Shown here: positions 1 to 64,000 of the stretch, piece after piece
Layout: each line of letters opens with the position of its first letter
How positions within the stretch are numbered: position 1 is the stretch's first letter
IMG/VR virus record: IMGVR_UViG_3300017917_001996
Coordinates: 62,001 to 126,000 of that record
Length of the DNA stretch: 64,000 nucleotides
Reading direction: 5' to 3' (one strand)
Translations under genes and position numbers: made by a program
Notes under the pieces: generated by a model
Told to the model about the DNA's origin: nothing
Database searches by the model: none
Seen by the model: only the letters and a program-made list of their open reading frames with translations

Positions 1-1
1 T

Positions 2-73
2 GGTGTATTTAAATCCGATCCTGCTGTGCGTAACGAGTTTATGAACATTGTTAATGCTTGTAAAACAAAATAA
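2..73 (+). CDS. folE: GTP cyclohydrolase I, C-terminal end (gene starts before the window)
   Basis: Frame 2 reads GVFKSDPAVRNEFMNIVNACKTK*, matching the FolE C-terminal G.F..D...R.EF motif; queD and queE lie downstream. Confidence 0.75.
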   Translation, partial: GVFKSDPAVRNEFMNIVNACKTK

Positions 74-74
74 G

Positions 75-680
75 TTATCTACCTAAAAACTTATAATCGT
101 ATCTCTTTTTAAGTAGATACGGTGTAGTGTTAAAATGTCGTGATGCGGCTCCTATAGTAGGAAAGGTTATGCCTTCGACTACTATAGGGCGAACATTAGG
201 ATTGTTATTATTTTGACTCATCCTTTTTCGCTGTGCTGGATCTTTCATTGGATTGTTTTCTACCATGCGTTTACGAACTTGTTCAATAATTTCTGGTGTA
301 GAAAAAATGTTATCTTTCCCTCTTTTGTAAGATCCTCGGGCTTTACGAGTAGCAGACATCTTAACATACGATTCCGGAGTGCAGTATATTTGTGGGGTTG
401 GACACTTGGAAGTATCATACTTGGCATTAAACAATTTATAGGCATACATCATTCTGTATCGGTTTGCACCCTTAACCATTTCAATTAACAGTCTATGACA
501 TACTCTGTGTTCTTTGTAGGTAAGCACCACAAGATTACTCGGATCATCTGTGCCGCCAAATGACCGTGGAATGATGTGATGCGTTTGAAATCCATCATTT
601 CGTTCTTTAAGGTGATTACGCTGAATAGAACGATTGATTATTCTATAATAAACCTTGGTGTATTTGTTATCTAAAAACAT
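75..680 (-). mobile_element. Free-standing HNH homing endonuclease
   Basis: HHIIPRSFGGTDDPSNLVVLTYKEHRVCH is an HNH motif; basic C-terminal DNA-binding region; opposite strand to neighbours; TAAATA late-promoter motif on the - strand at 715-720. Confidence 0.85.
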
Positions 681-741
681 TGACTCTTCCTATATGATAT
701 GTTAAACTTAAATATATTTATCAAAATGGATGTTGTGACAA

Positions 742-855
742 ATGAATAAACTTACACAAACCACTGTACTGCACGGCGCATTCCGTACTGATCCAAGCGT
801 TAAAAAAGAGTTTATGGACAATATTAAGCTACAGCAAGACTGGGCTCCACGTTAA
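742..855 (+). pseudogene. folE: Orphan second folE 3' fragment
   Basis: Reads MNKLTQTTVLHGAFRTDPSVKKEFMDNIKLQQDWAPR*, a FolE C-terminus distinct from the one at 2-73; not in the ORF track; no Shine-Dalgarno evident. Confidence 0.7.
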
Positions 856-871
856 TTAGAAAGGACTTAAC

Positions 872-1549
872 ATGACCGCTATTGTTTATCGAGGTGCTGC
901 TGCTATTAACCAAGCCATGGGCCGTGTCTATGGACACATGGCTGCGGCTATTTTTACCAGCATGGTTATTAGTTATCTAGTAGGAACTTCCGCTGCATTG
1001 ATGGAATTTTTCTTTACTGGATTTACCAAGTGGGTTGTAATCTTTGCACCCTTGGCATTTATATTTTTAGTTCCTATTTTGCTCAATGCAGGACTTCCTA
1101 AAATCGGTAAGGTGCTGACCTTGCACGCCTTTGCTGGCCTTATGGGCTTGAGCTTTGCCACTATCTTTGCAGTCTACACCATGGGCAGTATTGTTAGTGC
1201 ATTTATGAGTGGTGCCGTGTTGTTTGGGGTTATGAGCTTGTATGGTTACTTTACCAAGCAGAGCCTAGACAGCCTTGGCAAGTATTTGCTAGTAGGCCTA
1301 ATTGCAATTATCATTGCCAGCATTATCAATATCTTTGTTGGCAGCACTGTAGCACAAATGGTAATCAGCGCCATTGCTATTCTTATCTTCCTGGGCCTTA
1401 CTGCCTACGATACACAACAAATTAGAGAAATGGTAATGACTGACTCCGACGACAGTGTTGAGATTTCTGGTGCGCTAACTTTGTATCTGGATTTCATTAA
1501 CTTGTTCCTGAGTCTGCTGCAACTATTCGGAAATAAAAAGGATGATTAA
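872..1549 (+). CDS. Bax inhibitor-1/YccA family membrane protein
   Basis: About seven hydrophobic segments; GLTAYDTQ and GALTLYLDFINLFLSLLQL motifs typical of BI-1/YccA; SD AAGGA. Confidence 0.9.
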   Translation: MTAIVYRGAAAINQAMGRVYGHMAAAIFTSMVISYLVGTSAALMEFFFTGFTKWVVIFAPLAFIFLVPILLNAGLPKIGKVLTLHAFAGLMGLSFATIFAVYTMGSIVSAFMSGAVLFGVMSLYGYFTKQSLDSLGKYLLVGLIAIIIASIINIFVGSTVAQMVISAIAILIFLGLTAYDTQQIREMVMTDSDDSVEISGALTLYLDFINLFLSLLQLFGNKKDD

Positions 1550-1551
1550 AA

Positions 1552-1764
1552 ATGACTAAAAATAAACCAGCGATTAACAAGATCAGCGACAAGCTAACCA
1601 AAGTTGGCGATTCATTTACAGTAACCATGTATGACAATGGTTTTATGTTTGAGATCGGCGGACGTAACGAAAACGACGACTGGTCAAATGCCCGTTTGAT
1701 TTGCTCTAACCTAGACGATCTTGTTACACTAATAATGGAAGCTATCGAAGCTGAAAGAGATTAA
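1552..1764 (+). CDS. Hypothetical protein
   Basis: 70-aa ORF tightly packed in the operon. Confidence 0.7.
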   Translation: MTKNKPAINKISDKLTKVGDSFTVTMYDNGFMFEIGGRNENDDWSNARLICSNLDDLVTLIMEAIEAERD

Positions 1765-1766
1765 CT

Positions 1767-2186
1767 ATGGCACTTTGGACTATATGCCCATCTGAAACAT
1801 ATCGAGCTGTAACCGAAATACAGCTATGGAAAAAATTTGATTACGAGTTAATCAGAGAAGAAACATACGATTGGGCTGAGTTTGAAGTTAATTCAGATAC
1901 CGAACCCATGGTTAACTTAAAAAACGATTACGGTTATAAAGTTAACCATGATCCAAACTATAGTTGGAGTTTAACACAATTAGTGCAAACAAGACCCGAA
2001 CCAACTATTAAATGGACGTATCCAGCCAGCATGTCCGAAGGGCAAGTTTATAACTTAAAAAATCTAATTGAACAAAATGGTTATGTTGGATTAGATTCCG
2101 AAGGTTGGGAACTAGTTAACACAGATTTTTGGTTCTGGGGACCTTTGAGTATTGCACAGGCTGTTAACAATCCACCAGGAGAATAA
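1767..2186 (+). CDS. Hypothetical protein (paralogue of 2189-2617)
   Basis: Shares W..I..E / IREE..W / D.....LKN..G / GW...T..W..GPL pattern with the next ORF. Confidence 0.75.
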   Translation: MALWTICPSETYRAVTEIQLWKKFDYELIREETYDWAEFEVNSDTEPMVNLKNDYGYKVNHDPNYSWSLTQLVQTRPEPTIKWTYPASMSEGQVYNLKNLIEQNGYVGLDSEGWELVNTDFWFWGPLSIAQAVNNPPGE

Positions 2187-2188
2187 AC

Positions 2189-2617
2189 TTGGCCACTTGG
2201 AAAATTTCAAACTATCACAAAAAGAACGCCGTTGAACGTCAGTACTGGCACAAAGACGGTAAAACGATAATTCGCGAAGAAGGGTTTCGCTGGGGGACCT
2301 GGTATTGCGAAAGTGATACTAAGCCCGATGTTGACTTAAAGAACCCCGACGGTTTCGAAGTTAGTTGGACTGAAGATTACGAATGGGAAATGGAAATGAT
2401 GGACGATGGTTGCTGGGGCAACCTAGAAGCCGGAAAAAACACTACCGATGAAGACCTAGAAGAATTCGAGTCAGCGTGGGAAGAAGACAGTTACGAAGGC
2501 GTCGAAGCATTGGGTTGGACTAATGACGATACTGAGTATTGGTTGTACGGTCCTTTAGAATTAACTAACGTGGATACCGGCGAATCATGGAATGGAGATG
2601 ATAATGACAACAACTAA
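2189..2617 (+). CDS. Acidic hypothetical protein (paralogue of 1767-2186)
   Basis: Starts TTG; same motif pattern as the previous ORF; D/E-rich. Confidence 0.75.
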   Translation: MATWKISNYHKKNAVERQYWHKDGKTIIREEGFRWGTWYCESDTKPDVDLKNPDGFEVSWTEDYEWEMEMMDDGCWGNLEAGKNTTDEDLEEFESAWEEDSYEGVEALGWTNDDTEYWLYGPLELTNVDTGESWNGDDNDNN

Positions 2618-2891
2618 AAAGAAATCAACAACTACCAAGACAGCAAAAGTCAGCAACGAAACATGGCCTAAAGTGGTCAAGGGTAGTCACTTAACTGTTA
2701 CTACACACGAAGACGGCCGCACTGAACTTGAATGGGACGATGAACAACTGTTAAAAGAAGTTCAAGAAGCCATTGCTAGTGTAAAACCAGTTAAGCCAGC
2801 AGTAAAAGCTAAATCAGTTAAAAAGGTTCCAGAAGCAATGAAGCGTAAGGAAACTAAACCCAAAGCTGCTACTAAGAAAGCTAAATCATGA
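2604..2891 (+). CDS. Lys/Ala-rich basic protein, possibly DNA-binding
   Basis: ATG 2604 with GGAG SD; C-terminus VKPVKPAVKAKSVKK...KPKAATKKAKS resembles histone H1-like tails. Confidence 0.6.
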   Translation: MTTTKKKSTTTKTAKVSNETWPKVVKGSHLTVTTHEDGRTELEWDDEQLLKEVQEAIASVKPVKPAVKAKSVKKVPEAMKRKETKPKAATKKAKS

Positions 2892-3358
2892 AATGGTTCT
2901 TAAATACATTAGAACGCCTAGGGCGCAAACGTATTGTAATGGACAGGATTAACAATGAACCTTATTTGGAACGCTATTATCTATTCCTCAAGGACCGAAC
3001 ATGGTTTCCCTTTAATGTGTTCCTTCATCGGTTTCTTAAGTCAGATCCCGATGATGTGCATGATCATCCATGGCCTTACGCTACTTTAATTCTTAAAGGT
3101 GGCTACTGGGAATGGATTCCACAGTTTAATAGTCAAGGAGAAAAAATTGGCGAAATCGCAAAATGGCGCGGGGCGGGAAGTTTTCGTACTTGTGGCGCTA
3201 CTAGCTATCATCGTATTGAGCTTGATCCTAGCATAGAGTGTTGGACATTGTTTATGCCAGGGCCGCAACGTCGAGAATGGGGATTCCTGGTCAATAATAA
3301 ATGGGTACAACACGAACAGTACCTAGAATCGAGAAAACATGTATATAACTCTAACTAA
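2888..3358 (+). CDS. Cupin-fold (RmlC-like) protein
   Basis: DDVHDHPW...ILKGGYWE...YHRIEL...WTLF metal-binding cupin motifs. Confidence 0.75.
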   Translation: MKWFLNTLERLGRKRIVMDRINNEPYLERYYLFLKDRTWFPFNVFLHRFLKSDPDDVHDHPWPYATLILKGGYWEWIPQFNSQGEKIGEIAKWRGAGSFRTCGATSYHRIELDPSIECWTLFMPGPQRREWGFLVNNKWVQHEQYLESRKHVYNSN

Positions 3359-3575
3359 TGCTACCGAACAACATCGCGGTAATAAAATTGCTATCAATGC
3401 TGATTTAATTGCCACAGTGCATAGTAAATTTCTTACTAACAATGATGGCATCATTGAAAACATAACTTATATCTTTTGTCCGCCGCACGGTACATGGGAA
3501 GTAAGCGAACCACTAGAAACTGTTGTAGGTATCTTAAATGGTTTTGATAACAAGACTCAGACCGATAGTGCTTGA
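3339..3575 (+). CDS. Hypothetical protein, weak FlbD/SwrD-like pattern
   Basis: I.LT...I.INADLI..V...V.E.LETVV pattern recalls FlbD family proteins; by eye only. Confidence 0.45.
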   Translation: MYITLTNATEQHRGNKIAINADLIATVHSKFLTNNDGIIENITYIFCPPHGTWEVSEPLETVVGILNGFDNKTQTDSA

Positions 3576-3846
3576 GATTAGGGGGCTAACCGATGAGATG
3601 ATCCAGTGGTATCGTTCCATCGGTGGTAAGTCCTTTACTCAAGAACATTGGGACTATCGCGGCAATCGAAAAGAATTAACCTTTGTTGGTTACGGCAATG
3701 GTAAATACTGTCACTATCGCAAAGATGGTACTGGTGGTGTTCGACTACACTTCAACGAAGAAGATGCAAAAATAGCAACCATGTTTATATTGCAATTTCC
3801 AGATGAAGTCGAAGCTCATAATATGGTTAAAGAACACTTTGAATAA
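3538..3846 (+). CDS. Hypothetical protein
   Basis: Open frame filling the operon gap; true start uncertain. Confidence 0.6.
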   Translation: MVLITRLRPIVLEIRGLTDEMIQWYRSIGGKSFTQEHWDYRGNRKELTFVGYGNGKYCHYRKDGTGGVRLHFNEEDAKIATMFILQFPDEVEAHNMVKEHFE

Positions 3847-3881
3847 GCGGCAACACCCCGCTAATTATAATAAATAAACGT

Positions 3882-4439
3882 ATGAAGAAACTCTATCTAT
3901 ACGTTAAACAACACAAAGTAACTGGGTTAAAATATTTTGGTATGACTGCTACAAAAGATCCATATGTGTACACCGGCTCTGGAAAATACTGGAGAAGACA
4001 CCTTAAAATTTACGGCAAAGATATAGATACGGTCAACGTCTGGGAGTTTACAGATCCGTTAGCTTGCGAAAAATTTGCACTAGATTTTTCGGAAAAAAAT
4101 AAAATCGTTGAATCATCAGATTGGGCAAATTTAAGGCCAGAAAACGGAAAAGACGGAAAGGTGCCTGGTAGTCCGGGCATGAAAAAGGAAAAAAATCCAA
4201 ACTGGGGCAAAATTAAAGAGCAAAATTCGTTTTATGGTAAAAAGCACACATCAGAGACCATTGAACTGTACAGACAACAAAAATTAGGGGGCAATAATCC
4301 TCGTGCTAAAAAAGTCACTACACCGTCAGGCAAATACAATTGTCTAAACGATGCAGCCAAGGCAGAATGTATTAATAGAGATACCCTCAGATCTAAATTA
4401 AACAATAATTTTCCTGGCTATCATTGGGGATGGCTCTAA
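3882..4439 (+). mobile_element. Free-standing GIY-YIG (Seg-like) homing endonuclease
   Basis: LYLYVKQHKVTGLKYFG...Y.GSG.YW N-terminus; NUMOD3-like NPNWGK / NSFYGKKHTSETI repeats; own TAAATA motif at 3871-3876. Confidence 0.85.
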
Positions 4440-4518
4440 ATATATAAAGCGGTCTTTTGGCATCATTCCCGCTATATAAACTCTGCTGCCTATGCTACAA
4501 TAGCCTAGGAGGACAAAA
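4437..4518 (+). promoter_or_regulatory. Late promoter plus structured queD leader (pseudoknot / anti-SD hairpin)
   Basis: TAAATA 4437-4442; stem AGCGG 4448-4452 / CCGCT 4469-4473; GGCA 4459-4462 / TGCC 4487-4490; hairpin 4489-4509 overlapping SD AGGAGG 4507-4512. Confidence 0.55.
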
Positions 4519-5016
4519 ATGCAACCTGTAGTTTACAAATATACTAGCACAAAAGAATACCACGATGCGTTTCCTTGTGCATATCGCCAATGGCGTGCTG
4601 ATAGTCACTGCAACCTAATTCACGGTTACAGTTTTAGCATGAAGTTTTACTTTGGCACCAACGATTTAGACATTCGTAATTGGGCCGCTGACTATGGCGG
4701 TCTTAAAGAACTCAAGAAAATTTTAGAAGATCAATTTGATCATACCTTGATTGTGGCACAAGACGATCCAGAGATGGAAACATTTAAACTGCTACAAGAA
4801 AAGAAAATGGCCAAGATTGTTGTACTACCACGTCTAGGCTGCGAAGGTCTTAGCGACATGCTGTACAAATTTGTCAATGGTGTTTACATTCCACAGTACT
4901 GGGGACCAGGCGAAGCAGAACGTCTATGGTGCTACCGTGTAGAAGTACGTGAAACACAGGCCAATATGGCTTTCCGCGAAGGACATCGCGAGTGGAATGA
5001 GGATTTATTTGCATGA
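4519..5016 (+). CDS. queD: 6-carboxy-5,6,7,8-tetrahydropterin synthase
   Basis: C..R.W...SHC..IHGYS and DHT..V motifs plus C-terminal V.V.ET of the PTPS/QueD family. Confidence 0.9.
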   Translation: MQPVVYKYTSTKEYHDAFPCAYRQWRADSHCNLIHGYSFSMKFYFGTNDLDIRNWAADYGGLKELKKILEDQFDHTLIVAQDDPEMETFKLLQEKKMAKIVVLPRLGCEGLSDMLYKFVNGVYIPQYWGPGEAERLWCYRVEVRETQANMAFREGHREWNEDLFA

Positions 5017-5351
5017 GCAAACTAAGATATAATATCAATAATATCGGCGGCGAAATTATCAAAGATAACGAAACCTATGTGCTACAAGACAATAAACTGC
5101 TAAAAGATCTTGTAGTCAGTAGCACATTCCTAAAGCCTAATCAAAGCACACGAGGTCACAACCATCCCGGTCAAGAAGAAGTTTATTATTTTGTTTCCGG
5201 ATCAGGTCGTATGCAGATTGACGATGAGGTCTTTGATGTAAAAGACGGTAGTGTCGTGCTGATACCCGATGGAGTGTTTCATAGGGTTTTTAACCCAACC
5301 GAAAAGCCATTGTACTTTGTCTGTGTATTTAACGGTCAGAGAAACCATTGA
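5013..5351 (+). CDS. Cupin_2 domain protein
   Basis: GHNHPGQEEVYYFVSGSG...LIPDGVFHRVFN cupin motifs. Confidence 0.85.
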   Translation: MSKLRYNINNIGGEIIKDNETYVLQDNKLLKDLVVSSTFLKPNQSTRGHNHPGQEEVYYFVSGSGRMQIDDEVFDVKDGSVVLIPDGVFHRVFNPTEKPLYFVCVFNGQRNH

Positions 5352-5376
5352 CTCTGTATTTCAAACATTCTATAAT
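5348..5376 (+). promoter_or_regulatory. Sigma70-type promoter, probably leaderless
   Basis: TTGACT-N17-TATAAT; ATG at 5383 follows the -10 after 6 nt. Confidence 0.8.
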
Positions 5377-5382
5377 ATCAAA

Positions 5383-5673
5383 ATGAATAATAAACAAAAT
5401 GAAATTCTTTTAATTACACAAGAGGAGTGCGCCGAGGTAACACAGGCTATTAGCAAGTGTTACCGATTCGGCTTAGACAATTACAAGCCTGGCAAACCAA
5501 AAACTAATAGAGAACACCTAGCCGAAGAGTTAGGAGATCTTCTAGCCATGGTCACACTGTGTCATGACTTTGGTCTAGTAGACTTTCACGAAGTCATGAC
5601 AGCCAAGGATGCTAAACTAGAAAAGCTACGTCAATGGTCAAATATTTTCAAGGTCGAAAATGAGCAAAATTAA
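5383..5673 (+). CDS. MazG-like nucleotide pyrophosphohydrolase
   Basis: QEECAEV...EELGDLLAM acidic motifs of the MazG/NTP-PPase fold; start reassigned to ATG 5383 after the promoter. Confidence 0.75.
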   Translation: MNNKQNEILLITQEECAEVTQAISKCYRFGLDNYKPGKPKTNREHLAEELGDLLAMVTLCHDFGLVDFHEVMTAKDAKLEKLRQWSNIFKVENEQN

Positions 5674-6517
5674 AATCGCAGAACTGTTTTACAGTATTCA
5701 AGGCGAAGGACGTTACATGGGCGTCCCTAGTGTGTTCTTACGCACATTTGGTTGTAACTTTACCTGTTCAGGCTTTGGTATGCCTGCTGGTGAAAAGAGC
5801 GCCGAGGTAAATGAAATTGTTTCAAGGGCACATTACTTCAAGGACTACAAAGAACTACCTTTGGTGTCTACAGGATGCGACAGCTACGCCAGTTGGCATC
5901 CTGCATTTAAAGATTTAAGCCCTATGCTAACTTCTGACGCTATTGTAGATCGCATCATGGAAATTATTCCATACAACGAGTGGCGCGACGAACATCTCGT
6001 AATCACAGGCGGTGAACCATTACTAGGTTGGCAACGTGCTTACCCAGATATGCTTGATCATCCTAAAATGCAAAGTCTAAAAGAAATTACCTTTGAGACC
6101 AATGGCACTCAAGAACTTAGTAAAGAGTTTAGACAATATCTTTTGAACTGGACCCTGGGCCGCAAGGATCGTGGATATCAAGCACTTACATTTAGTGTCA
6201 GCGCAAAGTTGCCTTGCAGTGGCGAAACTTGGGAAGATGCTATTAGACCCGACATTGTGTTAAGTTATCAGGATGTCGGTCATACCTATCTTAAATTTGT
6301 TGTAGCTACAGAACAAGATGTTGCCGACGCACTCCGTGCTACTGAAGAATTTCGCAGTGCAGGCTTCAACGGTAATGTATATCTAATGCCAGTTGGTGGC
6401 GTTGAAAGCGTGTACTCTCTAAACAACAGAGCGGTTGCCTTGCTAGCCATGAAGCACGGTCTACGCTATAGTGATAGACTTCAGGTTCCGCTTTTTAAGA
6501 ACGAGTGGGGAACTTAA
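5660..6517 (+). CDS. queE: 7-carboxy-7-deazaguanine synthase (radical SAM)
   Basis: ELFYSIQGEG...PSVFLR.FGCN, ITGGEPLL, FETNGT, S.RLQV.L motifs; cysteines spaced CX3CX36C. Confidence 0.9.
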   Translation: MSKIKIAELFYSIQGEGRYMGVPSVFLRTFGCNFTCSGFGMPAGEKSAEVNEIVSRAHYFKDYKELPLVSTGCDSYASWHPAFKDLSPMLTSDAIVDRIMEIIPYNEWRDEHLVITGGEPLLGWQRAYPDMLDHPKMQSLKEITFETNGTQELSKEFRQYLLNWTLGRKDRGYQALTFSVSAKLPCSGETWEDAIRPDIVLSYQDVGHTYLKFVVATEQDVADALRATEEFRSAGFNGNVYLMPVGGVESVYSLNNRAVALLAMKHGLRYSDRLQVPLFKNEWGT

Positions 6518-7056
6518 TGAACTTTTTCTATTACGATCTTTTCTCACCTGAAGATTGTAAAGCTATGTCGGACGAAATGTTTATGCTATATAAACACAAT
6601 CGTCTAGCCAAGGACGAAACTGTTTATACCAGCGGATCTATGGGTGCTTTTAATTTAAATTCAACCTTTGCACATTTACCAAGGATTGAAAAAAGAATTA
6701 AAAGCAATTACGGCGACAACATTAAGTTTGAAAATACATTTAGTAGAATATATCAAAACGGTAACGATTTAAAAATACACACCGACAGGCCCGGGCTTGA
6801 TATTACACTGAGTGCCTGTTTGTACACTAACCTTGATCAAGACTGGCCAATTTATGTTTCAAATGATACTGTAGACGGCATCTGGGATAACGTTGTTGAT
6901 CCTGATATATACAAACGCGACTATAAAGTTTATTCAACACCCGTAGGCACAGGTGTTGCCTGCTTGGGTACCAGATCGCCGCATTGGCGCGATACTTTAG
7001 TTTGCCGCAACGACCAATATGTGGTACAAGTTTTCTATCACTGGTCATTTACATAA
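6517..7056 (+). CDS. 2OG-Fe(II) oxygenase superfamily protein
   Basis: F.RIY..G..L..HTDR (HxD) and distal HWR motif; ATG overlaps the queE stop (TAATG). Confidence 0.75.
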   Translation: MNFFYYDLFSPEDCKAMSDEMFMLYKHNRLAKDETVYTSGSMGAFNLNSTFAHLPRIEKRIKSNYGDNIKFENTFSRIYQNGNDLKIHTDRPGLDITLSACLYTNLDQDWPIYVSNDTVDGIWDNVVDPDIYKRDYKVYSTPVGTGVACLGTRSPHWRDTLVCRNDQYVVQVFYHWSFT

Positions 7057-7066
7057 AGAGACTACT

Positions 7067-7459
7067 ATGTTTGATAAATTAAAAAACCTACTAGGTACTA
7101 AAAAAGAAGAAGTTGTTGCACCTCCTGTAGAAAAGAAGGAACGCAAGCCTCGCAAGGTTAAAACTGCCAAAGAAATAGCTACCGAGAATGGTGAGCCTTG
7201 GGTTGACATCGTCAGTGTAGAACTAGATCCGGAAAACATTGGCAACGGTGCATTTGAACTAGACTGGAACGACAAGTTTATTGCCAAATTAGTACGTGCT
7301 GGCTACAAAGGTAAAACGGATCAACAAATTGTGGACCAATGGTTCCAGGATGTTTGCCGAAATGTAGTACTCGAAACATTCGAGCAAGAGCAAGCAGATC
7401 CAGATCGCAGACAACTAAATCGTCGCCGTTTGGACAACGATCGAACAGAATTTAGTTGA
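7067..7459 (+). CDS. Hypothetical phage protein
   Basis: ATG 7067 in frame with the track ORF; globular GEPWV...FELDWN...L...GY core. Confidence 0.7.
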   Translation: MFDKLKNLLGTKKEEVVAPPVEKKERKPRKVKTAKEIATENGEPWVDIVSVELDPENIGNGAFELDWNDKFIAKLVRAGYKGKTDQQIVDQWFQDVCRNVVLETFEQEQADPDRRQLNRRRLDNDRTEFS

Positions 7460-7484
7460 CCAGGCGGTCATTATATGCTAATAT
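7456..7484 (+). promoter_or_regulatory. Sigma70-type promoter (extended -10), probably leaderless
   Basis: TTGACC-N17-TAATAT with TG at -15/-14; ATG 7491 follows after 6 nt; TGACC-N4-GGTCA inverted repeat over the -35. Confidence 0.7.
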
Positions 7485-7490
7485 AATGAC

Positions 7491-8483
7491 ATGACTACAT
7501 ATCTACTCATTGACCTTACAAATACATACTTTCGTGCTAGACATGCTGCACACCGCGCCAGCACTAGCGAAGAAAAGGTTGCGTTTGCTATTCACGTTAC
7601 TCTAGCCAGCATTAATAAATGTTGGCGCGATCAACGTGCTGATCATGTAATCTTCTGCCTAGAAGGTCGTAGCTGGCGTAAGGACTTTTATAAGCCTTAC
7701 AAAGCAAATCGCAGTGAAGCCCGAGCTGCTCTCACCGAGTCGGAACAAATCGAAGATAAATTGTTCTGGGAAGGCCTCGATGACCTCAAAGCGTTCCTTA
7801 ACGAAAAAACAAACTGCACAGTACTTCGGCACGCCGAGCTTGAAGCAGACGATCTTATTGCTGGGTGGATTCAAAGTCATCCCAACGACCAACACATTAT
7901 CATCAGCAGTGACAGCGACTTCCACCAACTGTTGGCCGCTAATGTAAGACAATATAACGGTGTAGCAGACGAACTGCACACACTAGAAGGCATCCTCGAC
8001 AAAAAAGGCCGGCCTGTTATTGATAAGAAAACCAAAGAGCCCAAGAAGATTCCTAACCCTGAATGGATCTTGTTTGAGAAATGTATGCGTGGCGATGCCA
8101 GCGACAATGTGTTTAGTGCATATCCAGGTGTGCGTACCAAAGGCACTAAAAACAAAGTTGGTCTTGAAGAAGCATTTGCTGATCGTGCCCGTCGTGGCTT
8201 CGCTTGGAACAATCTCATGCTACAGCGTTGGACCGATCACGACGGTAAAGAACATCGTGTACTCGATGACTACGAGCGCAATCGTATCCTTGTTGACCTC
8301 AGCGCACAGCCCGATGACATCAAGATTAAAATTGCAGAAACTATTTCCGAAAACAGTGTAACCAAGAACAAGCCAATGATTGGCGCACAGTTTCTAAAGT
8401 TCTGCGGTCGGCATGATTTAAACAAACTCAGCGAACAATCGCAAAACTTTGCTGAAATCTTTTCCGCAAGCTATAAGGCTTAA
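7491..8483 (+). CDS. rnh: T4 RNase H-like 5'-3' exonuclease (FEN/PIN family)
   Basis: LLID..N, EG.SWRK..Y..YKANR, EADDLIA, ISSDSDF.QL, GD.SDN acidic motifs. Confidence 0.9.
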   Translation: MTTYLLIDLTNTYFRARHAAHRASTSEEKVAFAIHVTLASINKCWRDQRADHVIFCLEGRSWRKDFYKPYKANRSEARAALTESEQIEDKLFWEGLDDLKAFLNEKTNCTVLRHAELEADDLIAGWIQSHPNDQHIIISSDSDFHQLLAANVRQYNGVADELHTLEGILDKKGRPVIDKKTKEPKKIPNPEWILFEKCMRGDASDNVFSAYPGVRTKGTKNKVGLEEAFADRARRGFAWNNLMLQRWTDHDGKEHRVLDDYERNRILVDLSAQPDDIKIKIAETISENSVTKNKPMIGAQFLKFCGRHDLNKLSEQSQNFAEIFSASYKA

Positions 8484-8484
8484 T

Positions 8485-8715
8485 ATGGGATTTACAACAA
8501 TAGAGAACCCTGTCCGTGCATTAAAACCAGGTGACCCTGAATTTACTATCAGCAACGGAATTGTGGTTACACCTCGTGCAGGTTTCCAGGTTAACTCACA
8601 GTGCCCAAAAGAATACATGTCTATTCTTGCCGAATGTTTTAACAATGAATGGGTTATACCAGTAGCATACGTAACAGAAAAAGAATATCTATGGATGAAC
8701 TTAGGATCAAAATGA
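8485..8715 (+). CDS. Hypothetical protein
   Basis: ATG 2 nt after the rnh stop; ends in an ATGA overlap with the next gene. Confidence 0.65.
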   Translation: MGFTTIENPVRALKPGDPEFTISNGIVVTPRAGFQVNSQCPKEYMSILAECFNNEWVIPVAYVTEKEYLWMNLGSK

Positions 8716-9158
8716 CACAGCAAGCTCGCCCTGTTGTTAAAAATAAATTTTGGATAGTCGAAGAAGACGGTCGTAAGGTTGGCACTATTCAAGCGGTGCC
8801 CGACGGCGTTGTATATGTACACGGGCAAACTAGAGAAAAGTTTTCCACGTTTAAACTGTTAAGCAAAAAATATAATATTGCTCTGGGCAAGGCAGATCGT
8901 AAAACAAAGAACAGCGGAAATACTATTTACGACTATCCTTGCGAAGGTCCTGTCTATAATCCTATATACGATCTAAAACTTAAACTGCCACTGTATACTA
9001 AAGAAACTAAAAGTAAGAGCTATTATTGTGCTGGCTACTATCAAGTCAAGCTAGAAGATTCATCTTGGGTTACAATGTTTTGCCCTAAGAAAATTATTCT
9101 AACAAGACACGAATACCGAGGTCCTTTTAAGACAAAAGATTGTCAAAATTCGCATTAA
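8712..9158 (+). CDS. Hypothetical phage protein
   Basis: ATGA overlap start; P...NKFWIVE and SKS.YCAGYY motifs. Confidence 0.7.
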   Translation: MTQQARPVVKNKFWIVEEDGRKVGTIQAVPDGVVYVHGQTREKFSTFKLLSKKYNIALGKADRKTKNSGNTIYDYPCEGPVYNPIYDLKLKLPLYTKETKSKSYYCAGYYQVKLEDSSWVTMFCPKKIILTRHEYRGPFKTKDCQNSH

Positions 9159-9202
9159 CTACGCATAAATAAAATACATGAACAAAGATCAAAGGACACG
9201 CC

Positions 9203-9496
9203 ATGAGCAGACCTAAGCCAGTGGTTATACTAGAAAATTTAAATAAGTCAAACTATAAGTGCGATCAAGTGTTAGCCAGCGAAGGTATCTGGGCTGTGTA
9301 TTATGATGGCAAACCTGTTAATTTAAAAACACAAAACATTCTGGTTAATTACCCTGGACCAAAATATCGTAAGGTTAGTTTCAGTAACCCCGGTCATGCA
9401 ATCAGTTTGGCCAAAAAACTGAACACACAGTTTAAAACAGACAAATTTACTGTTGTCTTACTCAATCAAGGATCAACTGTTTATCCGGGTGCATAA
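9203..9496 (+). CDS. Hypothetical phage protein
   Basis: Preceded by TAAATA (9166-9171) and AAGGA SD. Confidence 0.7.
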   Translation: MSRPKPVVILENLNKSNYKCDQVLASEGIWAVYYDGKPVNLKTQNILVNYPGPKYRKVSFSNPGHAISLAKKLNTQFKTDKFTVVLLNQGSTVYPGA

Positions 9497-9876
9497 TGAG
9501 CAAGGACAGTCCAATTGACCAGCTAGGTTGGACTCAAAAATTTATCGAATCTTCGGGCCGTACCGCTGACGGCCTTTTTGCTGAACGTCTACGTAAAAGC
9601 TGGTGGCATAATCCCCTTAACACTAGCAGTATGCGTCTAAGTAACCAAGGCGCAAATTATGCTACCATCCATGCAAAAATTCACTACTATTCGCATGATC
9701 TATCCTCGGTAATCATGCCTAAAACACTCCTACAGTTAGAAAAAATCCTAGAGTACCCCTACTACATATCACAAATTAAGAAGATAATTGTATTCGACGA
9801 GCGAACTAGCTTGACCCTTACTCTGTACGACAACGATCTCCAAAGTTTCTTGGACAATGTACAGAAGTTTAACTGA
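9496..9876 (+). CDS. Hypothetical protein
   Basis: TAATG overlap with the preceding gene. Confidence 0.7.
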   Translation: MSKDSPIDQLGWTQKFIESSGRTADGLFAERLRKSWWHNPLNTSSMRLSNQGANYATIHAKIHYYSHDLSSVIMPKTLLQLEKILEYPYYISQIKKIIVFDERTSLTLTLYDNDLQSFLDNVQKFN

Positions 9877-9949
9877 TTTGTAACAATCATCGTGGTAAAT
9901 ACTATTAGTAGAAACCATGAGTATCTACGTACATACAGAGGATCACACA

Positions 9950-10135
9950 ATGCTATTCGCACATATTGTTAATTTCATTTATAAACTATTCAGCAAGACT
10001 GAAAAAACATACGGCTCAGACTTAGAGCGCTACATTACTAGTAAAAACCCACAAAGCACATATGACGTTGAATATTGGGCTCGTCGCTTTGACGATGGTA
10101 TTACAAATAAACGCACTGCAGGGTGGCCACTATGA
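9950..10135 (+). CDS. Small protein, DUF3563-like
   Basis: ATG 9950 with AGAGGA SD; RYITS...YDVEYW resembles the AYL/DLE pattern of DUF3563. Confidence 0.45.
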   Translation: MLFAHIVNFIYKLFSKTEKTYGSDLERYITSKNPQSTYDVEYWARRFDDGITNKRTAGWPL

Positions 10136-10224
10136 TCAAAGAATTTTTAAAAGCTGTTTGGAATTTTCTAGTAGAATTAGGTAAGCATCGATATAAAAAA
10201 TCTTCAAGATACGGTTGGTATTAA
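10132..10224 (+). CDS. 30-aa peptide, not in ORF track
   Basis: MIKEFLKAVWNFLVELGKHRYKKSSRYGWY*; ATGA overlap upstream and stop abutting the GNAT ATG imply translational coupling. Confidence 0.55.
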   Translation: MIKEFLKAVWNFLVELGKHRYKKSSRYGWY

Positions 10225-10791
10225 ATGCATCCAATATTCAGACTACCAGACTCTGAATTCCATCGCTACAAAACACATTTACTAAGCCTCGACGACGAAA
10301 GCAAACTGCTTCGTTTTGGCTATCAAATTAAAACTGAAACAATTCTAGATCTGTCTAAGAGATGGGCACAGAGTCCTGACAAAAATATTATCTTTGGTAT
10401 TGAGAATGATGATCTTGAACTAGTTGGTGTTGGCCATATATGCTTAGATGGCGAAGAACCCGAACTGGCATTCAGTGTACTCAAAGAATATCAAAATCAA
10501 GGTATGGGTTCTGCTCTAATGTCTCGTTGCGTTGAGTGGTGCCGTAACAGAGACATTAAAACTGGCACCATGGTTTGTCTAAGTACCAATGTCGCAATCA
10601 AAAAACTAGCATCCAGACACGGAATATTAGTACGCGACGGTACAGAGACACAAGCAGAAATAAAGATACCAGATGCCAGCATGTCCAGCATCGTTGGAGA
10701 AATAGTCAACGACAATCTAGGCAAGCTATCGCACATTGGCAAAGCTCAAAGAAAATTTGCCGAAATAATGGGATTTCCTTTGCGTTTCTAA
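10225..10791 (+). CDS. GNAT family N-acetyltransferase
   Basis: HLLSLD...LRFG N-terminus; ELAFSVL..YQNQGMGSAL acetyl-CoA-binding motif A. Confidence 0.85.
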   Translation: MHPIFRLPDSEFHRYKTHLLSLDDESKLLRFGYQIKTETILDLSKRWAQSPDKNIIFGIENDDLELVGVGHICLDGEEPELAFSVLKEYQNQGMGSALMSRCVEWCRNRDIKTGTMVCLSTNVAIKKLASRHGILVRDGTETQAEIKIPDASMSSIVGEIVNDNLGKLSHIGKAQRKFAEIMGFPLRF

Positions 10792-10838
10792 GCAAAAGAG
10801 ATATATAATATAGTAACATACACACACAGGAGGATATT

Positions 10839-11048
10839 ATGTTCACACCAGAAACAATCATTGACACTATTCAGAGCTCTAAGCGTACCTTTACCAATAT
10901 GGTAATCAAGGACGAAACACTTAACAAAGTAGCTCACAACTATATCGATTCCCAAAGCCAATTTGCTAAAATGTTAGTGACTAACTTCACTACCATGACA
11001 AAGTACGGCATGGATCAACTTACCGAAAAACTCTTTTTCAAGAAGTAA
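10839..11048 (+). CDS. Phasin-like small helical protein
   Basis: ID..Q..K..F......L......ID.Q..FAK amphipathic pattern resembling betaproteobacterial phasins; strong SD. Confidence 0.5.
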   Translation: MFTPETIIDTIQSSKRTFTNMVIKDETLNKVAHNYIDSQSQFAKMLVTNFTTMTKYGMDQLTEKLFFKK

Positions 11049-11082
11049 TCTTTACACAATCACACACACAGGAAAAAACAAA

Positions 11083-11361
11083 ATGAACGACAAATTCACA
11101 GAAATGAAAACACCAGAAGTTAAATTCAATAAAAACGGTTACGAAATTCGCACAGACATTCTTGCTATGGCCAAGGATCTAGTTAGTCAAGATTTTGCTG
11201 TTAAATTCCAAGGTTGGGAATTAACCGCAGAGCGCGACGAGAAAACTGGACAAATTGTTAGCAAAGTTACAATGCCCGAGTTTCCGGGACTAGACAAGGT
11301 TCTAGAAACCGCAGAAAAAATGTATGCTTTTGTTAACTCAGGAGCAAGCACTAAAAAGTAA
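11083..11361 (+). CDS. Hypothetical phage protein
   Basis: KNGYEIRTDILAMAKD...VLETAEKMYAFV; followed by a terminator. Confidence 0.7.
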   Translation: MNDKFTEMKTPEVKFNKNGYEIRTDILAMAKDLVSQDFAVKFQGWELTAERDEKTGQIVSKVTMPEFPGLDKVLETAEKMYAFVNSGASTKK

Positions 11362-11383
11362 TACCCAAGTATTACATTTTTCA

Positions 11384-11405
11384 AAGGGCCTCAGGGCCCT
11401 TTTTT
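11384..11405 (+). terminator. Intrinsic terminator
   Basis: AAAGGGCC-TCAG-GGCCCTTT followed by a T run. Confidence 0.8.
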
Positions 11406-11433
11406 GTTGTGTAAATACAACAAAGAAAAACGG

Positions 11434-11462
11434 TTGACCTGGGGTGTCCGTTTTGCTATAAT
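11434..11462 (+). promoter_or_regulatory. Sigma70-type early promoter
   Basis: TTGACC-N17-TATAAT with TG extension; -35 bracketed by AAAACGG/CCGTTTT. Confidence 0.85.
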
Positions 11463-11494
11463 ACATACATAGCGTAAACAAACAGGAGAACGCA

Positions 11495-11701
11495 ATGGGT
11501 TTCGAAGCTGTGGTTCTGGACAAGGTTGCAAAGATCGTCAAAGCAGATAATCGTGCAGAATTTTTCTGCGGTTCGCTGTGCGTGATTTGCAATAGTGCTG
11601 ATGCCAAGAAAATCCTGCGTAAACTGAGCAAGGACTACAACAATAAAGTCCAGATGAGCCCTGACGGATCCTACGGTTATATCTTTGATTTTGTTGCATA
11701 A
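11495..11701 (+). CDS. Hypothetical early protein
   Basis: AGGAG SD directly after the promoter. Confidence 0.7.
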   Translation: MGFEAVVLDKVAKIVKADNRAEFFCGSLCVICNSADAKKILRKLSKDYNNKVQMSPDGSYGYIFDFVA

Positions 11702-11709
11702 GGAAAAAC

Positions 11710-11955
11710 ATGCTTACTCCAGAAAAACTTAATACTTTAGTTACACTAAAGCCACAAGATATTACTTCTTTGTTAAAAGAAAATCGTTATCCGCATCAGG
11801 ATTTTGCTTCAGCAAAATTCCTAGGTGTTACCAACGGCTGGCAATTTTGCTATAGCGTGGTTACCAACGACAAAGACAAAAACGTAGGTAAGGTATTCCT
11901 TACTTACAACCATGTCAACGGCGGCATTGTTGCAGAGTATCAAAAAAACGGTTGA
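11710..11955 (+). CDS. Hypothetical early protein
   Basis: AAGGA SD; operon packing. Confidence 0.65.
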   Translation: MLTPEKLNTLVTLKPQDITSLLKENRYPHQDFASAKFLGVTNGWQFCYSVVTNDKDKNVGKVFLTYNHVNGGIVAEYQKNG

Positions 11956-11981
11956 CCGTGTAACCGTTTTTCGGTTATAAT
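11952..11981 (+). promoter_or_regulatory. Sigma70-type early promoter
   Basis: TTGACC-N18-TATAAT; perfect 10-bp inverted repeat AAAAACGGTT/AACCGTTTTT; leader similar to that of the 11434 promoter. Confidence 0.8.
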
Positions 11982-12012
11982 ATACACATAGCGCAACAAA
12001 ACAGGAGCTAAC

Positions 12013-12255
12013 ATGAAGGTGTATCGTTTCAAGCAAACCTCGAAGTTTCGTGTAATCGTTGGTTCTGCATGTTTCTATGCCACTGCCCGACAGATTCGGT
12101 CTGGTGTAGGTGACCTTACTCAATGCAATGCCGCTACCCAAAAGGCCTTGGATGCTCTGGAATACACTCGTTCAGGCGAAGGTGTTGCTGACCAGTGTGC
12201 CGTGGGTATTGCTGGTACTTGGGAAGGTTTGCAAGTTCAACTCAACGTGGCTTAA
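12013..12255 (+). CDS. Hypothetical early protein
   Basis: AGGAG SD after the promoter. Confidence 0.7.
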   Translation: MKVYRFKQTSKFRVIVGSACFYATARQIRSGVGDLTQCNAATQKALDALEYTRSGEGVADQCAVGIAGTWEGLQVQLNVA

Positions 12256-12269
12256 TTAAGGAGACCGAA

Positions 12270-12545
12270 ATGGCTACTATTCAAGAAGTCAACTCTGCCA
12301 TCATGTTTGGTGATTTTAATAACGACCAGCTGAACAGTATCATCAGTGCCATTAAGTATCGTCGAAGCCAAATGGCCAAACAGGCTAAACATACCTTCCG
12401 TGTCGGCTCTAAGGTTAAATTCTACTCCGACAAGCGAGGTCAAACCTATGTAGGCACCGTTGAAAAAATGGCAATCAAATTTGCTACCATCAACACCGGC
12501 ATGGGCCTCTGGAAGGTTCCTGCTAACATGCTGGAAGCCGCATAA
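12270..12545 (+). CDS. Hypothetical early protein
   Basis: AAGGAG SD before ATG 12270; SH3/KOW-like C-terminal strand pattern. Confidence 0.7.
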   Translation: MATIQEVNSAIMFGDFNNDQLNSIISAIKYRRSQMAKQAKHTFRVGSKVKFYSDKRGQTYVGTVEKMAIKFATINTGMGLWKVPANMLEAA

Positions 12546-12568
12546 AAACAACACCAGTAACCCTACAC

Positions 12569-12597
12569 TTGCAAGGGTTATTGGTTCTCTGTATAAT
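12569..12597 (+). promoter_or_regulatory. Sigma70-type early promoter
   Basis: TTGCAA-N17-TATAAT; -35 sits in the loop of a 12-bp inverted repeat 12553-12585. Confidence 0.8.
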
Positions 12598-12625
12598 ACA
12601 TTCACACACTAACTGAAAGGCAATC

Positions 12626-13729
12626 ATGGCTACAACCATTTCCGAAAATCGTACCGTAACTGCAACCGAAGCCCGGCGCAGTCTTATTCGTTGTTTCAAA
12701 CACCAGCGTCCAGTATTCCTGTGGGGCCCTCCTGGTATTGGCAAATCTGAATTGGTTGCTGGCATTGCCGAAGACCTTGGCGGGCACATGATCGACCTGC
12801 GTTTGGCACAAATGGATCCTACAGACATTCGTGGTATTCCGTTCTATAACAAAGACACTGGCAAAATGGATTGGGCTCCGCCAGTTGATTTGCCCGATGA
12901 AGAATTTGCAAGTCAGTACCCCGTTGTGGTTCTGTTCTTGGACGAAATGAACAGTGCGGCTCCTGCTGTTCAGGCTGTAGCATATCAGCTGATCCTGAAC
13001 CGCCGTGTTGGCAAGTATAAACTGCCTGACAACGTGGTTATGGTTGCCGCAGGTAACCGTGAAAGCGACAAAGGCGTTACTTATCGTATGCCTAGCCCGC
13101 TGGCAAACCGTTTCATTCACCTTGAAATGCGTGTTGACTTTGACTCTTGGCAGACTTGGGCTGTGAACAATCGTGTACACAAAGACGTTGTTGGTTATCT
13201 GAGCTTTGCCAAACAAGACCTGTTTGACTTTGATCCGCGTTCTAGCTCGCGTTCGTTTGCTACACCTCGTTCGTGGACCTTTGTCAGCGAACTGCTCGAC
13301 GACGATAGTGGTACTGACACTAACACCGTGGATTTGATTGCAGGTGCAGTTGGCGAAGGTCTTGCTGTTAAGTTTATGGCTCATCGCAAGGTTGCAGGTC
13401 AAATGCCTGAGCCTAGCGAAGTGCTCAAAGGTAAGGTCACTGAACTCAAGATCAAAGAAGTCAGTGCTATGTACTCCTTGACCATTAGCCTGTGCTACGA
13501 ACTCAAGGAAGCCTACGACAAAGCCGAAGGTAAGATGGACGACTGGAACAAGATGGCTGACAACTTCTTCCGTTTCATCATGGATAACTTTACCACTGAA
13601 CTGGTAGTTATGGCAAGTCGTATTGCAATTACCACTTACGGCATTCCGTTTGTGCCAGGCAAGCTCAAGACGTTTGATGAGTTCCACAAACGATTTGGCA
13701 AGTACGTGGTTGCGGCTGTGTCCAAATAA
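12626..13729 (+). CDS. MoxR-like AAA+ ATPase
   Basis: Walker A GPPGIGKS, Walker B LFLDEMN, VAAGNR, PLANRF, TPRSW. Confidence 0.9.
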   Translation: MATTISENRTVTATEARRSLIRCFKHQRPVFLWGPPGIGKSELVAGIAEDLGGHMIDLRLAQMDPTDIRGIPFYNKDTGKMDWAPPVDLPDEEFASQYPVVVLFLDEMNSAAPAVQAVAYQLILNRRVGKYKLPDNVVMVAAGNRESDKGVTYRMPSPLANRFIHLEMRVDFDSWQTWAVNNRVHKDVVGYLSFAKQDLFDFDPRSSSRSFATPRSWTFVSELLDDDSGTDTNTVDLIAGAVGEGLAVKFMAHRKVAGQMPEPSEVLKGKVTELKIKEVSAMYSLTISLCYELKEAYDKAEGKMDDWNKMADNFFRFIMDNFTTELVVMASRIAITTYGIPFVPGKLKTFDEFHKRFGKYVVAAVSK

Positions 13730-13730
13730 C

Positions 13731-13778
13731 AACAAGAGGCTTCGGCCTCTTGTTCGTTTAGCCCAAATGTCTTATAAT
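13731..13778 (+). promoter_or_regulatory. UUCG hairpin overlapping a sigma70-type promoter
   Basis: AACAAGAGGC-TTCG-GCCTCTTGTT perfect stem; TTGTTC(13750)-N17-TATAAT(13773). Confidence 0.7.
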
Positions 13779-13803
13779 AACTACAAACACACAGAAAGCC
13801 ATT

Positions 13804-15063
13804 ATGACTGATACTACTCTTTCTTCTAAAGAAAAATCCAAGACAGTTACCGACCCTCGCGTTGACAATGCGGCTCGTGAGAAACTAATCACTGCCCGCG
13901 TTGGCTTGCTGATCCGTGCAGGCTTCTTTGGTAACTTGGCTACTCGTCTCAAGTTGATTAACGCAGACGAGTGGTGCCCTACTGCGGCCACAGACGGCCG
14001 CACCTTTTGGTACAATAGCCAATTCATTAACCGTATGAGCCTTAAGGAATGTGAATTCCTGTTTGGCCACGAAGTGTTGCACGTTGTTTACGACCACCTA
14101 GGTCGTCGCGGCGATCGTGATCCTGTACTCAGTAACATTGCCGCAGACTATTGTGTAAACAGTGATCTCATTGACCATAACATTGGCCAAAAGATTACCA
14201 CTGTGCCCATTTTGTATGATCGTAAATATCGTGGCTGGAGCTACGAAGAAGTCTACGACGACTTGTACAAAAACGCCAAGAAAATCAACATGCAGGAACT
14301 TGTCAAACAACTGTTGGACGAGCACTTGGAAGGTGAAGGCGAGGGCGAAGGTGACGGTGAGGAAGTAGACGGTAGCGGCAAGGGTCGTCCGCGTCTAAGC
14401 AAGGAAGACCAAAAGGCACTACGCGACGAGATCAAGGATGCTATCCTGCAGGCTGCACAGGCGTGTGGTACAGGCGACTTACCTGCAGGCGTTCAGCGCA
14501 TGATCAAGGACCTTACCGAAAGTGTCATTGATTGGCGTGAACTGCTATTGCAACAAATCCAGAGCACCATTAAGAACGACTTTAGTTGGAACCGTCCTAA
14601 CCGTCGTGCTTGGCACATGGATGCAGTACTGCCTGGTATGAAGCCCGGCGAGACTGTGGACTTGTGCATTGCCATTGACACTTCGGGCAGTATCGGTAAC
14701 GAAGAACTCAAGATCTTCTTGAGCGAGATCAAGGGCATCATGGATAGCTACGATGACTACAAGATTCAAGTGTGGAGTTTTGACACTGATGTCTACAACC
14801 TGCAGGAATTTACTCAAGACAACATGAAAGACATTCTTGAGTACGAACCCAAGGGCGGTGGTGGCACAGACTTCATGGCTAACTGGGAATTCATGAAAAC
14901 AAACGGCATTGAACCCAAGAAGTTTGTTATGTTCACTGATGGTTATCCATTTGGTAGCTGGGGTGACGAAAACTACTGCGATACTGTGTTCATCATTAAA
15001 GGTAACCCCGGTGCCAAGCCTCCATTTGGTATTTGGGCACACTACGAGGATGCTAAAAAATGA
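13804..15063 (+). CDS. Putative metallopeptidase (HExxH) plus vWA domain protein (DUF2201-like)
   Basis: TAATDG, HEVLH, C-terminal MIDAS-type IDTSGS, GGGGTDF and FTDG motifs; usual partner of MoxR ATPases. Confidence 0.85.
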   Translation: MTDTTLSSKEKSKTVTDPRVDNAAREKLITARVGLLIRAGFFGNLATRLKLINADEWCPTAATDGRTFWYNSQFINRMSLKECEFLFGHEVLHVVYDHLGRRGDRDPVLSNIAADYCVNSDLIDHNIGQKITTVPILYDRKYRGWSYEEVYDDLYKNAKKINMQELVKQLLDEHLEGEGEGEGDGEEVDGSGKGRPRLSKEDQKALRDEIKDAILQAAQACGTGDLPAGVQRMIKDLTESVIDWRELLLQQIQSTIKNDFSWNRPNRRAWHMDAVLPGMKPGETVDLCIAIDTSGSIGNEELKIFLSEIKGIMDSYDDYKIQVWSFDTDVYNLQEFTQDNMKDILEYEPKGGGGTDFMANWEFMKTNGIEPKKFVMFTDGYPFGSWGDENYCDTVFIIKGNPGAKPPFGIWAHYEDAKK

Positions 15064-15134
15064 TTCACTATAGTGAATGGCCACACTACATTGTGTGGCG
15101 ACTTAAACAACTTTTTAAGCGAAAGAAATCATGA
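15060..15134 (+). CDS. 24-aa peptide, not in ORF track
   Basis: MIHYSEWPHYIVWRLKQLFKRKKS*; ATGA overlaps at both ends. Confidence 0.45.
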   Translation: MIHYSEWPHYIVWRLKQLFKRKKS

Positions 15135-15400
15135 AGATCGTTGATCCTGCTTCAATTAAAAAACTCAAGAATGCACGTGAGACTATTGCCGAGCTTCAAG
15201 CTCGCCTAGTACAGTGTGAAACATACCTAGATGATCTTGCCCGGTGTGCTGAGATTTGTATGATAACTAATCAGTTCCACTTGATGGGTTCATTTGTTGA
15301 AACTGCCAATGAGTATCTTAAGGATCGACTGGATCTAATTGAACTTAGCGAACGTGGCCCAGGTCTCGACAAGGAAAATATTACAATTGTCGAAAATTAA
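15131..15400 (+). CDS. Hypothetical protein
   Basis: Coiled-coil-like 89-aa ORF. Confidence 0.65.
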   Translation: MKIVDPASIKKLKNARETIAELQARLVQCETYLDDLARCAEICMITNQFHLMGSFVETANEYLKDRLDLIELSERGPGLDKENITIVEN

Positions 15401-15662
15401 ATTCGAACCCAATCCGCTCAATGTCCATAATCTTAGGATTATGGACTTTTGTCCACCTCATTTTTATGCTGTGGACTTTAACTTGAGCTGCCCATCTAAA
15501 CAGTTATCAGATTGGATTTATGTAAACCTTTCTGGGCGTTACTACATCGGTGAAGTAGCTGAAGGACGTAATTTACATCATAGAGCTGCCTTTGAGATTC
15601 ATAGCGAAGCTAGTTATTTTGCATTATCACTTCCTGATATTAATAAATTTTTGCCGAGATAA
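15387..15662 (+). CDS. Hypothetical phage protein
   Basis: In-frame TTG 15387 with AAGGA upstream; PNPLNVH...PPHF...FE..SEASYF.L motifs. Confidence 0.6.
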   Translation: MSKIKFEPNPLNVHNLRIMDFCPPHFYAVDFNLSCPSKQLSDWIYVNLSGRYYIGEVAEGRNLHHRAAFEIHSEASYFALSLPDINKFLPR

Positions 15663-15697
15663 ACTACAGCATTAAATATATCTAGAATGGAGATATA

Positions 15698-15958
15698 TTG
15701 ATGTCTGAAATTTCAAATAACACACAATCAGAACAGGCTGCTTCCGATTCACAAGAAAAGCCGAATCTAACATTACAAGATCTTAGCATGATGGTGCAGA
15801 TCCTACAAGTAGGAACGTCACGTGGTGCTTGGAAAGCCGATGAACTATCAAGTGTGGGCGGTTTATATGATCGCATTACAGCCTTTTTGACAGCAGCAGG
15901 AGTAGCAACAAAAAAGGACGCTAACGAAGAACAACCCGAAGACGGTAACAAAGAATAA
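15698..15958 (+). CDS. Hypothetical phage protein
   Basis: GGAG SD; L..QDL.....I....SRGA....EL..VG..Y core. Confidence 0.7.
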   Translation: MMSEISNNTQSEQAASDSQEKPNLTLQDLSMMVQILQVGTSRGAWKADELSSVGGLYDRITAFLTAAGVATKKDANEEQPEDGNKE

Positions 15959-15972
15959 TCAAGGAGGCTGAC

Positions 15973-16659
15973 ATGTTAAAACATGTAGGTAAACATAACG
16001 ACAAAAAGGTAGTAGTACTATTTAGAGAGGTACCAGGCGAAGAACATATGTGCTTGGTTTCCTATAGCGATTTGCTACCAAGACTGTACCACGATGCAGT
16101 CATGAAAGTATTAGAAAGTCCAGTTGGGCAACAAGCCCAAAACTTTTCAGATGCTCTATATAGAAATTACATGCCTGATGGACGTAATTGCCTAGAAGCA
16201 TTGCACAGAGATGGACTTATCAAGAAAGTTCCTACTAATCAAATTTTAGTAACACCAACACCAGCTAGCTCAGTTCGTTTAGATGAATTAAACAACATTC
16301 TTAACGAAATGGCCAAAGGCGAAGAAGCTATCAAGCGTCTAGCTGAATTAGACTCTGCCAAAGGTATGACTGGTAAGAAAAGACCGGAACAACTTCAAGA
16401 AGTTGGCGCTCCAGTAAATACTCGTTCCAAAGCTGCACCACTACCACAAAGCACAGCGGCCGCTTTAAACGAAGTGTTAAGTGATTCCGATCTTGCACAG
16501 GATCGTGTACGCCAAGCTGAACAAATGAAGCAAAACGCTACACAATTACTGCAAGAAGCTGAAAGACTTTTAGCTGAGGCTAAACAACTAGATCCTAAAG
16601 TTAAAACAAATGCCGGTACAACCAAGAAAAAAGCCCAAGCAAAAGTTAAAGCGGATTAA
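15973..16659 (+). CDS. Hypothetical phage protein
   Basis: AAGGAGG SD; LKHVG N-terminus; coiled-coil C-terminus. Confidence 0.75.
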   Translation: MLKHVGKHNDKKVVVLFREVPGEEHMCLVSYSDLLPRLYHDAVMKVLESPVGQQAQNFSDALYRNYMPDGRNCLEALHRDGLIKKVPTNQILVTPTPASSVRLDELNNILNEMAKGEEAIKRLAELDSAKGMTGKKRPEQLQEVGAPVNTRSKAAPLPQSTAAALNEVLSDSDLAQDRVRQAEQMKQNATQLLQEAERLLAEAKQLDPKVKTNAGTTKKKAQAKVKAD

Positions 16660-16951
16660 TGTTTCGGCCCGCAGCCAGTGGAAAGAAATACTTAAAGACG
16701 TTGAGAAAAAAGAAATACCGATTCATTTACTACAGTCCATGGATGTCAATCTTATCGATGGCACTGTAGTAAACATCGATATTAAAGAACTTTTAAGCAG
16801 CGGTCACGATCCGGATGACATTGAACAGATGCTTGACTTGAAATTAAAGTCATTAGATCATATAATAGACGATGTAGACTTCTACGTCAGTATTGATGAT
16901 GTTGTCAAAACTGTTCAACCAATAACCGATCAAATTTTGAAAGACTTATGA
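16610..16951 (+). CDS. Hypothetical phage protein
   Basis: Open frame between neighbours; start uncertain; ATGA overlap with thyX. Confidence 0.6.
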   Translation: MPVQPRKKPKQKLKRINVSARSQWKEILKDVEKKEIPIHLLQSMDVNLIDGTVVNIDIKELLSSGHDPDDIEQMLDLKLKSLDHIIDDVDFYVSIDDVVKTVQPITDQILKDL

Positions 16952-17616
16952 AAGTTAAACTTGTCTCTTACAGTCAACCCACTAACGAATTTGAGACCTT
17001 GGGAGTCAACGACGCCCAAGAACTCATTGCCTACTGTGCAAGGGTCTCAAACCCAAGTAATCAAATCAACACCGAAACTTCAGACAAGCTCATCCGGTAT
17101 CTCGTTAAACACGCACACTGGAGTCCGTTGGAAATGGTTTCAGCTTGCATGGAAATCACAACGACAAGAGATATTGCCCGGCAAATACTGCGCCACCGAA
17201 GTTTCAGTTTCCAAGAGTTTAGCCAACGTTACGCTGATCCTACAAAGGATCTCAGCTTTGTTACCCGAGAAGCCAGACTCCAAGACCACAAGAATAGACA
17301 AAACAGTATAGAGACCGATGATGCTGAACTTCAGCAACGTTGGGCTGCTATGCAAAAACGAGTTGTTGACGAAGCTGCTTATGCCTATAAGTGGGCCATT
17401 GACAACGGTATTGCCAAAGAGCAAGCTCGTGCTGTGTTGCCCGAAGGTCTAATCGAAAGCCGACTATACATGAACGGCACACTACGTAGTTGGATTCATT
17501 TCATTGAACTGCGTTCAGGTAATGGTACACAAAAAGAGCACATGGAAGTCGCTCGTGCTTGTGCAGAAGCCATTGCTGCTATCTTCCCAATGGCACAAGA
17601 ATACGTACATCAGTGA
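16948..17616 (+). CDS. thyX: FAD-dependent thymidylate synthase
   Basis: HWSPLEM, RQILRHRSFSFQEFSQRY (RHRX7S motif), ARAVLPEG, NGT.RSW.HF..LR. Confidence 0.95.
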   Translation: MKVKLVSYSQPTNEFETLGVNDAQELIAYCARVSNPSNQINTETSDKLIRYLVKHAHWSPLEMVSACMEITTTRDIARQILRHRSFSFQEFSQRYADPTKDLSFVTREARLQDHKNRQNSIETDDAELQQRWAAMQKRVVDEAAYAYKWAIDNGIAKEQARAVLPEGLIESRLYMNGTLRSWIHFIELRSGNGTQKEHMEVARACAEAIAAIFPMAQEYVHQ

Positions 17617-17852
17617 AAGTAACTGTTCACGAGTTTTATCTCGGTGACGGCGTAGACGATCCAGAAATCTACGCCGCTCAACCTATTTACGAATGGCAGC
17701 AAACTGAAAAAGGTAAATGGGTAATGGAGAATGCCTTAGATGCACCCTACTGGTGCAGGGTAATCGATTATTCTAGCTACAGAATAAAATACAGAATAGT
17801 TGCAGAGCTCACTGATCGAGATGCAACTTATTTCTGTTTACGCTGGAAATAA
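17613..17852 (+). CDS. Hypothetical phage protein
   Basis: GTGA overlap with the thyX stop; V.DPEIYAAQPIYEWQQTEKGKW motif. Confidence 0.65.
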   Translation: MKVTVHEFYLGDGVDDPEIYAAQPIYEWQQTEKGKWVMENALDAPYWCRVIDYSSYRIKYRIVAELTDRDATYFCLRWK

Positions 17853-17857
17853 CAGTA

Positions 17858-20800
17858 TTAGAAGAAGCCGCCTGCGCCTCCGTCGTAATATATAGGAGGA
17901 GATCCTATATTCTTATAGACTACATTGCCTACTGTTGCGCCCGTACCGCGCCTTCTAATAGTCACAGTTACATCTAGATAACCATCTGGGCAGGTTACTG
18001 AATATCCTTTTGCTCCGTTACCTTTTACGCTTACCCATACATTTTCTGAGATGTTTGAAGTGTATGTACCTTTGCCACTACCGTTGCTTGGTGCTGATGA
18101 TACAAACTTAATATCAAACCATTCACCTGTACCAGGCAACGAAGCTCCAACAATCCAAGTTGTTATAGTTCCGTTAATAGTACAAGTTCCATCTCCGTAA
18201 AATGTAACACCCGACGGCGAATCTTGAGTAGCTGGCATGCTAACTGTTATAAATGCAGATGCATCGTTAAACCCGGGTACCAAACTTAGACTCGGTGCAG
18301 TCAAGGATGTTGTCCAATATACAGATATTCCGCCCCCAGAACCACTGGTTGCAACGTTAGTTGACCACGATCCAAGTGCCATCACTCCTACGCCGCCCTT
18401 AGACATAGCATATCCATATTGATCAGAGAAACGAGAATTAGAGAATACCGAACCAGGTGTTGCAGGAATAATTTTTTCTATGTATTCATTCCATGTATTC
18501 CAGGTCAAACCAGTGTTTCTAAAATTAGTGCCTGCATCGCCACCGGATGCCATGGACCCACCATCCGGACCACCAACACCACCAACACCACCATTACCGC
18601 CACCGCCGCCGCCGCCGGCACCGTCGCCGCTCCAGTCTTGACCATCTAACGATGTAGTTAAATTAAGTCCAGTAGCTAATTGTGCATGGGCAGCACCGTT
18701 TTGTAAGTTAGCTTTTCCACCGCCGCCACCCCCGCCGCCGGCAATTGCCATGTTAATAACAGTAGGTGCAGTAGGTGCGGCAGTATCGTTATAGGATGCT
18801 GCAATTTCTGCTGCTGTTCTAGCCACATTAAAGAGTCTAACTTCTCCGATGTACCCTTGGAATCCTTGGCTAACGCCCGGACGGCCACCAATACAGAACG
18901 GTCTACCATCGACTCTGGATATACGACTTAAACCAGTTCTGGTCCAGGCTAATGCGCCGTTAATGTATATACGCATTTCTGTGCCTGCAATCGAAACTGC
19001 TACATGTGTAGGAGTGTTTAACGGTACGATTGCAGTACTAGAGTCAGATCCAGATCCAGCCGATCCCATCCATCCGCCACCGGGTAAGCTAGTGTCGGTA
19101 CCGCCGCCCCAATCTGTGGCAACTATAACTTTACCATTGCTCATAACTGCTACTTCATATTCACTGTCTTTATTAACAATGATTCCGCCATAAGTTGCAT
19201 CTGTACCTGCACCAGTTCTATACACCCATGCTTCAATCGTAAAGTTACTGTTAACGTTCTTAACTAATTGTAATTTAGAAGAATCTGGAGTGGATATATA
19301 AGTACCTGTAGAGAATATTGCTGCAGGAATCTGTGTAGTTGGAATCCTGGCAAAAGAGATTCCTGCACCATTTGTCATAGTAGCAGGATCTGCTGCTACA
19401 TCGGTAGCGGTACTTGTTGCAGTATTCATTTGAATTCTAGCAACTAATCCGTTTAGATCAGCAGATGATCCTACAACACAGTAAAGAGAAGATGCGCCGC
19501 CGCCTGCGCCGCCGGGGCCAGAACCGCCAGAACCTCCGGGTTTTCCACCTCTTCCTCCAGACGCCGATGCAACTAAAACGTTTGTACCCGAAACTGTTGC
19601 CAATCCAAATCCTCTTCCTCCAGGTTCAGATATTGCACCTGCACCTGAGAAAACCGACCCACCAATTCCGGGTGCGCCAACACCGCCTCTAAGGATTTTA
19701 GGCCCGGATGTTGCAGGAAGTCGTACAATACCTTCAATGTAATTGCCAGGTCCGCCAGAACCTCCTGCACTTGCTGCCATTTGCCAGGTAGTAAATACTA
19801 GTCCGTCGGGACCGTAAATTTGTAGTGCAACACCAGCATTACCACCAGTATCAGTGCAACTTACAAACAATGTATGAACTCCAGCTTGTAATTGTAAAGA
19901 GCCAGTTGAGTTAGTTCTATAATCGTTCCATGTGCGTTGAGGGCCACCGTCGATTGTAAAATATCCATTATTGTCTGTAGCAAATAAAAATGTGTGAGTT
20001 CCGGGTACCGGCGACCAAAATGGAACTGTAAAGGTAAATGGATTTCCAGGGCCCCTTACTGCCGATGCATTCATTTCAGCAGTCCAGTATCGGTCTGTGT
20101 TAGTAGAAAATCCAAGTCCAGAATTTCCTCCACCGTCGGTGCCAGCACCACTGCCTCCTGCACCAGTCATTTTAAAAGCAACCCAGACTGGGTCAGCTGG
20201 CATATTTGCAATAGTTCCGACTATACCAGGAACAGTTAGTACACCAGTTCCAGTTTGAATAATCGATGTATCGTTAATAGTGATTGTCTTAGTAACAGTT
20301 GGCGTAACTGCCGACAGTGTAACGTTAAATGATTCTGTACCTTCTGTGGCCGCATCAGCAGTGACGTCAACTGTCACAGATGCAGTATTATTGTTAATAA
20401 CAAAAGTTCCTTCGAATCTATTTGCTGCTACGTTCCAAATAAGACCCGACGATGTCATGTCACTGTTATTAATTCCTGTTCCAGAAATTGTAAATGGTAC
20501 TTGTGTACCGTTAGACACGTTGGTTGTAGTTAATGTAATCGTTACACTAGTGCCTTCGTTAGCTGAGTTGACGCTAGACGATAACGTATAACCGGGGTTA
20601 TTCGAAGAATCAAAGATTCTAAAAGAGGTACTAACAGTAGGAGTAATATTGTTTAATGTAAGAGTTAATGTCTCTGTGCCTTCTGTCAAACGATCTTCAG
20701 AGGTTGTTAATGACAATGTAGCTTCACCATTGGCTCCGACTACAAAATTTCCTGTTAAAGGAGCATTGCTAATATCAGCACCGTTTACTCCTGTAATAGT

Positions 20801-22600
20801 ATAAGGAACCTGTGTGCCAGCGGCTACGTTAGATGTAGTTAACTTGATTACAATTACATCACTGTTTTCAATTGCTACAACTTTCCCATCCCAAGCAGCA
20901 GCTTCAGGAGAGTTTCGAATTGCTGTAGAAACAGCCGATAAAGTCATTGCTCCACTGTTTATGTTGTCATCCCATCCTGCTAATCCACTAGGCTCAGCAT
21001 TGCGTCCTAAATATTGTCTATAGTAACTATTGATGGTAATCTTTTGTGCAGTATTAATATAAGACGTATTAAAGTTAGGAATCGAATATGTTAATGCATA
21101 GCTAGGTGTAGGCGCTTTTGACGTATCTTCGATTTGCACAGACACGCTAACTGATGGTGTTCTTCCATCTAACGTCAACGTCAATGTTTCTATACCTTCA
21201 GTTAGTTGATCAGCTGTAGCATTTAAACTTAGTGTTGTTTGTGCAGTACCGTTTGCGCTAACGTTAAAATTGCCAGTTAAGGGTTCGCCACCGATGTCCG
21301 AGCTACTAATTCCGGTAATTGTGTAAGGAACTAATGTACCGGCAGCTACGTTGGTAGTAGTCAGAGTGATAGTAACACTAGATCCTTCGTTTATTTTTGG
21401 TGCACTTGCACCCAATGCATATGCAACTTGTAATGGTGCAGTAGATGTATCATTGATGGTTACTACCGCGCTAACTGTTGGCGTTACATTACTAAGTGTA
21501 AGCCTAAACGTTTCCGGTCCTTCGGCAGCAGCATCGGCTGACACGTTCAATACGACCGAATTAGTGTTATTGTTAACTGTAAAAGAATCGGTCAAAAATG
21601 CACCACCTAAGTCAGCCGGTGTAATTCCAGTTCCTGAAATAACGTAAGGAACTACAGTACCGTTTGATACGTTAGTGGTGGTTAGAGTAATAGTAACTGT
21701 GCCACCTTCGTTAACTGTCGAGGAACTTGCACTTAACGAATAAGTTGGAGCATTGACCGATAATGATGTATCTCTAATAGTAACCGATTGACTAACTATA
21801 GGTGTAACATTATCTAATGTTAGTGTTAATGTCTCTACACCTTCAGTGGTTAAATCGTTAGCTGCGGTAACTGCTACTACGGCTGTACCAGTGGCACCAA
21901 TGGTAAAACTACCAGTCAATGGCATGCCAATGTCGTTAGACGAAACCCCAGTAATTGTGTAAGGAACCTGTGTCCCTCTTAATACATTAGTTGTTACTAG
22001 AGTAAATGTAACACTTCCGCCTTCGTCAATGGCACTAAGGTTTGTGCTTAAGGAGTATGTAGGAGCGAGTACAGGGCTTTCTGAAGTGTCGTTAATGATC
22101 ACAGAAACTGCAGATGTTGGGTTAACGTTATCTAAGGTTAACGTTAATGTTTCAAACCCTTCTGTAAATGTATCCGCAGTGATATTTAAACTTAACGACG
22201 CTGTTCCTGTTCCGGAAATAGTAAAATTACCAGTCAACGATGCTCCGCCAATATCTGCGCTACTAATTCCTGTGATGGTATACGGAACTAACGTTCCAGC
22301 TGATACGTTAGTAGTTGTTAATACAATGTTTACACTACTTCCTTCGTCGACTGCGGTTTTGTTTGCAGCCAGTGTGTACGTCGGTAACGGACTAGACACG
22401 CTAGTATCAAATACTGTAACTACGCCAGTAGATGCTACAACGTTCCCAGTAACGCTACCTTTTCTAAGTTTAGCAACAAATTTTTCTGTACCTTCAAACG
22501 TACCGTCGGCGACTATAGTTTTAGTAAACTGAGCCGATTTTTGTTGTATAGTGACATTACCGGATAAACCAATTGGAATTAGATCTGATGAATTAAGCAT
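17858..22600 (-). CDS. Large tail fibre/adhesin-like protein (Calx-beta-like repeats, DUF4214-like insert, polyglycine region, LamG-like domain)
   Basis: About six ~100-aa repeats Y.L......V.EG.SV.ITLTTTNV..GT.VPYTI.G...AD...TEG.ET..LTL; FTIEAWVY...FQGYIGEVR LamG pattern; Gly-rich tracts. Confidence 0.8.
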   Translation of the reverse strand: MLNSSDLIPIGLSGNVTIQQKSAQFTKTIVADGTFEGTEKFVAKLRKGSVTGNVVASTGVVTVFDTSVSSPLPTYTLAANKTAVDEGSSVNIVLTTTNVSAGTLVPYTITGISSADIGGASLTGNFTISGTGTASLSLNITADTFTEGFETLTLTLDNVNPTSAVSVIINDTSESPVLAPTYSLSTNLSAIDEGGSVTFTLVTTNVLRGTQVPYTITGVSSNDIGMPLTGSFTIGATGTAVVAVTAANDLTTEGVETLTLTLDNVTPIVSQSVTIRDTSLSVNAPTYSLSASSSTVNEGGTVTITLTTTNVSNGTVVPYVISGTGITPADLGGAFLTDSFTVNNNTNSVVLNVSADAAAEGPETFRLTLSNVTPTVSAVVTINDTSTAPLQVAYALGASAPKINEGSSVTITLTTTNVAAGTLVPYTITGISSSDIGGEPLTGNFNVSANGTAQTTLSLNATADQLTEGIETLTLTLDGRTPSVSVSVQIEDTSKAPTPSYALTYSIPNFNTSYINTAQKITINSYYRQYLGRNAEPSGLAGWDDNINSGAMTLSAVSTAIRNSPEAAAWDGKVVAIENSDVIVIKLTTSNVAAGTQVPYTITGVNGADISNAPLTGNFVVGANGEATLSLTTSEDRLTEGTETLTLTLNNITPTVSTSFRIFDSSNNPGYTLSSSVNSANEGTSVTITLTTTNVSNGTQVPFTISGTGINNSDMTSSGLIWNVAANRFEGTFVINNNTASVTVDVTADAATEGTESFNVTLSAVTPTVTKTITINDTSIIQTGTGVLTVPGIVGTIANMPADPVWVAFKMTGAGGSGAGTDGGGNSGLGFSTNTDRYWTAEMNASAVRGPGNPFTFTVPFWSPVPGTHTFLFATDNNGYFTIDGGPQRTWNDYRTNSTGSLQLQAGVHTLFVSCTDTGGNAGVALQIYGPDGLVFTTWQMAASAGGSGGPGNYIEGIVRLPATSGPKILRGGVGAPGIGGSVFSGAGAISEPGGRGFGLATVSGTNVLVASASGGRGGKPGGSGGSGPGGAGGGASSLYCVVGSSADLNGLVARIQMNTATSTATDVAADPATMTNGAGISFARIPTTQIPAAIFSTGTYISTPDSSKLQLVKNVNSNFTIEAWVYRTGAGTDATYGGIIVNKDSEYEVAVMSNGKVIVATDWGGGTDTSLPGGGWMGSAGSGSDSSTAIVPLNTPTHVAVSIAGTEMRIYINGALAWTRTGLSRISRVDGRPFCIGGRPGVSQGFQGYIGEVRLFNVARTAAEIAASYNDTAAPTAPTVINMAIAGGGGGGGGKANLQNGAAHAQLATGLNLTTSLDGQDWSGDGAGGGGGGGNGGVGGVGGPDGGSMASGGDAGTNFRNTGLTWNTWNEYIEKIIPATPGSVFSNSRFSDQYGYAMSKGGVGVMALGSWSTNVATSGSGGGISVYWTTSLTAPSLSLVPGFNDASAFITVSMPATQDSPSGVTFYGDGTCTINGTITTWIVGASLPGTGEWFDIKFVSSAPSNGSGKGTYTSNISENVWVSVKGNGAKGYSVTCPDGYLDVTVTIRRRGTGATVGNVVYKNIGSPPIYYDGGAGGFF

Positions 22601-22628
22601 AGTATATTATTTATTCAGAAAAACCACC

Positions 22629-25600
22629 TTATTCGGAACATATAATCTCAATCCACTGTTCAACTGTAGGTTTATTGGTTAAGTAAATTCTAAGATTAAA
22701 ATCAAATGTTCCCATATATGGTTGGTTAAAAGTTATTTGTATGTACCCAATTCCGTTAGAACCAATTCGGAAATTCCTAGATGACGGGAACGTAACCCCT
22801 CCTGGTATATAGTTATTGTAATTGTCAGATCCAACACTAAACGGAACTAGTGTTCCTGCAGGAACGTTGGTCGTCTTTAACCAAATATCAAATGTAGTAT
22901 CTCCAAACGGAATATCTACCCAATCCTTATCAACTTGGAATACGTAGGTTGCTGCAGGAGTTGGTGCAGGCACTGGAGTGGGCACTGGAGAAGGTACTGG
23001 AGAAGGTACCGGAGTAGGCACTGGAGAAGGCGGCGGAGGCGGAGGCGGTGGTGGTGATGACCACCCTATATTAAGACGCCATATGTACTCTTCACTTGGG
23101 TCGGTCCTACCGTTCCAGAAAAGTCTAAGAGACGCTGATTCAGTTTCTCTCTTATCAGACCATAACGCTGCTGTCCATGCAGTTACAATCTGCTGACCAG
23201 CAAGATATGTTTTTATACTCCAAACTGGTGTCCCAGAACTAGTTGTTGACGCAACACTTATTGCTCGTCCATCAGTATTAATGTCAATCTGTCCGTCGTA
23301 CCAATTGCCTCTGTCAATATACCTTCTATTTAAATTTTTATCTGTGTATTGAATTTCCCAAGAACCGTCGGTCCTGAATACTACATATGTAAAGACAAGT
23401 ATTCCACCACCGTTATAACCAACCAATTCGTTGTCAGGGAAAGTGTTATAGTAATATGTAGTAGCCATTGCTGGCTTGACCAGCGGAAATATATATGCTG
23501 ATGGTGCAATTAATCGAGATCTACCTAGTGCATCGGTAACTTTAATAGTAAATGTAGTAGTACCTTTACCTTTAGTTAAGCCTCCAATACTAACCGTGTC
23601 TTGCGTAACCTGTGTTAAAGTCCAACCAGGCAAGGTTCCATACAGCAATGAGAAATTATATGGTGCAGTTCCTCCTGATGCAGTTATTGTGGTTATGAAA
23701 TTAAAACCGCTAGTTACATCTCTAAACAACTTTTTAATTCTTTGTGCATGAGTTAATGTGTTATCACCTGGTGCACCAACGTATAAAGCATTAATTGCAA
23801 CAGAATACGATTCTTCTCCGGTATCTCCATACCGATCGGTTACTATTACCTTAAAGCTAGCAGATCCCGGATAAGAGTCAGTACTTAACTCGGCTGGTGT
23901 GCCTGATAGTAATCCAGTATTAGACATTGATAGCCCAGCTGGCAAAGGTGTTGCTGAATCTATGTTATATGTATATGGTGCTGCACCACCGGCTGCTGAA
24001 AATTGTACGCTATATGGTGATTGTACCCAGAGGTCAGGAATAGTATACGGCTTTACCTCAATTGGAGCAGTATCAAACGATATCGTGTATTGCTGCGATC
24101 CTGTAAAGTTGTGTACATCCTTAGCAGTTATTGTAAATGTAGCAGGATCTTTAGATGTTGGGACTCCAGTTAATGTAGACCCGTTAAAGGTAAACCCAGC
24201 TGGAAGAGTTCCTGCTGTAACTGTAAACGTATATGGGGTGGCACCACCCGATGCTGTGAATATTTGTGTATACGATTCTCCTACAACACCATCATTTAAA
24301 GTTTCAGGAGAAATTGTAATTTCAGGTGCAGTAATAGTAAAATTATATGTGCAATACCCAGACAAACCCTGGGAATCTCTGGCACGATAAATCACAGCAC
24401 GGTTAGTTACAGGTGTAGTAGGTAATCCAGCTACAGTAGCATTAGCAGCAAAGAAAGTAAGACCAGTTGGCAGTGTTCCGCTTACTTGGGTCCATGTATA
24501 CGGACCAGTTCCGTTACTAACTGATAAGGTATAGCTAAATGAGCTATATGCTGCTGCTGGTTCTGGATCCCCAGCATCTAATATTAATTCTCCATCGCAT
24601 CCTGAAGTAGGTGTTTTTGCAGTATCGTTGATGCTTACGTTGCCGTAAGTGGCTACTAAAGTGCCTCTTGGATATTCTAACCAAACGTTTGCAAACTCAA
24701 CTGTTTCTGTAATGTAATCAGCATTGACTCTTACTTCGATTGATCCAGTACGATTAACTATACTAATTTCATCTGTTGAATAGTATATGTCCTGTGCGTC
24801 GGTGTTTTTTGGTGCTCCAAAAATTAAATATGCACTAACCGATGTATTCAACGATGCAGGCGCACTAACGTCAAATGTTAGCATATCCCCTTCGTCAACA
24901 AACACTGGCGCAGGCCCTTTACCTCTTAAAGCAATTTGCCAGACGTTTGATAATACTGACAAGGAATAGGACTTTGTTCCCGAATTAGTATTGTTGTCAA
25001 TGGCTTCGACGCTAAAACTATGAATTCCTGTTGTAGTAGGAGTTCCTGACAAATAACCTTGTTGATTTAATGTCAAGCCCGGAGGTAACGTATCAACTAC
25101 ATTAAACACATATGGTGCTACGCCACCAGTAGCAGTTAATTGTTCCGAATATTCTGTACCCTTAATTGCAGCTTCTAATGAATCTGGCTCAATGGTAATA
25201 TTGACCGCAGCGATTCCGATGGTATAGGTAGCATCGGTACTATTACCATTACTGTCAACTACTTTGATCTTAAACACCGACGACTGAACCACTGTTGGCG
25301 TTCCAGTAATTTTATTTCCTACTAAACTTAAACCCATTGGTAAAGTGCCTGTTAGTAGACTATATGTGTAAGGCCCGATACCTCCAGTGACAGACAATGT
25401 CTGTTCGTAAGGTGTATTTTTTAACCCGCCCGGTAATGTGGCAGGATTTAATGTTAAATCTACAGTTGTTACTTGTAAAGAAAAGTTTTGCTGTCCTGAA
25501 TTAGTGTTACTATCAACAGCTTTAACTGTAAACAAGAATGTGCCAACTTCTGTAGTAGTACCAGATAATGCACCTGAACTAGAACTCAATGAAATACCCG

Positions 25601-26600
25601 TTGGCAGTCTACCTGAAGTTAATGTATATGTATACGGTGCAGTACCACCAGCAGCAGAAATATTGCCACCAGTATAACCAACTCTGACTAACACAACAGG
25701 TAATGTCAATGGTGACAAAGTTATATCGATAGTTTCAATGCTTAGATTGTATGACTTCAATCCAAAGTTTCCGTACTGGTCAGTTACTTTTACTGTAAAA
25801 TCTGCTCTACCATCAACTGTAGGGGTTCCAGAAATTAAACCCGAACTAGACATGGACATACCAGTTGGTAAACTACCGGAATAAAATGTAAACGTATAAG
25901 GCGCAGTACCACCGGATGCAACTAATTGCAAAGGAGGATATGCTCGGTTTATTATGCCGTTTGGCGTAGACAATGGTTGTATTGCAACTACTACAGCAAC
26001 TATGGTAATAGAATACTCTTTAAGTCCTACGTCCATGTTTGCATCTGTAGCTGAGATACCAAACGTTGTGGATCCAACCGATGTTGGGGTTCCAGATATA
26101 ATACCAGTTGGAGATATTGTCAAACCTGCAGGTAGTACACCATAAACTAAATTATATGTATAAGGCCCTTGTCCACCGGATGCACTAATCTGTGTAGAAG
26201 TATAAGGGGTGTTAATACTTCCACTAGGTAATGTTGCAGGTGTAATATTAATCGGTACCGTTGAATCCTCAATGGTCCAGAACATGTCTGTATCATCTAA
26301 GTCGGGTGAAGTTATACTAAATGTAATTGTTTCACCTTCATTGTATGTAGGCTTGTCTGTTACAATTGAATAAGGGACCGAACTACCACCATAGAAATTG
26401 CTAATTGCTAAAGCACCTGTTTTAGGTATCGGAGTTTCAATGTTCAATGGATAACCTACTCTGTCGCTGCTAACGTAACCCGAAGGAGCACCGGCATAGT
26501 ACTCACTAAAGTTAGTCGGTGCTTCGCCGCCGTACTCAGCTTCAATATTACTTAGAGTAAGTAATGTGTAAGGGTTAGTTGTCCAAAACGGTAAACTCAT
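22629..26600 (-). CDS. Tail fibre/adhesin-like protein with putative Ig (He_PIG-like) repeats
   Basis: About eight repeats P..LP.......Y...L.A.GG.APYTF....G.LP.GL.L...G.ISGTPT; Pro-rich linker near the C-terminus. Confidence 0.8.
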   Translation of the reverse strand: MSLPFWTTNPYTLLTLSNIEAEYGGEAPTNFSEYYAGAPSGYVSSDRVGYPLNIETPIPKTGALAISNFYGGSSVPYSIVTDKPTYNEGETITFSITSPDLDDTDMFWTIEDSTVPINITPATLPSGSINTPYTSTQISASGGQGPYTYNLVYGVLPAGLTISPTGIISGTPTSVGSTTFGISATDANMDVGLKEYSITIVAVVVAIQPLSTPNGIINRAYPPLQLVASGGTAPYTFTFYSGSLPTGMSMSSSGLISGTPTVDGRADFTVKVTDQYGNFGLKSYNLSIETIDITLSPLTLPVVLVRVGYTGGNISAAGGTAPYTYTLTSGRLPTGISLSSSSGALSGTTTEVGTFLFTVKAVDSNTNSGQQNFSLQVTTVDLTLNPATLPGGLKNTPYEQTLSVTGGIGPYTYSLLTGTLPMGLSLVGNKITGTPTVVQSSVFKIKVVDSNGNSTDATYTIGIAAVNITIEPDSLEAAIKGTEYSEQLTATGGVAPYVFNVVDTLPPGLTLNQQGYLSGTPTTTGIHSFSVEAIDNNTNSGTKSYSLSVLSNVWQIALRGKGPAPVFVDEGDMLTFDVSAPASLNTSVSAYLIFGAPKNTDAQDIYYSTDEISIVNRTGSIEVRVNADYITETVEFANVWLEYPRGTLVATYGNVSINDTAKTPTSGCDGELILDAGDPEPAAAYSSFSYTLSVSNGTGPYTWTQVSGTLPTGLTFFAANATVAGLPTTPVTNRAVIYRARDSQGLSGYCTYNFTITAPEITISPETLNDGVVGESYTQIFTASGGATPYTFTVTAGTLPAGFTFNGSTLTGVPTSKDPATFTITAKDVHNFTGSQQYTISFDTAPIEVKPYTIPDLWVQSPYSVQFSAAGGAAPYTYNIDSATPLPAGLSMSNTGLLSGTPAELSTDSYPGSASFKVIVTDRYGDTGEESYSVAINALYVGAPGDNTLTHAQRIKKLFRDVTSGFNFITTITASGGTAPYNFSLLYGTLPGWTLTQVTQDTVSIGGLTKGKGTTTFTIKVTDALGRSRLIAPSAYIFPLVKPAMATTYYYNTFPDNELVGYNGGGILVFTYVVFRTDGSWEIQYTDKNLNRRYIDRGNWYDGQIDINTDGRAISVASTTSSGTPVWSIKTYLAGQQIVTAWTAALWSDKRETESASLRLFWNGRTDPSEEYIWRLNIGWSSPPPPPPPPPSPVPTPVPSPVPSPVPTPVPAPTPAATYVFQVDKDWVDIPFGDTTFDIWLKTTNVPAGTLVPFSVGSDNYNNYIPGGVTFPSSRNFRIGSNGIGYIQITFNQPYMGTFDFNLRIYLTNKPTVEQWIEIICSE
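22965..23058 (-). repeat. Pro-rich coding tandem repeat
   Basis: Imperfect 12-nt units encoding (P-S/T-P-V)n after a poly-Pro run. Confidence 0.8.
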
Positions 26601-26605
26601 TTTAA

Positions 26606-29600
26606 TTATGCTTTAATCAATTTAATATTATCTAGATACAAACTTGCCCCAAGTGCCTGGCCGCCCGATGCATCATAACTTCCGCTAACGAAAATAAATC
26701 TATAAGTTCCTAGGTCTCCTGAAGAAAATGTTTTAGTAACTTTAGTCCAAGATGTAGTTGATCCATTAGAATCTAAAAGTATAATAGTCTTGCCATTAGT
26801 TTCATCTAGTAAGTACGCAAACACATCGAAGTCGTCGTCGCCGCCTTCGGCCTTCCACCAGAATTCGGCTGTATCCCCAACTGCAACACTAATCAGACTA
26901 TCACTGATAACATAAGGGCCTCTTAATATACCATAAGGTGCAGTAGTGTTTCCGCTGGTACTTTGTAAGCGCAAAACGTTGCTTCCATCGCCCCCTGGTG
27001 ATCCTGCCACAAACGAATATTGATATGTTGCTGTTCCGCTAGGTGCATCACCGTATGGTGTCGGTGCGCTTCTCGGACTAGGTGTAGGATCATTAGGAGT
27101 TGGATAACCTAAAATTGTACTGAATCCACTTAGTCGCACTGATTGCAAATATATCTTCCAACCAGGAATTTGCACAGTTGTACCAGACTGTGAAACAGGC
27201 GTAGTTGTTTCAAAAGTTCCGTTGGTAAATGTTGGTACAACAGGTATTGCTGTAACTGTGACTGTATAACTTCTTGTATGCCCAGTTGCATTAAACGTAA
27301 AGTTATATGTATATACTCCTGCACCACTTGCAGAGAAATCTATGTTTACAAATGTAAAACTTCCACTAGAGTCTAGTGTACCGCTGCCACTGGCTGCTGC
27401 TGCTGCGCCAGACCCAGTATAACTGAAAGTTGTATTAGGCACGCCATTTGCAATAACAACGTTGATAGGTACCGCTGTAGTTGTAGTTGCAGGTCCAGTG
27501 ATTGTCTCATTAACTGTTAAACTGGTATCGGCAATTGTAACTGCTGATGCAGTTGCTACAACAGTACCACTTAGCGAACCTACACGCAATTCTATCGTTA
27601 CAGTTTCGCTGCCTTCAGTTGACAAATCATTTTTTAATTTAAGATTCAAAGATCCAGCTTGGCTATTAATAGTTACTGTGCCGCTGCTAGTATTTTGATC
27701 AAAGTCGCTAGCGGCTGACGTTCCAACATTTTTCCAGTATATTACAGTACCGTCAACAATCGAAGTTGTTGCTATATTCCAGATAATAGTGTCACCTTCG
27801 TTTGCTGTTGATTTATTAGGAGTAATTGTAAACGTCTGTAAATCCGATATCGTGACTGTTGGTGCTGTTGCCAACGACGGACCAGTTGATGAACCAAATC
27901 TTAAACTTAGTAAAATGGTTCTAGTATTTGGAGAACTTAATACCCCGCCGTTAGCTGCAATATTTCGGGTAATTGTTCCTGCATTATTTGTAATTGTTAC
28001 AGTTCCAGATTGCACACTGTCGGTAAAATCGGAAACTGTCGACGTACCAGATGTAACCCAATATAGAACTGTACCATCTGATACGTTAGTCGTACTAAGT
28101 TGATATGCAACTGCTTGACCTTCATAGACTGTAATTTTGTCTGGTGTAATTGTATAGGTTGCACTGCTGACAGTATAGGTAGGTGCATCTGACAGAATTA
28201 ATGCGCCAGTCGATGAAAATAGCTTTACAGTAGATGACCATGAGCCACCGCCCAGTGCATCTGTACCACCTGTTGTAGGTGCAGTGTAATTCTTTGTACC
28301 AGATGTAAAGTATTGTGTGTTGTCGTTGGTCGTTACGCTGTTAAATCTTTCAATTTTAACATATGACCCAGCTGGAGGATTTATTGTATCCCATCTCAGC
28401 ATTACTGTTGCGCCCCTTGGAGAAATGCTAGGTGTAATGTTAGCTGTAAAACTCGGTGTCATTGACGTATCATTGACATTAACTCTACCGTATGTTACTT
28501 TTCTTGTTCCACGAGGATACTCAACCCAGACATCAAAATACTCAGATCCTTCTGTTAAGGCATCTGCAACAATTTGCATCGTTGCTACTCCAACACCGTT
28601 GGTAATTACAATTTGATCATTGGTTCGACTTATGTCTGCACTTGTTGTAGTTGCCGGATTTCCTACACTCAAATACGCCACTAAATCAGCTGGTTGTGTC
28701 TCCGGAGACAGCACTCTAAATGTTAAGGTTGTTCCTTCATTGATTGACACTGGAGCAGGACCGTGTGTATCTAACGTTATAGTCCACTGGTCGGAAAGAA
28801 TTTTTAAATTGTATGCCCTAGTAGCTTCGTTACCGTTAACGTCGACTACTTTAACACCGACGTTTTGCAGACCTGAATCAACTGGAGTACCAGATAGTAG
28901 GCCAGCTGCTGATAAAGTTAGGCCAGCTGGAATAGAATCCAGGACCGACCATGTATAAGGTGCTTGTCCACCAGTGGCGCTTAATTGCTGACTGTAAGAA
29001 AAATTCTGTTTAGCGTTTTCTAATGTTCCAGGATTAATTGTAATAACTACCGGATCAACCCGTAAAAAATAGTCTCTACTTCCTGTGTTTGTTGATATAT
29101 CTGTAGCAGTAACTTTAAAGAGAACATTTCCTGCGATTAAAGGTCTTCCGGTAATAGTACCGTTTGAATTTAAAGTTAAACCCAAAGGCAAGCTACCCGA
29201 AGTTAACGTGTAAACGTACGAACCATCACCGCCTGTGGCTGTTAAAGTTTGAGAATAAGGAACACGATGTGGTGCTGGTGCTAACGGATATGGGTTAACT
29301 ATTATTTCCGGAGTAAGAACAGTCAAATTATAATTTCTAAACCCAGTATTATATTCAGCATCGGTGGCTATAATGTTGAATAGGTAACCACCGACACCAG
29401 TTGTTGCTCCAGAAATTCTACCCTCTGGCGATAATGTCATGCCCGGAGGTAGCGACCCGCTGCCTATTCTAAACGAATAAGGAGCAACACCATTACTCGC
29501 TGTTATTGTTGCATTATACGGTCTGCCTCGGTTAGCAGTAAGAAGCTGTGCAGGACTTAAAGCTAACTCAATGGTTACATCTTCAATAGTCCAGAACAGT

Positions 29601-29920
29601 GTTGCATTGTCGCGGTCTGGTGCAGTTATACTAAAGGTGACTATTTCGCCTTCGTTGTAAGTTTGCTTGTCAGGATTAATAGCATAAGGAACTTGACTAG
29701 CACCATAAAAGCTACTTATAGAAATAACATTGCCAGCTGTTGGAATTGGTGTTTCAACACCAAAGGGGTATCCTACTCTATCAAAGCTAACATACCCGTT
29801 AGAATCCTGTGTTCTATAGTAATCACTAATTTCTGCCGGTATATTACCTTCGAATTCAGTTTTAATATTAGCAACTGTTAGTGGAGTATACGGGCCAACT
29901 GACCAAACTGGTAAAGTCAC
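26606..29920 (-). CDS. Tail fibre/adhesin-like protein (Ig and Calx-beta-like repeats, C-terminal jelly-roll-like domain)
   Basis: GTG start; first ~110 aa align with the N-terminus of 22629-26600. Confidence 0.8.
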   Translation of the reverse strand: MTLPVWSVGPYTPLTVANIKTEFEGNIPAEISDYYRTQDSNGYVSFDRVGYPFGVETPIPTAGNVISISSFYGASQVPYAINPDKQTYNEGEIVTFSITAPDRDNATLFWTIEDVTIELALSPAQLLTANRGRPYNATITASNGVAPYSFRIGSGSLPPGMTLSPEGRISGATTGVGGYLFNIIATDAEYNTGFRNYNLTVLTPEIIVNPYPLAPAPHRVPYSQTLTATGGDGSYVYTLTSGSLPLGLTLNSNGTITGRPLIAGNVLFKVTATDISTNTGSRDYFLRVDPVVITINPGTLENAKQNFSYSQQLSATGGQAPYTWSVLDSIPAGLTLSAAGLLSGTPVDSGLQNVGVKVVDVNGNEATRAYNLKILSDQWTITLDTHGPAPVSINEGTTLTFRVLSPETQPADLVAYLSVGNPATTTSADISRTNDQIVITNGVGVATMQIVADALTEGSEYFDVWVEYPRGTRKVTYGRVNVNDTSMTPSFTANITPSISPRGATVMLRWDTINPPAGSYVKIERFNSVTTNDNTQYFTSGTKNYTAPTTGGTDALGGGSWSSTVKLFSSTGALILSDAPTYTVSSATYTITPDKITVYEGQAVAYQLSTTNVSDGTVLYWVTSGTSTVSDFTDSVQSGTVTITNNAGTITRNIAANGGVLSSPNTRTILLSLRFGSSTGPSLATAPTVTISDLQTFTITPNKSTANEGDTIIWNIATTSIVDGTVIYWKNVGTSAASDFDQNTSSGTVTINSQAGSLNLKLKNDLSTEGSETVTIELRVGSLSGTVVATASAVTIADTSLTVNETITGPATTTTAVPINVVIANGVPNTTFSYTGSGAAAAASGSGTLDSSGSFTFVNIDFSASGAGVYTYNFTFNATGHTRSYTVTVTAIPVVPTFTNGTFETTTPVSQSGTTVQIPGWKIYLQSVRLSGFSTILGYPTPNDPTPSPRSAPTPYGDAPSGTATYQYSFVAGSPGGDGSNVLRLQSTSGNTTAPYGILRGPYVISDSLISVAVGDTAEFWWKAEGGDDDFDVFAYLLDETNGKTIILLDSNGSTTSWTKVTKTFSSGDLGTYRFIFVSGSYDASGGQALGASLYLDNIKLIKA

Positions 29921-29942
29921 GTTTGTTTCCTAGTCGTTAATA

Positions 29943-31157
29943 TTAAGCTGCTTTGAGACTATCAATTTCCTTTTTCAGATCCTTGATTGCTTCAATTAGT
30001 AATGGTACAAGTTTTTCGTAACGAACTGCCAAATAACCGTTATCTCTAGTAGTAACTGCTTCTGGTTGAACTTGTTGAACTTGCTGAGCAATAACGCCAG
30101 GTTCTCTAACTGTCGGATCCTTGTCTTCTGCTAGCTCATTCCAATTGAATGTAACCCCATCAAGAGACATCACTTTAGCGATTGCATTGTCAATGGTCTG
30201 AATATTGGTTTTTAAATGTTTGTCAGATGTGTAATAAGCAACTACGTCGCCGTTGGCTCTAATAGTACCACCAGCAGTAATATTGTTTACTACAGTAACG
30301 TTACCTTGACATTCTACTGTTTTATCTCCAAGGATGCTCATTGACGTCACAGGAGTAGTAGTACCTACCGAAGTAGTCTGGAAAACTATCTTAGTACCGT
30401 TGGCTCCTTGCGCCCATGCCTCAGTGGCTTGGAAAGAAATAGAAGCCTTGTTAGTTGTATAGCCATCGCCGTTGAAACCTTGTGCACCAATGACGCCTAG
30501 GTGATCGTTGGCGTTTACTGATTGAATAGCAGAACTAGTTCCGTTTGCTCTTCTAAGTGCTACCACGGATGTGTTATTAACACTATAATTACCAGCTGCA
30601 ACTGTACCACCATAAGAATCTAGTAGTACTGTCTGGCCTGACCCGTTATTGCTGTGTACGTGTATTGTAGTATTGCTGTTAGGTGATGCAGGTTGCACCG
30701 TAGTATTCGGTCCTGCGTTAATTACTAACTTAGAACTAGCTTCGAGTACGCCTAAACCAAAGTTACCTGTACTAGGCGTAAAAACTAAGCCTTTAGTAGC
30801 CGACACTTTAACAGTCGGAAAGCCCGAGCTTTGTGCAACAAAAGTAATATAGTGTGGTGCGGCTGTAACGTTGTCATTTAAAATAGTCGGCTTGCTAGTT
30901 GATACCCAAGCACTGGCATTCCAAACTTTTAGTTCTTTGGTACCAGTATCAAACCATAGTTGTCCAGTCAATGGACTCGACGGACTCGAGTCGTTAGCAA
31001 AATGCTCTACTATACGAACAAAGTTTTCGTTTACGTATTCACCGTAACCAGAATAATTCTTACCGACTAGTGCAATCGATGTTGTAGTCAAATCGGCTTG
31101 CCCATCCTCAACGATGGTTAGCGTATTACCGTTTGACAAATTTATTGTATATGCCAT
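29943..31157 (-). CDS. Tail fibre with C-terminal intramolecular chaperone (peptidase S74)
   Basis: YTSDKHLKTNI...GVIAQQV....PEAV.......LAVRYEKLVPLLIEAIKDL coiled-coil end. Confidence 0.9.
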   Translation of the reverse strand: MAYTINLSNGNTLTIVEDGQADLTTTSIALVGKNYSGYGEYVNENFVRIVEHFANDSSPSSPLTGQLWFDTGTKELKVWNASAWVSTSKPTILNDNVTAAPHYITFVAQSSGFPTVKVSATKGLVFTPSTGNFGLGVLEASSKLVINAGPNTTVQPASPNSNTTIHVHSNNGSGQTVLLDSYGGTVAAGNYSVNNTSVVALRRANGTSSAIQSVNANDHLGVIGAQGFNGDGYTTNKASISFQATEAWAQGANGTKIVFQTTSVGTTTPVTSMSILGDKTVECQGNVTVVNNITAGGTIRANGDVVAYYTSDKHLKTNIQTIDNAIAKVMSLDGVTFNWNELAEDKDPTVREPGVIAQQVQQVQPEAVTTRDNGYLAVRYEKLVPLLIEAIKDLKKEIDSLKAA

Positions 31158-31199
31158 GAATCTTTAACTCCAATATTAATATTTACTCATTTAAACAGT

Positions 31200-31826
31200 T
31201 TAACCAATACCCGTTAAGTTAGTTAGGGATTGAATACGGATTGTGTATTCGATTTGAATTAGCCTGTTAAGACTTTTTTGTACTGGATGAAACACAACAT
31301 GAGTTAAAAGTTTTCCTGAGCCGGCACCTGCTGGGCTCCATGCTTTAATTCCTAGCTCATCAAAAAGAAACGAATTTTCTGTATATGGTGCATTATCAAA
31401 TGCTAACTGGGTTGGTGGCTCACCGTAATCAAGTAAGCAAGTAATTAGAACATCAGTATAAACTGTACCCGGAATATGTCTAATTTCAATTTTGTTACGC
31501 AACGGATCGGGATTATTTTCACTGTTATCGTCAACAATTTTATAGTATGTAGGATTATACAAATCTGCATTCTGTGTGTTGACGTTAGGCGGAAGATAGT
31601 TGATAATTCCGGTTGGATCTATATTTGTTCCGCCGTTACCAAAGTGCATTTCATAAATGTAATTTGTTTTCTTATTTGCTAGGCTGTAGGCTAGTGCCTC
31701 ACTCATATTTTCAAAATGAATAGCATTCTTTTTATCAACCAACACAATATGGTTTTCTGGATCAGTAACGTCCAGAATCTTAACCATTCCGATCATGTTT
31801 GGGTTTAATGTCTCTTGTGTTTGCAT
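31200..31826 (-). CDS. Virion structural protein (baseplate/tail associated)
   Basis: Inside the structural module; KKNAIHFENMS...FDELG...THVVFHPVQKSLNR.IQI.YT pattern. Confidence 0.7.
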   Translation of the reverse strand: MQTQETLNPNMIGMVKILDVTDPENHIVLVDKKNAIHFENMSEALAYSLANKKTNYIYEMHFGNGGTNIDPTGIINYLPPNVNTQNADLYNPTYYKIVDDNSENNPDPLRNKIEIRHIPGTVYTDVLITCLLDYGEPPTQLAFDNAPYTENSFLFDELGIKAWSPAGAGSGKLLTHVVFHPVQKSLNRLIQIEYTIRIQSLTNLTGIG

Positions 31827-31827
31827 G

Positions 31828-31986
31828 TTAATCGCGCCCTTGCACTAGTATTTCTCCTGACTCAGGGTCAAATATCTTTAAAAATCCTTGAACTACCGTG
31901 CCAGATTTTTCATCTGGTTTTGGTAGTTTATTTTCAGACTCGTTTGTATTTTTTCCATCTGAATCGATGTTATCATTATTTATCAT
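31828..31986 (-). CDS. Small hypothetical virion-module protein
   Basis: ATG 31986; C-terminal GFLKIFDPESGEILV. Confidence 0.6.
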   Translation of the reverse strand: MINNDNIDSDGKNTNESENKLPKPDEKSGTVVQGFLKIFDPESGEILVQGRD

Positions 31987-32002
31987 AAAAATTACCCCGG
32001 TT

Positions 32003-35000
32003 TTAATCAGTACTTGGCGTATTTCCACCTTCAACCATAGTGCCTGCAGAATGCACAATTGGTGCGCCAGTGCCGCCTGTTCCTCGTCTTATATTACTTA
32101 AGACGTTAGTAGAAATCTTAGCAGAATATTCTATCCTTTCGCCATTTACGTAAATGACGCCAGGTGTCGACGGTGATACCGGAGTTATTAGTACAGAACC
32201 GTCATCGACAGTAATAGTTGTGTCATTGATATTTAAATCTTGAGATAAAACAGTTCTGACGTTGGCTGCTACTACCACTTTGCTTCTGTCTTCTGCCATA
32301 CTGACAAATACTCGGTAACCTCCAACTACAACATTAGATTCATTTTTACGAATCATTCTTAGATTTAACGAATCAAAAACTGATCCAGGTAACAATTCTT
32401 GAGGTGAGTGGCTTAGTATTTCGCTTACAAATGCACCACCATTAATTGTTATATCTTCGGATGATATACCGCCGGCGCCACCGAATGCACTGGCACCAAT
32501 TGCAATTACTAATTTACCGGTACCTGTACCTGCTGCGGTTGCAGTAAAAATTACACCAAGTGTATTTTCTGGTGCACCCATGGCTACAAAGTTAGTATTA
32601 CCTAGTGTAGTAATAATGTACTTTTCGCCGACTGTAATCAAGTTTGGTGCGATAGTTTCGCCATTAAATGCACCCCCAGAAATAATAGAATCAATGTCAA
32701 CCGATGCAACAACATTAGCCTGCGGGTTGTCCAAACCGTCGATTAAACGATTTAAAATCTTAGGAACCATTGTTGCAGTCGGCTGATAGTAGGCCATAAT
32801 CCTGTCATTGGCATTATCAAAACTGCTAGACGATACAGGAGTCCACTTTGAAGGATCAAAATATACACTAGCCGCAATACCAATGCCTGTGTTATTCTTA
32901 TAACCCATGCCTTGATAACTTACATAACTTCCTGCACTGTATGCAGTATTGGATTGCCAATCTGTTACTGCACTGGTATATTGAACTCGGTCGAATCTAA
33001 TAACAGTTTTAACTTTACGAATCTTACCGTTATACAGTCTTGGCGAACCGATAGCGTTTCTAACATTAGTCAAAGATACTGTTGTTATATTGCTACTAAT
33101 AATATTACCGGTTACGTTGCTGGTTATATTGCTGTATACGTTAGCCGTCAAATTGGCATACTTACTCATTGGTGTATAGCCAGTTCCTGATATATTAACA
33201 ATCGGTGTATTGATATACCCGCTGCCAGTGTTAGTAACAGTTATTCTGTTAATACTACCATCAATTGAACTAATAGCAGCCTCAGCAGTTGCACCACTAC
33301 CGGTTGTGTCTGTGCTAATAATTGAAATATCAGGATTGTTTAAATGTCCTTTGCTGCGTTCAGCTATTTCTATACTAGCAACTTCATATGTATAATTGTT
33401 TGCCCAATCACGATACTTTGGATTAGTTGCCAACAATGTTGAGTCAATCGATAAGTCACCGCTAGGACTACGGAAACGTTCAAGATCGCTATCATAGTAT
33501 GGCGGTAAATCAAAGTCAGATACAGCAGCACCAGATGTTTCATCAGTTGCTGAATAGTTTAAATTGTACTCTCTAATCTTTGTTCTATATGGCTTGACTT
33601 CGTCGATATATTGTCTGTACAACTCTTGTTGATCTTTAATAAATGACGACGATTGTATCAATCCTTCAAACTTATGTGCAATAGATACAAAGCTAGTCTT
33701 AAAGATCCAGTCAACATATTTTTGTTCAGCTAAAATGTATTCAATTATTGCGAACAAGAACTTGTTGTAAAAGTTAGCTAAATCTTTGACAAATATATCT
33801 TCTTTGATTCCTTTAAGGATGTATCGTAACTCAATGGTAGAACCTAGGTCAAAGGGTCCAGAGTCAAAGCTATAAAAATCGTAGCCTTTTTTGTTATACA
33901 ACGAGTCGTTTAACTGTATTGTACCATCTTGTAAGCCAACAAGTTTTAGCTTACCTGCACGGTATTGGTATAGTTCAAATAAGTTGCCGCCATTATTACG
34001 AACTTTAACTACATCGTTAATAGACAATGGTAATGTGTATGTTTGATAAAAACTGTCAACGGTATAATTAATTTTGGTTTTACTGCTAAAACCTTTTTCG
34101 TACCAATCAACTTTTCTCCAGTAATTAGTAACGTCAAAAACTTGTACCTTAACCAAGGTAGCTGTACTATCAGCGTTCTTTTCGTAGACACTCCAGTAAT
34201 CATTGTAATTAGCGTCAGTAGCAACAAAAATTCTTCTTGGATAGCACAATCCAGTTCCTGTACCAGCAGCACTGGCAGTAAATACTGTACCTGGATTATT
34301 ATTAGCTGCACCTAGTGTCACAAAATTAGTAGTACCCGCTGATATGATAATATATTTCTTACCAGGAATTAACGCATTAGCTGCTAACTCTGGTACATAG
34401 TCAAGTTGAATATAGTTATCAACGTTGTAATCATACTCGCTTTCCGTTGGTGGAGTACTAGCGGCGTAAAAATTGTCAGAGTAAACAATTTCTTTGTTGA
34501 CAATTCTGCTAGTAATAGGGTATTGAATTAAGACCGAGTTAATGTAATCGACTACACTCTTAACTGCTTTTAATCTATCGATGATCAGAGTTTGTCTAGG
34601 CTGCTTACTCAAACCCAAACGATCCTTAGGCAGAAGACTTGGATCAGGAACCTTGTTGCCGCTGATATCTGCTCCAATTAAACTGTCAATTAGTTTTTCT
34701 TCAATTCTAGGATTTAGGATACTCTTGGAATTGCCTTCCTGGAATAACTCAAATTCACTGTGAATGATATCTTCGTTGACTTTTAATTTGTAATCAATAT
34801 GCAATGCTGTGTTAGTTCCAGATAAGAACTGTCCACAATTATAAAGCATAACGCTGTTGTCTTTTAAGACTGCAACATAAGATATTCCTTGCGACACCGG
34901 AGACTTGATCATTCCTGCAATAGTGTATGCACTGTGGGTCTTAGACCTCAAGGTTACTTCGGACCTTCCAGCAACCCAGTAGCAGTAACGAGTCTTAATT

Positions 35001-38000
35001 ACTCCAGTTCTAGGATCAACACGATTTAAAGTTACATATGCGGTATCATTTGCATATTTAGGTGTTCCTTGTTGGCCCGACGATACATAAGCCGAGGGCA
35101 GGACATCGGTGATAACCCACTCATAAACTTCAACTGTACTTCCTGGGAACATCTCTCCCCAATGCTTAATTCGGTACTCAAGGCTATCTTGTTCATAATC
35201 AACATAGCGAAGATTATCGACATCCCACCAGATGGTACCTTGTTGTTTTTCACCCCAATGGGATTCTAATTCAATTAAGAACTCAGTTGAAGAGCCATTA
35301 TTATATTTGGCTGGATCTATGCTAGATATAAAATCAATGTCAGCTAATGCAGTGCCTAGTATTTTTCCTTTAGCAGGGTCAATTATGTCTAGTCTTTCAA
35401 GTATTACCTTGTCTACATTATTGTAAAGGTACATACTTCCAACTGATGCTAAATCAACTTTAGGTTCTTGGTTGCGTTGAACATTCCATGTTGTGCCATT
35501 GGACAGCACATAGGTAACCGGCGGAGTACCTAAACCAGGAACTACATTGTTTACAGTCTCAGAAATTGGACCATAATATGTAGGACCAATAACATACGGA
35601 TAGACTGGGTTGTCATTGTTGTCAACAGTAACAAAATATGCATATGTACCTTCTGGATAATCTGGTGTTACGCAGAATCTTCCGTTGTGTTGATCTAGAG
35701 TACCACTACCATCAACAAACATATAATCCTGTATAAACATACCCATTGGGTATTGTATAAAGTTACAAGACTCAACAACTCTATAGCTAGAGTTCTTAAA
35801 TCTATAACTAGATCTCATTTTGATAACAGGACTGTTCTTGTTTCCTTTTATTGCATAACCATAAGGACCGTAAATTGGATATCCATCGTTAGCAAAACCT
35901 AATATCTTGCTGTGCCCGTCTGGATGGCGTAATGATCCAGCAAGGTATTTTATTTCTTCGATTTCAGCTGTACCTGGTTTGTCTACAGTTGTTCCAATAC
36001 CTGTTTCCCATGCATTTTCAAATGTAAAGCTATTATAGGAATACATGCCAGATTCTGACAGAATCCCGCCGGCAGCATCCTTGTCTAATACACCATAATT
36101 AGAGTAAACTAAATTGTAATCATAGTCAGAGATTAACAAATAGTCACCAGGAGCGTACCCAGACACGCTAGGCGCTGTAACTGGAACGCCATTGAGCCAA
36201 TAACCGGTAATACCTGTTGCTGCTACTTCGGTTACCGCAGGAATGTCCTTGCCACCATTTAATGGCCAAATTCTATTATAGTGCTGATCCACTGCTGAAC
36301 TTACAGTTTTACCGTGTGTATGGTAAGGTGCGCCAGTTGTGCGAATGTTTATAGAACCGTTTTTAATTCCCCATGCACTGTGGCGGCCGCTGTAATTACC
36401 CAATGTACCTCTAACATAACTGTACACTGCCCAACGACCGTCTTCAGTTGTGTCAACCCAGGCAAAGTCTCCAGTATTTCTTGGTAGCTTGGTATAGTCA
36501 GCATCCCTGTCAGTGACAGTTGCATAACGGCAAGGTTCGAAGATAAACATTTCACCTGAAGATTGTATACTTCCAGTGGTGTCAAGTACGTTGGCTAATG
36601 CCAAGGTAATAAATGCGACAACAGTATTGTATTCTTCAGTGTTAACTACTTGATAGAAACCATTGAAATTACTATCAAAGTTTCTTATAGCAAATACGTC
36701 TCCAATTTGTAAACCATGATCGTACTTGAATGTCAACTTAATTTTATTATCAAGCGCATATTCTAATAGTATCAATTCGTTGTCAGTTGCTCGTGCTTGA
36801 TATACTTGCCAATCTTCATTGAAATCTTTAGCTGCCCATAGTTTGTATCCATCATCTAGAGATGATAAAATATTGCTTCCAATTTCAGAGTACTTTGATA
36901 TATCAAAGATTGTGCCATCTATATCGTTGTAATTAACATAGCCTGCTGTCTTTATATCAGTTTCTGTTTCTTTTAAAGAATTACGATTAATGAATATCGG
37001 AGCACGGTAATTTAAAGGATTGTTTATTAACTGATTAGGCTTAATCGTATTCACCGTATCATTGGAGTCGTCGTCGTAGTTTAACAACTTAAATGCAGAT
37101 GGATTAGCTTTAAACTTGGCCTCATCAAGTATCAGGTCGATACTTTGGTTTGACCTCAAAGCTCCATATTCGCCTACACGAACTGCCCATTCTTCATACA
37201 TCTCAACAGAGCTCTTAACATTATCAAAGTATCTTCCGAACAGTGCAGTTGTTGAATTTTTTGTTCCTTTTTCTTTGATATAACCTTGATAAAACTTAAC
37301 TTGTGTTGTTTGATCCATTCCTAGATTTTCTAAGAATGGTCTATTCCTAAATCCGATCAGACCGGTACTAAACTTTCCAAAGTCTTCGTCAAGAGAAACG
37401 CTGTCTACGTTGTAGACTTCTTCAAATTTCTGAGCATTGTGTGCAAAATTGGGGCTTAGACCAGAATCAATCTTCCTGTCTAGGATACTCCAGTTATCGA
37501 AGTTGAATGCAGTTGTTCCTGCAATGTCTTGAATAGCTGTGTAATTCTTATCTTTGTATCTAACAATATCACCCTTGATATAGTCTTGGTTTTGTTTCCA
37601 GTCGTCGACTTTACCAGTATTGTAGATAAAGCCAGGCGGCTCTAGTCCGCCTTGCCAATCAGTAGTTTTGTTGCCAATAAGTTTAATACGATATTGTCTT
37701 GTACCCAACTCTGGCTTGTAAAGAATATCGTTAAACACTGTAACATTATCAAAAATTAGTACATGTTCTTTCTGAACAAGCTCAAGTTCTGCAAGTGCAA
37801 TAGTCTGCCCTGACACTACTGTTACTGTTGTTAAATTAGTTTCTCTGTTAACACTAATTTCATTTAACGGAATAACGTTAAAGTTAGGTCCAAGAATCTT
37901 TGAACGCTGTGTTTGATTGGTAATTTGATCAACTACAAAGGTTTCATTGAAGAATAGAATTGAATTACTAGCTGGACTTAGTACAACTATATTTCCTTCT

Positions 38001-41000
38001 CTCCAGCCTTGCTCAGACCATGTTAAGAATTCTTTAGCACTCAGTGTCCAATCTAATACATGTGTTAGCTCAGGACTATATTGATTAAAAACAAACCCTT
38101 GGCTTACTAGATAACGCTGATAACCTATTAGGAAATCAACAACCTGTTGTTTATTAGTAAACTCATAGCCATACGGAACAACAATTTTTTCAGATCTGTA
38201 ATTTTCAAAAATTACTGCGTCTGAGTCTGCTGACTGAATGGTATAATATGACCCATTAAACTCGCTAGGAATAACTGTAAAGAACGGATTCTTTAAATCG
38301 TATCCAGATATCGAATACCCTGTCGCCGTTTTTTCAACAATAACTGCACTGTAGGTAGCCTTGGTAACTGCTATTCCATTGTTCAAGTGAACCAGGTAGT
38401 TCTCGTCGGGTATGATAACAGAAGTATTTGTACTGCCTGGACTAAACTGTTCAACTAGAGCAGTTAAGTATTTCTTGTCGGTATAACCTGCAATTTTATA
38501 TCCTAGTTTGATTTCGTTATTATCTAAAAGTCCGCGAATCTTCTCAACTGCATCGACACCTAGGTTAGTTAGATAACCATGTATCCAATTGATATAGCCT
38601 AAGGAACGATTAATCTCTCCATTAATTGTTTCACCATTTATTGTAATACGCTTACCGTTAGGACGTAGTTTTGAATCTTTGATTAGGTAAGAGTCTGTAT
38701 CGGTGTCTTTATAGTACGATGTAGTATCAAACAACAAGCCAAAATACATTGCTGGCTTCATTAAAGCCATGGCACGCTGTACTGCAAAAGGAAATTCGCT
38801 GGTCCTTCTCCAAGCCTCTTCAACTGGTCCATTATCACCAATAACAAAGTTTTGACTAAACTTTGTTCCATTGAAACTTCTTACTAAACGTGCACCAGGA
38901 GGCGGTAGTAAATTACCCAAACCGTCTACTGGAATAATATTTTTTAAACCTGGGCGCTTGAATCTATTGTCTACCGCATTGTTACCGAAGTTAAAACCAT
39001 TTTCTAAATCTGTCCACAATACAGTGTTGTTAGATTTATAAGGTGCTATACCGTATCTAGTTTCCCACCATGTAGGCTTTTCAGTAAAACCTAACATCTC
39101 CCATGGGTGTGTATGAGGACGATCGGTGTCGTATATGTACTTGTAAATACCTCTCCAATGTCCTAGCAATGGCTCGTCATTAATAGTATCGTCGGTTTGA
39201 TTGTAATTCCAAGTAAACTGATCATTAGATAAGAAGTAAGGATTCTTTGTAAATGACAACTGATTATTACCGGCCCACTTTAAGAATTCACCGGTTAAAA
39301 TCTGATTGTACTCTCTAATAGAATATTCAGTGGTACGGAACTTTCCAGGTATTACTGAATGTATATCAAATAAATCTTTATTGTATTGTATCTTGATGTT
39401 GTTGTATATTCTTGTTTCTAATTCTAGTAGATAATTATCTCTTAGATCATTAAACACTGGAGTTAAGCTACCGTCATGACCCTGTATTACCTGTACAGGG
39501 TTTCTATATGTGTTGTCAGTAAATATCTCAGGAACAAACTTAGGATATAAACCTAACTTGGTTGGTGTTTCAGGAACATAATTACCATCAGTATCTAGAT
39601 AACCTTTTACAGTTAAAATGTCTCCAGTGGCAACAGTTAATGAACTAGACAGTTGGATAGTAGGAGTTGTAGGTCCAATACTGTAATCTTTACCAAGAGT
39701 TAATAGCTTCTTGTTTAGATAAACTGATATAGCTTTACTGGTTTTCTTACCTGGGTATATATCAATGCCAATTTCAGTAAATATCTCATTGATGTAGTGT
39801 GTTTTATTTGATGAATTAAGTATCTTAAATTCTTCAACTACATAATTCTTACCCCATGGTAACATGTCACTGTAGAACCATGGGAATGAAATATTCTTAA
39901 CTGCATTAATCGACGATAAAATAGTTTCAATGCCCGAAGAAGGATCTTCTGGATCTAGTTCGGACATTGAAACACATAATTCTAAAAATTTATTCTTAAA
40001 CTTTTGATATTCACGTCGTGCAAAATCTAGACTGTTAATAAAATTAACCTGAGGATCATTTAAAAATAATGCTGTATTAACCAAAGTTGCAGAATGCTGC
40101 AATAACGTACCGGCTCCAAATTTTCCTATATCTCGAGAATTATTTTTTCCTAATGGCGCACCAACTAGATTATTTGTGTTGTTTAAAATCCTAGACCAAT
40201 GGTTTTGCATTTGGCCTAGTGTTACTGCATTAATTAAAATATTTTGAGGATTTAATTCAAGATTAAGTGGTATATTGTAGTAACCTAAGCTGCTCGTCTG
40301 TTTACTGTAGATAATAATGTCAATATCATCCCCAGTTTCCAGTACTGTATCAATATATATTGCTTTAAGAACCCCAACAGTTCTAATCTCTATTAGAGAA
40401 TCGTCAACAATTTTATTGTTAACATAAACTTTAAGATTTGGTTGATCAATCTCGTCGGCTGGTAAAACATCAATTTCAAAATAATTTGTTACACCATCGA
40501 ATGTGTGTTTAATGTGTTGATATTGTTTTGTTTGTTCAGTAACCTTGGGCCAGACACTGGTTTTAACATATGTTTCTCTAGAAACATTGTGCTGTAAGTA
40601 ACCAGTTAATATTTGTTTCGATTCAAAAAGATATGGTTTGTATGTAAATGAGTCTGTATCGAAGTAATTAGTAAAGTTAATATCTGCAAATGAATTACCA
40701 GTATTACTGTATTTTAAAGAAAATCCTAAAATAGAATCAACAGCCGATGTACCTCTAGTATAGCCAAACACTTTGCAACCAGCAAAGGTTGTCTTTGGGT
40801 ACGACGATTCATTACCAAAGCTAATACCTTGGTCGTCAACGACATCAAACAAAGGATCTTGGTTAGCACCAGATTTCCATTGAGACTGTACCCAATTTGA
40901 GCCATTAAACCAATAACTCTTTTTAGCATTAGCTCCAGAATTAATTACTACAGAATCGTAACTAACTGCTGTTTTATGCTCTGTGATAATTATACGAGGA

Positions 41001-43210
41001 CGATTAAATTTAAAACCAGCTGTAATGTAGTTAAATGTAGCAGGTTGTTCTAGTGTCAGTGTATTATTGTTAAGAATATTTTTTACTTTACCAATAAACA
41101 ATCCTTGCAGAGTATATAGCACAGTACCGGGCTCAATTTGTTGAACAAATGATGTCTTTGGATATTGAGCTGCTAGTGTACCATCAACTACTTCGTTGCT
41201 GCCATTTCTGACTGTAATGATACCAGTACCGGTTGCATCAAAAACTGTAGTTGTAGTCTGGTCAATAAATTCTATTTTATAAACTTTTGATCTCACTACT
41301 GGATCAGAATCTGATGGGAATACTACTAACTGCCCTTCTTTGATACCTAAATTTTTAATGGCAGCATCAGCGGGATTACGGTTAGTTAACAAATCAAATG
41401 CGTCTGCAATCGGTGTTGTTCCGATTCTATCATAGCAGCGATCGATAATACCTAAGAACACTCTTCCGTGATTAAACAACTGAATGTCTGGATCAAATTC
41501 AATGATAGGACGACGTGCACGATTTTCTGCAACAATTTCGGGTACAGTTTTGGTATACTCTGCTGTTTTGAGTAAGACATCAATGTGTATCCAACGATTT
41601 AATCTAGACCATGCGTTTAAATCCTTGGATGCACGGTGCATAACAATATACTCAGGTTTAACACTACCGAAGATTGGTTCATCCCACGGCCCTTGGTCAA
41701 ATCCTATTGTGTCCCAAGGAACTGAACTTTCTGGTAATTCACTTTCAATGGGAATTAATAAAGAGAAGTCAACCAACTTAATGCTTTTACCGACGCCCTC
41801 AACAATGTAAGATTTGTTATGATACGAGCTAGGAGTTACAGTGTTGTCGAATTGAACCTTCATGCCATTAGAGAAGACGACTCCGCTAGGACTTGTGTAG
41901 GAAGTTTTGCCTACAATATCAGCATCGACGTTAATTCTATTACCAGGAGAATCAACAATGTGAAGTTTTCCAACAAACTTTGAGTCAGAACCGTCGGTGT
42001 AGTACAAAACAGAAAGAGGAGCAGTAATTTGTCTTGCTGACTCAAACTGTCCCGAAGAGTTTTTAAAAAATTCATTGCCAGCATTAACAGTTCCGTGGAT
42101 GCTGCGAATTCTTGTACTAACAGCAATGTCGACTACAAATTCAAAACGAATACGTGGTGTTCTGTATGTGCCGTTATATAGAGAACTATCTTCAACAATT
42201 TTTACTTTCCAAATTCCTCTTCTTAGCGCATCAGGAACATAACTACCAGAATAATAAGTCCAATCGGCATTGGCGTTGCTAGAGTTTACAAAAACAATAA
42301 ACTCACCTTCAGGAAATCTTGTAGATCCATCGATGTCGTTTAATAGTTGAGCATGTTGAGGATTTGCAGAGTTACGTCGAGGATCGTCATTGGCTAAAGA
42401 TGGTGCCCATATACGACCGTCTAACGACGAAAATGTATCGTTGACTGCATAATGAATATAGTCAATTAGAGGATTTTTTAGATAATGATCTTGTGCATCG
42501 CGCTCGGGTACAGTAAATGAGATAATACCTTGCGTAGCACCGTTGTTAGTAACACCAAAAATATCTCTAGTAGAGACGGTTGGAGAATATTGTTTTTTAC
42601 CACTGGTTCCAGGTTCTGTTTGAATCCAAAACCCACCTGTTTGTAGAACTGAAAAGTAATATGTTGCGCCACGAACTAAGGTTAGGTCAGGGTTATCTAC
42701 AGTACCGGTTAAATCAGTCCTATAGCCATTGGTACTGCGTCCAATGGTATATACTTCGTTATTATTAGGTGTACCGGCAGTAATAGTAATTGTTGCCGGG
42801 CCGTTTGGCATCCAGTAGTACTGAGAGAAATTTGAGAGTTTGTCAAGGTCGATACAAGGATCGTAATTATAGTAGTCAGCCTTAAACAAACGGTCATGGT
42901 TAGACTTAATACCGCCGTAGTACTCAACCTTATTAATCAGATCTTTATAATCAACATATAAATTAACAACATTGTTATTTTCAACAACAACAGCAGGTTC
43001 AAGTTGATAATTTTGTCTATCGTCGGTGGGCTCGATAAGATAATTGTCACTTGCACTATATGCAGTAGAAAATTTTCTTCCCACAAAACCATTTATTTTA
43101 GTCAGCGATGGCTCGCTAATTAATTGGTCTAGCGTAACATTTAGAAACTTTTTGTTAGTTTCTGATCTAAAAATTTCTGGAAGAAAATTGATTGTCTTTC
43201 TAATGGCCAT
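32003..43210 (-). CDS. Giant baseplate wedge-type structural protein (3735 aa) with an inserted YHYH-like domain
   Basis: Follows the gp6-like gene, at the position of T4 gp7; internal HSKILGFANDGYPIYGPYG and LDQHNGRFCVTPDYPEGTYAYF motifs. Confidence 0.75.
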   Translation of the reverse strand: MAIRKTINFLPEIFRSETNKKFLNVTLDQLISEPSLTKINGFVGRKFSTAYSASDNYLIEPTDDRQNYQLEPAVVVENNNVVNLYVDYKDLINKVEYYGGIKSNHDRLFKADYYNYDPCIDLDKLSNFSQYYWMPNGPATITITAGTPNNNEVYTIGRSTNGYRTDLTGTVDNPDLTLVRGATYYFSVLQTGGFWIQTEPGTSGKKQYSPTVSTRDIFGVTNNGATQGIISFTVPERDAQDHYLKNPLIDYIHYAVNDTFSSLDGRIWAPSLANDDPRRNSANPQHAQLLNDIDGSTRFPEGEFIVFVNSSNANADWTYYSGSYVPDALRRGIWKVKIVEDSSLYNGTYRTPRIRFEFVVDIAVSTRIRSIHGTVNAGNEFFKNSSGQFESARQITAPLSVLYYTDGSDSKFVGKLHIVDSPGNRINVDADIVGKTSYTSPSGVVFSNGMKVQFDNTVTPSSYHNKSYIVEGVGKSIKLVDFSLLIPIESELPESSVPWDTIGFDQGPWDEPIFGSVKPEYIVMHRASKDLNAWSRLNRWIHIDVLLKTAEYTKTVPEIVAENRARRPIIEFDPDIQLFNHGRVFLGIIDRCYDRIGTTPIADAFDLLTNRNPADAAIKNLGIKEGQLVVFPSDSDPVVRSKVYKIEFIDQTTTTVFDATGTGIITVRNGSNEVVDGTLAAQYPKTSFVQQIEPGTVLYTLQGLFIGKVKNILNNNTLTLEQPATFNYITAGFKFNRPRIIITEHKTAVSYDSVVINSGANAKKSYWFNGSNWVQSQWKSGANQDPLFDVVDDQGISFGNESSYPKTTFAGCKVFGYTRGTSAVDSILGFSLKYSNTGNSFADINFTNYFDTDSFTYKPYLFESKQILTGYLQHNVSRETYVKTSVWPKVTEQTKQYQHIKHTFDGVTNYFEIDVLPADEIDQPNLKVYVNNKIVDDSLIEIRTVGVLKAIYIDTVLETGDDIDIIIYSKQTSSLGYYNIPLNLELNPQNILINAVTLGQMQNHWSRILNNTNNLVGAPLGKNNSRDIGKFGAGTLLQHSATLVNTALFLNDPQVNFINSLDFARREYQKFKNKFLELCVSMSELDPEDPSSGIETILSSINAVKNISFPWFYSDMLPWGKNYVVEEFKILNSSNKTHYINEIFTEIGIDIYPGKKTSKAISVYLNKKLLTLGKDYSIGPTTPTIQLSSSLTVATGDILTVKGYLDTDGNYVPETPTKLGLYPKFVPEIFTDNTYRNPVQVIQGHDGSLTPVFNDLRDNYLLELETRIYNNIKIQYNKDLFDIHSVIPGKFRTTEYSIREYNQILTGEFLKWAGNNQLSFTKNPYFLSNDQFTWNYNQTDDTINDEPLLGHWRGIYKYIYDTDRPHTHPWEMLGFTEKPTWWETRYGIAPYKSNNTVLWTDLENGFNFGNNAVDNRFKRPGLKNIIPVDGLGNLLPPPGARLVRSFNGTKFSQNFVIGDNGPVEEAWRRTSEFPFAVQRAMALMKPAMYFGLLFDTTSYYKDTDTDSYLIKDSKLRPNGKRITINGETINGEINRSLGYINWIHGYLTNLGVDAVEKIRGLLDNNEIKLGYKIAGYTDKKYLTALVEQFSPGSTNTSVIIPDENYLVHLNNGIAVTKATYSAVIVEKTATGYSISGYDLKNPFFTVIPSEFNGSYYTIQSADSDAVIFENYRSEKIVVPYGYEFTNKQQVVDFLIGYQRYLVSQGFVFNQYSPELTHVLDWTLSAKEFLTWSEQGWREGNIVVLSPASNSILFFNETFVVDQITNQTQRSKILGPNFNVIPLNEISVNRETNLTTVTVVSGQTIALAELELVQKEHVLIFDNVTVFNDILYKPELGTRQYRIKLIGNKTTDWQGGLEPPGFIYNTGKVDDWKQNQDYIKGDIVRYKDKNYTAIQDIAGTTAFNFDNWSILDRKIDSGLSPNFAHNAQKFEEVYNVDSVSLDEDFGKFSTGLIGFRNRPFLENLGMDQTTQVKFYQGYIKEKGTKNSTTALFGRYFDNVKSSVEMYEEWAVRVGEYGALRSNQSIDLILDEAKFKANPSAFKLLNYDDDSNDTVNTIKPNQLINNPLNYRAPIFINRNSLKETETDIKTAGYVNYNDIDGTIFDISKYSEIGSNILSSLDDGYKLWAAKDFNEDWQVYQARATDNELILLEYALDNKIKLTFKYDHGLQIGDVFAIRNFDSNFNGFYQVVNTEEYNTVVAFITLALANVLDTTGSIQSSGEMFIFEPCRYATVTDRDADYTKLPRNTGDFAWVDTTEDGRWAVYSYVRGTLGNYSGRHSAWGIKNGSINIRTTGAPYHTHGKTVSSAVDQHYNRIWPLNGGKDIPAVTEVAATGITGYWLNGVPVTAPSVSGYAPGDYLLISDYDYNLVYSNYGVLDKDAAGGILSESGMYSYNSFTFENAWETGIGTTVDKPGTAEIEEIKYLAGSLRHPDGHSKILGFANDGYPIYGPYGYAIKGNKNSPVIKMRSSYRFKNSSYRVVESCNFIQYPMGMFIQDYMFVDGSGTLDQHNGRFCVTPDYPEGTYAYFVTVDNNDNPVYPYVIGPTYYGPISETVNNVVPGLGTPPVTYVLSNGTTWNVQRNQEPKVDLASVGSMYLYNNVDKVILERLDIIDPAKGKILGTALADIDFISSIDPAKYNNGSSTEFLIELESHWGEKQQGTIWWDVDNLRYVDYEQDSLEYRIKHWGEMFPGSTVEVYEWVITDVLPSAYVSSGQQGTPKYANDTAYVTLNRVDPRTGVIKTRYCYWVAGRSEVTLRSKTHSAYTIAGMIKSPVSQGISYVAVLKDNSVMLYNCGQFLSGTNTALHIDYKLKVNEDIIHSEFELFQEGNSKSILNPRIEEKLIDSLIGADISGNKVPDPSLLPKDRLGLSKQPRQTLIIDRLKAVKSVVDYINSVLIQYPITSRIVNKEIVYSDNFYAASTPPTESEYDYNVDNYIQLDYVPELAANALIPGKKYIIISAGTTNFVTLGAANNNPGTVFTASAAGTGTGLCYPRRIFVATDANYNDYWSVYEKNADSTATLVKVQVFDVTNYWRKVDWYEKGFSSKTKINYTVDSFYQTYTLPLSINDVVKVRNNGGNLFELYQYRAGKLKLVGLQDGTIQLNDSLYNKKGYDFYSFDSGPFDLGSTIELRYILKGIKEDIFVKDLANFYNKFLFAIIEYILAEQKYVDWIFKTSFVSIAHKFEGLIQSSSFIKDQQELYRQYIDEVKPYRTKIREYNLNYSATDETSGAAVSDFDLPPYYDSDLERFRSPSGDLSIDSTLLATNPKYRDWANNYTYEVASIEIAERSKGHLNNPDISIISTDTTGSGATAEAAISSIDGSINRITVTNTGSGYINTPIVNISGTGYTPMSKYANLTANVYSNITSNVTGNIISSNITTVSLTNVRNAIGSPRLYNGKIRKVKTVIRFDRVQYTSAVTDWQSNTAYSAGSYVSYQGMGYKNNTGIGIAASVYFDPSKWTPVSSSSFDNANDRIMAYYQPTATMVPKILNRLIDGLDNPQANVVASVDIDSIISGGAFNGETIAPNLITVGEKYIITTLGNTNFVAMGAPENTLGVIFTATAAGTGTGKLVIAIGASAFGGAGGISSEDITINGGAFVSEILSHSPQELLPGSVFDSLNLRMIRKNESNVVVGGYRVFVSMAEDRSKVVVAANVRTVLSQDLNINDTTITVDDGSVLITPVSPSTPGVIYVNGERIEYSAKISTNVLSNIRRGTGGTGAPIVHSAGTMVEGGNTPSTD

Positions 43211-43220
43211 TGTTAACCTT

Positions 43221-46200
43221 TTACTTTACTGTTACTAACCCTTGATTAATTTGGCTGGCAGTAATTGCCGAAATAATTTCTACGTTATCTACCGTTGCAG
43301 CACTAATGATAATTTCGTTTGGTTCAGAATTAATTTGCTGTAAATTTCCAAAAGAGATTGTACTGTCCTTAGGAACAATAATAATGCTGGCAATATTTGG
43401 ACTTAGCACTTTATGTAGGTATGCTGCTAGTTCACTGAAATAGAAGCTTTCACCAAAGTCCCAATTTGTTATATCGAAATATGTGTTAATAGCGTTAACC
43501 ACCGATGTTTTAATGTCGGCGTCACTGATGTTGAGATTAGGATTCTTAACTACCTTGAATGTAGCTTGTAAGTTGTTTGCAGCTTTATCGCCAAAAATTG
43601 GCTTATAAGATGCACTATGGAAAACAATACTATCACTGATTGCTTTAATATTGTTTAGGTCACTAAATTCTAATGCCAGCTCGTTGCTGGTAGGCATGGC
43701 AGGCTCCGGGATTGTATTTGTTGTGTCTGCAATCCACAATCTATAACTTTCATTATATTCCGATGTTAGCATATAGATGTCAATAATATTACTTATATTA
43801 GGATCAACTCGGCGAGTATTCGGACTATTGTGTCTGTACTGGTAATATAAATCTCGACGTCCTGTATAAGCAATATACCTTTCTAAAGGTCCGACAATTG
43901 TTTTTCCTGAATCGTCCTGACCGACCGAGTAAAATGTATTTTCTCCAAAAGCGTAATAAACTTGCCCAACAAGTAAAGAATTTTTGTTACCTAATAATGC
44001 GGCTTTGGAAGGGAAGTGCGACAGAATTGCGCCATCCTCAACCAGTACTAAGTTAAAGAATTTATTGTAGCCCGATGTTGCCACAGACTTAAAGAATATT
44101 TTCTTAAATGGTCCGTTAATGGCTGGATTAATCAAGTACTCAAATACCTTAGGATCATCTGGTACACCGTCGTCGTCGGAATCAGCATAGGTAACATAAA
44201 TTCTTGTGTTATCTACATATCCATCATTATCAACTACCTGCTTGTAGACATGCCATGTGCAATCCTTGCCCAATGGATCTGAATTATCAGGTTTCGAATT
44301 AGACTTCAAAACTTTAATTTGATCCTTAATAACTGTAGCCGTCTTGCTGTCATAGATTTTTAAAGATTTATCAAAGTAGAATGTCGTTTCAATAGGGCTG
44401 TGGAATACGAATTCGATACCACGGTAGGTTACTAGATAGTCATTGACGTTATTTCTAAATTCAAATTTAACCATCCAATCTTGTGTTAGATCGTTAACAA
44501 ACTCCCAACTCTGTGAAGTACCATCATAATACAATCCAAAGTTTTCATAACTAGAAACTCGTCCAGCCATAGTCAGTACATATCCTGAACTAAAGTTGTT
44601 TTTGTAAACAGGAACAATTGTTTCTAGTAGCGCACCGGTTGGTACAATGCTGTTTAAAACTACAGGACCCGATCCGTTAGTAAAGTTACCAACACCGTTG
44701 TTTGTACCGTCACCATATACTTGCATAACTGCGGCATAGAAGTCGATACGATCGGACGAAGTTCTTGGCTTGCCCGGAACTAGTGTATTTGATGCATTAA
44801 AATAGTATCCTGGTGGTGCTGCAAATTTTAGTACAGCACCCGGTCGGATGTATCTTGTATTTGTAGTTGACGACATTGACACCGAAAGCGGTGCATTATT
44901 TCTTACAAAGTAACCTGTTGCGCTGTTATTACCAGTTGTACTCAAGTTCCATAGCGGAACTTCTAAAGCTGTACCCGACCCAACACCAATGTTTGTACCG
45001 GCAGCAGTTGCTTGGAAGTATGTTCCTTCTTTGTTTTCAGCTGCACCAATCTGTGTAAAGTCTGTAAGGTCAACAGACGTAATAAGATAGTATCTTCCTA
45101 CAATAAATCCGCCGGCGCTAACAACGCTAGACAAAGGAGGCACTGTTTCTACATTGCTATAATAGTAGTGCATCATTTCTTTGCTAGCAAGAATGTCGTT
45201 AATTACATTGTTATATAGAACTTTTTGTATGTCGTTAGTATTGTTAAATTTAAAATTAAAAGATCTAACATATTCGTTACGATATAGAACACCGTCTTGC
45301 CCAAATATATTTGTGCTGGAATATTTGCCAGTAGTGTCTAATACGTCAAGGTAGCGACTTAGTCCTGCACTGGTACGATTAATACTCTTAGCTTTAACAA
45401 TCTTACTAAAACTAGTATAAGGCAAGATGTTGTAATCTTCGCCTGTGATCATTCTGTTTTGTGTGTAGTATTGTTGCGGAGCTTTTTGTCTGATATCATC
45501 AGCAGTTTCTCTAGCAGCCGCATTGGTAACTGTATAACGTAGGCTAGCACGGAAAGTAATTGTTTCAGTCCTATTATCTCTACTAGTGTAATTAAAAGAT
45601 ACTGTAATAGAACGCATTTCCTCTGGAGTAACTTTGTAACTAAACCCGTTAGAAGTGCGATGGTACAATCTAAAATTACCTTGAGGGACGTTAGAATAGG
45701 ATCCGTCGCCGAATGCTAAACTAATCTGGTCAGCAGCTCTGGTATTGATTTGGTACAAATCACGTTCTTCTACTGTGTTGTAGATAACGTTAATGCCAGC
45801 TGTAGAAGGAACAGGAGTCCATAGGTTCTTTGTAGAACCGTTGCTGTTCAAACTGTACAGCCATACGTCTGTGTTGTTAATGTTGTTAACGTTAATATCA
45901 ACAACTTTGTTTGGTGTTGCTTCATTAATAACAAAATCAGAACTAGCTAGTTCTCCTTGCTTAAAATAGAAGAAGTATCCTGTATTATTGCTAGCATTAC
46001 CATTATTATCATTGCGGTATAAGAAATTAAATGGTTTGCTAAAGTTAGGTGGAACTTCATAAACATAGGACTTACCTATGCTGCTAGCACTGACAATTTC
46101 AAAATTAGTTTTTCTATTTTCAATGGTAGTTTCAAATCTGAACACAGGAACAATGTTAGGAAGTACGTTAAGACTGTACTCGTCGTTTCTAATTCCATTG

Positions 46201-46736
46201 ATAACCTGACTGTTGCCAGGCTTGCCAACCATTTGATTACTAATCAATGACGAATTGATAATTGTGGTAAATTGCTCAAGCCAGTTTTCGTTGGCTGGAT
46301 CATCCCAGAGAACTGTAGTATTGCTTAAATTAATACCATCACTGTCAAATAGATTTTCTGTAGTTGAAACACTATCAATCTTTAAGAACCCACTAGCAGG
46401 AATGCTCCTCTTAGGATTGTAACTGATTAGTTTGGCTAATTTTAAAATACTATCACGACGTTCAGCAGTATCTAAAAAGTTTTCTCGTGCGTTTAGGTCT
46501 GTTCTAAATGCTAGGTTTTGGCCAAGGAAGGCAATTAAGTCAATAAGTGCAATGAATTCACTACTTTCGGTAAAGTCGTTGAAGTCTTCTGGGTAGTAGA
46601 GCTTGATATAATCTATCATGCTCTTACGCAGAGTTTCAAAATCGTAGGTGGTGAAGTCGGCTTCTCTGAAAGTTTGATAAACTTTCTTCCAGTTTTCTGC
46701 GGCTAGTAAGCCTGTTTGTCGTGAAATAATTGCCAT
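43221..46736 (-). CDS. gp6: Baseplate wedge subunit, gp6-like
   Basis: DF..YDFETLR, ENFLDTA..R.SI..LAKLISY.PKR, ET...IR..AP..Y..QNR.IT.EDY motifs. Confidence 0.85.
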   Translation of the reverse strand: MAIISRQTGLLAAENWKKVYQTFREADFTTYDFETLRKSMIDYIKLYYPEDFNDFTESSEFIALIDLIAFLGQNLAFRTDLNARENFLDTAERRDSILKLAKLISYNPKRSIPASGFLKIDSVSTTENLFDSDGINLSNTTVLWDDPANENWLEQFTTIINSSLISNQMVGKPGNSQVINGIRNDEYSLNVLPNIVPVFRFETTIENRKTNFEIVSASSIGKSYVYEVPPNFSKPFNFLYRNDNNGNASNNTGYFFYFKQGELASSDFVINEATPNKVVDINVNNINNTDVWLYSLNSNGSTKNLWTPVPSTAGINVIYNTVEERDLYQINTRAADQISLAFGDGSYSNVPQGNFRLYHRTSNGFSYKVTPEEMRSITVSFNYTSRDNRTETITFRASLRYTVTNAAARETADDIRQKAPQQYYTQNRMITGEDYNILPYTSFSKIVKAKSINRTSAGLSRYLDVLDTTGKYSSTNIFGQDGVLYRNEYVRSFNFKFNNTNDIQKVLYNNVINDILASKEMMHYYYSNVETVPPLSSVVSAGGFIVGRYYLITSVDLTDFTQIGAAENKEGTYFQATAAGTNIGVGSGTALEVPLWNLSTTGNNSATGYFVRNNAPLSVSMSSTTNTRYIRPGAVLKFAAPPGYYFNASNTLVPGKPRTSSDRIDFYAAVMQVYGDGTNNGVGNFTNGSGPVVLNSIVPTGALLETIVPVYKNNFSSGYVLTMAGRVSSYENFGLYYDGTSQSWEFVNDLTQDWMVKFEFRNNVNDYLVTYRGIEFVFHSPIETTFYFDKSLKIYDSKTATVIKDQIKVLKSNSKPDNSDPLGKDCTWHVYKQVVDNDGYVDNTRIYVTYADSDDDGVPDDPKVFEYLINPAINGPFKKIFFKSVATSGYNKFFNLVLVEDGAILSHFPSKAALLGNKNSLLVGQVYYAFGENTFYSVGQDDSGKTIVGPLERYIAYTGRRDLYYQYRHNSPNTRRVDPNISNIIDIYMLTSEYNESYRLWIADTTNTIPEPAMPTSNELALEFSDLNNIKAISDSIVFHSASYKPIFGDKAANNLQATFKVVKNPNLNISDADIKTSVVNAINTYFDITNWDFGESFYFSELAAYLHKVLSPNIASIIIVPKDSTISFGNLQQINSEPNEIIISAATVDNVEIISAITASQINQGLVTVK

Positions 46737-46790
46737 AGCAAATCAACTAATTTATGTATTTATTGCCTTAAAATATGACTAGATAATGCA

Positions 46791-47165
46791 TCAAGCCACA
46801 GTAAGAGCCCTGGTAGTCCTGTCAAATTGTAATCGCAATGCCTGTGACTGGTTAGTCAGTACATATCTCAATTCCAATTCAATTTGTATTCCGTGATCCA
46901 ATTCAGTAATTGTAACGTTGTCAGCAATTATCCTTGGATCATAATTTACAATAGTCTTAATATCTTCAGTAATTAACTCTCTGACATTGTCAGACATTTG
47001 TTCAAAAAGTAAATCCCAGATAATTGTGCCAAATTTTGGATTCATTAGCTTTTCACCTTTACGAATTGAAAAGTGATTAAAGAGGTCTTGGCAAACTAAC
47101 TCAAAGTCAGTTAACCTGAATTTGCGTTGGCGATTGTATGTACTGAATCCAGAATATGTAACCAT
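46791..47165 (-). CDS. gp25: Baseplate wedge subunit, gp25-like
   Basis: DL.NHF.IRKGEKLMNP.FG..IWD.LFE...DPR motif. Confidence 0.9.
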   Translation of the reverse strand: MVTYSGFSTYNRQRKFRLTDFELVCQDLFNHFSIRKGEKLMNPKFGTIIWDLLFEQMSDNVRELITEDIKTIVNYDPRIIADNVTITELDHGIQIELELRYVLTNQSQALRLQFDRTTRALTVA

Positions 47166-47173
47166 AGTAATAT

Positions 47174-49300
47174 TTAACCTTTCTTAGATAGCACATCAAC
47201 TGCGTATCGACCTTGGTTGAAGTAAGTGGTTCCTGTGGTGCCATTAGCATCAGCACCACCACCAGTGACTCTCCATCTGGTTGCTCCACCTGCACCTAAT
47301 AGGTGACTGGTTGCTAACATGCCTGCAACTGTACTAGAATCGTCGCCGGCTCTAATTCCACCAGTTTTTGTTAGTGTAGAATAATTATTCTGTAATAAGT
47401 TGTCCATGGCTTTTTCTTGCACCGAACCATTATTTAAGAAATCGGACTTAGATGTAATTCCGTCCTTACCAGTCCAACTACTTGGGTACTGTAGTGCAGA
47501 AGTTCCATACTTGGCATACGCATCAGGTTTGATATATCCTTGATCAACTAGTGCAGCAGATCCAAATTGGTATTTGCCAATGTAGTTTCCGTTTCTAGCT
47601 TCAACCGCATCATATTTAAATCCACTTTCACTGTAACCTAGTTGTGTCTTAAGTGCTTTAGTTTCATCCGTAGATAGAGAACCTACACCAGTCGATGGAG
47701 TAGGATTATCTGCACGATTTAAATAGCTCGGATCAACTGGACGCTTAACACTTTGCCCAGCTGCATTATTGATTCCTGTGCTTTCTCCAGTACCAAAAGT
47801 TGTGTTAGGTGTACCTGTACCAATTGCTCCTCCACCAGAAACAACTTGTCTAGTTTCTCCCCCAGCTGCACCGCTAGCGCCAGCGCCAGCACCTTGTTTG
47901 TCTGACTTAGAACGGGGCCACGGTTCATGTGTCGGAACAATCTTAACAATACTCTTAATTTTACCCGACGACGACTTCCATTTTTGCCCATTTTTTTCGG
48001 CATCAGGAAAGTTATTTGTTTTCATGTCGCTTGGTTTATTAACTGTAGGACCTTTACCTGAGTTAAGTTTAATTTTTGTTCCGTAAAGAGTTAAATCGCC
48101 GCCAGCATTAAAACTACTTGCATTCTTAGCATCTAGATTAATTTTACCCTGGCTACCAATGGCAACGTCGCCACCATAGATAGTTGTTACTTTTCCACTG
48201 ACCAATTTGGTAGTGTCACTTTCTACGTTAAATGCTTTCTTGGATTTAAAGTTTATGCCGGCATCAGCCTGTACATTAAACTCTTTTTCTGTATAAAAGT
48301 TAAAACCTTTTTTGGCTCGAAAACTAACACTTTCTTCACTGTACACATGCAAGTTTCCTGACCCAGTCATTTCCAACCAAACTTTACCTGAGCTGTTAGC
48401 AATGTAAATTATTCCCTCTGAGTCGTTCATCATTATTTGATGACCACCAGCAGTGCGGAAGCGCATTAATTGGTTTTCGCCTTGATAATCGCCATCGTCC
48501 ATGACAAATGTATGTCCACCTTGACGACCGTAGACTTCTAGATTTTTTGTAGTGATCTCGTCACCGGATGGTTGCTCCGGTTCTGTTAAAGGGCGTCCGG
48601 GAGTACTAATTCCAAATACTGCACTAGGACTTTCACGTTGACTACTACTAGTTATTACACCTCTAACTTTATCTTTGTCCAGACCTTGATTGCCAAGTAT
48701 CTTTACTTGATATTCATGTAAAGGTTTCTTTTCTTTATAAAACTCAGCGAACGTTGATTCTTTACCTGTGTTTTCGTTAAACTCAACTACCGGATACGGA
48801 TTACCAGATTCAAAAATTTCACTGGCTGCACTATCTTCTATGTTTGACGAATCAATGTCCTTGCTTGCAGCAATAGCAGGAACCATGTGTTGCCCGAGTT
48901 GATTGGGAACACAGGCAAACCAAAATCCTCGCATTGGGTCGCCAGCAATAAATGTACAAATAACAAAGTTATCAACGTCTGGCGGCGTAAACCACATACC
49001 GTAGGTATGTCTAACAGATTTAAAATCGTTGTCTTTGTTTAGGTTTCCTTTGTCATCAGACGACTGACTAGAGCTTCCAAAGAAGGGGCTAGCATAGTGT
49101 ACTGTACGCCATGAATGTGGATCATCTTCACTACCGCCAAGATCAGAGATCCAAACCTCAAGACGACCAGATCTTAATGTATCAAGGTTATTTTTAATTT
49201 TTCCAATGTAAGGACCTGAATCAAGCCTAAGCCCAGGCGAATCCTCTCGTCTAACGAATAAGGGTAATTTTCGACCAATTCTTTTATCGCTGTTTGACAT
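47174..49300 (-). CDS. gp5: Baseplate hub/spike protein, gp5-like, with C-terminal lysozyme-like domain
   Basis: OB-fold GRL.V...W..V.YASPFFG...YGMW, GH...M.D beta-helix; C-terminal ESG...Y.GKYQFG lysozyme-fold pattern. Confidence 0.8.
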   Translation of the reverse strand: MSNSDKRIGRKLPLFVRREDSPGLRLDSGPYIGKIKNNLDTLRSGRLEVWISDLGGSEDDPHSWRTVHYASPFFGSSSQSSDDKGNLNKDNDFKSVRHTYGMWFTPPDVDNFVICTFIAGDPMRGFWFACVPNQLGQHMVPAIAASKDIDSSNIEDSAASEIFESGNPYPVVEFNENTGKESTFAEFYKEKKPLHEYQVKILGNQGLDKDKVRGVITSSSQRESPSAVFGISTPGRPLTEPEQPSGDEITTKNLEVYGRQGGHTFVMDDGDYQGENQLMRFRTAGGHQIMMNDSEGIIYIANSSGKVWLEMTGSGNLHVYSEESVSFRAKKGFNFYTEKEFNVQADAGINFKSKKAFNVESDTTKLVSGKVTTIYGGDVAIGSQGKINLDAKNASSFNAGGDLTLYGTKIKLNSGKGPTVNKPSDMKTNNFPDAEKNGQKWKSSSGKIKSIVKIVPTHEPWPRSKSDKQGAGAGASGAAGGETRQVVSGGGAIGTGTPNTTFGTGESTGINNAAGQSVKRPVDPSYLNRADNPTPSTGVGSLSTDETKALKTQLGYSESGFKYDAVEARNGNYIGKYQFGSAALVDQGYIKPDAYAKYGTSALQYPSSWTGKDGITSKSDFLNNGSVQEKAMDNLLQNNYSTLTKTGGIRAGDDSSTVAGMLATSHLLGAGGATRWRVTGGGADANGTTGTTYFNQGRYAVDVLSKKG

Positions 49301-49305
49301 TATTA

Positions 49306-51831
49306 TTATCCACGGAAGAATGTAGTTTCATCAGCTTGACTTTGTAGTGCTGCATCAATGTCATCTTGTATTTGTTTCAAATTATTGAAATAATCTTCGC
49401 CGTCAGACGACTCTATTACTGGATTGTATCTTTCTCCAGTTTCTGTGTTAATTCTTAAATTAGAAAGAGACCCATCTTCTTCGTAAAGAGCAGCACTATC
49501 TCTACCAGGTATTATTTCACCAAATTCCATTTGTCTCATTGACTCGTCTGATACATCTGCTTCTGCTTCAGTCCGACTATCGGAATTTTCATATTCATTT
49601 CTATAAGAATCAGACGACACGTTTGCAGATCCGTCAGCGTTCTGTTCCATTAATCGAATCATATCTAAAATCTGTGTAAACTGTCCACGTTCAAAAGAAT
49701 TTTCCACAGCGATTATTTTGTAGATACCAGAGAACTCGCTGTTTGGATAATCTTCGGTATTATATCTTCCTGTGCTGTCATCAATATCTGATAGCGATTT
49801 AAAACTCAATTTTGCAAATATTTCACTGGCGTCCATTGGAATACTACTGCCTAGGTCTGAATAATAATCATCCTGTTTGATTAAATCAGGATCACCAGTG
49901 ATCTTGAGCTTAACGTTGATCATGTCGCCACGACTATTTGACATAATAGATTGGTAAAGATCGTTTGATGCTGTAGTTTTAACATCGTTTTTTCCAACTG
50001 TATCTGTACCTACGGTAGTCTGATTCGGATGATATTTAACTTGTAGGACTGCCAATTTATTGTTTGGTGCAGCATCGTTGCCGCCACCTTTGTCCTCTTC
50101 AGGCGGAGTCGCATTAACTTCATCTTTTTCAAATCTTGCTGCATTAGCTGTCATTGCTGTGTAGAACATAGCATCAAATTCAATGTTAAGATCAAGTATT
50201 GCGTGATTTTTTCCAGTGAACATATAGAAGTATTCTTTTTCCCACGACTGCGGAACACCACGCATAGCAGCAGGAAATCTGGTATTATAGTATGAGAACT
50301 TTTTGATATGATATTTGAATGTCTTCTGATAGACCTTTCGTTTATTATCAAATTCACCTATCTTAATTTCTGGAATTATTTTATAAAACTTAATAGGCTC
50401 ATTACTAATTGGGCTCGATTTTGCAGGATTAACCTGCTCAGAAATGTACTTGCTATTTCTAAGAGCCATGTTAATCACATCAATGATAGATGTACCAGCA
50501 TTGATTGCAATCGATTGTTTGTCTAAGGTTACGTCAACAGGTTTGCCTCCTCGTTTGGCCCGCAAGCCGTGTGCCATTTTAGCTTTCTCGTTAAAGTTTG
50601 TAGCCATCGGCGTCGACCTAACGTTATTTGTCTTTGACGTTACTAAATCAGATTCGGCGATTTCGCTGTCAATTTCAAATTCGTATACATCTGCGTGTTC
50701 TTGGTGACCAGCTTTTTTTAATTGTAATTGGTAACTGTTCAACGCCGCAGCATAGCTGCCAACTTTAAATGCTACAGACTTAGCATCTCTTTCTTGTTGA
50801 TCAAGTGCACGATATTCAGATGTACTCTCGGGTTGATCTCTTGCATCCAAACGGTTCCTATTCCTTGATGCTTGTTTTTCGTCGATAAAGTATTGTTGCT
50901 GTGCTGTAATAGTATCAGCTTCGCCGGCAGCAGACGAATCTGATTTAAAGAATTCACTGAGTTTACCTGCCACAACTTCTAAGAATGCAGGAGAACTACC
51001 CACTGTCTCATGGAATGCCTGATGGTTGTAAGGTACTGCACTAAATCTATATTCCGATCCACGTGTTGATGCTTTAATATTACAAGCAATTAATTTGATA
51101 GGAATATATTTTGTATGGCCTTCAATTTGCACAGGTACCCCTGATTCGTTGTTACCATAAAAATCAATCTGCAACATAAATGGCATTTGATTCCAGTTAC
51201 GTGCATTTTCCTCCGTAGCAACTTTTAGCAATCTATCAAGTAGCGTTATACCGTAAGGTTCTATTATAGTAAAACTAACATCAATTGCGTTGCTTCCCCT
51301 GTTCCTAGAGTTATACCCAATTATGGTAGTAAACTTAAGATTTTCAAAGAAAAAGTCTTCTTGAAAATTTGCACGTCGGGCAAATCCCGATGAGTCACGT
51401 CGACCAGCACTGGCAATTAATACGTTACTTCCTGGGTTGTATGTGCCGCCGCCTGCAAGGCTATTATAGGTAGATATAGGAATAATATGTAAACTTAAGC
51501 CGTATGTATAATTTACATAATCGTCTAACGGATTGCCTCTAGTTTGACCGCCACCTGCACCGCCACCTATTCTTGGTGCAGTAATGACCATTTCGCCCAT
51601 GTCGTCAACGTTGTCATTATTACCAAATTCTGCCCAAGAGTCCACAGCTTCAGGAAGTTCAGTATCATTATCAGTTGGTAAATCGATTCGACGTGGGTCA
51701 GTTTCAGCAAACTGGCGGCGTGCCGCTTCGGCTATAGCTCCATCTAGATCGCCAAACTCGTCATATGTGCCTTGAGTTTGATATGCAGTATCTGATTCGT
51801 TGGCACCGACAACTTTTCTAAACTCTGCCAT
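49306..51831 (-). CDS. Baseplate hub protein (gp27-like)
   Basis: Between the gp53- and gp5-like genes; F.I.EPYG..LL.RL and I.GDPD..KQ...F.GIY.I..VEN.F..GQFTQ.L motifs. Confidence 0.65.
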   Translation of the reverse strand: MAEFRKVVGANESDTAYQTQGTYDEFGDLDGAIAEAARRQFAETDPRRIDLPTDNDTELPEAVDSWAEFGNNDNVDDMGEMVITAPRIGGGAGGGQTRGNPLDDYVNYTYGLSLHIIPISTYNSLAGGGTYNPGSNVLIASAGRRDSSGFARRANFQEDFFFENLKFTTIIGYNSRNRGSNAIDVSFTIIEPYGITLLDRLLKVATEENARNWNQMPFMLQIDFYGNNESGVPVQIEGHTKYIPIKLIACNIKASTRGSEYRFSAVPYNHQAFHETVGSSPAFLEVVAGKLSEFFKSDSSAAGEADTITAQQQYFIDEKQASRNRNRLDARDQPESTSEYRALDQQERDAKSVAFKVGSYAAALNSYQLQLKKAGHQEHADVYEFEIDSEIAESDLVTSKTNNVRSTPMATNFNEKAKMAHGLRAKRGGKPVDVTLDKQSIAINAGTSIIDVINMALRNSKYISEQVNPAKSSPISNEPIKFYKIIPEIKIGEFDNKRKVYQKTFKYHIKKFSYYNTRFPAAMRGVPQSWEKEYFYMFTGKNHAILDLNIEFDAMFYTAMTANAARFEKDEVNATPPEEDKGGGNDAAPNNKLAVLQVKYHPNQTTVGTDTVGKNDVKTTASNDLYQSIMSNSRGDMINVKLKITGDPDLIKQDDYYSDLGSSIPMDASEIFAKLSFKSLSDIDDSTGRYNTEDYPNSEFSGIYKIIAVENSFERGQFTQILDMIRLMEQNADGSANVSSDSYRNEYENSDSRTEAEADVSDESMRQMEFGEIIPGRDSAALYEEDGSLSNLRINTETGERYNPVIESSDGEDYFNNLKQIQDDIDAALQSQADETTFFRG

Positions 51832-52133
51832 TATATTCCTAGATCAGTTATTAAGTTCTCTTTAGCAGGGATATAAATTACCTGCCCAGGATAAAAGTCA
51901 AAAATAGGATCCCTGATAACATTAGGATTTCTTGCAGCAAACACCCACCAGAGCGCAGCATTACCATATAAGTCCGCTGCCAATAAATCAGGACGGTACT
52001 TATAAGTTGGCGCAATAGTATGACGGATATCTAATGAATTTTTAGTTATAGTCCTATGCTCTAGTACATCCAAAAAGATACCAAAATTCTTAGTATTGTA
52101 ATAAGGACTATATTTGCTATATTGTGCGGCCAT
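51831..52133 (-). CDS. gp53: Baseplate wedge protein, gp53-like (LysM-type)
   Basis: RPDLLAADLYG...LWWVFA..N...DPIFDF..G..IYIP. Confidence 0.8.
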   Translation of the reverse strand: MAAQYSKYSPYYNTKNFGIFLDVLEHRTITKNSLDIRHTIAPTYKYRPDLLAADLYGNAALWWVFAARNPNVIRDPIFDFYPGQVIYIPAKENLITDLGI

Positions 52134-53018
52134 TTATAGGAATCCTCTATTAATTAAATCGCCTCTGCTAAAGCTACTAAGATTAAAATTGCCAGCAGCC
52201 CTTTTACTGTAAACCGGTTGCAACGAAACAGACAGCGTACTGGTCGTTGGTACTCTAGTAGACGAATTCGAATACGACGAATTACCAGGAGAATCCCAAC
52301 TACTAAACAATCTATCAGTAAAGTTCTCGTTATAGTTTCCAAACGTTGAACCATCGGATTGCCCAGTTAAAAAATCTTGCGAGTTTTGCGGACCGGTTTC
52401 GACATAGTCAACATCTTGCGGTAACGTATGACTAAATTGTGTAACCAAGCACGGAACGTGCGGAAAGTAATGTGTTCCATAACCGTCTAGATATACTATA
52501 GGTGGCGGATTACCTACGTTCTGGCCTGATCCAAAGAACATTTTTGTTGCGGATCTAAAGAAATAAATACAAGCCAGCAGGTAATTTGCTTCATTTCGAT
52601 TTTGTACAGTAAAGTCAGCGTTGATTTGTATTACTTGTACTTCACTGTTTTCATATGCATAAGCTGGATAGTTGCTATGTGTTAAACGTTGCGGAGTGTA
52701 GTTAGCCTGATGTGTTACCACTATCTGCGGAGTGTAAGGAAAAATTACACCTTGAGTTTGATTCAAAGGAGACATTACACCTGAATAGGATAATGCTTGT
52801 GCATTGGTGCTAACTTTAACACGCCAATCTTTACCAGGTACAGTACCAGAACCGCTGAAATTTATATTAGCGTTACCTAGCTCAGGAGACATAAATCTAG
52901 AACCACCGAATTGCAGGCCAGCAGATGCCAAACGTGCCATAGACGGGCTAAAGGTATTAACCACCGACGAAACAGCACGGTTTATCGAACCGCCAACGAT
53001 ATCATTAAGCCAAGACAT
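52134..53018 (-). CDS. Baseplate-tail tube junction protein (gp48/gp54-like)
   Basis: GVIFPYTP.I...THSNY, FFG...GNPPP.V.L.GYG...F..VP..VT.F...LP.DVDY motifs. Confidence 0.65.
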   Translation of the reverse strand: MSWLNDIVGGSINRAVSSVVNTFSPSMARLASAGLQFGGSRFMSPELGNANINFSGSGTVPGKDWRVKVSTNAQALSYSGVMSPLNQTQGVIFPYTPQIVVTHQANYTPQRLTHSNYPAYAYENSEVQVIQINADFTVQNRNEANYLLACIYFFRSATKMFFGSGQNVGNPPPIVYLDGYGTHYFPHVPCLVTQFSHTLPQDVDYVETGPQNSQDFLTGQSDGSTFGNYNENFTDRLFSSWDSPGNSSYSNSSTRVPTTSTLSVSLQPVYSKRAAGNFNLSSFSRGDLINRGFL

Positions 53019-53071
53019 ATAATACTCTCCAGTTATATATTTATGTCCATCAAAATATGCTATTTTAATCG

Positions 53072-53100
53072 TTGACTTTTGCTCAAAAATTTGTTACATT
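53072..53100 (+). promoter_or_regulatory. Sigma70-type promoter of the late sigma factor gene
   Basis: TTGACT-N17-TACATT with TG extension. Confidence 0.7.
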
Positions 53101-53121
53101 ACTCACTAAAGGGGAACTAAA

Positions 53122-53997
53122 ATTAAACACAACTATTTAAACAATAAGGATATACTCAAAGAGATACATCGCAGTAAAAATACCTATTGTGTTTACTCCA
53201 GCCCAGAGTATTCCGATTACGATCTTATCATCAATGACGTTTCTGCAATAACCGCCGAAGTAGTCAATCAAGCTCGAAATAATCGAGCAGAGCGTTTAGC
53301 CAAACTAGCACACGAGCAGGCTACTTCCGGCGGCGAAAAGCGAAAATTAGACGAATTTTATATTGATCCTGTTACTATCAAAGACTCAGAAATCATCTTC
53401 CGAGTAATGACCTGGGATCACGTACCCGTACAGCCTACCGTTAAAAAGGCCACAGATGTAGAAGTTGAAGATGAAATTCATACTGAATATGATATCGAAG
53501 ATGACGCAGTTAAGCTACCGACTGCTGCTGTCAAGTATGTTAAGTGTAATTTTCCTCCATTCCAACACTATAAATTCAACGAAGCAGGTAAGCTCGATTG
53601 CGTAGGCAAGAGCCACTGGAAGGGCCCATTGGACAGTGGAGAATGGTGCAGAGACCACGGTACAATGACCAAAACGTTAGCTACTATGTTTATGAAACTG
53701 TGTGAGCGTTATGCTACACGTAGCAACTGGCGTGGGTACACTTATAATGACGAAATGCGTAGCCAAGCTCTGCTACAGTTAAGTCAAATTGGTTTGCAGT
53801 TTGATGAATCTAAATCACAGAACCCATTTGCTTATTATACTGCTGCTATCACTAATAGTTTCACTCGTGTGCTAAACATCGAAAAACGTAATCAAAACCT
53901 ACGCGATGATATACTAGAAATGAATAACTTTAACCCAAGTTACACACGACAAGGACTAATGAGCGGAGCACATTACGGCGACGGAGACCACGATTAA
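53122..53997 (+). CDS. gp55: Late-transcription sigma factor, gp55-like; N-terminus extended to a non-canonical ATT start
   Basis: NYLNNKDILKEI N-terminal motif; KLCERYA.R.NWRGYTY.DEM and FDE.KSQNPFAYYT...NSF.R.L..EK motifs; frame open from 53110 with no in-frame ATG/GTG/TTG until 53407. Confidence 0.85.
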   Translation: MKHNYLNNKDILKEIHRSKNTYCVYSSPEYSDYDLIINDVSAITAEVVNQARNNRAERLAKLAHEQATSGGEKRKLDEFYIDPVTIKDSEIIFRVMTWDHVPVQPTVKKATDVEVEDEIHTEYDIEDDAVKLPTAAVKYVKCNFPPFQHYKFNEAGKLDCVGKSHWKGPLDSGEWCRDHGTMTKTLATMFMKLCERYATRSNWRGYTYNDEMRSQALLQLSQIGLQFDESKSQNPFAYYTAAITNSFTRVLNIEKRNQNLRDDILEMNNFNPSYTRQGLMSGAHYGDGDHD

Positions 53998-54010
53998 TCA
54001 ATCGTAATGA

Positions 54011-54040
54011 TAGACTTTAATTCAGGCACTTTGCTATACT
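54011..54040 (+). promoter_or_regulatory. Sigma70-type promoter (extended -10), probably leaderless
   Basis: TAGACT-N18-TATACT with TG extension; ATG 54047 follows after 6 nt. Confidence 0.65.
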
Positions 54041-54046
54041 CTACCT

Positions 54047-55063
54047 ATGAGTAATCTATTTAAAAAAGCTGCAATTTTTACTGATATTCACTTTGGACTA
54101 AAGTCAAACAGTCAGATTCACAATGAAGACTGTTTGGCTTTTGTAAAGTGGGCTTCAGCCAAGGCTCGGCAGGAAGGTTGCGAAACTGCTATATTTTTAG
54201 GTGATTGGCATAACAATAGATCTACAATAAATATTGTTACGCTAAATTACAGCCTACAAGCACTGGAACACCTAAATGCTAATTTTGATGTGGTTTATTT
54301 TATTCCTGGTAACCATGATTTGTATTATCGTGACAAGAGGGATATACAAAGCGTGGAGTGGGCAAGACATCTCGGAAACGTCCAAATCGTTAACAATTGG
54401 TTTGTCACTGATGATGTGGTCATTGCCCCTTGGCTTGTTGGCGACGATTATAAACGTATTCCTAAACTAACCGGCAAATACATGTTCGGGCACTTTGAGT
54501 TGCCCGGTTACATGATGAACGCCATGGTTGAAATGCCCGATCACGGAGAAGTTAAGAGAGAACACTTTACTAACTTTGAACATGTGTTTACAGGGCATTT
54601 CCACAAGAGACAAACTAAAAAGAACATTACCTACATTGGCAACTGCTTTCCGCACAACTATGCAGACGCAGGCGACGATGAGCGTGGACTAACTATCCTT
54701 GAATGGGGTAAGCCCGCAGTATATCATGCATGGCCCGATCAACCCGTTTATCGAGTTTACGATCTTAGTGCAATTTTAGATCGGCCCGACGAATTACTTA
54801 AACCCGGCGTACATGCTAGAGTTAACTTAGACATCGACATTAGCTACGAAGAAGCCAGCTTTATCCGTGAAACGTTTATGGAAAGCCATAAACTGCGAGA
54901 AATTAAATTAATTCCACGCCACAACACAGAAATCGATACATCAGCTACACAAGGCAATATTGCTTTCCAGAGCGTCGATCAAATTGTAAGTAATCAATTG
55001 ACTGGTATTACCAGCGATCATTACAATACTAAGCTATTGCTTGAAATTTATCAAAACCTATAA
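54047..55063 (+). CDS. gp47: Recombination endonuclease subunit (Mre11/SbcD-like)
   Basis: TDIHFG, LGDWH, GNHD, GHFE, GHFH phosphoesterase motifs. Confidence 0.92.
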   Translation: MSNLFKKAAIFTDIHFGLKSNSQIHNEDCLAFVKWASAKARQEGCETAIFLGDWHNNRSTINIVTLNYSLQALEHLNANFDVVYFIPGNHDLYYRDKRDIQSVEWARHLGNVQIVNNWFVTDDVVIAPWLVGDDYKRIPKLTGKYMFGHFELPGYMMNAMVEMPDHGEVKREHFTNFEHVFTGHFHKRQTKKNITYIGNCFPHNYADAGDDERGLTILEWGKPAVYHAWPDQPVYRVYDLSAILDRPDELLKPGVHARVNLDIDISYEEASFIRETFMESHKLREIKLIPRHNTEIDTSATQGNIAFQSVDQIVSNQLTGITSDHYNTKLLLEIYQNL

Positions 55064-56829
55064 TGATTCGAATTAAGTCAGTAACTGCTAAAAACTTTTT
55101 ATCTATTGGTAATGTAACACAGAGCGTTAGCCTAGATCGCACAGACCTAACACTGATTCTAGGTGAAAACTTAGACTTAGGTGGCGACGACTCTGGTGCT
55201 CGTAACGGTACAGGCAAGAGCGCATTGCTTAACATTGTAAGCTATGCCTTGTACGGCTCAGCATTAACCAACATCAAGAAAGACAACTTGATCAATCGTA
55301 CCAACGGTAAAAACATGTTGGTTACTATTGATTTTGAAAAAGATGGTGTCGACTACAAAATTGAGCGTGGACGCAAGCCTAACGTCATGCGCTTCTTTGT
55401 CGGCGATCAAGAACAAAAAGTCGAAGACGAAAGTCAAGGCGACAGCAGAGAAACACAGGCTGCTATTGAAAAGTTAATCAACATGAGTCACACAATGTTC
55501 AAACACATTGTGGCACTTAACACTTACACAGAGCCCTTCTTAAGTTTAAAAGCTAACGAGCAACGCGAAATCATTGAACAATTGCTAGGTATTACCCTAC
55601 TCAGTGAAAAAGCAGAATCGCTTAAAGAGAGAATACGTGTAAGCAAGGACGGTATTCAACAAGAAGAATTCCGTATTCGTGCTATCATCGATGCTAACAA
55701 ACGCATCGAAGATCAGATCTCTGCACTAAAGCGCAGACAAACACTGTGGCAAACTAAACATCAAGAAGACTGTGAGCAGTTAAGTTTAGCCTACGATCAA
55801 CTTAATCAAATTGATATTGAGCAAGAGCTAGCTGCACATCGTGCCTTGACTGAATACAGCGAAAAATACAAACAAATCAAAGACTTAAACAGTTGGATTA
55901 AACGTTGTGAGCTAGACCAGCAGCGTGAACTTAAACTAATTGATCAACTTAAATCCGAAATTGCAAGTTTAGAAAATCACACCTGTCATAGTTGTGGACA
56001 AGCATTTCACGATGATAAACAAGAAAAACTATTGGCAGATAAGCGTAAACAACTACAAGAAGCTGCTTTACAAGCACTAGCTACAGATACGCAACTGCAA
56101 GAGCACACAGAGGCCCTAGCATTGTTAGGTGAGCTAGGCGCACAACCGCAGGTCTTCTACGATAAAGAAAGCGATGCTGTTGAACATCGTGCTACTTTGT
56201 CTAACTTGCAACAACAGTTAGCTACCAAGCGAGCCGAACAAGATCCTTATGCAGAACAGATCGAAGAAATGACTAAAACTGCATTGGAAGAAATTAATTA
56301 CGATCGTATCAATGAATTAACTAAACTCAAGGATCACGAAGAATTCTTACTTAAACTTTTAACCAACAAAGACAGTTTTATTCGTAAAAAGATCATTGAT
56401 CAAAACCTAAGTTACTTAAACTCAAGATTGAGTTACTATCTAGAAAAGATTGGATTACCACATCAAGTTGAATTCTTAAACGACTTGACTGTGAGTATCA
56501 CAGAATTAGGTAGAGACTTAGACTTTGATAACCTAAGCCGCGGTGAGCGCAACAGACTTATTTTAAGTTTGAGCTGGGCATTCCGCGATGTTTGGGAAAA
56601 CTTATATCAGAAAATTAATTTGTTGTTTGTTGACGAGCTTGTGGACTCTGGCCTAGATTCTAGTGGCATGGAAAGTTCATTGGCTATCCTTAAAAAGATT
56701 AGTCGCGACAGCAAGAAAAGCGTTTGGTTAGTAAGTCATAGAGACGAACTAGTTAGTCGTGTAGAAAACATATTGCGAGTTACTAAGAGCAATGGGTTTA
56801 CAACTTACGACACAGACGTAGAAAATTGA
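55063..56829 (+). CDS. gp46: Recombination ATPase subunit (Rad50/SbcC-like)
   Basis: GARNGTGKS Walker A, CHSC zinc hook, LSRGE signature, LFVDELVD Walker B, VSH. Confidence 0.92.
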   Translation: MIRIKSVTAKNFLSIGNVTQSVSLDRTDLTLILGENLDLGGDDSGARNGTGKSALLNIVSYALYGSALTNIKKDNLINRTNGKNMLVTIDFEKDGVDYKIERGRKPNVMRFFVGDQEQKVEDESQGDSRETQAAIEKLINMSHTMFKHIVALNTYTEPFLSLKANEQREIIEQLLGITLLSEKAESLKERIRVSKDGIQQEEFRIRAIIDANKRIEDQISALKRRQTLWQTKHQEDCEQLSLAYDQLNQIDIEQELAAHRALTEYSEKYKQIKDLNSWIKRCELDQQRELKLIDQLKSEIASLENHTCHSCGQAFHDDKQEKLLADKRKQLQEAALQALATDTQLQEHTEALALLGELGAQPQVFYDKESDAVEHRATLSNLQQQLATKRAEQDPYAEQIEEMTKTALEEINYDRINELTKLKDHEEFLLKLLTNKDSFIRKKIIDQNLSYLNSRLSYYLEKIGLPHQVEFLNDLTVSITELGRDLDFDNLSRGERNRLILSLSWAFRDVWENLYQKINLLFVDELVDSGLDSSGMESSLAILKKISRDSKKSVWLVSHRDELVSRVENILRVTKSNGFTTYDTDVEN

Positions 56830-56854
56830 CTCACAACAGGGACGAATATATAAT
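56826..56854 (+). promoter_or_regulatory. Sigma70-type promoter
   Basis: TTGACT-N17-TATAAT overlapping the gp46 stop codon. Confidence 0.8.
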
Positions 56855-56974
56855 ACTATAAAAATAAACATTACTAAGGTTTAACAACAAACCCACCCTG
56901 TTTTGTGAGTTTTTAAGAAATTTTATTAGGTATGTATAGAACTACTAAGTAACAAAGGATAAGTAAATTTTTCA

Positions 56975-57496
56975 ATGAGTGGATCAAAAAGTAAAACCAA
57001 AGGTAACAGCTGGGAGCGCACGATTGCTAAGTTTTTAACTGAGCAACACGGCGGTTCGTTTATACGAGCGCCTCATAGCGGAGCTTACATTGGTGGTACT
57101 AACTCCTTTAGAAAAGCTAGTTTGGATCAAAGCCAAATTAAAAGTTTTAAAGGAGACATTATTCCGCCTGAAACTTGGGTTCATTTTAATGCAGAAGCTA
57201 AAAATTATGCAGATTTCCCATTTCATCAACTTTATCAAGGTCCAGTGCCTATGCTAGAGAATTGGATTGAACAGCTACTTGATGTTGCCGACCCCGGTGA
57301 TCTCAACGTGCTGATCATGAAATTTAATCGCAAAGGCAGTTTTATAGCCACACAACCGACACCAAGTCTAACTCCAAATCCAAACCACTTTATTTACAAA
57401 TCCGAAAAATTTGGCACATGGTTAATTCAAGATTTCAAATCTTTCTGGCTCAACAATAAATCCCAAATCGAACTTTTAGCCACCAAGGCACAATAA
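56975..57496 (+). CDS. PD-(D/E)XK nuclease, Holliday-junction resolvase-like
   Basis: K.KGNSWER..A..L, GDII, AEAKN motifs. Confidence 0.7.
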   Translation: MSGSKSKTKGNSWERTIAKFLTEQHGGSFIRAPHSGAYIGGTNSFRKASLDQSQIKSFKGDIIPPETWVHFNAEAKNYADFPFHQLYQGPVPMLENWIEQLLDVADPGDLNVLIMKFNRKGSFIATQPTPSLTPNPNHFIYKSEKFGTWLIQDFKSFWLNNKSQIELLATKAQ

Positions 57497-57509
57497 CATC
57501 ATCGCTGCT

Positions 57510-57845
57510 ATGTTTGATCGAGGTACCTCGATCCCTATTGAGTGTGTGTGAAAGAACACCCGCAGACTTAGGTGCAGCACGGTAGGCACTAACGTAAGGT
57601 GCTAAATGATAGGAGCAATGTGAAAAAGATACAACTCCAGCGTATACCAGTTCGCTAACTAGGGCTGACTATACGTACCGTCGCAATCGAATCTAGAGTA
57701 GGGAGTACAGGGTGACCGCTTCCGTGTCCAAGGATAATCTCTTTTAGTTAGTGTGAGGAAAGCACTCAGATAATGTTCCCTTCACAGTTTGGCCTGTTGG
57801 GCCGAATTGTGATCTACATCTAGATAATATCGTTAAAAGAGTTAC
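57510..57845 (+). ncRNA. Candidate large structured non-coding RNA (family not recognised)
   Basis: No ORF in the track; nested helices including G-U pairs and a GUGA tetraloop consistent with the + strand. Confidence 0.5.
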
Positions 57846-57974
57846 AGTTAAAAAAACAATTAGATAGATTAAACAGATTAGCGAAGCAATCCATTGCTGA
57901 GCGATAGCGAAAGCAATAGACTAACGAAGTTAGTCTCGAAAAGAAGAGAACAAAGATAAATGAACTGCTATGAC

Positions 57975-58207
57975 TTAGAAGAAAGGCATTTTAGTTTCTT
58001 TAGTTGTTTCTAAGTTACTCTTAATGATCTCTGCGATAATCTCTCGCTCTGACCCACTCATGTCCATAATCTCTGAGTAAGTCAATCCTCCACGCATATA
58101 CCAACACATACGCAGTACTTCTTGTTTTAAGGCTTTTACATCTTTATCGTGAGCTTCTAAAAACTGCACGATCTCTGCGTCAGTTTTAAATGTTAAAAGC
58201 CTTTTGC
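57975..58207 (-). CDS. Baseplate hub assembly chaperone C-terminal part (gp51-like), probably reached by -1 frameshift from the gp26-like gene
   Basis: MCWYMRGG..Y.E...MS..ER..I motif; frame open back to the slippery site 58208-58214; only a GTG without evident SD internally. Confidence 0.6.
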
Positions 58208-59041
58208 GAAAAAATTTGCGTAATCAAAGGTTAAGTCGATGTCATAAGGAGTATGACATTCTTGGCAGCTCAGATGTAGTTGTTCGGGTTTAGCCTGTTC
58301 AACAAAACTAGAAATCTTAGCTTGCAACTGTTTGATAAAAGCAGATTCTGCATTTCGATAGAATTCATCAATATACTCTTGTTCGACTACACGAGTACCA
58401 TCACTCATTTCAATATACTCTGTGCTTTGTACGCAACTGTTAATTCCGTGTGTGTATAGTCGATTCATTGCAGCAGCTAGCTCTAAAGATTTCTTTTCTG
58501 CATCCATGTCGGCGTCGCTGAGTAAGTTTAAGATCTTTTGTTCTTCAAACTCGATCATATTAGTTTTGTTAACTGCAAAATAGTGTTGTGGTTTGAACTT
58601 AATTTTTAGATCACGATAAGCTAGTGGCTCATTATAATTTGGGCAGCTCAACTGTGCCAATGGATAACCCAAATCTACTTCGTGGGTGTTATCTTCGCCA
58701 CAGTGTGGGCATTTACTGTTAAAGCTCATGTTGTTGCCATAAGTTGCGATACGTATAGCAATCAAGATAGCATCAACATCAACGCTGGGCATTTGCCACG
58801 CATCCCGGACGTTTGGGCAACAGCTTTGAATTACATCAACAATGCCTTGTCCGTTGAGCAATGCATCGGGTGTTCTTAGTAATATTTCGTCTTTGGTACT
58901 CATTGGATATATGGGCAATTCTTGATTTGCTGGCATATCTAATGCACCGTCTACCCACCAACGGCCACCGCTAGGTAGTTTTAGATAGATAGCTGGCTGA
59001 CGAAAATGTCCAGCTAATGGGTTCGGACGCTGTAATTCCAT
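58193..59041 (-). CDS. gp26: Baseplate hub assembly chaperone, gp26-like
   Basis: NPL...FRQP..Y..LPS.G, YPM...DE....TPDALLNG, D.D..LIAIR.ATYG, CP.C and C..C motifs. Confidence 0.8.
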   Translation of the reverse strand: MELQRPNPLAGHFRQPAIYLKLPSGGRWWVDGALDMPANQELPIYPMSTKDEILLRTPDALLNGQGIVDVIQSCCPNVRDAWQMPSVDVDAILIAIRIATYGNNMSFNSKCPHCGEDNTHEVDLGYPLAQLSCPNYNEPLAYRDLKIKFKPQHYFAVNKTNMIEFEEQKILNLLSDADMDAEKKSLELAAAMNRLYTHGINSCVQSTEYIEMSDGTRVVEQEYIDEFYRNAESAFIKQLQAKISSFVEQAKPEQLHLSCQECHTPYDIDLTFDYANFFAKGF

Positions 59042-59052
59042 GATCGAATTCC

Positions 59053-59081
59053 TATAAATATAATTGAGTAAGTATATTTAT
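59053..59081. promoter_or_regulatory. Divergent pair of T4-type late promoters
   Basis: TATAAATA on + (59053-59060) and TAAATA on - (59075-59080). The same hexamer precedes many late genes: 9166, 9896, 22608(-), 31180(-), 46757(-), 47171(-), 53038(-), 61879, 63653, 63952. Confidence 0.75.
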
Positions 59082-59092
59082 CCGTAAAAAAC

Positions 59093-61855
59093 ATGGCCGA
59101 TATTGATTATGATTTATTAGCTGAAAAGCTAGCCGACGCAGTAGTTAAAGCTATGAACACATCTTCTGCGGCCAAAGACAGGGCCGCAATCTTAGACAAA
59201 GAAGACCGTGCTCGCGCTACTTCTATTGCAGAAACACTAAAATTAACCAAAGCAATCAAAGATGCAGGCAGTGCATCTTCGGCTTTTAAACGGGTACTGT
59301 TAAATCAACAAGCTAGTTATCTTGATGTAGAAAAGACTCTAGAGAAACTAGACGAAGAAATTGAAAACGATAAAGAAGCACTTAAAAAGCTAGGCGAAGC
59401 TGCCGATGGTGCAGCCGCTGCTTCTAAGCATTTTGAGCTACAGCAAAAAATACAAGATAGGGCACAACAGGCTGCTAATATAAAGTTAGCTAATTTCTAC
59501 AATGCGCTGTCTAATGCATCTTTAGGTGCAATTAAATTCTCCGATAGCATTGCAACATCTGCTTTTACAGCTGGCGGCTCGTTAGTTAAAGGATTAATGC
59601 GCGGCTCGTCAGCAGTCGAAACATCATCTGCTCTAATGAGCGCCGGCGTCGATTTGGCCAAGGACGCTGCAACAGGTGTTGCGTCAGCATTACAAGGACT
59701 TGGTACAGCCGCTTTAGTACTACCAGGTAAGTTCAAAGCCCTTGGAGTGGGCTTATTAGGATTAGGAACAGTAGTTGGATATACGTCTGATAAACTTGCA
59801 AAATTAGTCAAATTTGGTATAGACATACTTGGCGCTGAACTTGAAAAAACCATCGAAGCCTATAGGAAAACTAATCAAGCAGGTGCGTTATTTGCAGATG
59901 GCATGACAGGAATGCGTAATGCTGCTTACGAAGCCGGACTTACACTTAGCCAATTTGCTAACGTATTAACCAAAGCCAGTCCGGATTTAGCAGCAGTGGG
60001 TATGGGTGTTACCGAAGGCTCTAAGCGCATGGGCGGAGCTATTGCAGCTGGCGGCAGCGCAATGAAAAACCAATTACTAAACTTAGGATATTCGTTTGAA
60101 GAACAAGCAGGTTTAGTTGCTGAAACTATGGCCTTAATGCGCCAGTCCGGTGGACCACTAACAGCTAGTAATCAAGTTGTTGCACAAGAAACACTCAAGT
60201 ATGCAGAAAACTTACGTGTAATTAGTGCCATTACAGGTGAAGATGCAAGAAAGAAAGCTGATCAAGTACGTCAACAAGCTAACCAATTAGCCTTCCAACA
60301 AAAACTTGCAGGCATGGACGAAACACAAAGAATGGGTGTTATTAAAGCCATGCAAAACATGAGCGACCTAGAGCGTCGTAACTTCATGGACATGGTTAAC
60401 TTTGGTACTGTTATTAACAAAGAAGGTGCGGCTGCTGCGGCAATGAGTGGCGGACTTACTAATGCAGTTAACAGTTACTACCAAGCGTTTAGGTCTGGTA
60501 CTTTAGATGAACTTAGTGCAAGAAAGATTTCTGCACAAAACGCTGAACAACAGAAAAAAGATTATTTAGGACTTACTGATATTGCTACTGCACAAGCAGC
60601 CGGAATTGGTGGGCTAGCTGGCATGCTAGGTGAAATACTTGGTAGAGAACTAGAATATAGGAACAAAGCAACTGCTGAAGCTATTGCAGCCAGCGAACAA
60701 TTAGCAGCCAAACAAAAAGTAACCAACGATGGATTAACACAATCTGTTAATCAAACTGCAATTACAGTACAACAGTTGCAGATGGTCTTAGAAAAAGAAT
60801 TACTAGGATCAATATCGTTGTATGCAAACTCAGTTAAGGAAATGAATAAGTTAATCCTTACAGCGATTGAAGATCTAAGAAAATCGCAAGGTGCAGGTGG
60901 TGCTACCGCAGAAGAGCCTAGTTTGATAAAAAAGATAGGAAGAGAAGCCACAGGGTTAGCTACTGGCCTTGGGGCAGGTGCTTTAACATTATTGGGCGGC
61001 GGTGCTGCCACTATTGCAACTGGTGGTGCAGCAGCAATTCCAACAATATTAGGAACGGGTGCAGCAGCATACACAGGACGCGAGCTTGGATTAGAACTTT
61101 TTGATCGACTCGATGCATGGTTTGGTAAAAAAGAAGGTAAACGCAAAGGTGGAGTTGTCAGAGAAGGATCTAGTTCTGGCGTACTTGAAAAGCTACACCC
61201 ACCAGAGGCGGTGGTTCCTTTGCCAGATGGACGCAGCATACCTGTTACCATTAGCATGTTAAATTCTGCGTACAAAACTGATGTGCCAACACCGGATACA
61301 TCATTAGCAGATGCTTTTACTGATATAAGCGGTGCATTATCTGCAACAATTAAAGATTTGCGTTCAATGGCCGCTGATTTGTTTACCGGCGCAGCAGCAA
61401 CACTAAAATTAATCGGTGACCAACAAGCCAATGCATTACAAGATAGAACACCAAATGCTTTTGAAATGGTGCAGTTAAAAGAACTGACTGTTAGCCGTAC
61501 TATAAGCGAGTACCTAGAACCACAGCTAAATTCACTAGAGGTAAGCAAGAACATGCTAACTGAATTTAGACAAGGAATCGATACTAACCTAGCTGATCTT
61601 AAAGCAGAAGTTAAGAGATTAGCTGACGGGGCAGTTAAGCCTGCGGCACCCGAAGCGGAACCAAAGCCGCAATCAACAGCAGCAGAAGTTAACATAATTG
61701 TAGATCAACTCAGAGTCTCTAATAGAGATCTTAAAGAGACTTTGTTGGTACAAAATAAACTTCTAGAAGAAAGTGTAAAAACAATACAAGATTTATTAAG
61801 TGTATCCAGTGACACCCGAAATTACAGTCAAGCTATCGTACATAACACTCTATAA
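59093..61855 (+). CDS. Tail tape measure protein
   Basis: 920-aa Ala/Gly/Leu-rich helical protein; EKLHPPEAVVPLPDGRSIPV motif; between the hub chaperone and the portal. Confidence 0.8.
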   Translation: MADIDYDLLAEKLADAVVKAMNTSSAAKDRAAILDKEDRARATSIAETLKLTKAIKDAGSASSAFKRVLLNQQASYLDVEKTLEKLDEEIENDKEALKKLGEAADGAAAASKHFELQQKIQDRAQQAANIKLANFYNALSNASLGAIKFSDSIATSAFTAGGSLVKGLMRGSSAVETSSALMSAGVDLAKDAATGVASALQGLGTAALVLPGKFKALGVGLLGLGTVVGYTSDKLAKLVKFGIDILGAELEKTIEAYRKTNQAGALFADGMTGMRNAAYEAGLTLSQFANVLTKASPDLAAVGMGVTEGSKRMGGAIAAGGSAMKNQLLNLGYSFEEQAGLVAETMALMRQSGGPLTASNQVVAQETLKYAENLRVISAITGEDARKKADQVRQQANQLAFQQKLAGMDETQRMGVIKAMQNMSDLERRNFMDMVNFGTVINKEGAAAAAMSGGLTNAVNSYYQAFRSGTLDELSARKISAQNAEQQKKDYLGLTDIATAQAAGIGGLAGMLGEILGRELEYRNKATAEAIAASEQLAAKQKVTNDGLTQSVNQTAITVQQLQMVLEKELLGSISLYANSVKEMNKLILTAIEDLRKSQGAGGATAEEPSLIKKIGREATGLATGLGAGALTLLGGGAATIATGGAAAIPTILGTGAAAYTGRELGLELFDRLDAWFGKKEGKRKGGVVREGSSSGVLEKLHPPEAVVPLPDGRSIPVTISMLNSAYKTDVPTPDTSLADAFTDISGALSATIKDLRSMAADLFTGAAATLKLIGDQQANALQDRTPNAFEMVQLKELTVSRTISEYLEPQLNSLEVSKNMLTEFRQGIDTNLADLKAEVKRLADGAVKPAAPEAEPKPQSTAAEVNIIVDQLRVSNRDLKETLLVQNKLLEESVKTIQDLLSVSSDTRNYSQAIVHNTL

Positions 61856-61905
61856 AATTACAAGCGGGCACTGTCAAATAAATATACTTAATTAGAAAGA
61901 TCGCC

Positions 61906-63642
61906 ATGTCTTGGAAAAAATATTTTAAATCGCACAATGTAGCCAGCATAAGTCCGATTGGTTCTACGGTAATGCCGAGCCAAGCGCCTAGCTATCGCAA
62001 CTATCAAAGCTCGTTACCCGAAGTCTACATTGGGCATCCTAACCGTTTAGAGCGTTATAATCAGTACGAACAAATGGATATGGACAGCGAAGTTAACGCA
62101 GCTTTGGACATTTTAGCCGAATTTAGCAGCCAGCCCGAAGAGTCTACTGGTATGCCTTTTACTATCGATTATAAAGAAAAACCCACGGATACTGAAGTTG
62201 AGATAATCAAAGAACAGCTACAACAATGGATAACATTAAATGATCTAAAAAAGAGAATTTTCAAGATTGTGCGTAACACCCTAAAATATGGCGATCAGGT
62301 GTTTGTTCGCGATCCAGAAACATTCCAACTTTACTGGGTTGAAATGAGTAAAGTTGTTAAGATTATTGTTAACGAAGCCAAGGGCAAAGAGCCCGAGCAG
62401 TATATTGTTAAAGAAGTTGCTCCTAACTTACAGAATTTAACTGTTACGGCAGTTACTACATCTGACACCTATATGAACCATCCACAAGTTGGTGGCCCAA
62501 GCGGTGCTTATGTACAACCTAATGCACCTTTTGCTGGTGGTAGTCGCTTTACTCATGCACAAAATGAAACAGCAATTAATGCTGAACATATAGTTCATTT
62601 AAGCCTAACTGAAGGGTTAGACCTATTCTGGCCATTTGGTAATAGCGTATTAGAAAACATCTTTAAAGTATTCAAACAAAAAGAATTGCTTGAAGATGCT
62701 ATCATTATCTATCGTGTACAACGTGCTCCTGAGCGTAGAATCTTTAAGATTGATGTAGGTAACATGCCGAGTCACATGGCTATGGCTTATGTAGAACGCA
62801 TTAAAAATGAAATATGGCAACGCCGTATTCCTACACAAACAGGCGGCGGTGCTAACATGATGGATGCAACTTACAATCCGTTAAGCACCAACGAAGATTA
62901 CTTCTTTCCTGTAACAGCCGACGGACGAGGAAGTAGTGTAGACACACTACAGGGTGGAACAAATCTAGGCGAAATTACAGATTTACAATTCTTTACTAAC
63001 AAGTTATTCCGTGGTTTGCGTATTCCTAGCAGTTATTTGCCTACAGGCACAGATGATGGAACACAAGCAGTTAACGACGGGCGTGTAGGTACTGCACTTA
63101 TTCAAGAATGGCGCTTTAATCGCTATTGTATTCGTTTACAAAATATGATCTGCGGTAAACTAGACCAAGAGTTTAAGATGTTTATGCGTTGGAGAGGCAT
63201 TAACATTGATGGACAATTGTTTGAACTTAGGTTAAACGAACCGCAGAACTTTGCACAGTATCGTCAAACCGAAGTTGATGCAGCTAGAATTAGTACATAT
63301 GCACAATTAGAGCCTTTGCCTTACTTTAGTAAGCGTTTCTTAATGAAGCGTTATCTTGGTCTCAATGAGCAAGAGATGCAAGAAAACGAAGAAATGTGGC
63401 TAGAAGAGCAAGGCGAAACTAAGCCAGCAGACCAAATGGATGTTGGTCTAAGAAGCGTTGGAATTACACCTGGATCTATCAGTGGTGACCTATCGCAAGC
63501 TGAAGCATTACCAGCAGCTGGAGAAATGCCGCAGGGTGGTATGCCTGGCGAGATTGGTGCTCCAAGTGGAATGCCGGCTCCTGGTATTCAAGGTGGTGGC
63601 GCACCAGGCGGTATTCCAGCTGGCCCTACAGGCGTAATTTAA
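61906..63642 (+). CDS. gp20: Portal vertex protein
   Basis: EV..ALD..A, K.FKQ..LLEDA.IIYR..RAPERR.F.IDVGNMP, EDY.FP...GR...V.TL.GG.NLGEI.D..FF..KL..GL.IP.S motifs. Confidence 0.95.
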   Translation: MSWKKYFKSHNVASISPIGSTVMPSQAPSYRNYQSSLPEVYIGHPNRLERYNQYEQMDMDSEVNAALDILAEFSSQPEESTGMPFTIDYKEKPTDTEVEIIKEQLQQWITLNDLKKRIFKIVRNTLKYGDQVFVRDPETFQLYWVEMSKVVKIIVNEAKGKEPEQYIVKEVAPNLQNLTVTAVTTSDTYMNHPQVGGPSGAYVQPNAPFAGGSRFTHAQNETAINAEHIVHLSLTEGLDLFWPFGNSVLENIFKVFKQKELLEDAIIIYRVQRAPERRIFKIDVGNMPSHMAMAYVERIKNEIWQRRIPTQTGGGANMMDATYNPLSTNEDYFFPVTADGRGSSVDTLQGGTNLGEITDLQFFTNKLFRGLRIPSSYLPTGTDDGTQAVNDGRVGTALIQEWRFNRYCIRLQNMICGKLDQEFKMFMRWRGINIDGQLFELRLNEPQNFAQYRQTEVDAARISTYAQLEPLPYFSKRFLMKRYLGLNEQEMQENEEMWLEEQGETKPADQMDVGLRSVGITPGSISGDLSQAEALPAAGEMPQGGMPGEIGAPSGMPAPGIQGGGAPGGIPAGPTGVI

Positions 63643-63664
63643 TTGCCTTTGGTAAATACTTAAT

Positions 63665-63898
63665 ATGTTTCTTAACGAAGTTTTCCAGTCTACAGTCAAA
63701 GACCAGTACAGCACAGAAAAAGATGACAATTCTGTGCAAAAACTTTCTGACACTCGTAAGAGTAGGCTAACACTAGCTCAAATAAAACGCCTGCGTATTA
63801 TGAACGACATGCGTAAATTCGAACATCAAAAAGAGGTAGAAGGACTATCAAAACAGTATCGTCCAGCAGCACCTCCTGGCGCAATGCCAGGTCTATAA
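63665..63898 (+). CDS. Hypothetical head-module protein
   Basis: TAAATA promoter at 63653; D.RK.RLTL.QI..LR.M motif. Confidence 0.7.
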   Translation: MFLNEVFQSTVKDQYSTEKDDNSVQKLSDTRKSRLTLAQIKRLRIMNDMRKFEHQKEVEGLSKQYRPAAPPGAMPGL

Positions 63899-64000
63899 CC
63901 TCAAAATCATTCAAAAAACCACCATTTAACACATAATATTAAGATATTATGTAAATATTATTAAGCTAACACATAATTCTAAGGAGCTCCTATGAACAAA

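What the first reader, a model, noticed from the sequence alone, without database searches (positions are those of the whole stretch)
2..855. Two different folE 3' ends flank an HNH homing endonuclease: probable gene-end replacement
Seen: the upstream folE ends GVFKSDPAVRNEFMNIVNACKTK* (2-73). Just beyond the inverted HNH gene lies a second, divergent FolE C-terminus, LTQTTVLHGAFRTDPSVKKEFMDNIKLQQDWAPR* (751-855), with no gene body. An out-of-frame GGA TGT TGT (GCC, 728-736) may be a decayed remnant of the upstream HxC motif region. Known: some homing endonucleases keep a target gene functional and cleavage-resistant by carrying a substitute gene end. Inference: the element inserted into folE with a foreign 3' end and stranded the native one.
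Basis: partly seen in the sequence, partly recalled or inferred. Interest (0 to 1): 0.65.

Follow-up and report, generated by a model that had tools for sequence, protein, structure and literature searches.

The report
Homing endonuclease carrying a replacement folE
A selfish HNH nuclease gene in a T4-like phage sits inside the gutted remains of one GTP cyclohydrolase I gene and brings along a complete, distantly related copy of that gene, so the orphan "second folE end" is a relic of the destroyed gene, not of the intact one.

Summary
An intact folE ends at 73, an inverted 201-aa HNH gene lies at 75-680, and a 34-codon FolE C-terminus lies at 751-855 inside an ATG-started ORF (742-855).

The intact gene ("folE-A") is one lineage over its whole length. 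Eighty HNH-less relatives share its 3' end.

A matching 26-codon folE-B 5' end, with its own promoter, lies 760-683 nt upstream of the window. So a folE-B gene has had its interior (about codons 24-185) replaced by [complete folE-A + HNH].

The same composite occurs in at least four other metagenome lineages. Their cargo is similar but their folE-B arms are much more diverged, and one has a filled/empty-site partner.

In the folE-B lineage itself, the HNH's relatives do carry only a substitute 3' end. They show a sharp ancestry switch just 5' of the HGCC motif, and the native end is stranded beyond the HNH.

Verdict: a homing-endonuclease cassette that has moved from gene-end replacement to whole-gene replacement. 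The anatomy is shown; nuclease activity and homing are inferred.

The parts
2..73 (+). Last 23 codons and stop of the intact folE-A gene. The whole gene is G000:C1:61390-62073 = L002:1375-2058, 227 aa. It is the cargo of the composite cassette.
   Evidence: PF01227 positions 1-178 of 179, E 7e-64. Eighty HNH-less relatives at 80-91% aa identity share the same C-terminal type. No ancestry switch along the gene. dN/dS about 0.05 against L220.
75..680 (-). HNH homing endonuclease gene, 201 aa, convergent with folE-A. Its stop codon lies one base from the folE-A stop.
   Evidence: PF01844 above cut-off. phrog_655 'homing endonuclease', E 6e-23. Of 27 relatives at 43-85% identity, 26 lie convergent to a folE gene and one contig is truncated. 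dN/dS 0.07 against L220. 41% identical in the HNH domain to the folE-adjacent HEG of Vibrio phage phi-pp2.
680..727 (.). Conserved spacer of the cassette. It holds the HNH ribosome-binding region (minus strand) and an outward-facing sigma-70-like promoter on the plus strand: TTGACT 680-685, 17-nt spacer, TG-extended TAAACT 703-708.
   Evidence: One search lists the site, though the count in the window alone is not above chance. The hexamers, spacing and TG recur in nearly all cassette copies. The last 50 nt of the spacer-plus-junction stretch (window 701-750) are 100% identical between the window and L220, although flanking synonymous sites are saturated. Function is inferred.
728..750 (+). 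Start of the stranded folE-B 3' relic. GGA TGT TGT is the G-C-C of the H-G-C-C zinc-site motif. It is followed by a short filler that supplies stops in that frame and the ATG at 742.
   Evidence: L102 reads GCCENSGIMAHSSLTQTTVL... without interruption at the same place. L220 has the same GCC, filler and ATG followed by ENRGIMAHSS....
742..855 (+). 37-codon ORF. Codons from 751 on are the native folE-B C-terminus (34 codons and stop). Relative to L220 it carries an in-frame 36-nt deletion.
   Evidence: 83% identity (E 1e-20) to the C-terminus of the intact HNH-less folE-B of L174. 67 of 78 HNH-less folE-B alleles end in the same tail type. In 19 of 20 distinct loci that keep a relic, it is an ATG-started ORF.
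872..1549 (+). Bax1-I family membrane protein gene, the resident gene downstream of folE-B. It marks the end of the cassette and relic; homology between the window and L220 stops at 855.
   Evidence: PF01027, E 5e-49. It follows intact folE-B directly in L155, L166, L180 and L185. The block shared with L220 ends at 855.

Best explanation
The locus is a folE gene of one lineage (folE-B) whose interior has been replaced by a composite homing cassette. The cassette is a complete folE of another lineage (folE-A, about 33% identical, with its own short leader) followed by a convergent HNH homing endonuclease gene and a conserved spacer. What remains of folE-B is a 26-codon 5' end with its promoter (760-683 nt left of the window) and a 3' end starting at the G of the H-G-C-C motif (window 728-855).

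Inferred history:
1. An HNH cassette of the ordinary kind entered folE-B immediately after the His codon of HGCC. It carried a substitute, recoded 3' end and stranded the native one. This stage survives in many relatives.
2. In one lineage, the folE-B body plus the substitute end was exchanged for a whole folE-A module. The junctions fall at the folE-A leader on the left and exactly between the two stop codons on the right.
3. The composite then spread.

Inferred mechanism of spread: the nuclease cuts HNH-less folE-B near the HGCC region. The break is widened and repaired from the donor, using the two folE-B relics and their flanks as homology arms. The recipient loses folE-B and gains folE-A plus HNH. 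folE-A lacks the target, so the new genome is immune and still makes GTP cyclohydrolase I, which here sits in a FolE-QueD-QueE cluster.

The anatomy, the distribution and the ancestry switches are shown. Cleavage specificity, homing and the order of events are inferred.
For: folE-A is native over its whole length:
- Eighty HNH-less relatives share its tail.
- There is no ancestry switch along it.

Both relics belong to folE-B:
- The 3' relic matches the folE-B C-terminus at 83%, E 1e-20.
- The 5' relic matches residues 1-26 of folE-B at 81%, E 2e-14, starting at Met1. Its promoter and SD are visible.
- None of the 80 HNH-less folE-A loci has either relic.

The composite recurs elsewhere:
- The same composite with the same one-base stop-to-stop junction occurs in L220, L221-224, L225 and L219.
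- Filled/empty pair: L221 against HNH-less L138 is collinear on both sides, with 1449 nt in place of 489 nt of folE-B interior.
- Between L220, L221 and L225 the cargo is close (synonymous difference 0.17-0.41 in folE-A and HNH, identical 61-nt spacer), but the 3' arm is far (0.68-0.80). This is expected if the arms come from different recipients.

The HNH family is tied to folE:
- 26 of 27 relatives lie next to folE-B.
- The tail type tracks HNH presence: 22 of 28 against 6 of 78.
- In 9 of 9 loci the stranded tail is nearer to the closest HNH-less allele than the in-gene tail is.
- There are sharp switches just 5' of HGCC.
- Degenerate and lost HNH copies exist (L140, L188).

Other support:
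- HNH and folE-A are under purifying selection.
- HNH presence is patchy inside one well-supported folE-A clade.
- Cultured-phage parallel: phi-pp2 against KVP40 shows an HNH at the folE 3' end, with identity falling from 97-100% to 83% towards it.
Against: - No cleavage, homing or expression data exist.
- The HNH tree does not resolve whether the composite's HNH copies form one clade.
- The folE-A tree needs at least two gains or losses and mixes HNH-bearing with clean alleles. The cargo therefore also recombines with ordinary folE-A genes, or it was captured more than once.
- L220 lacks the 5' relic, and L219 shows none in 484 nt upstream.
- The left junction differs between the window/L221 and L225/L220.
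- These phages are highly mosaic, so ordinary recombination could produce divergent arms without nuclease help.
- Gap repair would have to remove about 490 nt leftwards from the presumed cut site.
Confidence: 0.7

Rival explanations
1. Ordinary modular recombination. A folE-A module and an HNH gene came to lie inside folE-B relics through the usual mosaic exchange of T4-like phages. The HNH is a passenger or no longer active, and the composite spreads only by descent and general recombination.
For: The gene neighbourhood is highly variable. The left junction sits at a short conserved leader that begins the folE-A module in all contexts. The folE-A tree mixes HNH-bearing and clean alleles. The HNH tree is unresolved.
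Against: The HNH ORF is intact with dN/dS about 0.07-0.25 in all composite copies. The junction preserves both ORFs to the base in every copy. The arms are 2-4 times more diverged at synonymous sites than the cargo. The whole HNH family is bound to folE and shows presence/absence, co-conversion and decay stages typical of active homing elements.
Confidence: 0.2
2. The element inserted into the present upstream folE, brought only a foreign 3' end, and the piece at 751-855 is that gene's own native end.
For: Two FolE C-termini flank the HNH. This mechanism does exist in relatives.
Against: The upstream tail is the lineage-typical tail of 80 HNH-less relatives. The stranded end is 50% identical to it but 83% identical to folE-B tails. 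A folE-B 5' relic lies upstream of the intact gene. No switch is seen inside folE-A.
Confidence: 0.04
3. Decayed tandem paralogue. Two folE genes once stood side by side and the second has rotted to a 3' stub.
For: Two folE-like C-termini lie within 800 nt.
Against: None of more than 240 related loci has two complete folE genes in tandem. The folE-B relics lie on both sides of folE-A, not after it. The empty-site partner has one intact folE-B exactly between the same flanks.
Confidence: 0.03
4. Assembly chimera joining reads of a folE-A phage and a folE-B/HNH phage.
For: Some contigs break at the cassette borders. L005 ends 12 nt past the folE-A stop, and the Logan contig ends near window 869.
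Against: There is an identical independent assembly. Diverged copies of the same junctions occur in unrelated samples.
Confidence: 0.01

Closest known systems
Free-standing HNH (mob-type) homing endonuclease genes of T4-like phages, such as T4 mobE and the folE-adjacent PEG119 of Vibrio phage phi-pp2
   Same: A small HNH ORF lies between or against conserved metabolic genes of a T4-like phage (Gp23 capsid in this genome). It is present or absent between near-identical genomes and has a co-conversion gradient in the neighbouring gene (phi-pp2 against KVP40). The phi-pp2 paper lists PEG119 as a mob-like HEG next to GTP cyclohydrolase I (PMC3468402). mobE homing and trans-mobilisation of neighbours are described in PMC2790892.
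   Different: In those cases the endonuclease sits beside an otherwise continuous homologous gene. Here it lies within the relics of a destroyed gene and is linked to a complete, non-homologous-at-DNA-level replacement gene. Identity to the phi-pp2 protein is only 41%, and only in the HNH domain.
Partial C-terminal gene duplications next to homing endonuclease ORFs in fungal mitochondria (atp6 and cob of Endoconidiophora resinifera, PMC6279837; the Allomyces macrogynus atp6 hybrid gene, recalled from memory)
   Same: An HEG-linked insertion brings a substitute gene end and leaves the native C-terminal segment as a downstream orphan. This is the stage seen in folE-B relatives such as L087 and L109.
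   Different: The genome type is a phage rather than a mitochondrion, and the nuclease is HNH rather than LAGLIDADG or GIY-YIG. In the window the substitute is a whole gene of another lineage, and both ends of the old gene are stranded.
Intronless homing and marker exclusion by T4 SegF/SegG, and the 'HEG islands' or nuclease genes at boundaries of genetic exchange (PMC2988022, PMC10448857)
   Same: A free-standing nuclease promotes co-conversion of flanking DNA, so neighbouring genes hitch-hike. HEGs mark the borders of exchanged blocks.
   Different: Those cases exchange homologous alleles. Here the hitch-hiking cargo replaces a gene only 33% identical in protein, using short relics of the victim as arms.
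Aeromonas phage Aeh1 nrdA split by mobE ('genes in pieces', Friedrich et al. 2007, cited in PMC2988022)
   Same: An HNH HEG is inserted inside an essential nucleotide-metabolism gene of a T4-like phage, and function is retained.
   Different: In Aeh1 the two halves remain functional and reassemble. Here the old gene is destroyed and its function is supplied by the carried gene.

Membership tests
HNH endonuclease superfamily (PF01844) | A beta-beta-alpha-metal HNH motif that scores above the family threshold | tested here: met
   PF01844, 26.0 bits against a cut-off of 21.4, residues 27-62. The His-His...Asn...His pattern is visible in the translation. PDB sequence hits are only generic HNH domains, E 0.03-1.
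Homing endonuclease gene (mobile, free-standing) | Presence/absence polymorphism at one site among otherwise related genomes | tested here: met
   80 folE-A loci and 78 folE-B alleles lack it, while relatives carry it at the same site. Filled/empty pair L221 and L138. Patchy within one folE-A clade.
Homing endonuclease gene (mobile, free-standing) | A co-conversion tract or ancestry switch in the target gene next to the insertion | tested here: met
   L109 against L200: about 97% falling to about 68%, starting 12 codons 5' of HGCC. L140 against L155 and L087 against L137 behave likewise. phi-pp2 against KVP40 shows the same gradient. No switch is seen inside the window's folE-A. There the switch points are the relic borders instead.
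Homing endonuclease gene (mobile, free-standing) | Site-specific cleavage of the element-free allele and resistance of the element-bearing allele | not testable with these tools
   Only indirect evidence. Native alleles are most conserved, and HNH-bearing alleles most recoded, around the HGCC codons: YIQATHGCCEN against YIEAEHGCCTN.
GTP cyclohydrolase I (PF01227), for the piece at 742-855 | Full catalytic domain including the Cys/His zinc site | tested here: not met
   Only profile positions 153-178 of 179 are matched, at 13.9 bits against a cut-off of 27. It is a fragment of a family member, not a member. The genome has one full PF01227 gene.
   Not met in the window. Met in folE-B relatives that carry the related HNH.

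The most novel reading that the evidence does not exclude
The HNH element has captured a complete alternative folE as cargo and now acts as a gene-replacement drive. It destroys folE-B in any co-infecting relative and installs folE-A plus itself, using the two short relics of the victim as homology arms.

In addition, the stranded 3' relic may not be junk. It may be kept as a short translated ORF, fed by the cassette's outward promoter, so that ribosomes still reach the overlapping start (ATGA) of the resident downstream gene.
Probability: 0.4. Interest if true: 0.75.

Novelty: new variant of a known kind. Interest (0 to 1): 0.6.

Why it matters
Homing endonucleases are usually thought to move themselves plus a little homologous flank. 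This natural series shows three things.
- It shows step by step how such an element first protects its host gene with a recoded end and then becomes linked to a whole isofunctional gene of another lineage. This would be a route by which a selfish nuclease could drive non-orthologous gene displacement in phage populations.
- It gives a concrete, testable target (the HGCC-coding region of folE-B) and natural immune alleles.
- It suggests that relic gene ends can be retained for expression of neighbouring genes.

For annotation, it warns that short 'GTP cyclohydrolase I' ORFs of 12-52 aa next to HNH genes are relics, and that the intact gene beside them need not be their parent.

Tried and rejected
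Searches that gave nothing or could not run:
- Megablast of window 1-4000 against cultured phages found no match.
- The 37-aa ORF was too short for the search for related loci and the search for homologous proteins. The 49-aa L220 version was used instead.
I did not try to get it another way.

Analyses that were inconclusive:
- The HNH protein tree left the window, L220 and the nearest folE-B-linked copies in a polytomy, so a single origin of the composite could not be shown.
- dN/dS of stranded tails is 0.09-0.19. I first read this as purifying selection on a peptide. I then rejected it as proof, because the tails are more diverged than the adjacent cargo. They are therefore probably recent captures from functional alleles.
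- The window-only promoter scan is not above chance. The T4 late motif TATAAATA is not enriched in the window. I therefore make no claim about a late promoter for the HNH or folE-A.
- The group-wise identity profile of folE-B alleles was too noisy to place the left border of the substitute tract. The closest pairs did place it.
- The PDB sequence search gave only generic HNH hits.

Steps not taken:
- The large representative search was not needed.

Full report
**Labels.** 'folE-A' is the lineage of the intact gene in this window. 'folE-B' is the lineage to which the orphan piece belongs. Both are PF01227 GTP cyclohydrolase I genes and about 33% identical in protein. These labels are mine and are unrelated to the FolE/FolE2 nomenclature.

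**1. Observation.**
- The window starts inside a gene. Its frame at 2-73 ends ...NEFMNIVNACKTK*.
- A 201-aa ORF runs on the minus strand at 75-680.
- ORF 742-855 reads MNKLTQTTVLHGAF...QQDWAPR*.
- The window is G000:C1:62001-126000 of a 250-kb IMG/VR virus record that encodes a T4-type Gp23 capsid protein.
- Extending leftward, the first gene is a complete 227-aa FolE (L002:1375-2058; PF01227 positions 1-178 of 179, E 7e-64).
- The minus-strand ORF is an HNH endonuclease (PF01844 above cut-off; phrog_655 'homing endonuclease', E 6e-23).
- The 37-aa ORF alone is a weak Pfam hit (E 0.037). It is nevertheless 83% identical (E 1e-20) to the last 36 residues of an intact 228-aa FolE on another contig, and the alignment ends at that protein's C-terminus. 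Against the neighbouring folE it is 50% identical over 22 residues.

**2. The intact gene is not a chimera.**
- A scan of IMG/VR returned 80 loci with folE-A at 80-91% aa identity. None has an HNH or a second FolE tail.
- Their C-termini are of the same type as the window's (...GG(V/C)FK.DP.VR.EFMNIVN.CK..*), and some are identical up to the last two residues.
- DNA identity to the nearest relatives is about 0.75-0.83 in the body and about 0.70-0.80 in the tail, with no step.

**3. Where the HNH and the orphan end come from.**
- Relatives of the HNH protein at 43-85% identity were found on 27 viral contigs. On 26 of them the HNH is convergent to, and usually overlaps by about 25 nt, the 3' end of a folE-B gene. 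One contig is truncated.
- Many of these loci also carry a second folE-B C-terminus on the far side of the HNH.
- A scan with folE-B gave 80 more loci. Of 78 HNH-less alleles, 67 end ...KKEF(F/M)DNIKLQQ(D/E)(F/W)APR*, which is the window's orphan type, and L162 and L174 end QQDWAPR. Of 28 HNH-linked alleles, 22 end in substitute tails (...LQSRNGK* or ...SLQESNKR*).
- In all nine loci with a long stranded tail, that tail is closer to the tail of the nearest-bodied HNH-less allele than the in-gene tail is. In L087 the figures are 93% against 65% in DNA, and the stranded tail is 100% identical in protein to that of L137.
- The closest HNH+/HNH- pairs show sharp ancestry switches. L109 against L200 is about 97% identical for 172 codons and about 68% thereafter. 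L140 against L155 and L087 against L137 behave the same way.
- The switch lies a few to about 15 codons 5' of the H-G-C-C motif. HNH-linked alleles read YIEAEHGCCTN where native ones read YIQATHGCCEN.
- The stranded native copy begins at the G of HGCC (complete in L102).
- Decay stages exist: an internally deleted HNH (L140), and loss of the HNH with a collapsed relic (L188, L194, L108).
The junction is at HGCC, not at TT(V/S).

**4. What the window really is.**
- DNA homology to folE-A relatives runs from window -680 to about +73. Homology to HNH cassettes runs from about 100 to 746. The HNH's last codons are still recognisably cassette sequence, and the two stop codons are one base apart.
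- Immediately left of the folE-A leader lies L002:1225-1302 (G000 61240-61317, window -760 to -683). It encodes 26 residues that are 81% identical (E 2e-14) to residues 1-26 of folE-B, starting at Met1. It is preceded by TTGACT, 17 nt, TACAAT and a GGAG.
- Hence a folE-B gene has kept its promoter, its first 26 codons and its last roughly 47 codons (further damaged in the window). Its interior has been replaced by [folE-A module + HNH + spacer].
- None of the 80 clean folE-A loci has a folE-B 5' relic or a 3' relic.
L220 shows GCC, a 20-nt filler containing the ATG, then ENRGIMAHSSLTQTTVL.... The window has an in-frame 36-nt deletion of the next 12 codons.

**5. The composite recurs and looks mobile.**
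- A degenerate junction pattern hit only the window among viral contigs, but it hit two metagenome contigs.
- Short FolE-tail proteins led to more copies.
- L220, L221-224, L225 and partial L219 all have folE-A, the one-base stop-to-stop junction, a 201-aa HNH and the same spacer. Where the contigs reach that far, they also have a 49-aa relic ORF. L221 and L225 also have the 5' relic.
- L005 is 96% identical to L220 and breaks 12 nt past the stop.
- An independent Logan assembly is identical to the window.
- L221 against HNH-less L138 is collinear through the upstream gene, the promoter and about 22 codons of folE-B, and again from ENRG... into the downstream genes. Between these stretches, 1449 nt stand in place of 489 nt.
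- Between L220, L221 and L225, synonymous differences are 0.17-0.41 in folE-A and HNH, and the 61-nt spacer is identical. In the 3' relic they are 0.68-0.80. Downstream genes also differ.
- This fits arms inherited from different folE-B recipients, that is, repeated homing of [folE-A + HNH] into folE-B.
- HNH and folE-A are under purifying selection (dN/dS 0.05-0.25).
- In the folE-A tree the HNH-bearing alleles fall in one 99/99-supported clade of 14 together with ten clean alleles. This needs at least two gains or losses. L219 loses identity to its clean sister towards the junction.

**6. Mechanism (inferred).**
- The nuclease recognises the conserved HGCC-coding region of native folE-B. Native alleles are most conserved there and HNH-linked alleles most recoded.
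- After cleavage in a mixed infection, the gap is repaired from the donor.
- With the older cassette this converts the 3' end.
- With the composite, the only homology to the left of the cut is the 5' relic and its promoter. The whole interior is therefore replaced by folE-A plus HNH.
- folE-A has no target, so the product is immune and still supplies FolE.
- FolE here heads a cluster with a QueD-like PTPS gene (4519-5016) and a QueE-like radical-SAM gene (5660-6517).
- How folE-A was first joined to the HNH is unknown. The junctions, at the start of the folE-A leader and exactly between the two stops, suggest illegitimate recombination filtered by the need to keep both ORFs.

**7. The relic as an ORF.**
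- In 19 of 20 distinct loci that retain any native tail, the tail is an ATG-started in-frame ORF of 12-52 aa. This holds even after large internal deletions.
- In 15 of these loci its TGA overlaps the ATG of the next gene. Several have a GGAG 5-8 nt before the ATG.
- The spacer carries a conserved plus-strand TTGAC(T/A), 17 nt, TG-extended -10 pointing at the relic.
- I propose, without proof, that translation of the relic is kept in order to preserve coupled expression of the resident downstream gene.
- In the window the next gene (Bax1-I, 872) starts 16 nt after the relic's TAA and has its own SD, so the argument is weaker here.
- Low dN/dS of the tails cannot be used as evidence for this idea.

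**8. Comparison with known systems.**
- The closest cultured case is Vibrio phage phi-pp2. It has an HNH HEG overlapping the folE 3' end that is absent from KVP40, and the genomes' identity falls from 97-100% to 83% towards it. That paper lists the gene as mob-like, next to GTP cyclohydrolase I (PMC3468402).
- HEG-linked C-terminal duplications are known in fungal mitochondria (PMC6279837).
- Hitch-hiking of flanks and HEGs at exchange borders are known in phages (PMC2790892, PMC2988022, PMC10448857).
- My searches of the open literature found no phage example of a stranded gene end, or of a whole replacement gene linked to an HEG. That is absence in a limited library, not proof of novelty.

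**9. Verdict.** The locus is a new variant of a known kind: a free-standing HNH homing cassette that carries a complete substitute gene inside the relics of its target.

Noticed in passing
G000:C1:61240-61320 (window -760 to -680; L002:1225-1305): A stranded 26-codon 5' end of folE-B lies just upstream of the intact folE-A, outside the window. It has its own TTGACT-17-TACAAT promoter and GGAG. It is the left-hand counterpart of the orphan 3' end.
   Followed up: yes
window 680-708 (+), and the same place in L085-L111, L220-L225: An outward-facing sigma-70-like promoter (TTGACT, 17 nt, TG-extended TAAACT/TATAAT) overlaps the HNH start codon. It is conserved in nearly all cassette copies and points at the relic and the downstream genes.
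   Followed up: partly
L087:2708-2950(-), and L101, L110, L111, L140: A small ORF of about 80 aa, ending ...HFGVEE* with an ATGA overlap, has been inserted inside the stranded folE-B tail, between the GCC remnant and TTVL. L091, L097 and L106 have different small ORFs at the same spot. No family hit was found in PHROGs.
   Followed up: partly
window 3882-4439 (+): A second putative homing endonuclease gene (phrog_314, E 7e-8; no Pfam hit) lies about 3 kb downstream, between small ORFs and the QueD-like gene.
   Followed up: partly
window 4519-6517 (+): A QueD-like PTPS gene (4519-5016), a cupin, MazG (5269-5673) and a QueE-like radical-SAM gene (5660-6517) follow. Together with folE this looks like a 7-deazaguanine precursor cluster, which would make folE a valuable target for a selfish element.
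   Followed up: partly
window 872-1549 (+): A Bax1-I (BI-1/YccA-like) membrane protein gene in a phage. It is present in many relatives but at shifting positions around folE.
   Followed up: no
L188:3678-3830, L194, L108: These folE-B alleles have the substitute ...RNG(K/N)* tail. In L188 and L194 the HNH is gone; L108 still has it. The native tail has collapsed in frame to a 23-aa ORF (M-I-K-L-K-.-GCCKNSGIKLQQEFAPR*). This is a late stage of the element's life cycle.
   Followed up: partly
L003 (phi-pp2) against L004 (KVP40), locus positions 2700-3170: Two cultured Vibrio phages are 97-100% identical elsewhere. Identity drops to 83%, then 55%, over the last 170 nt of folE next to the phi-pp2 HNH gene, and returns to 99% beyond it. 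This is a textbook co-conversion tract.
   Followed up: yes
L005 end; L218 end (window about 869): Two assemblies break within a few bases of the cassette borders. This may reflect mixed filled and empty alleles in the sampled populations.
   Followed up: no
window 69-115: A 13-bp imperfect inverted repeat (ATCTACCTAAAAA / TTTTTAAGTAGAT) spans the HNH C-terminal codons right after the folE-A stop. It may be a weak bidirectional terminator. The terminator scan did not call it.
   Followed up: no

Follow-up and report, generated by a model that had tools for sequence, protein, structure and literature searches.

A conserved preQ1-like pseudoknot, and predicted translational switch, in the leader of a phage queD-like gene

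The locus and its genomic setting

The sequence examined here is a stretch of 64,000 nucleotides (the window, positions 62,001 to 126,000 of IMG/VR record IMGVR_UViG_3300017917_001996). It is part of a large T4-like myophage and encodes a gp55-type late sigma factor, gp46/47-like nuclease subunits, a portal and baseplate proteins. The nearest cultured portals (from PA5oct-like Pseudomonas phages, Phosso and Atu_ph07) are only about 50% identical, and no DNA match was found in the phage collection searched. The DNA is found in a pond metagenome.

Within this window, a leader of about 70 bases precedes a gene of the PTPS/QueD family (Pfam PTPS, E = 9.5e-14). This gene was called queD in a first-pass annotation. 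It is, however, a divergent QueD-like PTPS. It carries CxxxHGY in place of the QueD signature CxxxHGH (PMC10516641), and it scores 32 bits against a cut-off of 89 in the NCBIfam QueD model. It may therefore have a different T-fold activity. The ORF upstream of the leader, which resembles a Seg/GIY-YIG homing endonuclease, ends with a stop codon that overlaps a TAAATA box, so the element is intergenic.

After the QueD-like gene come genes for a cupin, a MazG-like protein, a divergent QueE-like radical SAM protein (about 51 bits against cut-offs above 200) and an unassigned protein that PHROG labelled ferrochelatase. Most of these overlap or are closely packed. The overlapping stop and start codons suggest that they are probably co-regulated. 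No QueC, FolE or DpdA was found among the ORFs examined in the 64 kb.

Table 1. Features of the leader and of the surrounding window. Positions are numbered from the first base of the window.
Feature	Position	Strand	Sequence	Remarks
Bax1-I family membrane protein	872-1549
Homing endonuclease-like ORF	3882-4439			Seg/GIY-YIG-like; immediately upstream of the leader
T4-type late-promoter-like box	4437-4442	+	TAAATA	Ends 5 nt before P1; promoter function inferred
P1, 5' strand	4448-4452	+	AGCGG	Pairs with 4469-4473
Loop	4453-4468	+		16 nt, starting with U and ending with C
L1	4453-4458	+	UCUUUU	3-11 nt in relatives; always starts N-C-U
P2, 5' strand	4459-4465	+	GGCA-U-CA	The U lies opposite C in a conserved mismatch
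L2	4466-4468	+	UUC	C4468 invariant, candidate ligand-pairing base; L2 is UC in 116, UUC in 8, CC in 5 and AC in 5 of 134 aptamers
P1, 3' strand	4469-4473	+	CCGCU
L3	4474-4483	+	AUAUAAACUC	A-rich linker; N-U-A-N-A-A-A-Y-U-C, with invariant A, A, A, U and C positions
P2, 3' strand (switch segment)	4484-4490	+	UG-C-UGCC	Pairs with 4459-4465 or with the ribosome-binding region
Sequestor hairpin	4489-4509	+	CCUA-U-GCUA-CAA-UAGC-C-UAGG	Buries AGG of the Shine-Dalgarno sequence; C4489 and C4490 shared with P2
Extended -10-like box	4491-4501		TGCTACAAT	In the loop of the sequestor hairpin
Shine-Dalgarno sequence (SD)	4507-4512	+	AGGAGG	6 nt before the ATG
QueD-like PTPS (T-fold) gene	4519-5016	+		165 aa; ATG at 4519
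Cupin	5013-5351	+
MazG-like protein	about 5380-5673	+
QueE-like radical SAM protein	5660-6517	+
Unassigned ORF	6505-7056	+		PHROG labelled ferrochelatase
CobS-like ATPase followed by a DUF2201/VWA protein	12626-15063
ORF of 3735 aa	32003-43210	-		Among other very long ORFs that are probably structural
gp55-like late sigma factor	53407-53997

The first-pass annotation had described the leader as a preQ1-I-like pseudoknot competing with a hairpin that sequesters the SD. Every element that it listed is present at the position given. On its own, however, the sequence of the leader is unremarkable. Its minimum free energy is -17.4 kcal/mol (z = -0.22), and 75 of 200 shuffled sequences fold as well. 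The evidence that the structure is more than chance is comparative.

Comparative evidence for the pseudoknot

A search with the QueD-like protein returned 80 IMG/VR loci, out of at least 591. The 110 nt upstream of these genes showed an almost invariant leader with visible compensatory changes. A covariance model built from 56 distinct sequences finds exactly one copy in the window (57.9 bits) and one copy in 78 of the 80 loci, always in front of the gene. Overall, the leader occurs in hundreds of uncultured freshwater T4-like phage contigs, giving 134 distinct aptamer sequences.

In the covariance-model alignment, P1 is 99.7% paired across 60 distinct sequences, with two-sided changes at three of its five pairs (A-U/U-A, G-C/C-G and C-G/A-U/U-A). 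Among the 134 distinct aptamers, P1 occurs in seven Watson-Crick versions, and 131 of the 134 are fully paired.

The pseudoknot helix P2 is longer than the four pairs proposed in the first-pass annotation (GGCA 4459-4462 with UGCC 4487-4490). These are followed by a conserved U·C mismatch and then by CA/UG. The inner pair is A-U in 128 sequences and G-C in 6, and is never mixed. The outer part takes many forms, including GGCAU/AUGCC, GACGC/GUGUC, GGCUU/AAGCC, GGCG/CGCC, UGGACA/UGUCUA and ACG-U-CAU/AUG-U-CGU.

The covariance-model alignment placed several P2 variants out of register, and was replaced for the analysis of this helix by direct parsing and by a gap-free alignment that was not fitted to any structure. 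Here, P2 is 83.8% paired, against 68% for shuffles and at most 42% for slid partners. Six of its seven pairs show two-sided changes, and the covariation score is 0.394 against 0.171 for shuffles (0 of 500 reach it). These controls do not, of course, fully remove phylogenetic relatedness. However, the variants are spread over different promoter and platform types. An alignment-free test gives the same answer, with cognate loop-tail pairs binding better than non-cognate pairs (-6.29 against -5.07 kcal/mol; 0 of 5000 permutations reach this). Frequent G·U pairs show that the selected strand is the mRNA sense strand.

The unpaired bases are also informative. The base that begins the loop, noted as U in the first-pass annotation, is not conserved (U, C or A), but the next two bases, CU, are. 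Invariant unpaired bases are found in L3 and at the junction of the helices, where they are typical of a binding pocket. C4468 lies in the position of C17 of preQ1-I, and its role in ligand pairing is inferred by analogy (PMC11625349).

Position of the leader in the transcript

The DNA upstream of P1 is unrelated among loci, except for a promoter. Of 57 distinct upstream regions, 36 carry TAAATA or TAAGTA 4-12 nt before P1, and about 16 carry instead a full TTGAC-N17-TATAAT, often with the extended TG, ending 7-9 nt before P1. Two different promoter types placed in the same way imply that the RNA begins at the foot of P1.

The TAAATA before the leader may be a T4-type late promoter (a TATAAATA-like box a few bases before the transcript start in a phage with a gp55-type sigma factor), but promoter function is inferred. 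TAAATA is under-represented in the window (50 found, 84 expected), and it lies 8-40 nt before many structural-gene starts on both strands (for example at 22608, 31180, 46757, 53038, 59055 and 61879). The distance of 77 nt from the box to the ATG of the QueD-like gene is unusually long.

No terminator-like site was found in positions 3800-5200. P1 is followed by AUAUAAAC, not by a U tract. This rules out the idea that P1 terminates the upstream gene. Likewise, the promoter scan reports nothing inside the leader of the window. In type A leaders (defined below), however, the loop of the sequestor hairpin keeps TGnTAnnnT, as in locus L005 at 2975-2995. In many relatives, TTTACA in L3 and the hairpin loop together (TTTACA-N18-TGCTATAAT) read as a good promoter. 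This may be a real second, sigma-70 promoter, producing a transcript that lacks the switch.

Association with PTPS/QueD genes

Viral contigs were scanned with a pattern taken from the conserved core of the motif. This gave 119 hits, of which 116 have a complementary P1. Of the 117 with enough downstream DNA, 116 are directly followed by a PTPS/QueD-family gene. These genes fall into four subfamilies at 33-100% identity: 56 are of the window type, 36 and 23 are of two other types at 33-58% identity, and 1 is a canonical QueD. The single exception has a homing-endonuclease gene inserted between the leader and the PTPS gene. In locus L373 (about 4990-5950), an endonuclease ORF related to that upstream of the leader in the window separates the switch from its PTPS gene by about 1 kb.

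Conversely, in 80 loci found through the QueE-like protein, the motif is present in 12, exactly those that also carry a PTPS gene. In locus L040 (2554-3495), one leader precedes a canonical QueD (CxxxHGH) followed by the window-type paralogue. The queD leaders of the cultured phages Phosso, ACP17 and X1 lack the motif.

The expression platform

The 3' strand of P2 is also complementary to the ribosome-binding region, and this complementarity takes three sequence designs. In type A leaders (the window and many others), CC of the P2 strand starts a stem, CCUAUG/CAUAGG, that covers the SD. In the window, this stem is CCUA...UAGG plus an inner GCUA/UAGC. In type B leaders, UG(C/U)C(A/G)UC pairs with GAUGGCA, covering the start codon. 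In types C and D, UG(C/U)CAUUG(UU) pairs with (AA)CAAUGGCA. Between types B and C, the pair next to the AUG changes from C-G to U-A in 8 of 26 sequences, and all single changes are wobble-compatible. The outer type A stem, kept in 33 type A leaders, is almost invariant, and is therefore supported by conservation rather than by covariation. Further, the window's own sequestor-RBS duplex is the weakest of the set (z = 0.0).

The consequence of knot formation was modeled by blocking both strands of P2. This raises the mean unpaired probability of the SD from 0.32 to 0.65, with a rise in 45 of 59 leaders and a fall in 2; blocking L3 instead gives 0.33. In types B to D, the AUG goes from fully paired to partly open. 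In the window, the sequestor hairpin (about -8.8 kcal/mol) and the P2 duplex (about -6.9 kcal/mol) are close in energy. A switch needs the two states to be balanced in this way. Because the aptamer strand is itself the anti-SD or anti-AUG sequence, knot formation and sequestration are mutually exclusive, and the predicted logic is ON.

A translational switch and its alternatives

The explanation favored here, with moderate confidence, is that the leader is a cis-acting translational riboswitch at the extreme 5' end of the mRNA of a QueD-like operon. Without ligand, the switch segment would pair with the ribosome-binding region and block initiation. A ligand stacked between P1 and P2, and paired to the invariant C, would stabilize P2, hold the switch segment, and release the SD and AUG. 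This would turn on translation of QueD and, through overlapping reading frames, of the downstream genes. The helices, the alternative pairing and the gene association rest on the comparisons above. That a small molecule drives the switch, that this molecule is guanine-like, and that the polarity is ON are inferences, made without ligand, binding or expression data.

Candidate ligands are preQ0, preQ1, another 7-deazaguanine, guanine, or a pterin such as the QueD substrate. ON control of a biosynthetic gene by the product of its pathway would, of course, be unusual. Signals of a substrate or demand type, such as this pterin, or guanine released when a transglycosylase swaps bases in DNA, are to be considered alongside preQ0 and preQ1. 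A more tentative possibility is that the leader represents a new riboswitch class, derived from or convergent with the preQ1-I fold, carried only by large freshwater phages, and responsive to something other than preQ1 (preQ0, CDG, guanine from DNA transglycosylation, or the pterin substrate of QueD). Such a switch would couple synthesis of the phage's 7-deazaguanine DNA modification to precursor supply or demand.

Those parts of the first-pass interpretation that can be tested by computation held up. The leader is a conserved H-type pseudoknot, its P2 3' strand competes with a helix that buries the ribosome-binding site, it resembles preQ1-I without being a canonical member, and knot formation would free rather than hide the SD.

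The strongest of the alternatives, although unlikely, is a structured element that senses no metabolite. Here, the 5' pseudoknot would stabilize or protect the mRNA, and the balance between knot and sequestor would set a fixed, or temperature-dependent, level of translation. The structures are real, the two states are nearly isoenergetic, and the hosts live in ponds and lakes where temperature varies. However, invariant unpaired bases at the P1/P2 junction and in L3 are not needed for a simple stability element or thermometer. The similarity to a known ligand-binding fold and the link to QueD-type genes both point to a metabolite.

Somewhat more doubtful is a protein operator, where a phage or host protein (the QueD-like protein itself, for example, or a translational repressor or activator) binds the pseudoknot and sets translation. 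T4-type phages appear to use RNA operators, including a 5' pseudoknot in gene 32 mRNA, and conserved single-stranded bases could be protein contacts. The same leader, however, serves four PTPS subfamilies, divergent to 33-58% identity, which argues against autoregulation by the product. Further, the motif is very small, and it shares the preQ1-I signature.

A conventional OFF-type preQ1-I riboswitch, where the ligand-bound knot hinders the ribosome, is improbable. The review consulted lists only repressive modes for preQ1 riboswitches (PMC11625349), and a type I knot separated from the SD still represses (PMC10018353). In the phage leaders, however, the P2 3' strand is itself the anti-SD or anti-AUG sequence in three independent designs. 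The unbound state is therefore already predicted to be closed, with knot formation opening the site, and the knot ends 15-25 nt before the SD. Last, a DNA-level signal (a terminator or a sigma-70 promoter) is contradicted as a sole explanation, as a promoter cannot explain compensatory changes and G·U pairs in two crossing helices, and as type B, C and D leaders lack the -10-like box but keep the knot.

Comparison with known systems

Riboswitches are rare in phages. No report of one on a phage queD or 7-deazaguanine gene was found, nor do the papers consulted on phage 7-deazaguanine pathways mention one, although subscription-only papers were not covered and prior description cannot be excluded. 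The element appears to be undescribed. A relative of the preQ1-I fold that activates translation would show how a minimal pseudoknot aptamer can be rewired, and possibly retuned to a different ligand. It would also give a first handle on how phages regulate the pathway that hypermodifies their DNA against host restriction. With an aptamer of only about 44 nt, it would be a compact natural ON switch.

The element is not filed here as a member of Rfam RF00522 (PreQ1). A scan of the whole window with Rfam found nothing at gathering threshold, and no PreQ1 hit appeared at E <= 10 on the leaders of the window or of loci L021 and L042. The best result, on the leader of locus L056, was 14.6 bits against a cut-off of 39 (E = 0.5). 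This sub-threshold hit is in the correct register, and PreQ1 is one of only two families reported for that leader. For preQ1-II (RF01054) and preQ1-III (RF02680), the only result was a match of the two flanks of the preQ1-II model to the hairpin-to-start region of the same leader (positions 2968-2997; 18.1 bits, E = 0.45), with the 69-position core missing. This is probably chance.

The closest known system is the preQ1-I riboswitch of type I. This type has UC before the P1 3' strand, UU after the P1 5' strand and a conserved C in the tail, and binds two stacked ligands (PMC11625349). The type I sequence from Carnobacterium antarcticum (PMC10018353) reads UGUGG UUCGCAACCAUC CCACA UAAAAAAA CU AGGAGG, and a phage leader reads, for example, AGAGG ACUUUAGGCAUUCAUC CCUCU AUAAAAAUU CU GCAUGCC. 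Both are H-type pseudoknots with a 5-bp P1, and they share GG/CC at the top of P1, CAUC immediately before the P1 3' strand (with the final C as presumed Watson-Crick partner of the ligand), an A-rich L3, and C-U entering P2. Both lie in the 5' leader of a 7-deazaguanine pathway gene. UC or UUC precedes the P1 3' strand in 124 of the 134 phage aptamers.

The phage element differs from type I in that its loop is 13-19 nt rather than about 12, its L1 is N-C-U plus a variable stretch rather than UU, and its L3 has two extra bases (Y-U) before the conserved C. U-C precedes P2 where preQ1-I has A-C, placing a U where preQ1-I has the ligand-contacting A. P2 has 7-10 positions with a conserved U·C mismatch, rather than 3-4 bp. 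The SD lies outside the knot, the predicted logic is ON rather than OFF, and the element has been found only in uncultured phage contigs.

Types II and III of preQ1-I (Bacillus subtilis, Thermoanaerobacter tengcongensis, Escherichia coli) share the overall fold and an AGAGG/CCUCU-type P1, and some relatives of the phage leader carry exactly AGAGG/CCUCU. Those types, however, have AC before the P1 3' strand, found in only 5 of the 134 phage aptamers, and they repress by termination or by burial of the SD.

The logic proposed here is that of translational ON riboswitches such as the adenine add riboswitch, where a strand of the aptamer appears likewise to serve as the anti-SD, so that ligand binding frees the ribosome-binding site. 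There, the fold would be a three-way junction rather than a pseudoknot, and the gene context is different. The pseudoknot at the 5' end of T4 gene 32 mRNA is comparable in that it appears to be a small H-type knot that controls translation in a T4-type phage, but it probably nucleates binding of its own protein product and appears to have no metabolite-type pocket.

What the first reader, a model, noticed from the sequence alone, without database searches (positions are those of the whole stretch)
53072..53409. Late sigma factor (gp55-like) apparently initiates at ATT
Seen: an in-frame TAA at 53107-53109 is followed by AGG GGA ACT AAA ATT AAA CAC AAC TAT TTA AAC AAT AAG GAT. The frame stays open for 95 codons with no in-frame ATG, GTG or TTG before 53407, yet encodes the family N-terminal motif NYLNNKDILKEI. 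An SD-like AAGGGGA (53109-53115) sits 6 nt before ATT 53122, just after a sigma70 promoter. Known: AUU starts (infC, pcnB) are inefficient and are discriminated against by IF3. Inference: the master switch for late transcription is throttled at initiation, possibly coupling late-gene onset to the host's IF3 or translation state.
Basis: partly seen in the sequence, partly recalled or inferred. Interest (0 to 1): 0.72.

Follow-up and report, generated by a model that had tools for sequence, protein, structure and literature searches.

The report
Phage late sigma gene starts at ATT
The late-transcription sigma factor gene of this uncultured jumbo phage, like that of about a hundred related environmental phages, begins with the weak start codon ATT (sometimes ATC) behind an unusually strong ribosome-binding site, a conserved feature that gene callers get wrong and that probably limits how much of the late switch protein is made.

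Summary
In window 53107-53409 an in-frame TAA is followed by AAGGGGA, a 6-nt spacer and ATT 53122. There is no in-frame ATG, GTG or TTG for 95 codons.

Those 95 codons are real coding sequence. They match T4 gp55 and PHROG 12791, and pN is 0.11-0.25 against saturated pS.

The ATT is not an assembly error. A second assembly of the source run reproduces it at about 100x depth. I also collected 288 distinct homologous loci from IMG/VR and metagenomes. At exactly this codon they carry ATT (90), ATC (9), ATG (57), GTG (22) or TTG (2), never ATA. Every other locus starts canonically 1-8 codons further upstream.

ATT/ATC loci share a fixed initiation region, AGGAGAAnnAAA-ATT-AAACAC. GGAG is present in 95 of 99 of them, against 5 of 81 canonical loci. 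A sigma70-like promoter ends 21-28 nt upstream.

So ATT is the start codon, conserved across a large clade. That it throttles late sigma, or couples it to IF3, is plausible by analogy with infC, pcnB and Streptomyces sigR, but untested. The stronger SD may partly offset the weak codon.

This is a new member of a known kind. Interest is moderate to high.

The parts
53072..53100 (+). Sigma70-type promoter-like site: TTGACT, 17-nt spacer, TACATT, with TG one base before the -10 (extended -10). The predicted transcript start is near 53107, giving a 5' leader of about 14 nt.
   Evidence: A comparable promoter is found in 41 of 47 ATT/ATC relatives, with the -10 ending mostly 21-28 nt before the start codon. 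The transcript start is inferred, not measured.
53107..53109 (+). In-frame TAA that closes the reading frame five codons upstream of ATT.
   Evidence: The four codons between it and ATT are AGG GGA ACT AAA, none of which can start translation.
53109..53115 (+). Shine-Dalgarno sequence AAGGGGA, 6 nt before the start codon. It is the clade's AAGGAGA with A changed to G at 53113, which still allows a G-U pair with the anti-SD.
   Evidence: Duplex energy with the 16S 3' end is -7.8 kcal/mol. That puts it in the strongest 12-18% of crude gene starts in this genome.
53122..53124 (+). ATT initiation codon of the late sigma gene.
   Evidence: At this exact codon, 288 distinct homologous loci carry only ATT 90, ATC 9, ATG 57, GTG 22 or TTG 2. 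The remaining loci start 1-8 codons further upstream with a canonical codon.
53122..53997 (+). Coding sequence of the gp55-like late sigma factor: 291 codons plus stop.
   Evidence: PHROG 12791 E 1.6e-80 over residues 2-277; PHROG 234 E 2.6e-23. T4 gp55 chain 7d7c_F E 1.5e-5. tblastn to PA5oct, Atu_ph07 and Rak2-like sigma factors starts at residues 2-5.
53407..53409 (+). First in-frame canonical start codon (Met96). It is an internal methionine, not the start.
   Evidence: No SD precedes it. Codons 2-95 are conserved and selected. In the AlphaFold model the confidently predicted domain (blocks 21-100 and 141-180, pLDDT above 70) runs across residue 96.
53037..53044 (-). ATAAATAT, a candidate late promoter of the divergent virion structural gene, 18 nt before that gene's start codon.
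   Evidence: It is the most enriched 8-mer upstream of ORFs in the genome (9 observed, 0.61 expected). Of its 23 genomic copies, 21 lie within 90 nt upstream of a same-strand ORF. Function is inferred.
52134..53018 (-). Divergent neighbour: virion structural protein gene.
   Evidence: PHROG 12050 E 2.8e-49. The same neighbour occurs in PA5oct, GAP32 and XaC1.
54047..55063 (+). Downstream neighbour: SbcD/gp47-like nuclease subunit gene.
   Evidence: PHROG 100 E 9.5e-55. Pfam Metallophos. The same neighbour occurs in PA5oct, Atu_ph07, GAP32 and XaC1.

Best explanation
Shown by sequence and comparison: the gene at 53122-53997 encodes a gp55-type late sigma factor of an uncultured jumbo phage, and its translation must begin at ATT 53122.

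Inferred from established initiation biochemistry: AUU is read by initiator tRNA, so the protein begins with formyl-Met.

The gene is probably transcribed from a host-sigma70-type promoter that ends 21 nt upstream. This would give a short, unstructured leader whose SD (AAGGGGA) sits 6 nt before the ATT.

The arrangement is not a quirk of this genome. It is the conserved state of a large clade of environmental phages, with the initiation region AGGAGAAnnAAA-AUU/AUC-AAACAC. Sister lineages carry AUG, GUG or UUG at the same codon behind a weaker, less fixed SD.

Inferred mechanism: the strong, optimally spaced SD and the A-rich context recruit 30S subunits well. Acceptance of the AUU codon is then limited by IF3 proofreading. 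Sigma synthesis from an early promoter is thereby held to a low, dosage-controlled level. That level is intrinsically sensitive to the IF3-to-ribosome ratio, ppGpp and temperature.

My probabilities:
- The ATT start: about 0.9.
- ATT serving to limit or tune sigma dosage: about 0.5.
- The phage exploiting IF3 sensitivity as a signal: about 0.2.
For: No alternative start in the window
- A stop lies five codons upstream. There is no canonical codon for 95 codons downstream.

The N-terminal 95 codons are coding
- T4 gp55 residues 7-21 align to residues 2-16.
- The PHROG 12791 match begins at residue 2.
- Cultured relatives begin with ATG 3-10 codons before the motif.
- pN is 0.11-0.25 against pS 0.69-0.9.

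The homologous codon carries only start-capable triplets
- ATT 90, ATC 9, ATG 57, GTG 22, TTG 2, ATA 0, and no other sense codon.
- Two nearby conserved Ile codons use all three Ile triplets: 19/20/6 and 6/14/27 for ATT/ATC/ATA.

Upstream context in ATT/ATC loci
- 64 of 99 have no in-frame canonical codon before the upstream stop. In three loci the stop is only two codons upstream.
- GGAG lies 4-10 nt upstream in 95 of 99, against 5 of 81 canonical loci. The spacer is 7 nt in 83 of 99. AAA precedes the start in 76 of 99. Mean duplex energy is -8.0 against -6.0 kcal/mol.

Phylogeny
- The tree of 103 proteins needs 11 changes between the two start types, and at least 5 are forced by well-supported branches. 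The window sits in a supported clade with 16 of 18 ATT.

Other support
- Promoter. The initiation region is unstructured. A second assembly agrees.
- This is the only ORF in the 250-kb record with this signature.

Precedents
- Near-cognate codons initiate at 0.02-3% of AUG in E. coli reporters (10.1101/063800).
- AUU mRNA is the most IF3-sensitive and competes poorly at low temperature, and nutrient limitation and ppGpp depress all non-AUG starts; infC uses AUU or AUC (PMC5499595).
- Streptomyces sigR uses a conserved GTC start behind an extended SD and is repressed by IF3 (PMC5472188).
Against: - There is no direct evidence of initiation: no proteomics, ribosome profiling or transcript mapping. 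The host is unknown and the phage is uncultured.
- The link between start type and SD strength is clade-structured. Only 6 phylogenetically independent contrasts exist on supported branches (same direction 3-4, opposite 0-1, no difference 2-3), and the sign test is not significant.
- The stronger SD may compensate for the weak codon, so a net throttle is not shown.
- In vitro, with an optimised initiation region, AUU mRNA reached 0.74 of AUG (PMC5499595). AUU therefore need not mean low output.
- Five of 47 complete ATT loci have an in-frame TTG on the predicted leader, though it lies upstream of the SD.
- The window's own SD lacks the clade's GGAG.
Confidence: 0.82

Rival explanations
1. The ATT start is real but has no regulatory meaning. 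Weak codon plus strong SD, and strong codon plus weak SD, are two near-equivalent ways to reach the same output. Lineages drift between them, and IF3 sensitivity is an unused by-product.
For: - Both start types occur in sister lineages with many switches (11 parsimony changes).
- SD strength tracks codon weakness, as compensation predicts.
- In optimised contexts AUU can reach 0.5-0.74 of AUG in vitro (PMC5499595).
- The phage record holds no IF3 gene, RegA gene or tRNA gene.
Against: - ATT is one transversion from ATG, yet it persists across lineages whose synonymous sites are saturated.
- The initiation region of ATT loci is far more constrained than that of canonical loci: fixed 7-nt spacer, AAA context, AAA second codon. 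This suggests a tuned device rather than drift.
- In vivo, near-cognates give only 0.02-3% of AUG (10.1101/063800). Full compensation by about 2 kcal/mol of SD pairing is doubtful.
Confidence: 0.35
2. Translation starts at ATG 53407 and gives a 196-residue protein. The open frame upstream is untranslated leader.
For: - It is the only canonical start in the frame and is what ORF listing returns.
- Met96 is invariant among the 30 close relatives aligned.
Against: - No SD precedes 53407.
- Codons 2-95 show pN far below pS.
- They hold the family's N-terminal motif, which is shared with T4 gp55, and residues invariant out to PA5oct and Rak2-like phages.
- Met96 is not invariant in that wider alignment.
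- In the AlphaFold model the confidently predicted domain (blocks 21-100 and 141-180, pLDDT above 70) runs across residue 96.
Confidence: 0.03
3. The ATT is a sequencing or assembly error, or a private inactivating mutation of an ATG in this one genome (a pseudogene).
For: ATT differs from ATG by one base. The record is a metagenome assembly.
Against: - An independent assembler's 36-kb contig from the source run agrees over 52000-53715 at depth about 102, with no variant listed at 53122-53124.
- ATT or ATC stands at this codon in 98 other distinct loci from many samples.
- The gene is otherwise intact and under purifying selection.
Confidence: 0.01
4. Translation begins at a canonical codon further upstream or in another frame, and reaches the sigma frame by read-through, frameshifting or coupling.
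For: - Gene callers give many relatives N-terminal extensions from upstream ATG or TTG.
- 35 of 99 ATT/ATC loci have some in-frame canonical codon upstream.
Against: - In the window an in-frame TAA lies five codons upstream, and the two upstream ATGs (53043, 53058) open ORFs of 10 and 3 codons in other frames.
- The extensions differ in length and sequence between close relatives. They translate the SD (RR or RG) and the promoter -10; for example, the TTG of P0002 lies inside the TGTTACAT element.
- Most lie upstream of the predicted transcript start.
- The upstream gene is on the other strand, so coupling is not possible.
Confidence: 0.03

Closest known systems
infC (IF3 gene) of E. coli and other bacteria: AUU or AUC start, autoregulated by IF3
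   Same: - A conserved AUU/AUC (not AUA) start codon behind a good SD.
- The codon is kept across wide divergence.
- Initiation at AUU is the step that IF3 discriminates against (PMC5499595, 10.1101/063800).
   Different: - The product here is a phage sigma factor, not IF3, so there is no autoregulatory loop.
- No IF3 gene was found in the phage record.
- IF3 dependence was not tested here.
Streptomyces sigR: conserved non-canonical GTC start repressed by IF3 (Feeney et al. 2017, PMC5472188)
   Same: - A sigma factor whose dosage matters.
- A non-canonical start conserved within a clade but canonical in more distant relatives.
- An extended SD that is thought to stabilise the mispaired initiation complex.
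- Systematic misannotation to a nearby upstream canonical codon.
   Different: - The codon differs (GTC against ATT/ATC).
- sigR is cellular, not viral.
- There the balance with an anti-sigma factor is the known reason. Here a partner such as a gp33-like co-activator, the clamp or host sigma70 is only conjectured.
pcnB (poly(A) polymerase I) of E. coli: AUU start
   Same: AUU is used to hold down synthesis of a protein (cited in 10.1101/063800 as one of two confirmed E. coli cases).
   Different: It is a single-species example of a host enzyme. No co-varying SD pattern across a clade has been described there, to my knowledge (from memory).
T4 gp55 and the annotated late sigma factors of PA5oct, Atu_ph07, Phosso, GAP32 and XaC1
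   Same: - Same protein family, with the N-terminal N-Y-(L/V)-N-N-K motif and the core region.
- Same neighbourhood next to the SbcD/gp47-like nuclease in four of the five; Phosso has a glycosyltransferase gene downstream instead.
   Different: - All five cultured jumbo-phage relatives examined start with ATG.
- T4 gp55 is 185 residues. This protein is 291, with about 150 extra residues between the motif and the core.
Bacillus subtilis sigG: late sigma kept low by a GTG start, an RBS hairpin and promoter spacing (PMC5942855)
   Same: Translation of a late-acting sigma factor is tuned down by a sub-optimal start codon, so that the early-to-late switch is properly timed.
   Different: - GTG is a canonical start and its effect is modest (1.3-fold).
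- Here the initiation region is unstructured and the codon is non-canonical.

Membership tests
gp55-type phage late sigma factor | Significant sequence match to the family profiles | tested here: met
   PHROG 12791 'sigma factor for late transcription', E 1.6e-80, residues 2-277. PHROG 234 'late sigma transcription factor', E 2.6e-23, residues 180-277. No Pfam family matched at E 0.01.
gp55-type phage late sigma factor | Match to experimentally characterised T4 gp55, including the N-terminal motif and the core | tested here: met
   7d7c_F gp55, E 1.5e-5. Residues 183-256 align to gp55 40-115. KHNYLNNKDILKEIH aligns to KYNYVNNKELLQAII, a weak stretch on its own.
gp55-type phage late sigma factor | Conserved genomic neighbourhood beside the gp47/SbcD-like nuclease gene | tested here: met
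   The SbcD-like gene lies 50 nt downstream. The same order occurs in PA5oct, Atu_ph07, GAP32 and XaC1.
gp55-type phage late sigma factor | Late genes preceded by a -10-only A/T-rich late promoter (T4: TATAAATA) | tested here: inconclusive
   TATAAATA itself is not enriched (1 found, 6.2 expected). The related word ATAAATAT is the most enriched 8-mer upstream of ORFs (9 against 0.61), and 21 of its 23 copies precede a same-strand ORF. Promoter activity is untested.
gp55-type phage late sigma factor | Binds host RNA polymerase core and directs late transcription, with co-activator and sliding clamp | not testable with these tools
   This needs biochemistry or genetics. The AlphaFold model of the sigma-like C-terminal helices was of low confidence, and no PDB fold match was found.
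Genes initiated at a non-canonical AUU/AUC codon (infC, pcnB type) | No in-frame canonical start can account for the conserved N-terminus | tested here: met
   In the window a stop lies five codons upstream and the first canonical codon is 95 codons downstream. 64 of 99 ATT/ATC loci have no upstream canonical codon.
Genes initiated at a non-canonical AUU/AUC codon (infC, pcnB type) | SD at functional distance from the proposed codon | tested here: met
   In the window AAGGGGA lies 6 nt upstream, -7.8 kcal/mol. In the clade GGAG is present in 95 of 99 loci and the spacer is 7 nt in 83 of 99.
Genes initiated at a non-canonical AUU/AUC codon (infC, pcnB type) | Homologues carry only start-capable codons at that site | tested here: met
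   ATT 90, ATC 9, ATG 57, GTG 22, TTG 2, and no ATA or other sense codon. Nearby Ile codons vary freely.
Genes initiated at a non-canonical AUU/AUC codon (infC, pcnB type) | Direct demonstration of initiation (N-terminal peptide, toeprint or initiation-arrested ribosome footprint) | not testable with these tools
   The only run holding the sequence is DNA, kept as contigs. The phage and host are uncultured.
IF3-controlled translational switch (infC autoregulation, sigR repression) | Expression responds to IF3 level or to IF3 fidelity mutants | not testable with these tools
   There is only the general property of AUU initiation, known from E. coli work (PMC5499595). No IF3_C domain gene is present in the 71%-complete record.

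The most novel reading that the evidence does not exclude
The AUU/AUC start makes synthesis of the late sigma factor a built-in sensor of the host's translation state. After infection, sigma accumulates only when the ratio of free IF3 to 30S subunits is low and ppGpp is low; both conditions favour initiation at non-canonical codons. This large clade of environmental jumbo phages would then gate the irreversible early-to-late switch on host physiology, at the level of start-codon proofreading. The fixed AGGAGAAnnAAA-AUU-AAA initiation region would be the evolved sensor module. Lineages that reverted to AUG, GUG or UUG with a weak SD would have given up that gating.
Probability: 0.2. Interest if true: 0.8.

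Novelty: new member of a known kind. Interest (0 to 1): 0.6.

Why it matters
**Annotation.** Standard gene callers cannot see this start. In public protein sets the relatives are either truncated at an internal Met or extended through the SD and the promoter.
- Truncated examples: P0025, P0030 and P0031, at 256-267 residues.
- Extended examples: P0001-P0020, whose N-termini begin MLHSVLRG-, MSRRT- or MSFKICYF-.
- The window's own gene would be called as a 196-residue fragment lacking the family's N-terminal motif.
- Correcting this affects every catalogue of jumbo-phage transcription factors.

**Biology.** Confirmed non-canonical starts are very rare; two are known in E. coli.
- Here, about a hundred diverged natural variants of one gene carry AUU or AUC with a co-varying SD.
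- Sister lineages carry AUG, GUG or UUG at the same codon.
- This is a ready-made natural experiment on how start codon and SD trade off.
- It also allows a test of whether a virus uses IF3 proofreading to dose or time its master late regulator.

Tried and rejected
- **Megablast of the locus against GenBank phages:** no match. The nearest cultured relatives are only 46% identical in protein, so no cultured member of the ATT clade is available.
- **Pfam:** no family for the sigma protein at E 0.01.
- **DNA of the closest protein relative, P0001:** could not be fetched because the sample file is too large. P0002 and P0004 were used instead.
- **First structure job:** I repeated it with admissible rows only. 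The model is mediocre, with mean pLDDT 61 and a poorly predicted sigma core. Foldseek against the PDB gave no match at E 0.001 or better.
- **Phylogenetically independent contrasts for start type against SD strength:** the direction is consistent, but there are too few contrasts (6) for significance. I therefore report the association as descriptive.
- **Search of the phage record for an IF3 C-terminal domain:** none found; the controls rang.
- **Search for a RegA-type translational repressor:** none found. No control genome rang, so this result is uninformative.
- **Search for tRNA genes, including any initiator-like tRNA that could read AUU:** none in 250 kb.
- **Genome-wide scan for other genes with a long start-less coding 5' part plus an SD and a near-cognate codon:** only this gene. 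The one high-scoring candidate I checked (window 32403-32786) is a shadow ORF inside a 3735-codon gene on the other strand; the other candidates have no SD-plus-near-cognate signal.
- **RNA structure masking the SD or start:** none. Minimum free energy is -2.1 kcal/mol and z is 0.69.
- **T4 late promoter consensus TATAAATA:** not enriched.
- **Literature searches for an ATT start of a phage late sigma factor:** nothing found in the held library. The library lacks most subscription journals.
Full report
**1. The observation**

- In-frame TAA at 53107-53109.
- AAGGGGA at 53109-53115, then the spacer ACTAAA.
- ATT at 53122-53124.
- An open frame runs to the stop at 53995-53997.

The first in-frame ATG, GTG or TTG is ATG 53407, at codon 96. 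A mechanical ORF list therefore gives only a 196-residue product. Read from ATT, the product is 291 residues and begins (I/M)KHNYLNNKDILKEIH.

A sigma70-type promoter-like site, TTGACT-17-TACATT with a TG extension, lies at 53072-53100. A transcript from it would start near 53107. The leader would then be about 14 nt long and begin almost at the SD.

**2. What the gene is**

The window is part of a 250-kb IMG/VR virus record, estimated 71% complete. GC content is 41%.

The protein belongs to the late sigma factor family:
- PHROG 12791 "sigma factor for late transcription": E 1.6e-80, residues 2-277.
- PHROG 234, the T4 gp55 type: E 2.6e-23.
- Solved T4 gp55 (7d7c chain F): E 1.5e-5 through its core. 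The N-terminal KYNYVNNKELL stretch aligns as well.
- Nearest cultured relatives: the annotated late sigma factors of Pseudomonas phage PA5oct and its kin (46% identity), Sinorhizobium phage Phosso, Agrobacterium phage Atu_ph07, and Rak2-like phages such as GAP32, CBB and XaC1. All align from residue 2-5 onward.

Gene order is a virion structural gene on the other strand, then sigma, then an SbcD/gp47-like nuclease. PA5oct, GAP32 and XaC1 share it in full, and Atu_ph07 shares the nuclease on the downstream side.

Compared with T4 gp55 (185 residues), about 150 extra residues lie between the N-terminal motif and the core. AlphaFold predicts much of that extra region with confidence (pLDDT above 70 for blocks 21-100 and 141-180). 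The sigma-like helices are predicted poorly. No PDB fold match was found.

**3. Is the ATT real?**

Run X1 is a pond metagenome and probably the source sample. Its Logan contigs were made by a different assembler. They include a 36-kb contig at word depth about 102 that covers 52000-53715 with no difference and no gap.

Stronger still, the same codon appears in many independent assemblies (section 4).

**4. Comparative test of the start codon**

I fetched DNA of relatives in four ways:
- By protein, from IMG/VR.
- By two degenerate motif patterns that do not include the start codon.
- By one of those patterns in JGI/ENA metagenome contigs.
- By identity, for the closest proteins.

After removing identical copies, 288 distinct loci carry the motif. 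At the codon homologous to 53122-53124 they read:

| Codon | Loci |
|---|---|
| ATT | 90 |
| ATC | 9 |
| ATG | 57 |
| GTG | 22 |
| TTG | 2 |
| ATA | 0 |

Every remaining locus has a slightly longer N-terminus that begins with ATG, GTG or TTG 1-8 codons further up.

No non-initiating sense codon occupies the site when it is the first codon. By contrast, two conserved Ile codons a few positions downstream use all three Ile triplets (ATT/ATC/ATA 19/20/6 and 6/14/27). Gene-wide Ile usage is 48/30/22%.

Synonymous sites are saturated even against the nearest relative (pS 0.69-0.9), while pN is 0.11-0.25 in codons 2-95. The 5' part is therefore translated and selected, and the T of ATT is held by something other than amino-acid coding.

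Among the ATT/ATC loci:
- 64 of 99 have no in-frame canonical codon between the upstream stop and the motif.
- In three loci the stop lies only two codons upstream.
- Where gene callers extended relatives upstream, the extensions differ in length and sequence between close relatives.
- Those extensions translate the SD as Arg-Arg or Arg-Gly. In P0002 they begin at a TTG inside the promoter's TGTTACAT element.
- Others were truncated to an internal Met (P0025, P0030, P0031).

Together with the five cultured relatives that start at ATG just before the motif, this fixes the start at ATT 53122.

**5. Anatomy of the initiation region**

ATT/ATC loci share the consensus AGGAGAAnnAAA-ATT-AAACAC. Canonical-start loci show no positional consensus upstream.

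| Feature | ATT/ATC loci | Canonical loci |
|---|---|---|
| GGAG 4-10 nt upstream | 95 of 99 | 5 of 81 |
| Mean duplex energy with the 16S 3' end | -8.0 kcal/mol | -6.0 kcal/mol |

In the ATT/ATC loci the spacer is 7 nt in 83 of 99, and AAA precedes the start in 76 of 99.

The window and its nearest relative carry AAGGGGA instead of AAGGAGA. This is a single A-to-G change that still allows a G-U pair and gives -7.8 kcal/mol. That value lies within the strongest 12-18% of crude gene starts in this genome.

The region is unstructured.

A sigma70-type promoter precedes the SD in 41 of 47 complete ATT/ATC loci. The -10 mostly ends 21-28 nt before the start codon.

**6. Evolution**

A maximum-likelihood tree of 103 proteins, built with the N-terminal columns removed, places the window in a well-supported 18-member clade in which 16 use ATT.
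- The two start types need 11 changes by parsimony.
- At least five changes are forced by well-supported branches.
- The more distant relatives and all cultured ones are canonical, so ATT/ATC is probably derived, with several reversions. The tree is not independently rooted, so this is inference.

The SD association points the same way in the independent contrasts. There are only six of them, and the sign test is not significant. I treat the association as descriptive.

**7. Mechanism**

Shown: the start codon, the SD, the promoter-like site and their conservation.

Inferred from established biochemistry: AUU is read by initiator tRNA and is discriminated against by IF3.
- In E. coli reporters, near-cognates give 0.02-3% of AUG (10.1101/063800).
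[quoted passage not shown] - With an optimised initiation region, AUU mRNA can still reach 0.5-0.74 of AUG (PMC5499595).

The most likely reading is therefore dosage control of a sigma factor that is transcribed early from a strong host-type promoter. The strong SD guarantees recruitment, and codon proofreading sets the rate.

The closest precedent is Streptomyces sigR. Its conserved GTC start behind an extended SD is repressed by IF3, and its replacement by a canonical codon deregulates the regulon. The authors also note misannotation to upstream canonical codons (PMC5472188).

B. subtilis sigG shows the same logic in milder form (PMC5942855).

Whether the phage uses the IF3 or ppGpp sensitivity as a signal cannot be told from sequence. 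The record holds no IF3 gene, no RegA-like gene and no tRNA gene. No other gene in it has this signature.

**8. Rivals**
- A start at ATG 53407, an assembly error or private mutation, and an upstream start with recoding are each contradicted by the data above. Together they keep under 0.1 probability.
- The serious rival concerns function. ATT with a strong SD, and ATG with a weak SD, may be equivalent set-points without regulatory use. I give that 0.35.

**9. Novelty and verdict**

Non-canonical AUU/AUC initiation is a known kind of device (infC, pcnB, sigR-like). I found no report of it for a phage late sigma factor in the held library.

New here:
- The gene.
- The scale: about a hundred diverged lineages from lakes, ponds and some marine samples.
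- The co-varying initiation region.

I file it as a new member of a known kind, with interest 0.6.

Noticed in passing
window 53037-53044 (-); also 54227, 59054 and 61878 (+), 59081 and 721 (-); further copies elsewhere in G000: ATAAATAT is the most enriched 8-mer upstream of ORFs in the phage record (9 observed, 0.61 expected). Of its 23 copies, 21 lie within 90 nt upstream of a same-strand ORF, and several follow a terminator-like GC stem with a T run. It resembles T4's late promoter TATAAATA, which is itself not enriched here, so it may be the late promoter read by this sigma factor. One copy sits 18 nt before the divergent structural gene.
   Followed up: partly
relatives P0001-P0020, P0025, P0030, P0031; L307:1501-2400: Public protein predictions for this family are systematically wrong at the N-terminus. 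They are either extended through the SD and promoter from chance upstream ATG or TTG codons, or truncated to internal methionines, because callers do not allow ATT/ATC starts.
   Followed up: yes
window 53122-53997, residues about 20-175 of the product: Relative to T4 gp55, the protein carries about 150 extra residues between the N-terminal motif and the sigma core. AlphaFold predicts much of this region confidently (pLDDT above 70 for blocks 21-100 and 141-180), as a mixed helix/strand region, but no PDB fold match was found.
   Followed up: partly
window 32003-43210 (-): A single open reading frame of 3735 codons, a giant protein gene. An apparent start-less ORF on the + strand at 32403-32786 is only its shadow.
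   Followed up: no
window 53690-53860 and 54510-54660: In the source run's contigs the word depth rises from about 100 to 250-315 over the most conserved part of the sigma gene and part of the nuclease gene. Short divergent contigs map there, with a T>C variant at 53745. This indicates that several related phages with the same conserved gene co-occur in that pond.
   Followed up: no
G000 whole record (250,289 bases): ARAGORN finds no tRNA gene in the part of this jumbo-phage genome that is held, which is 71% complete.
   Followed up: no
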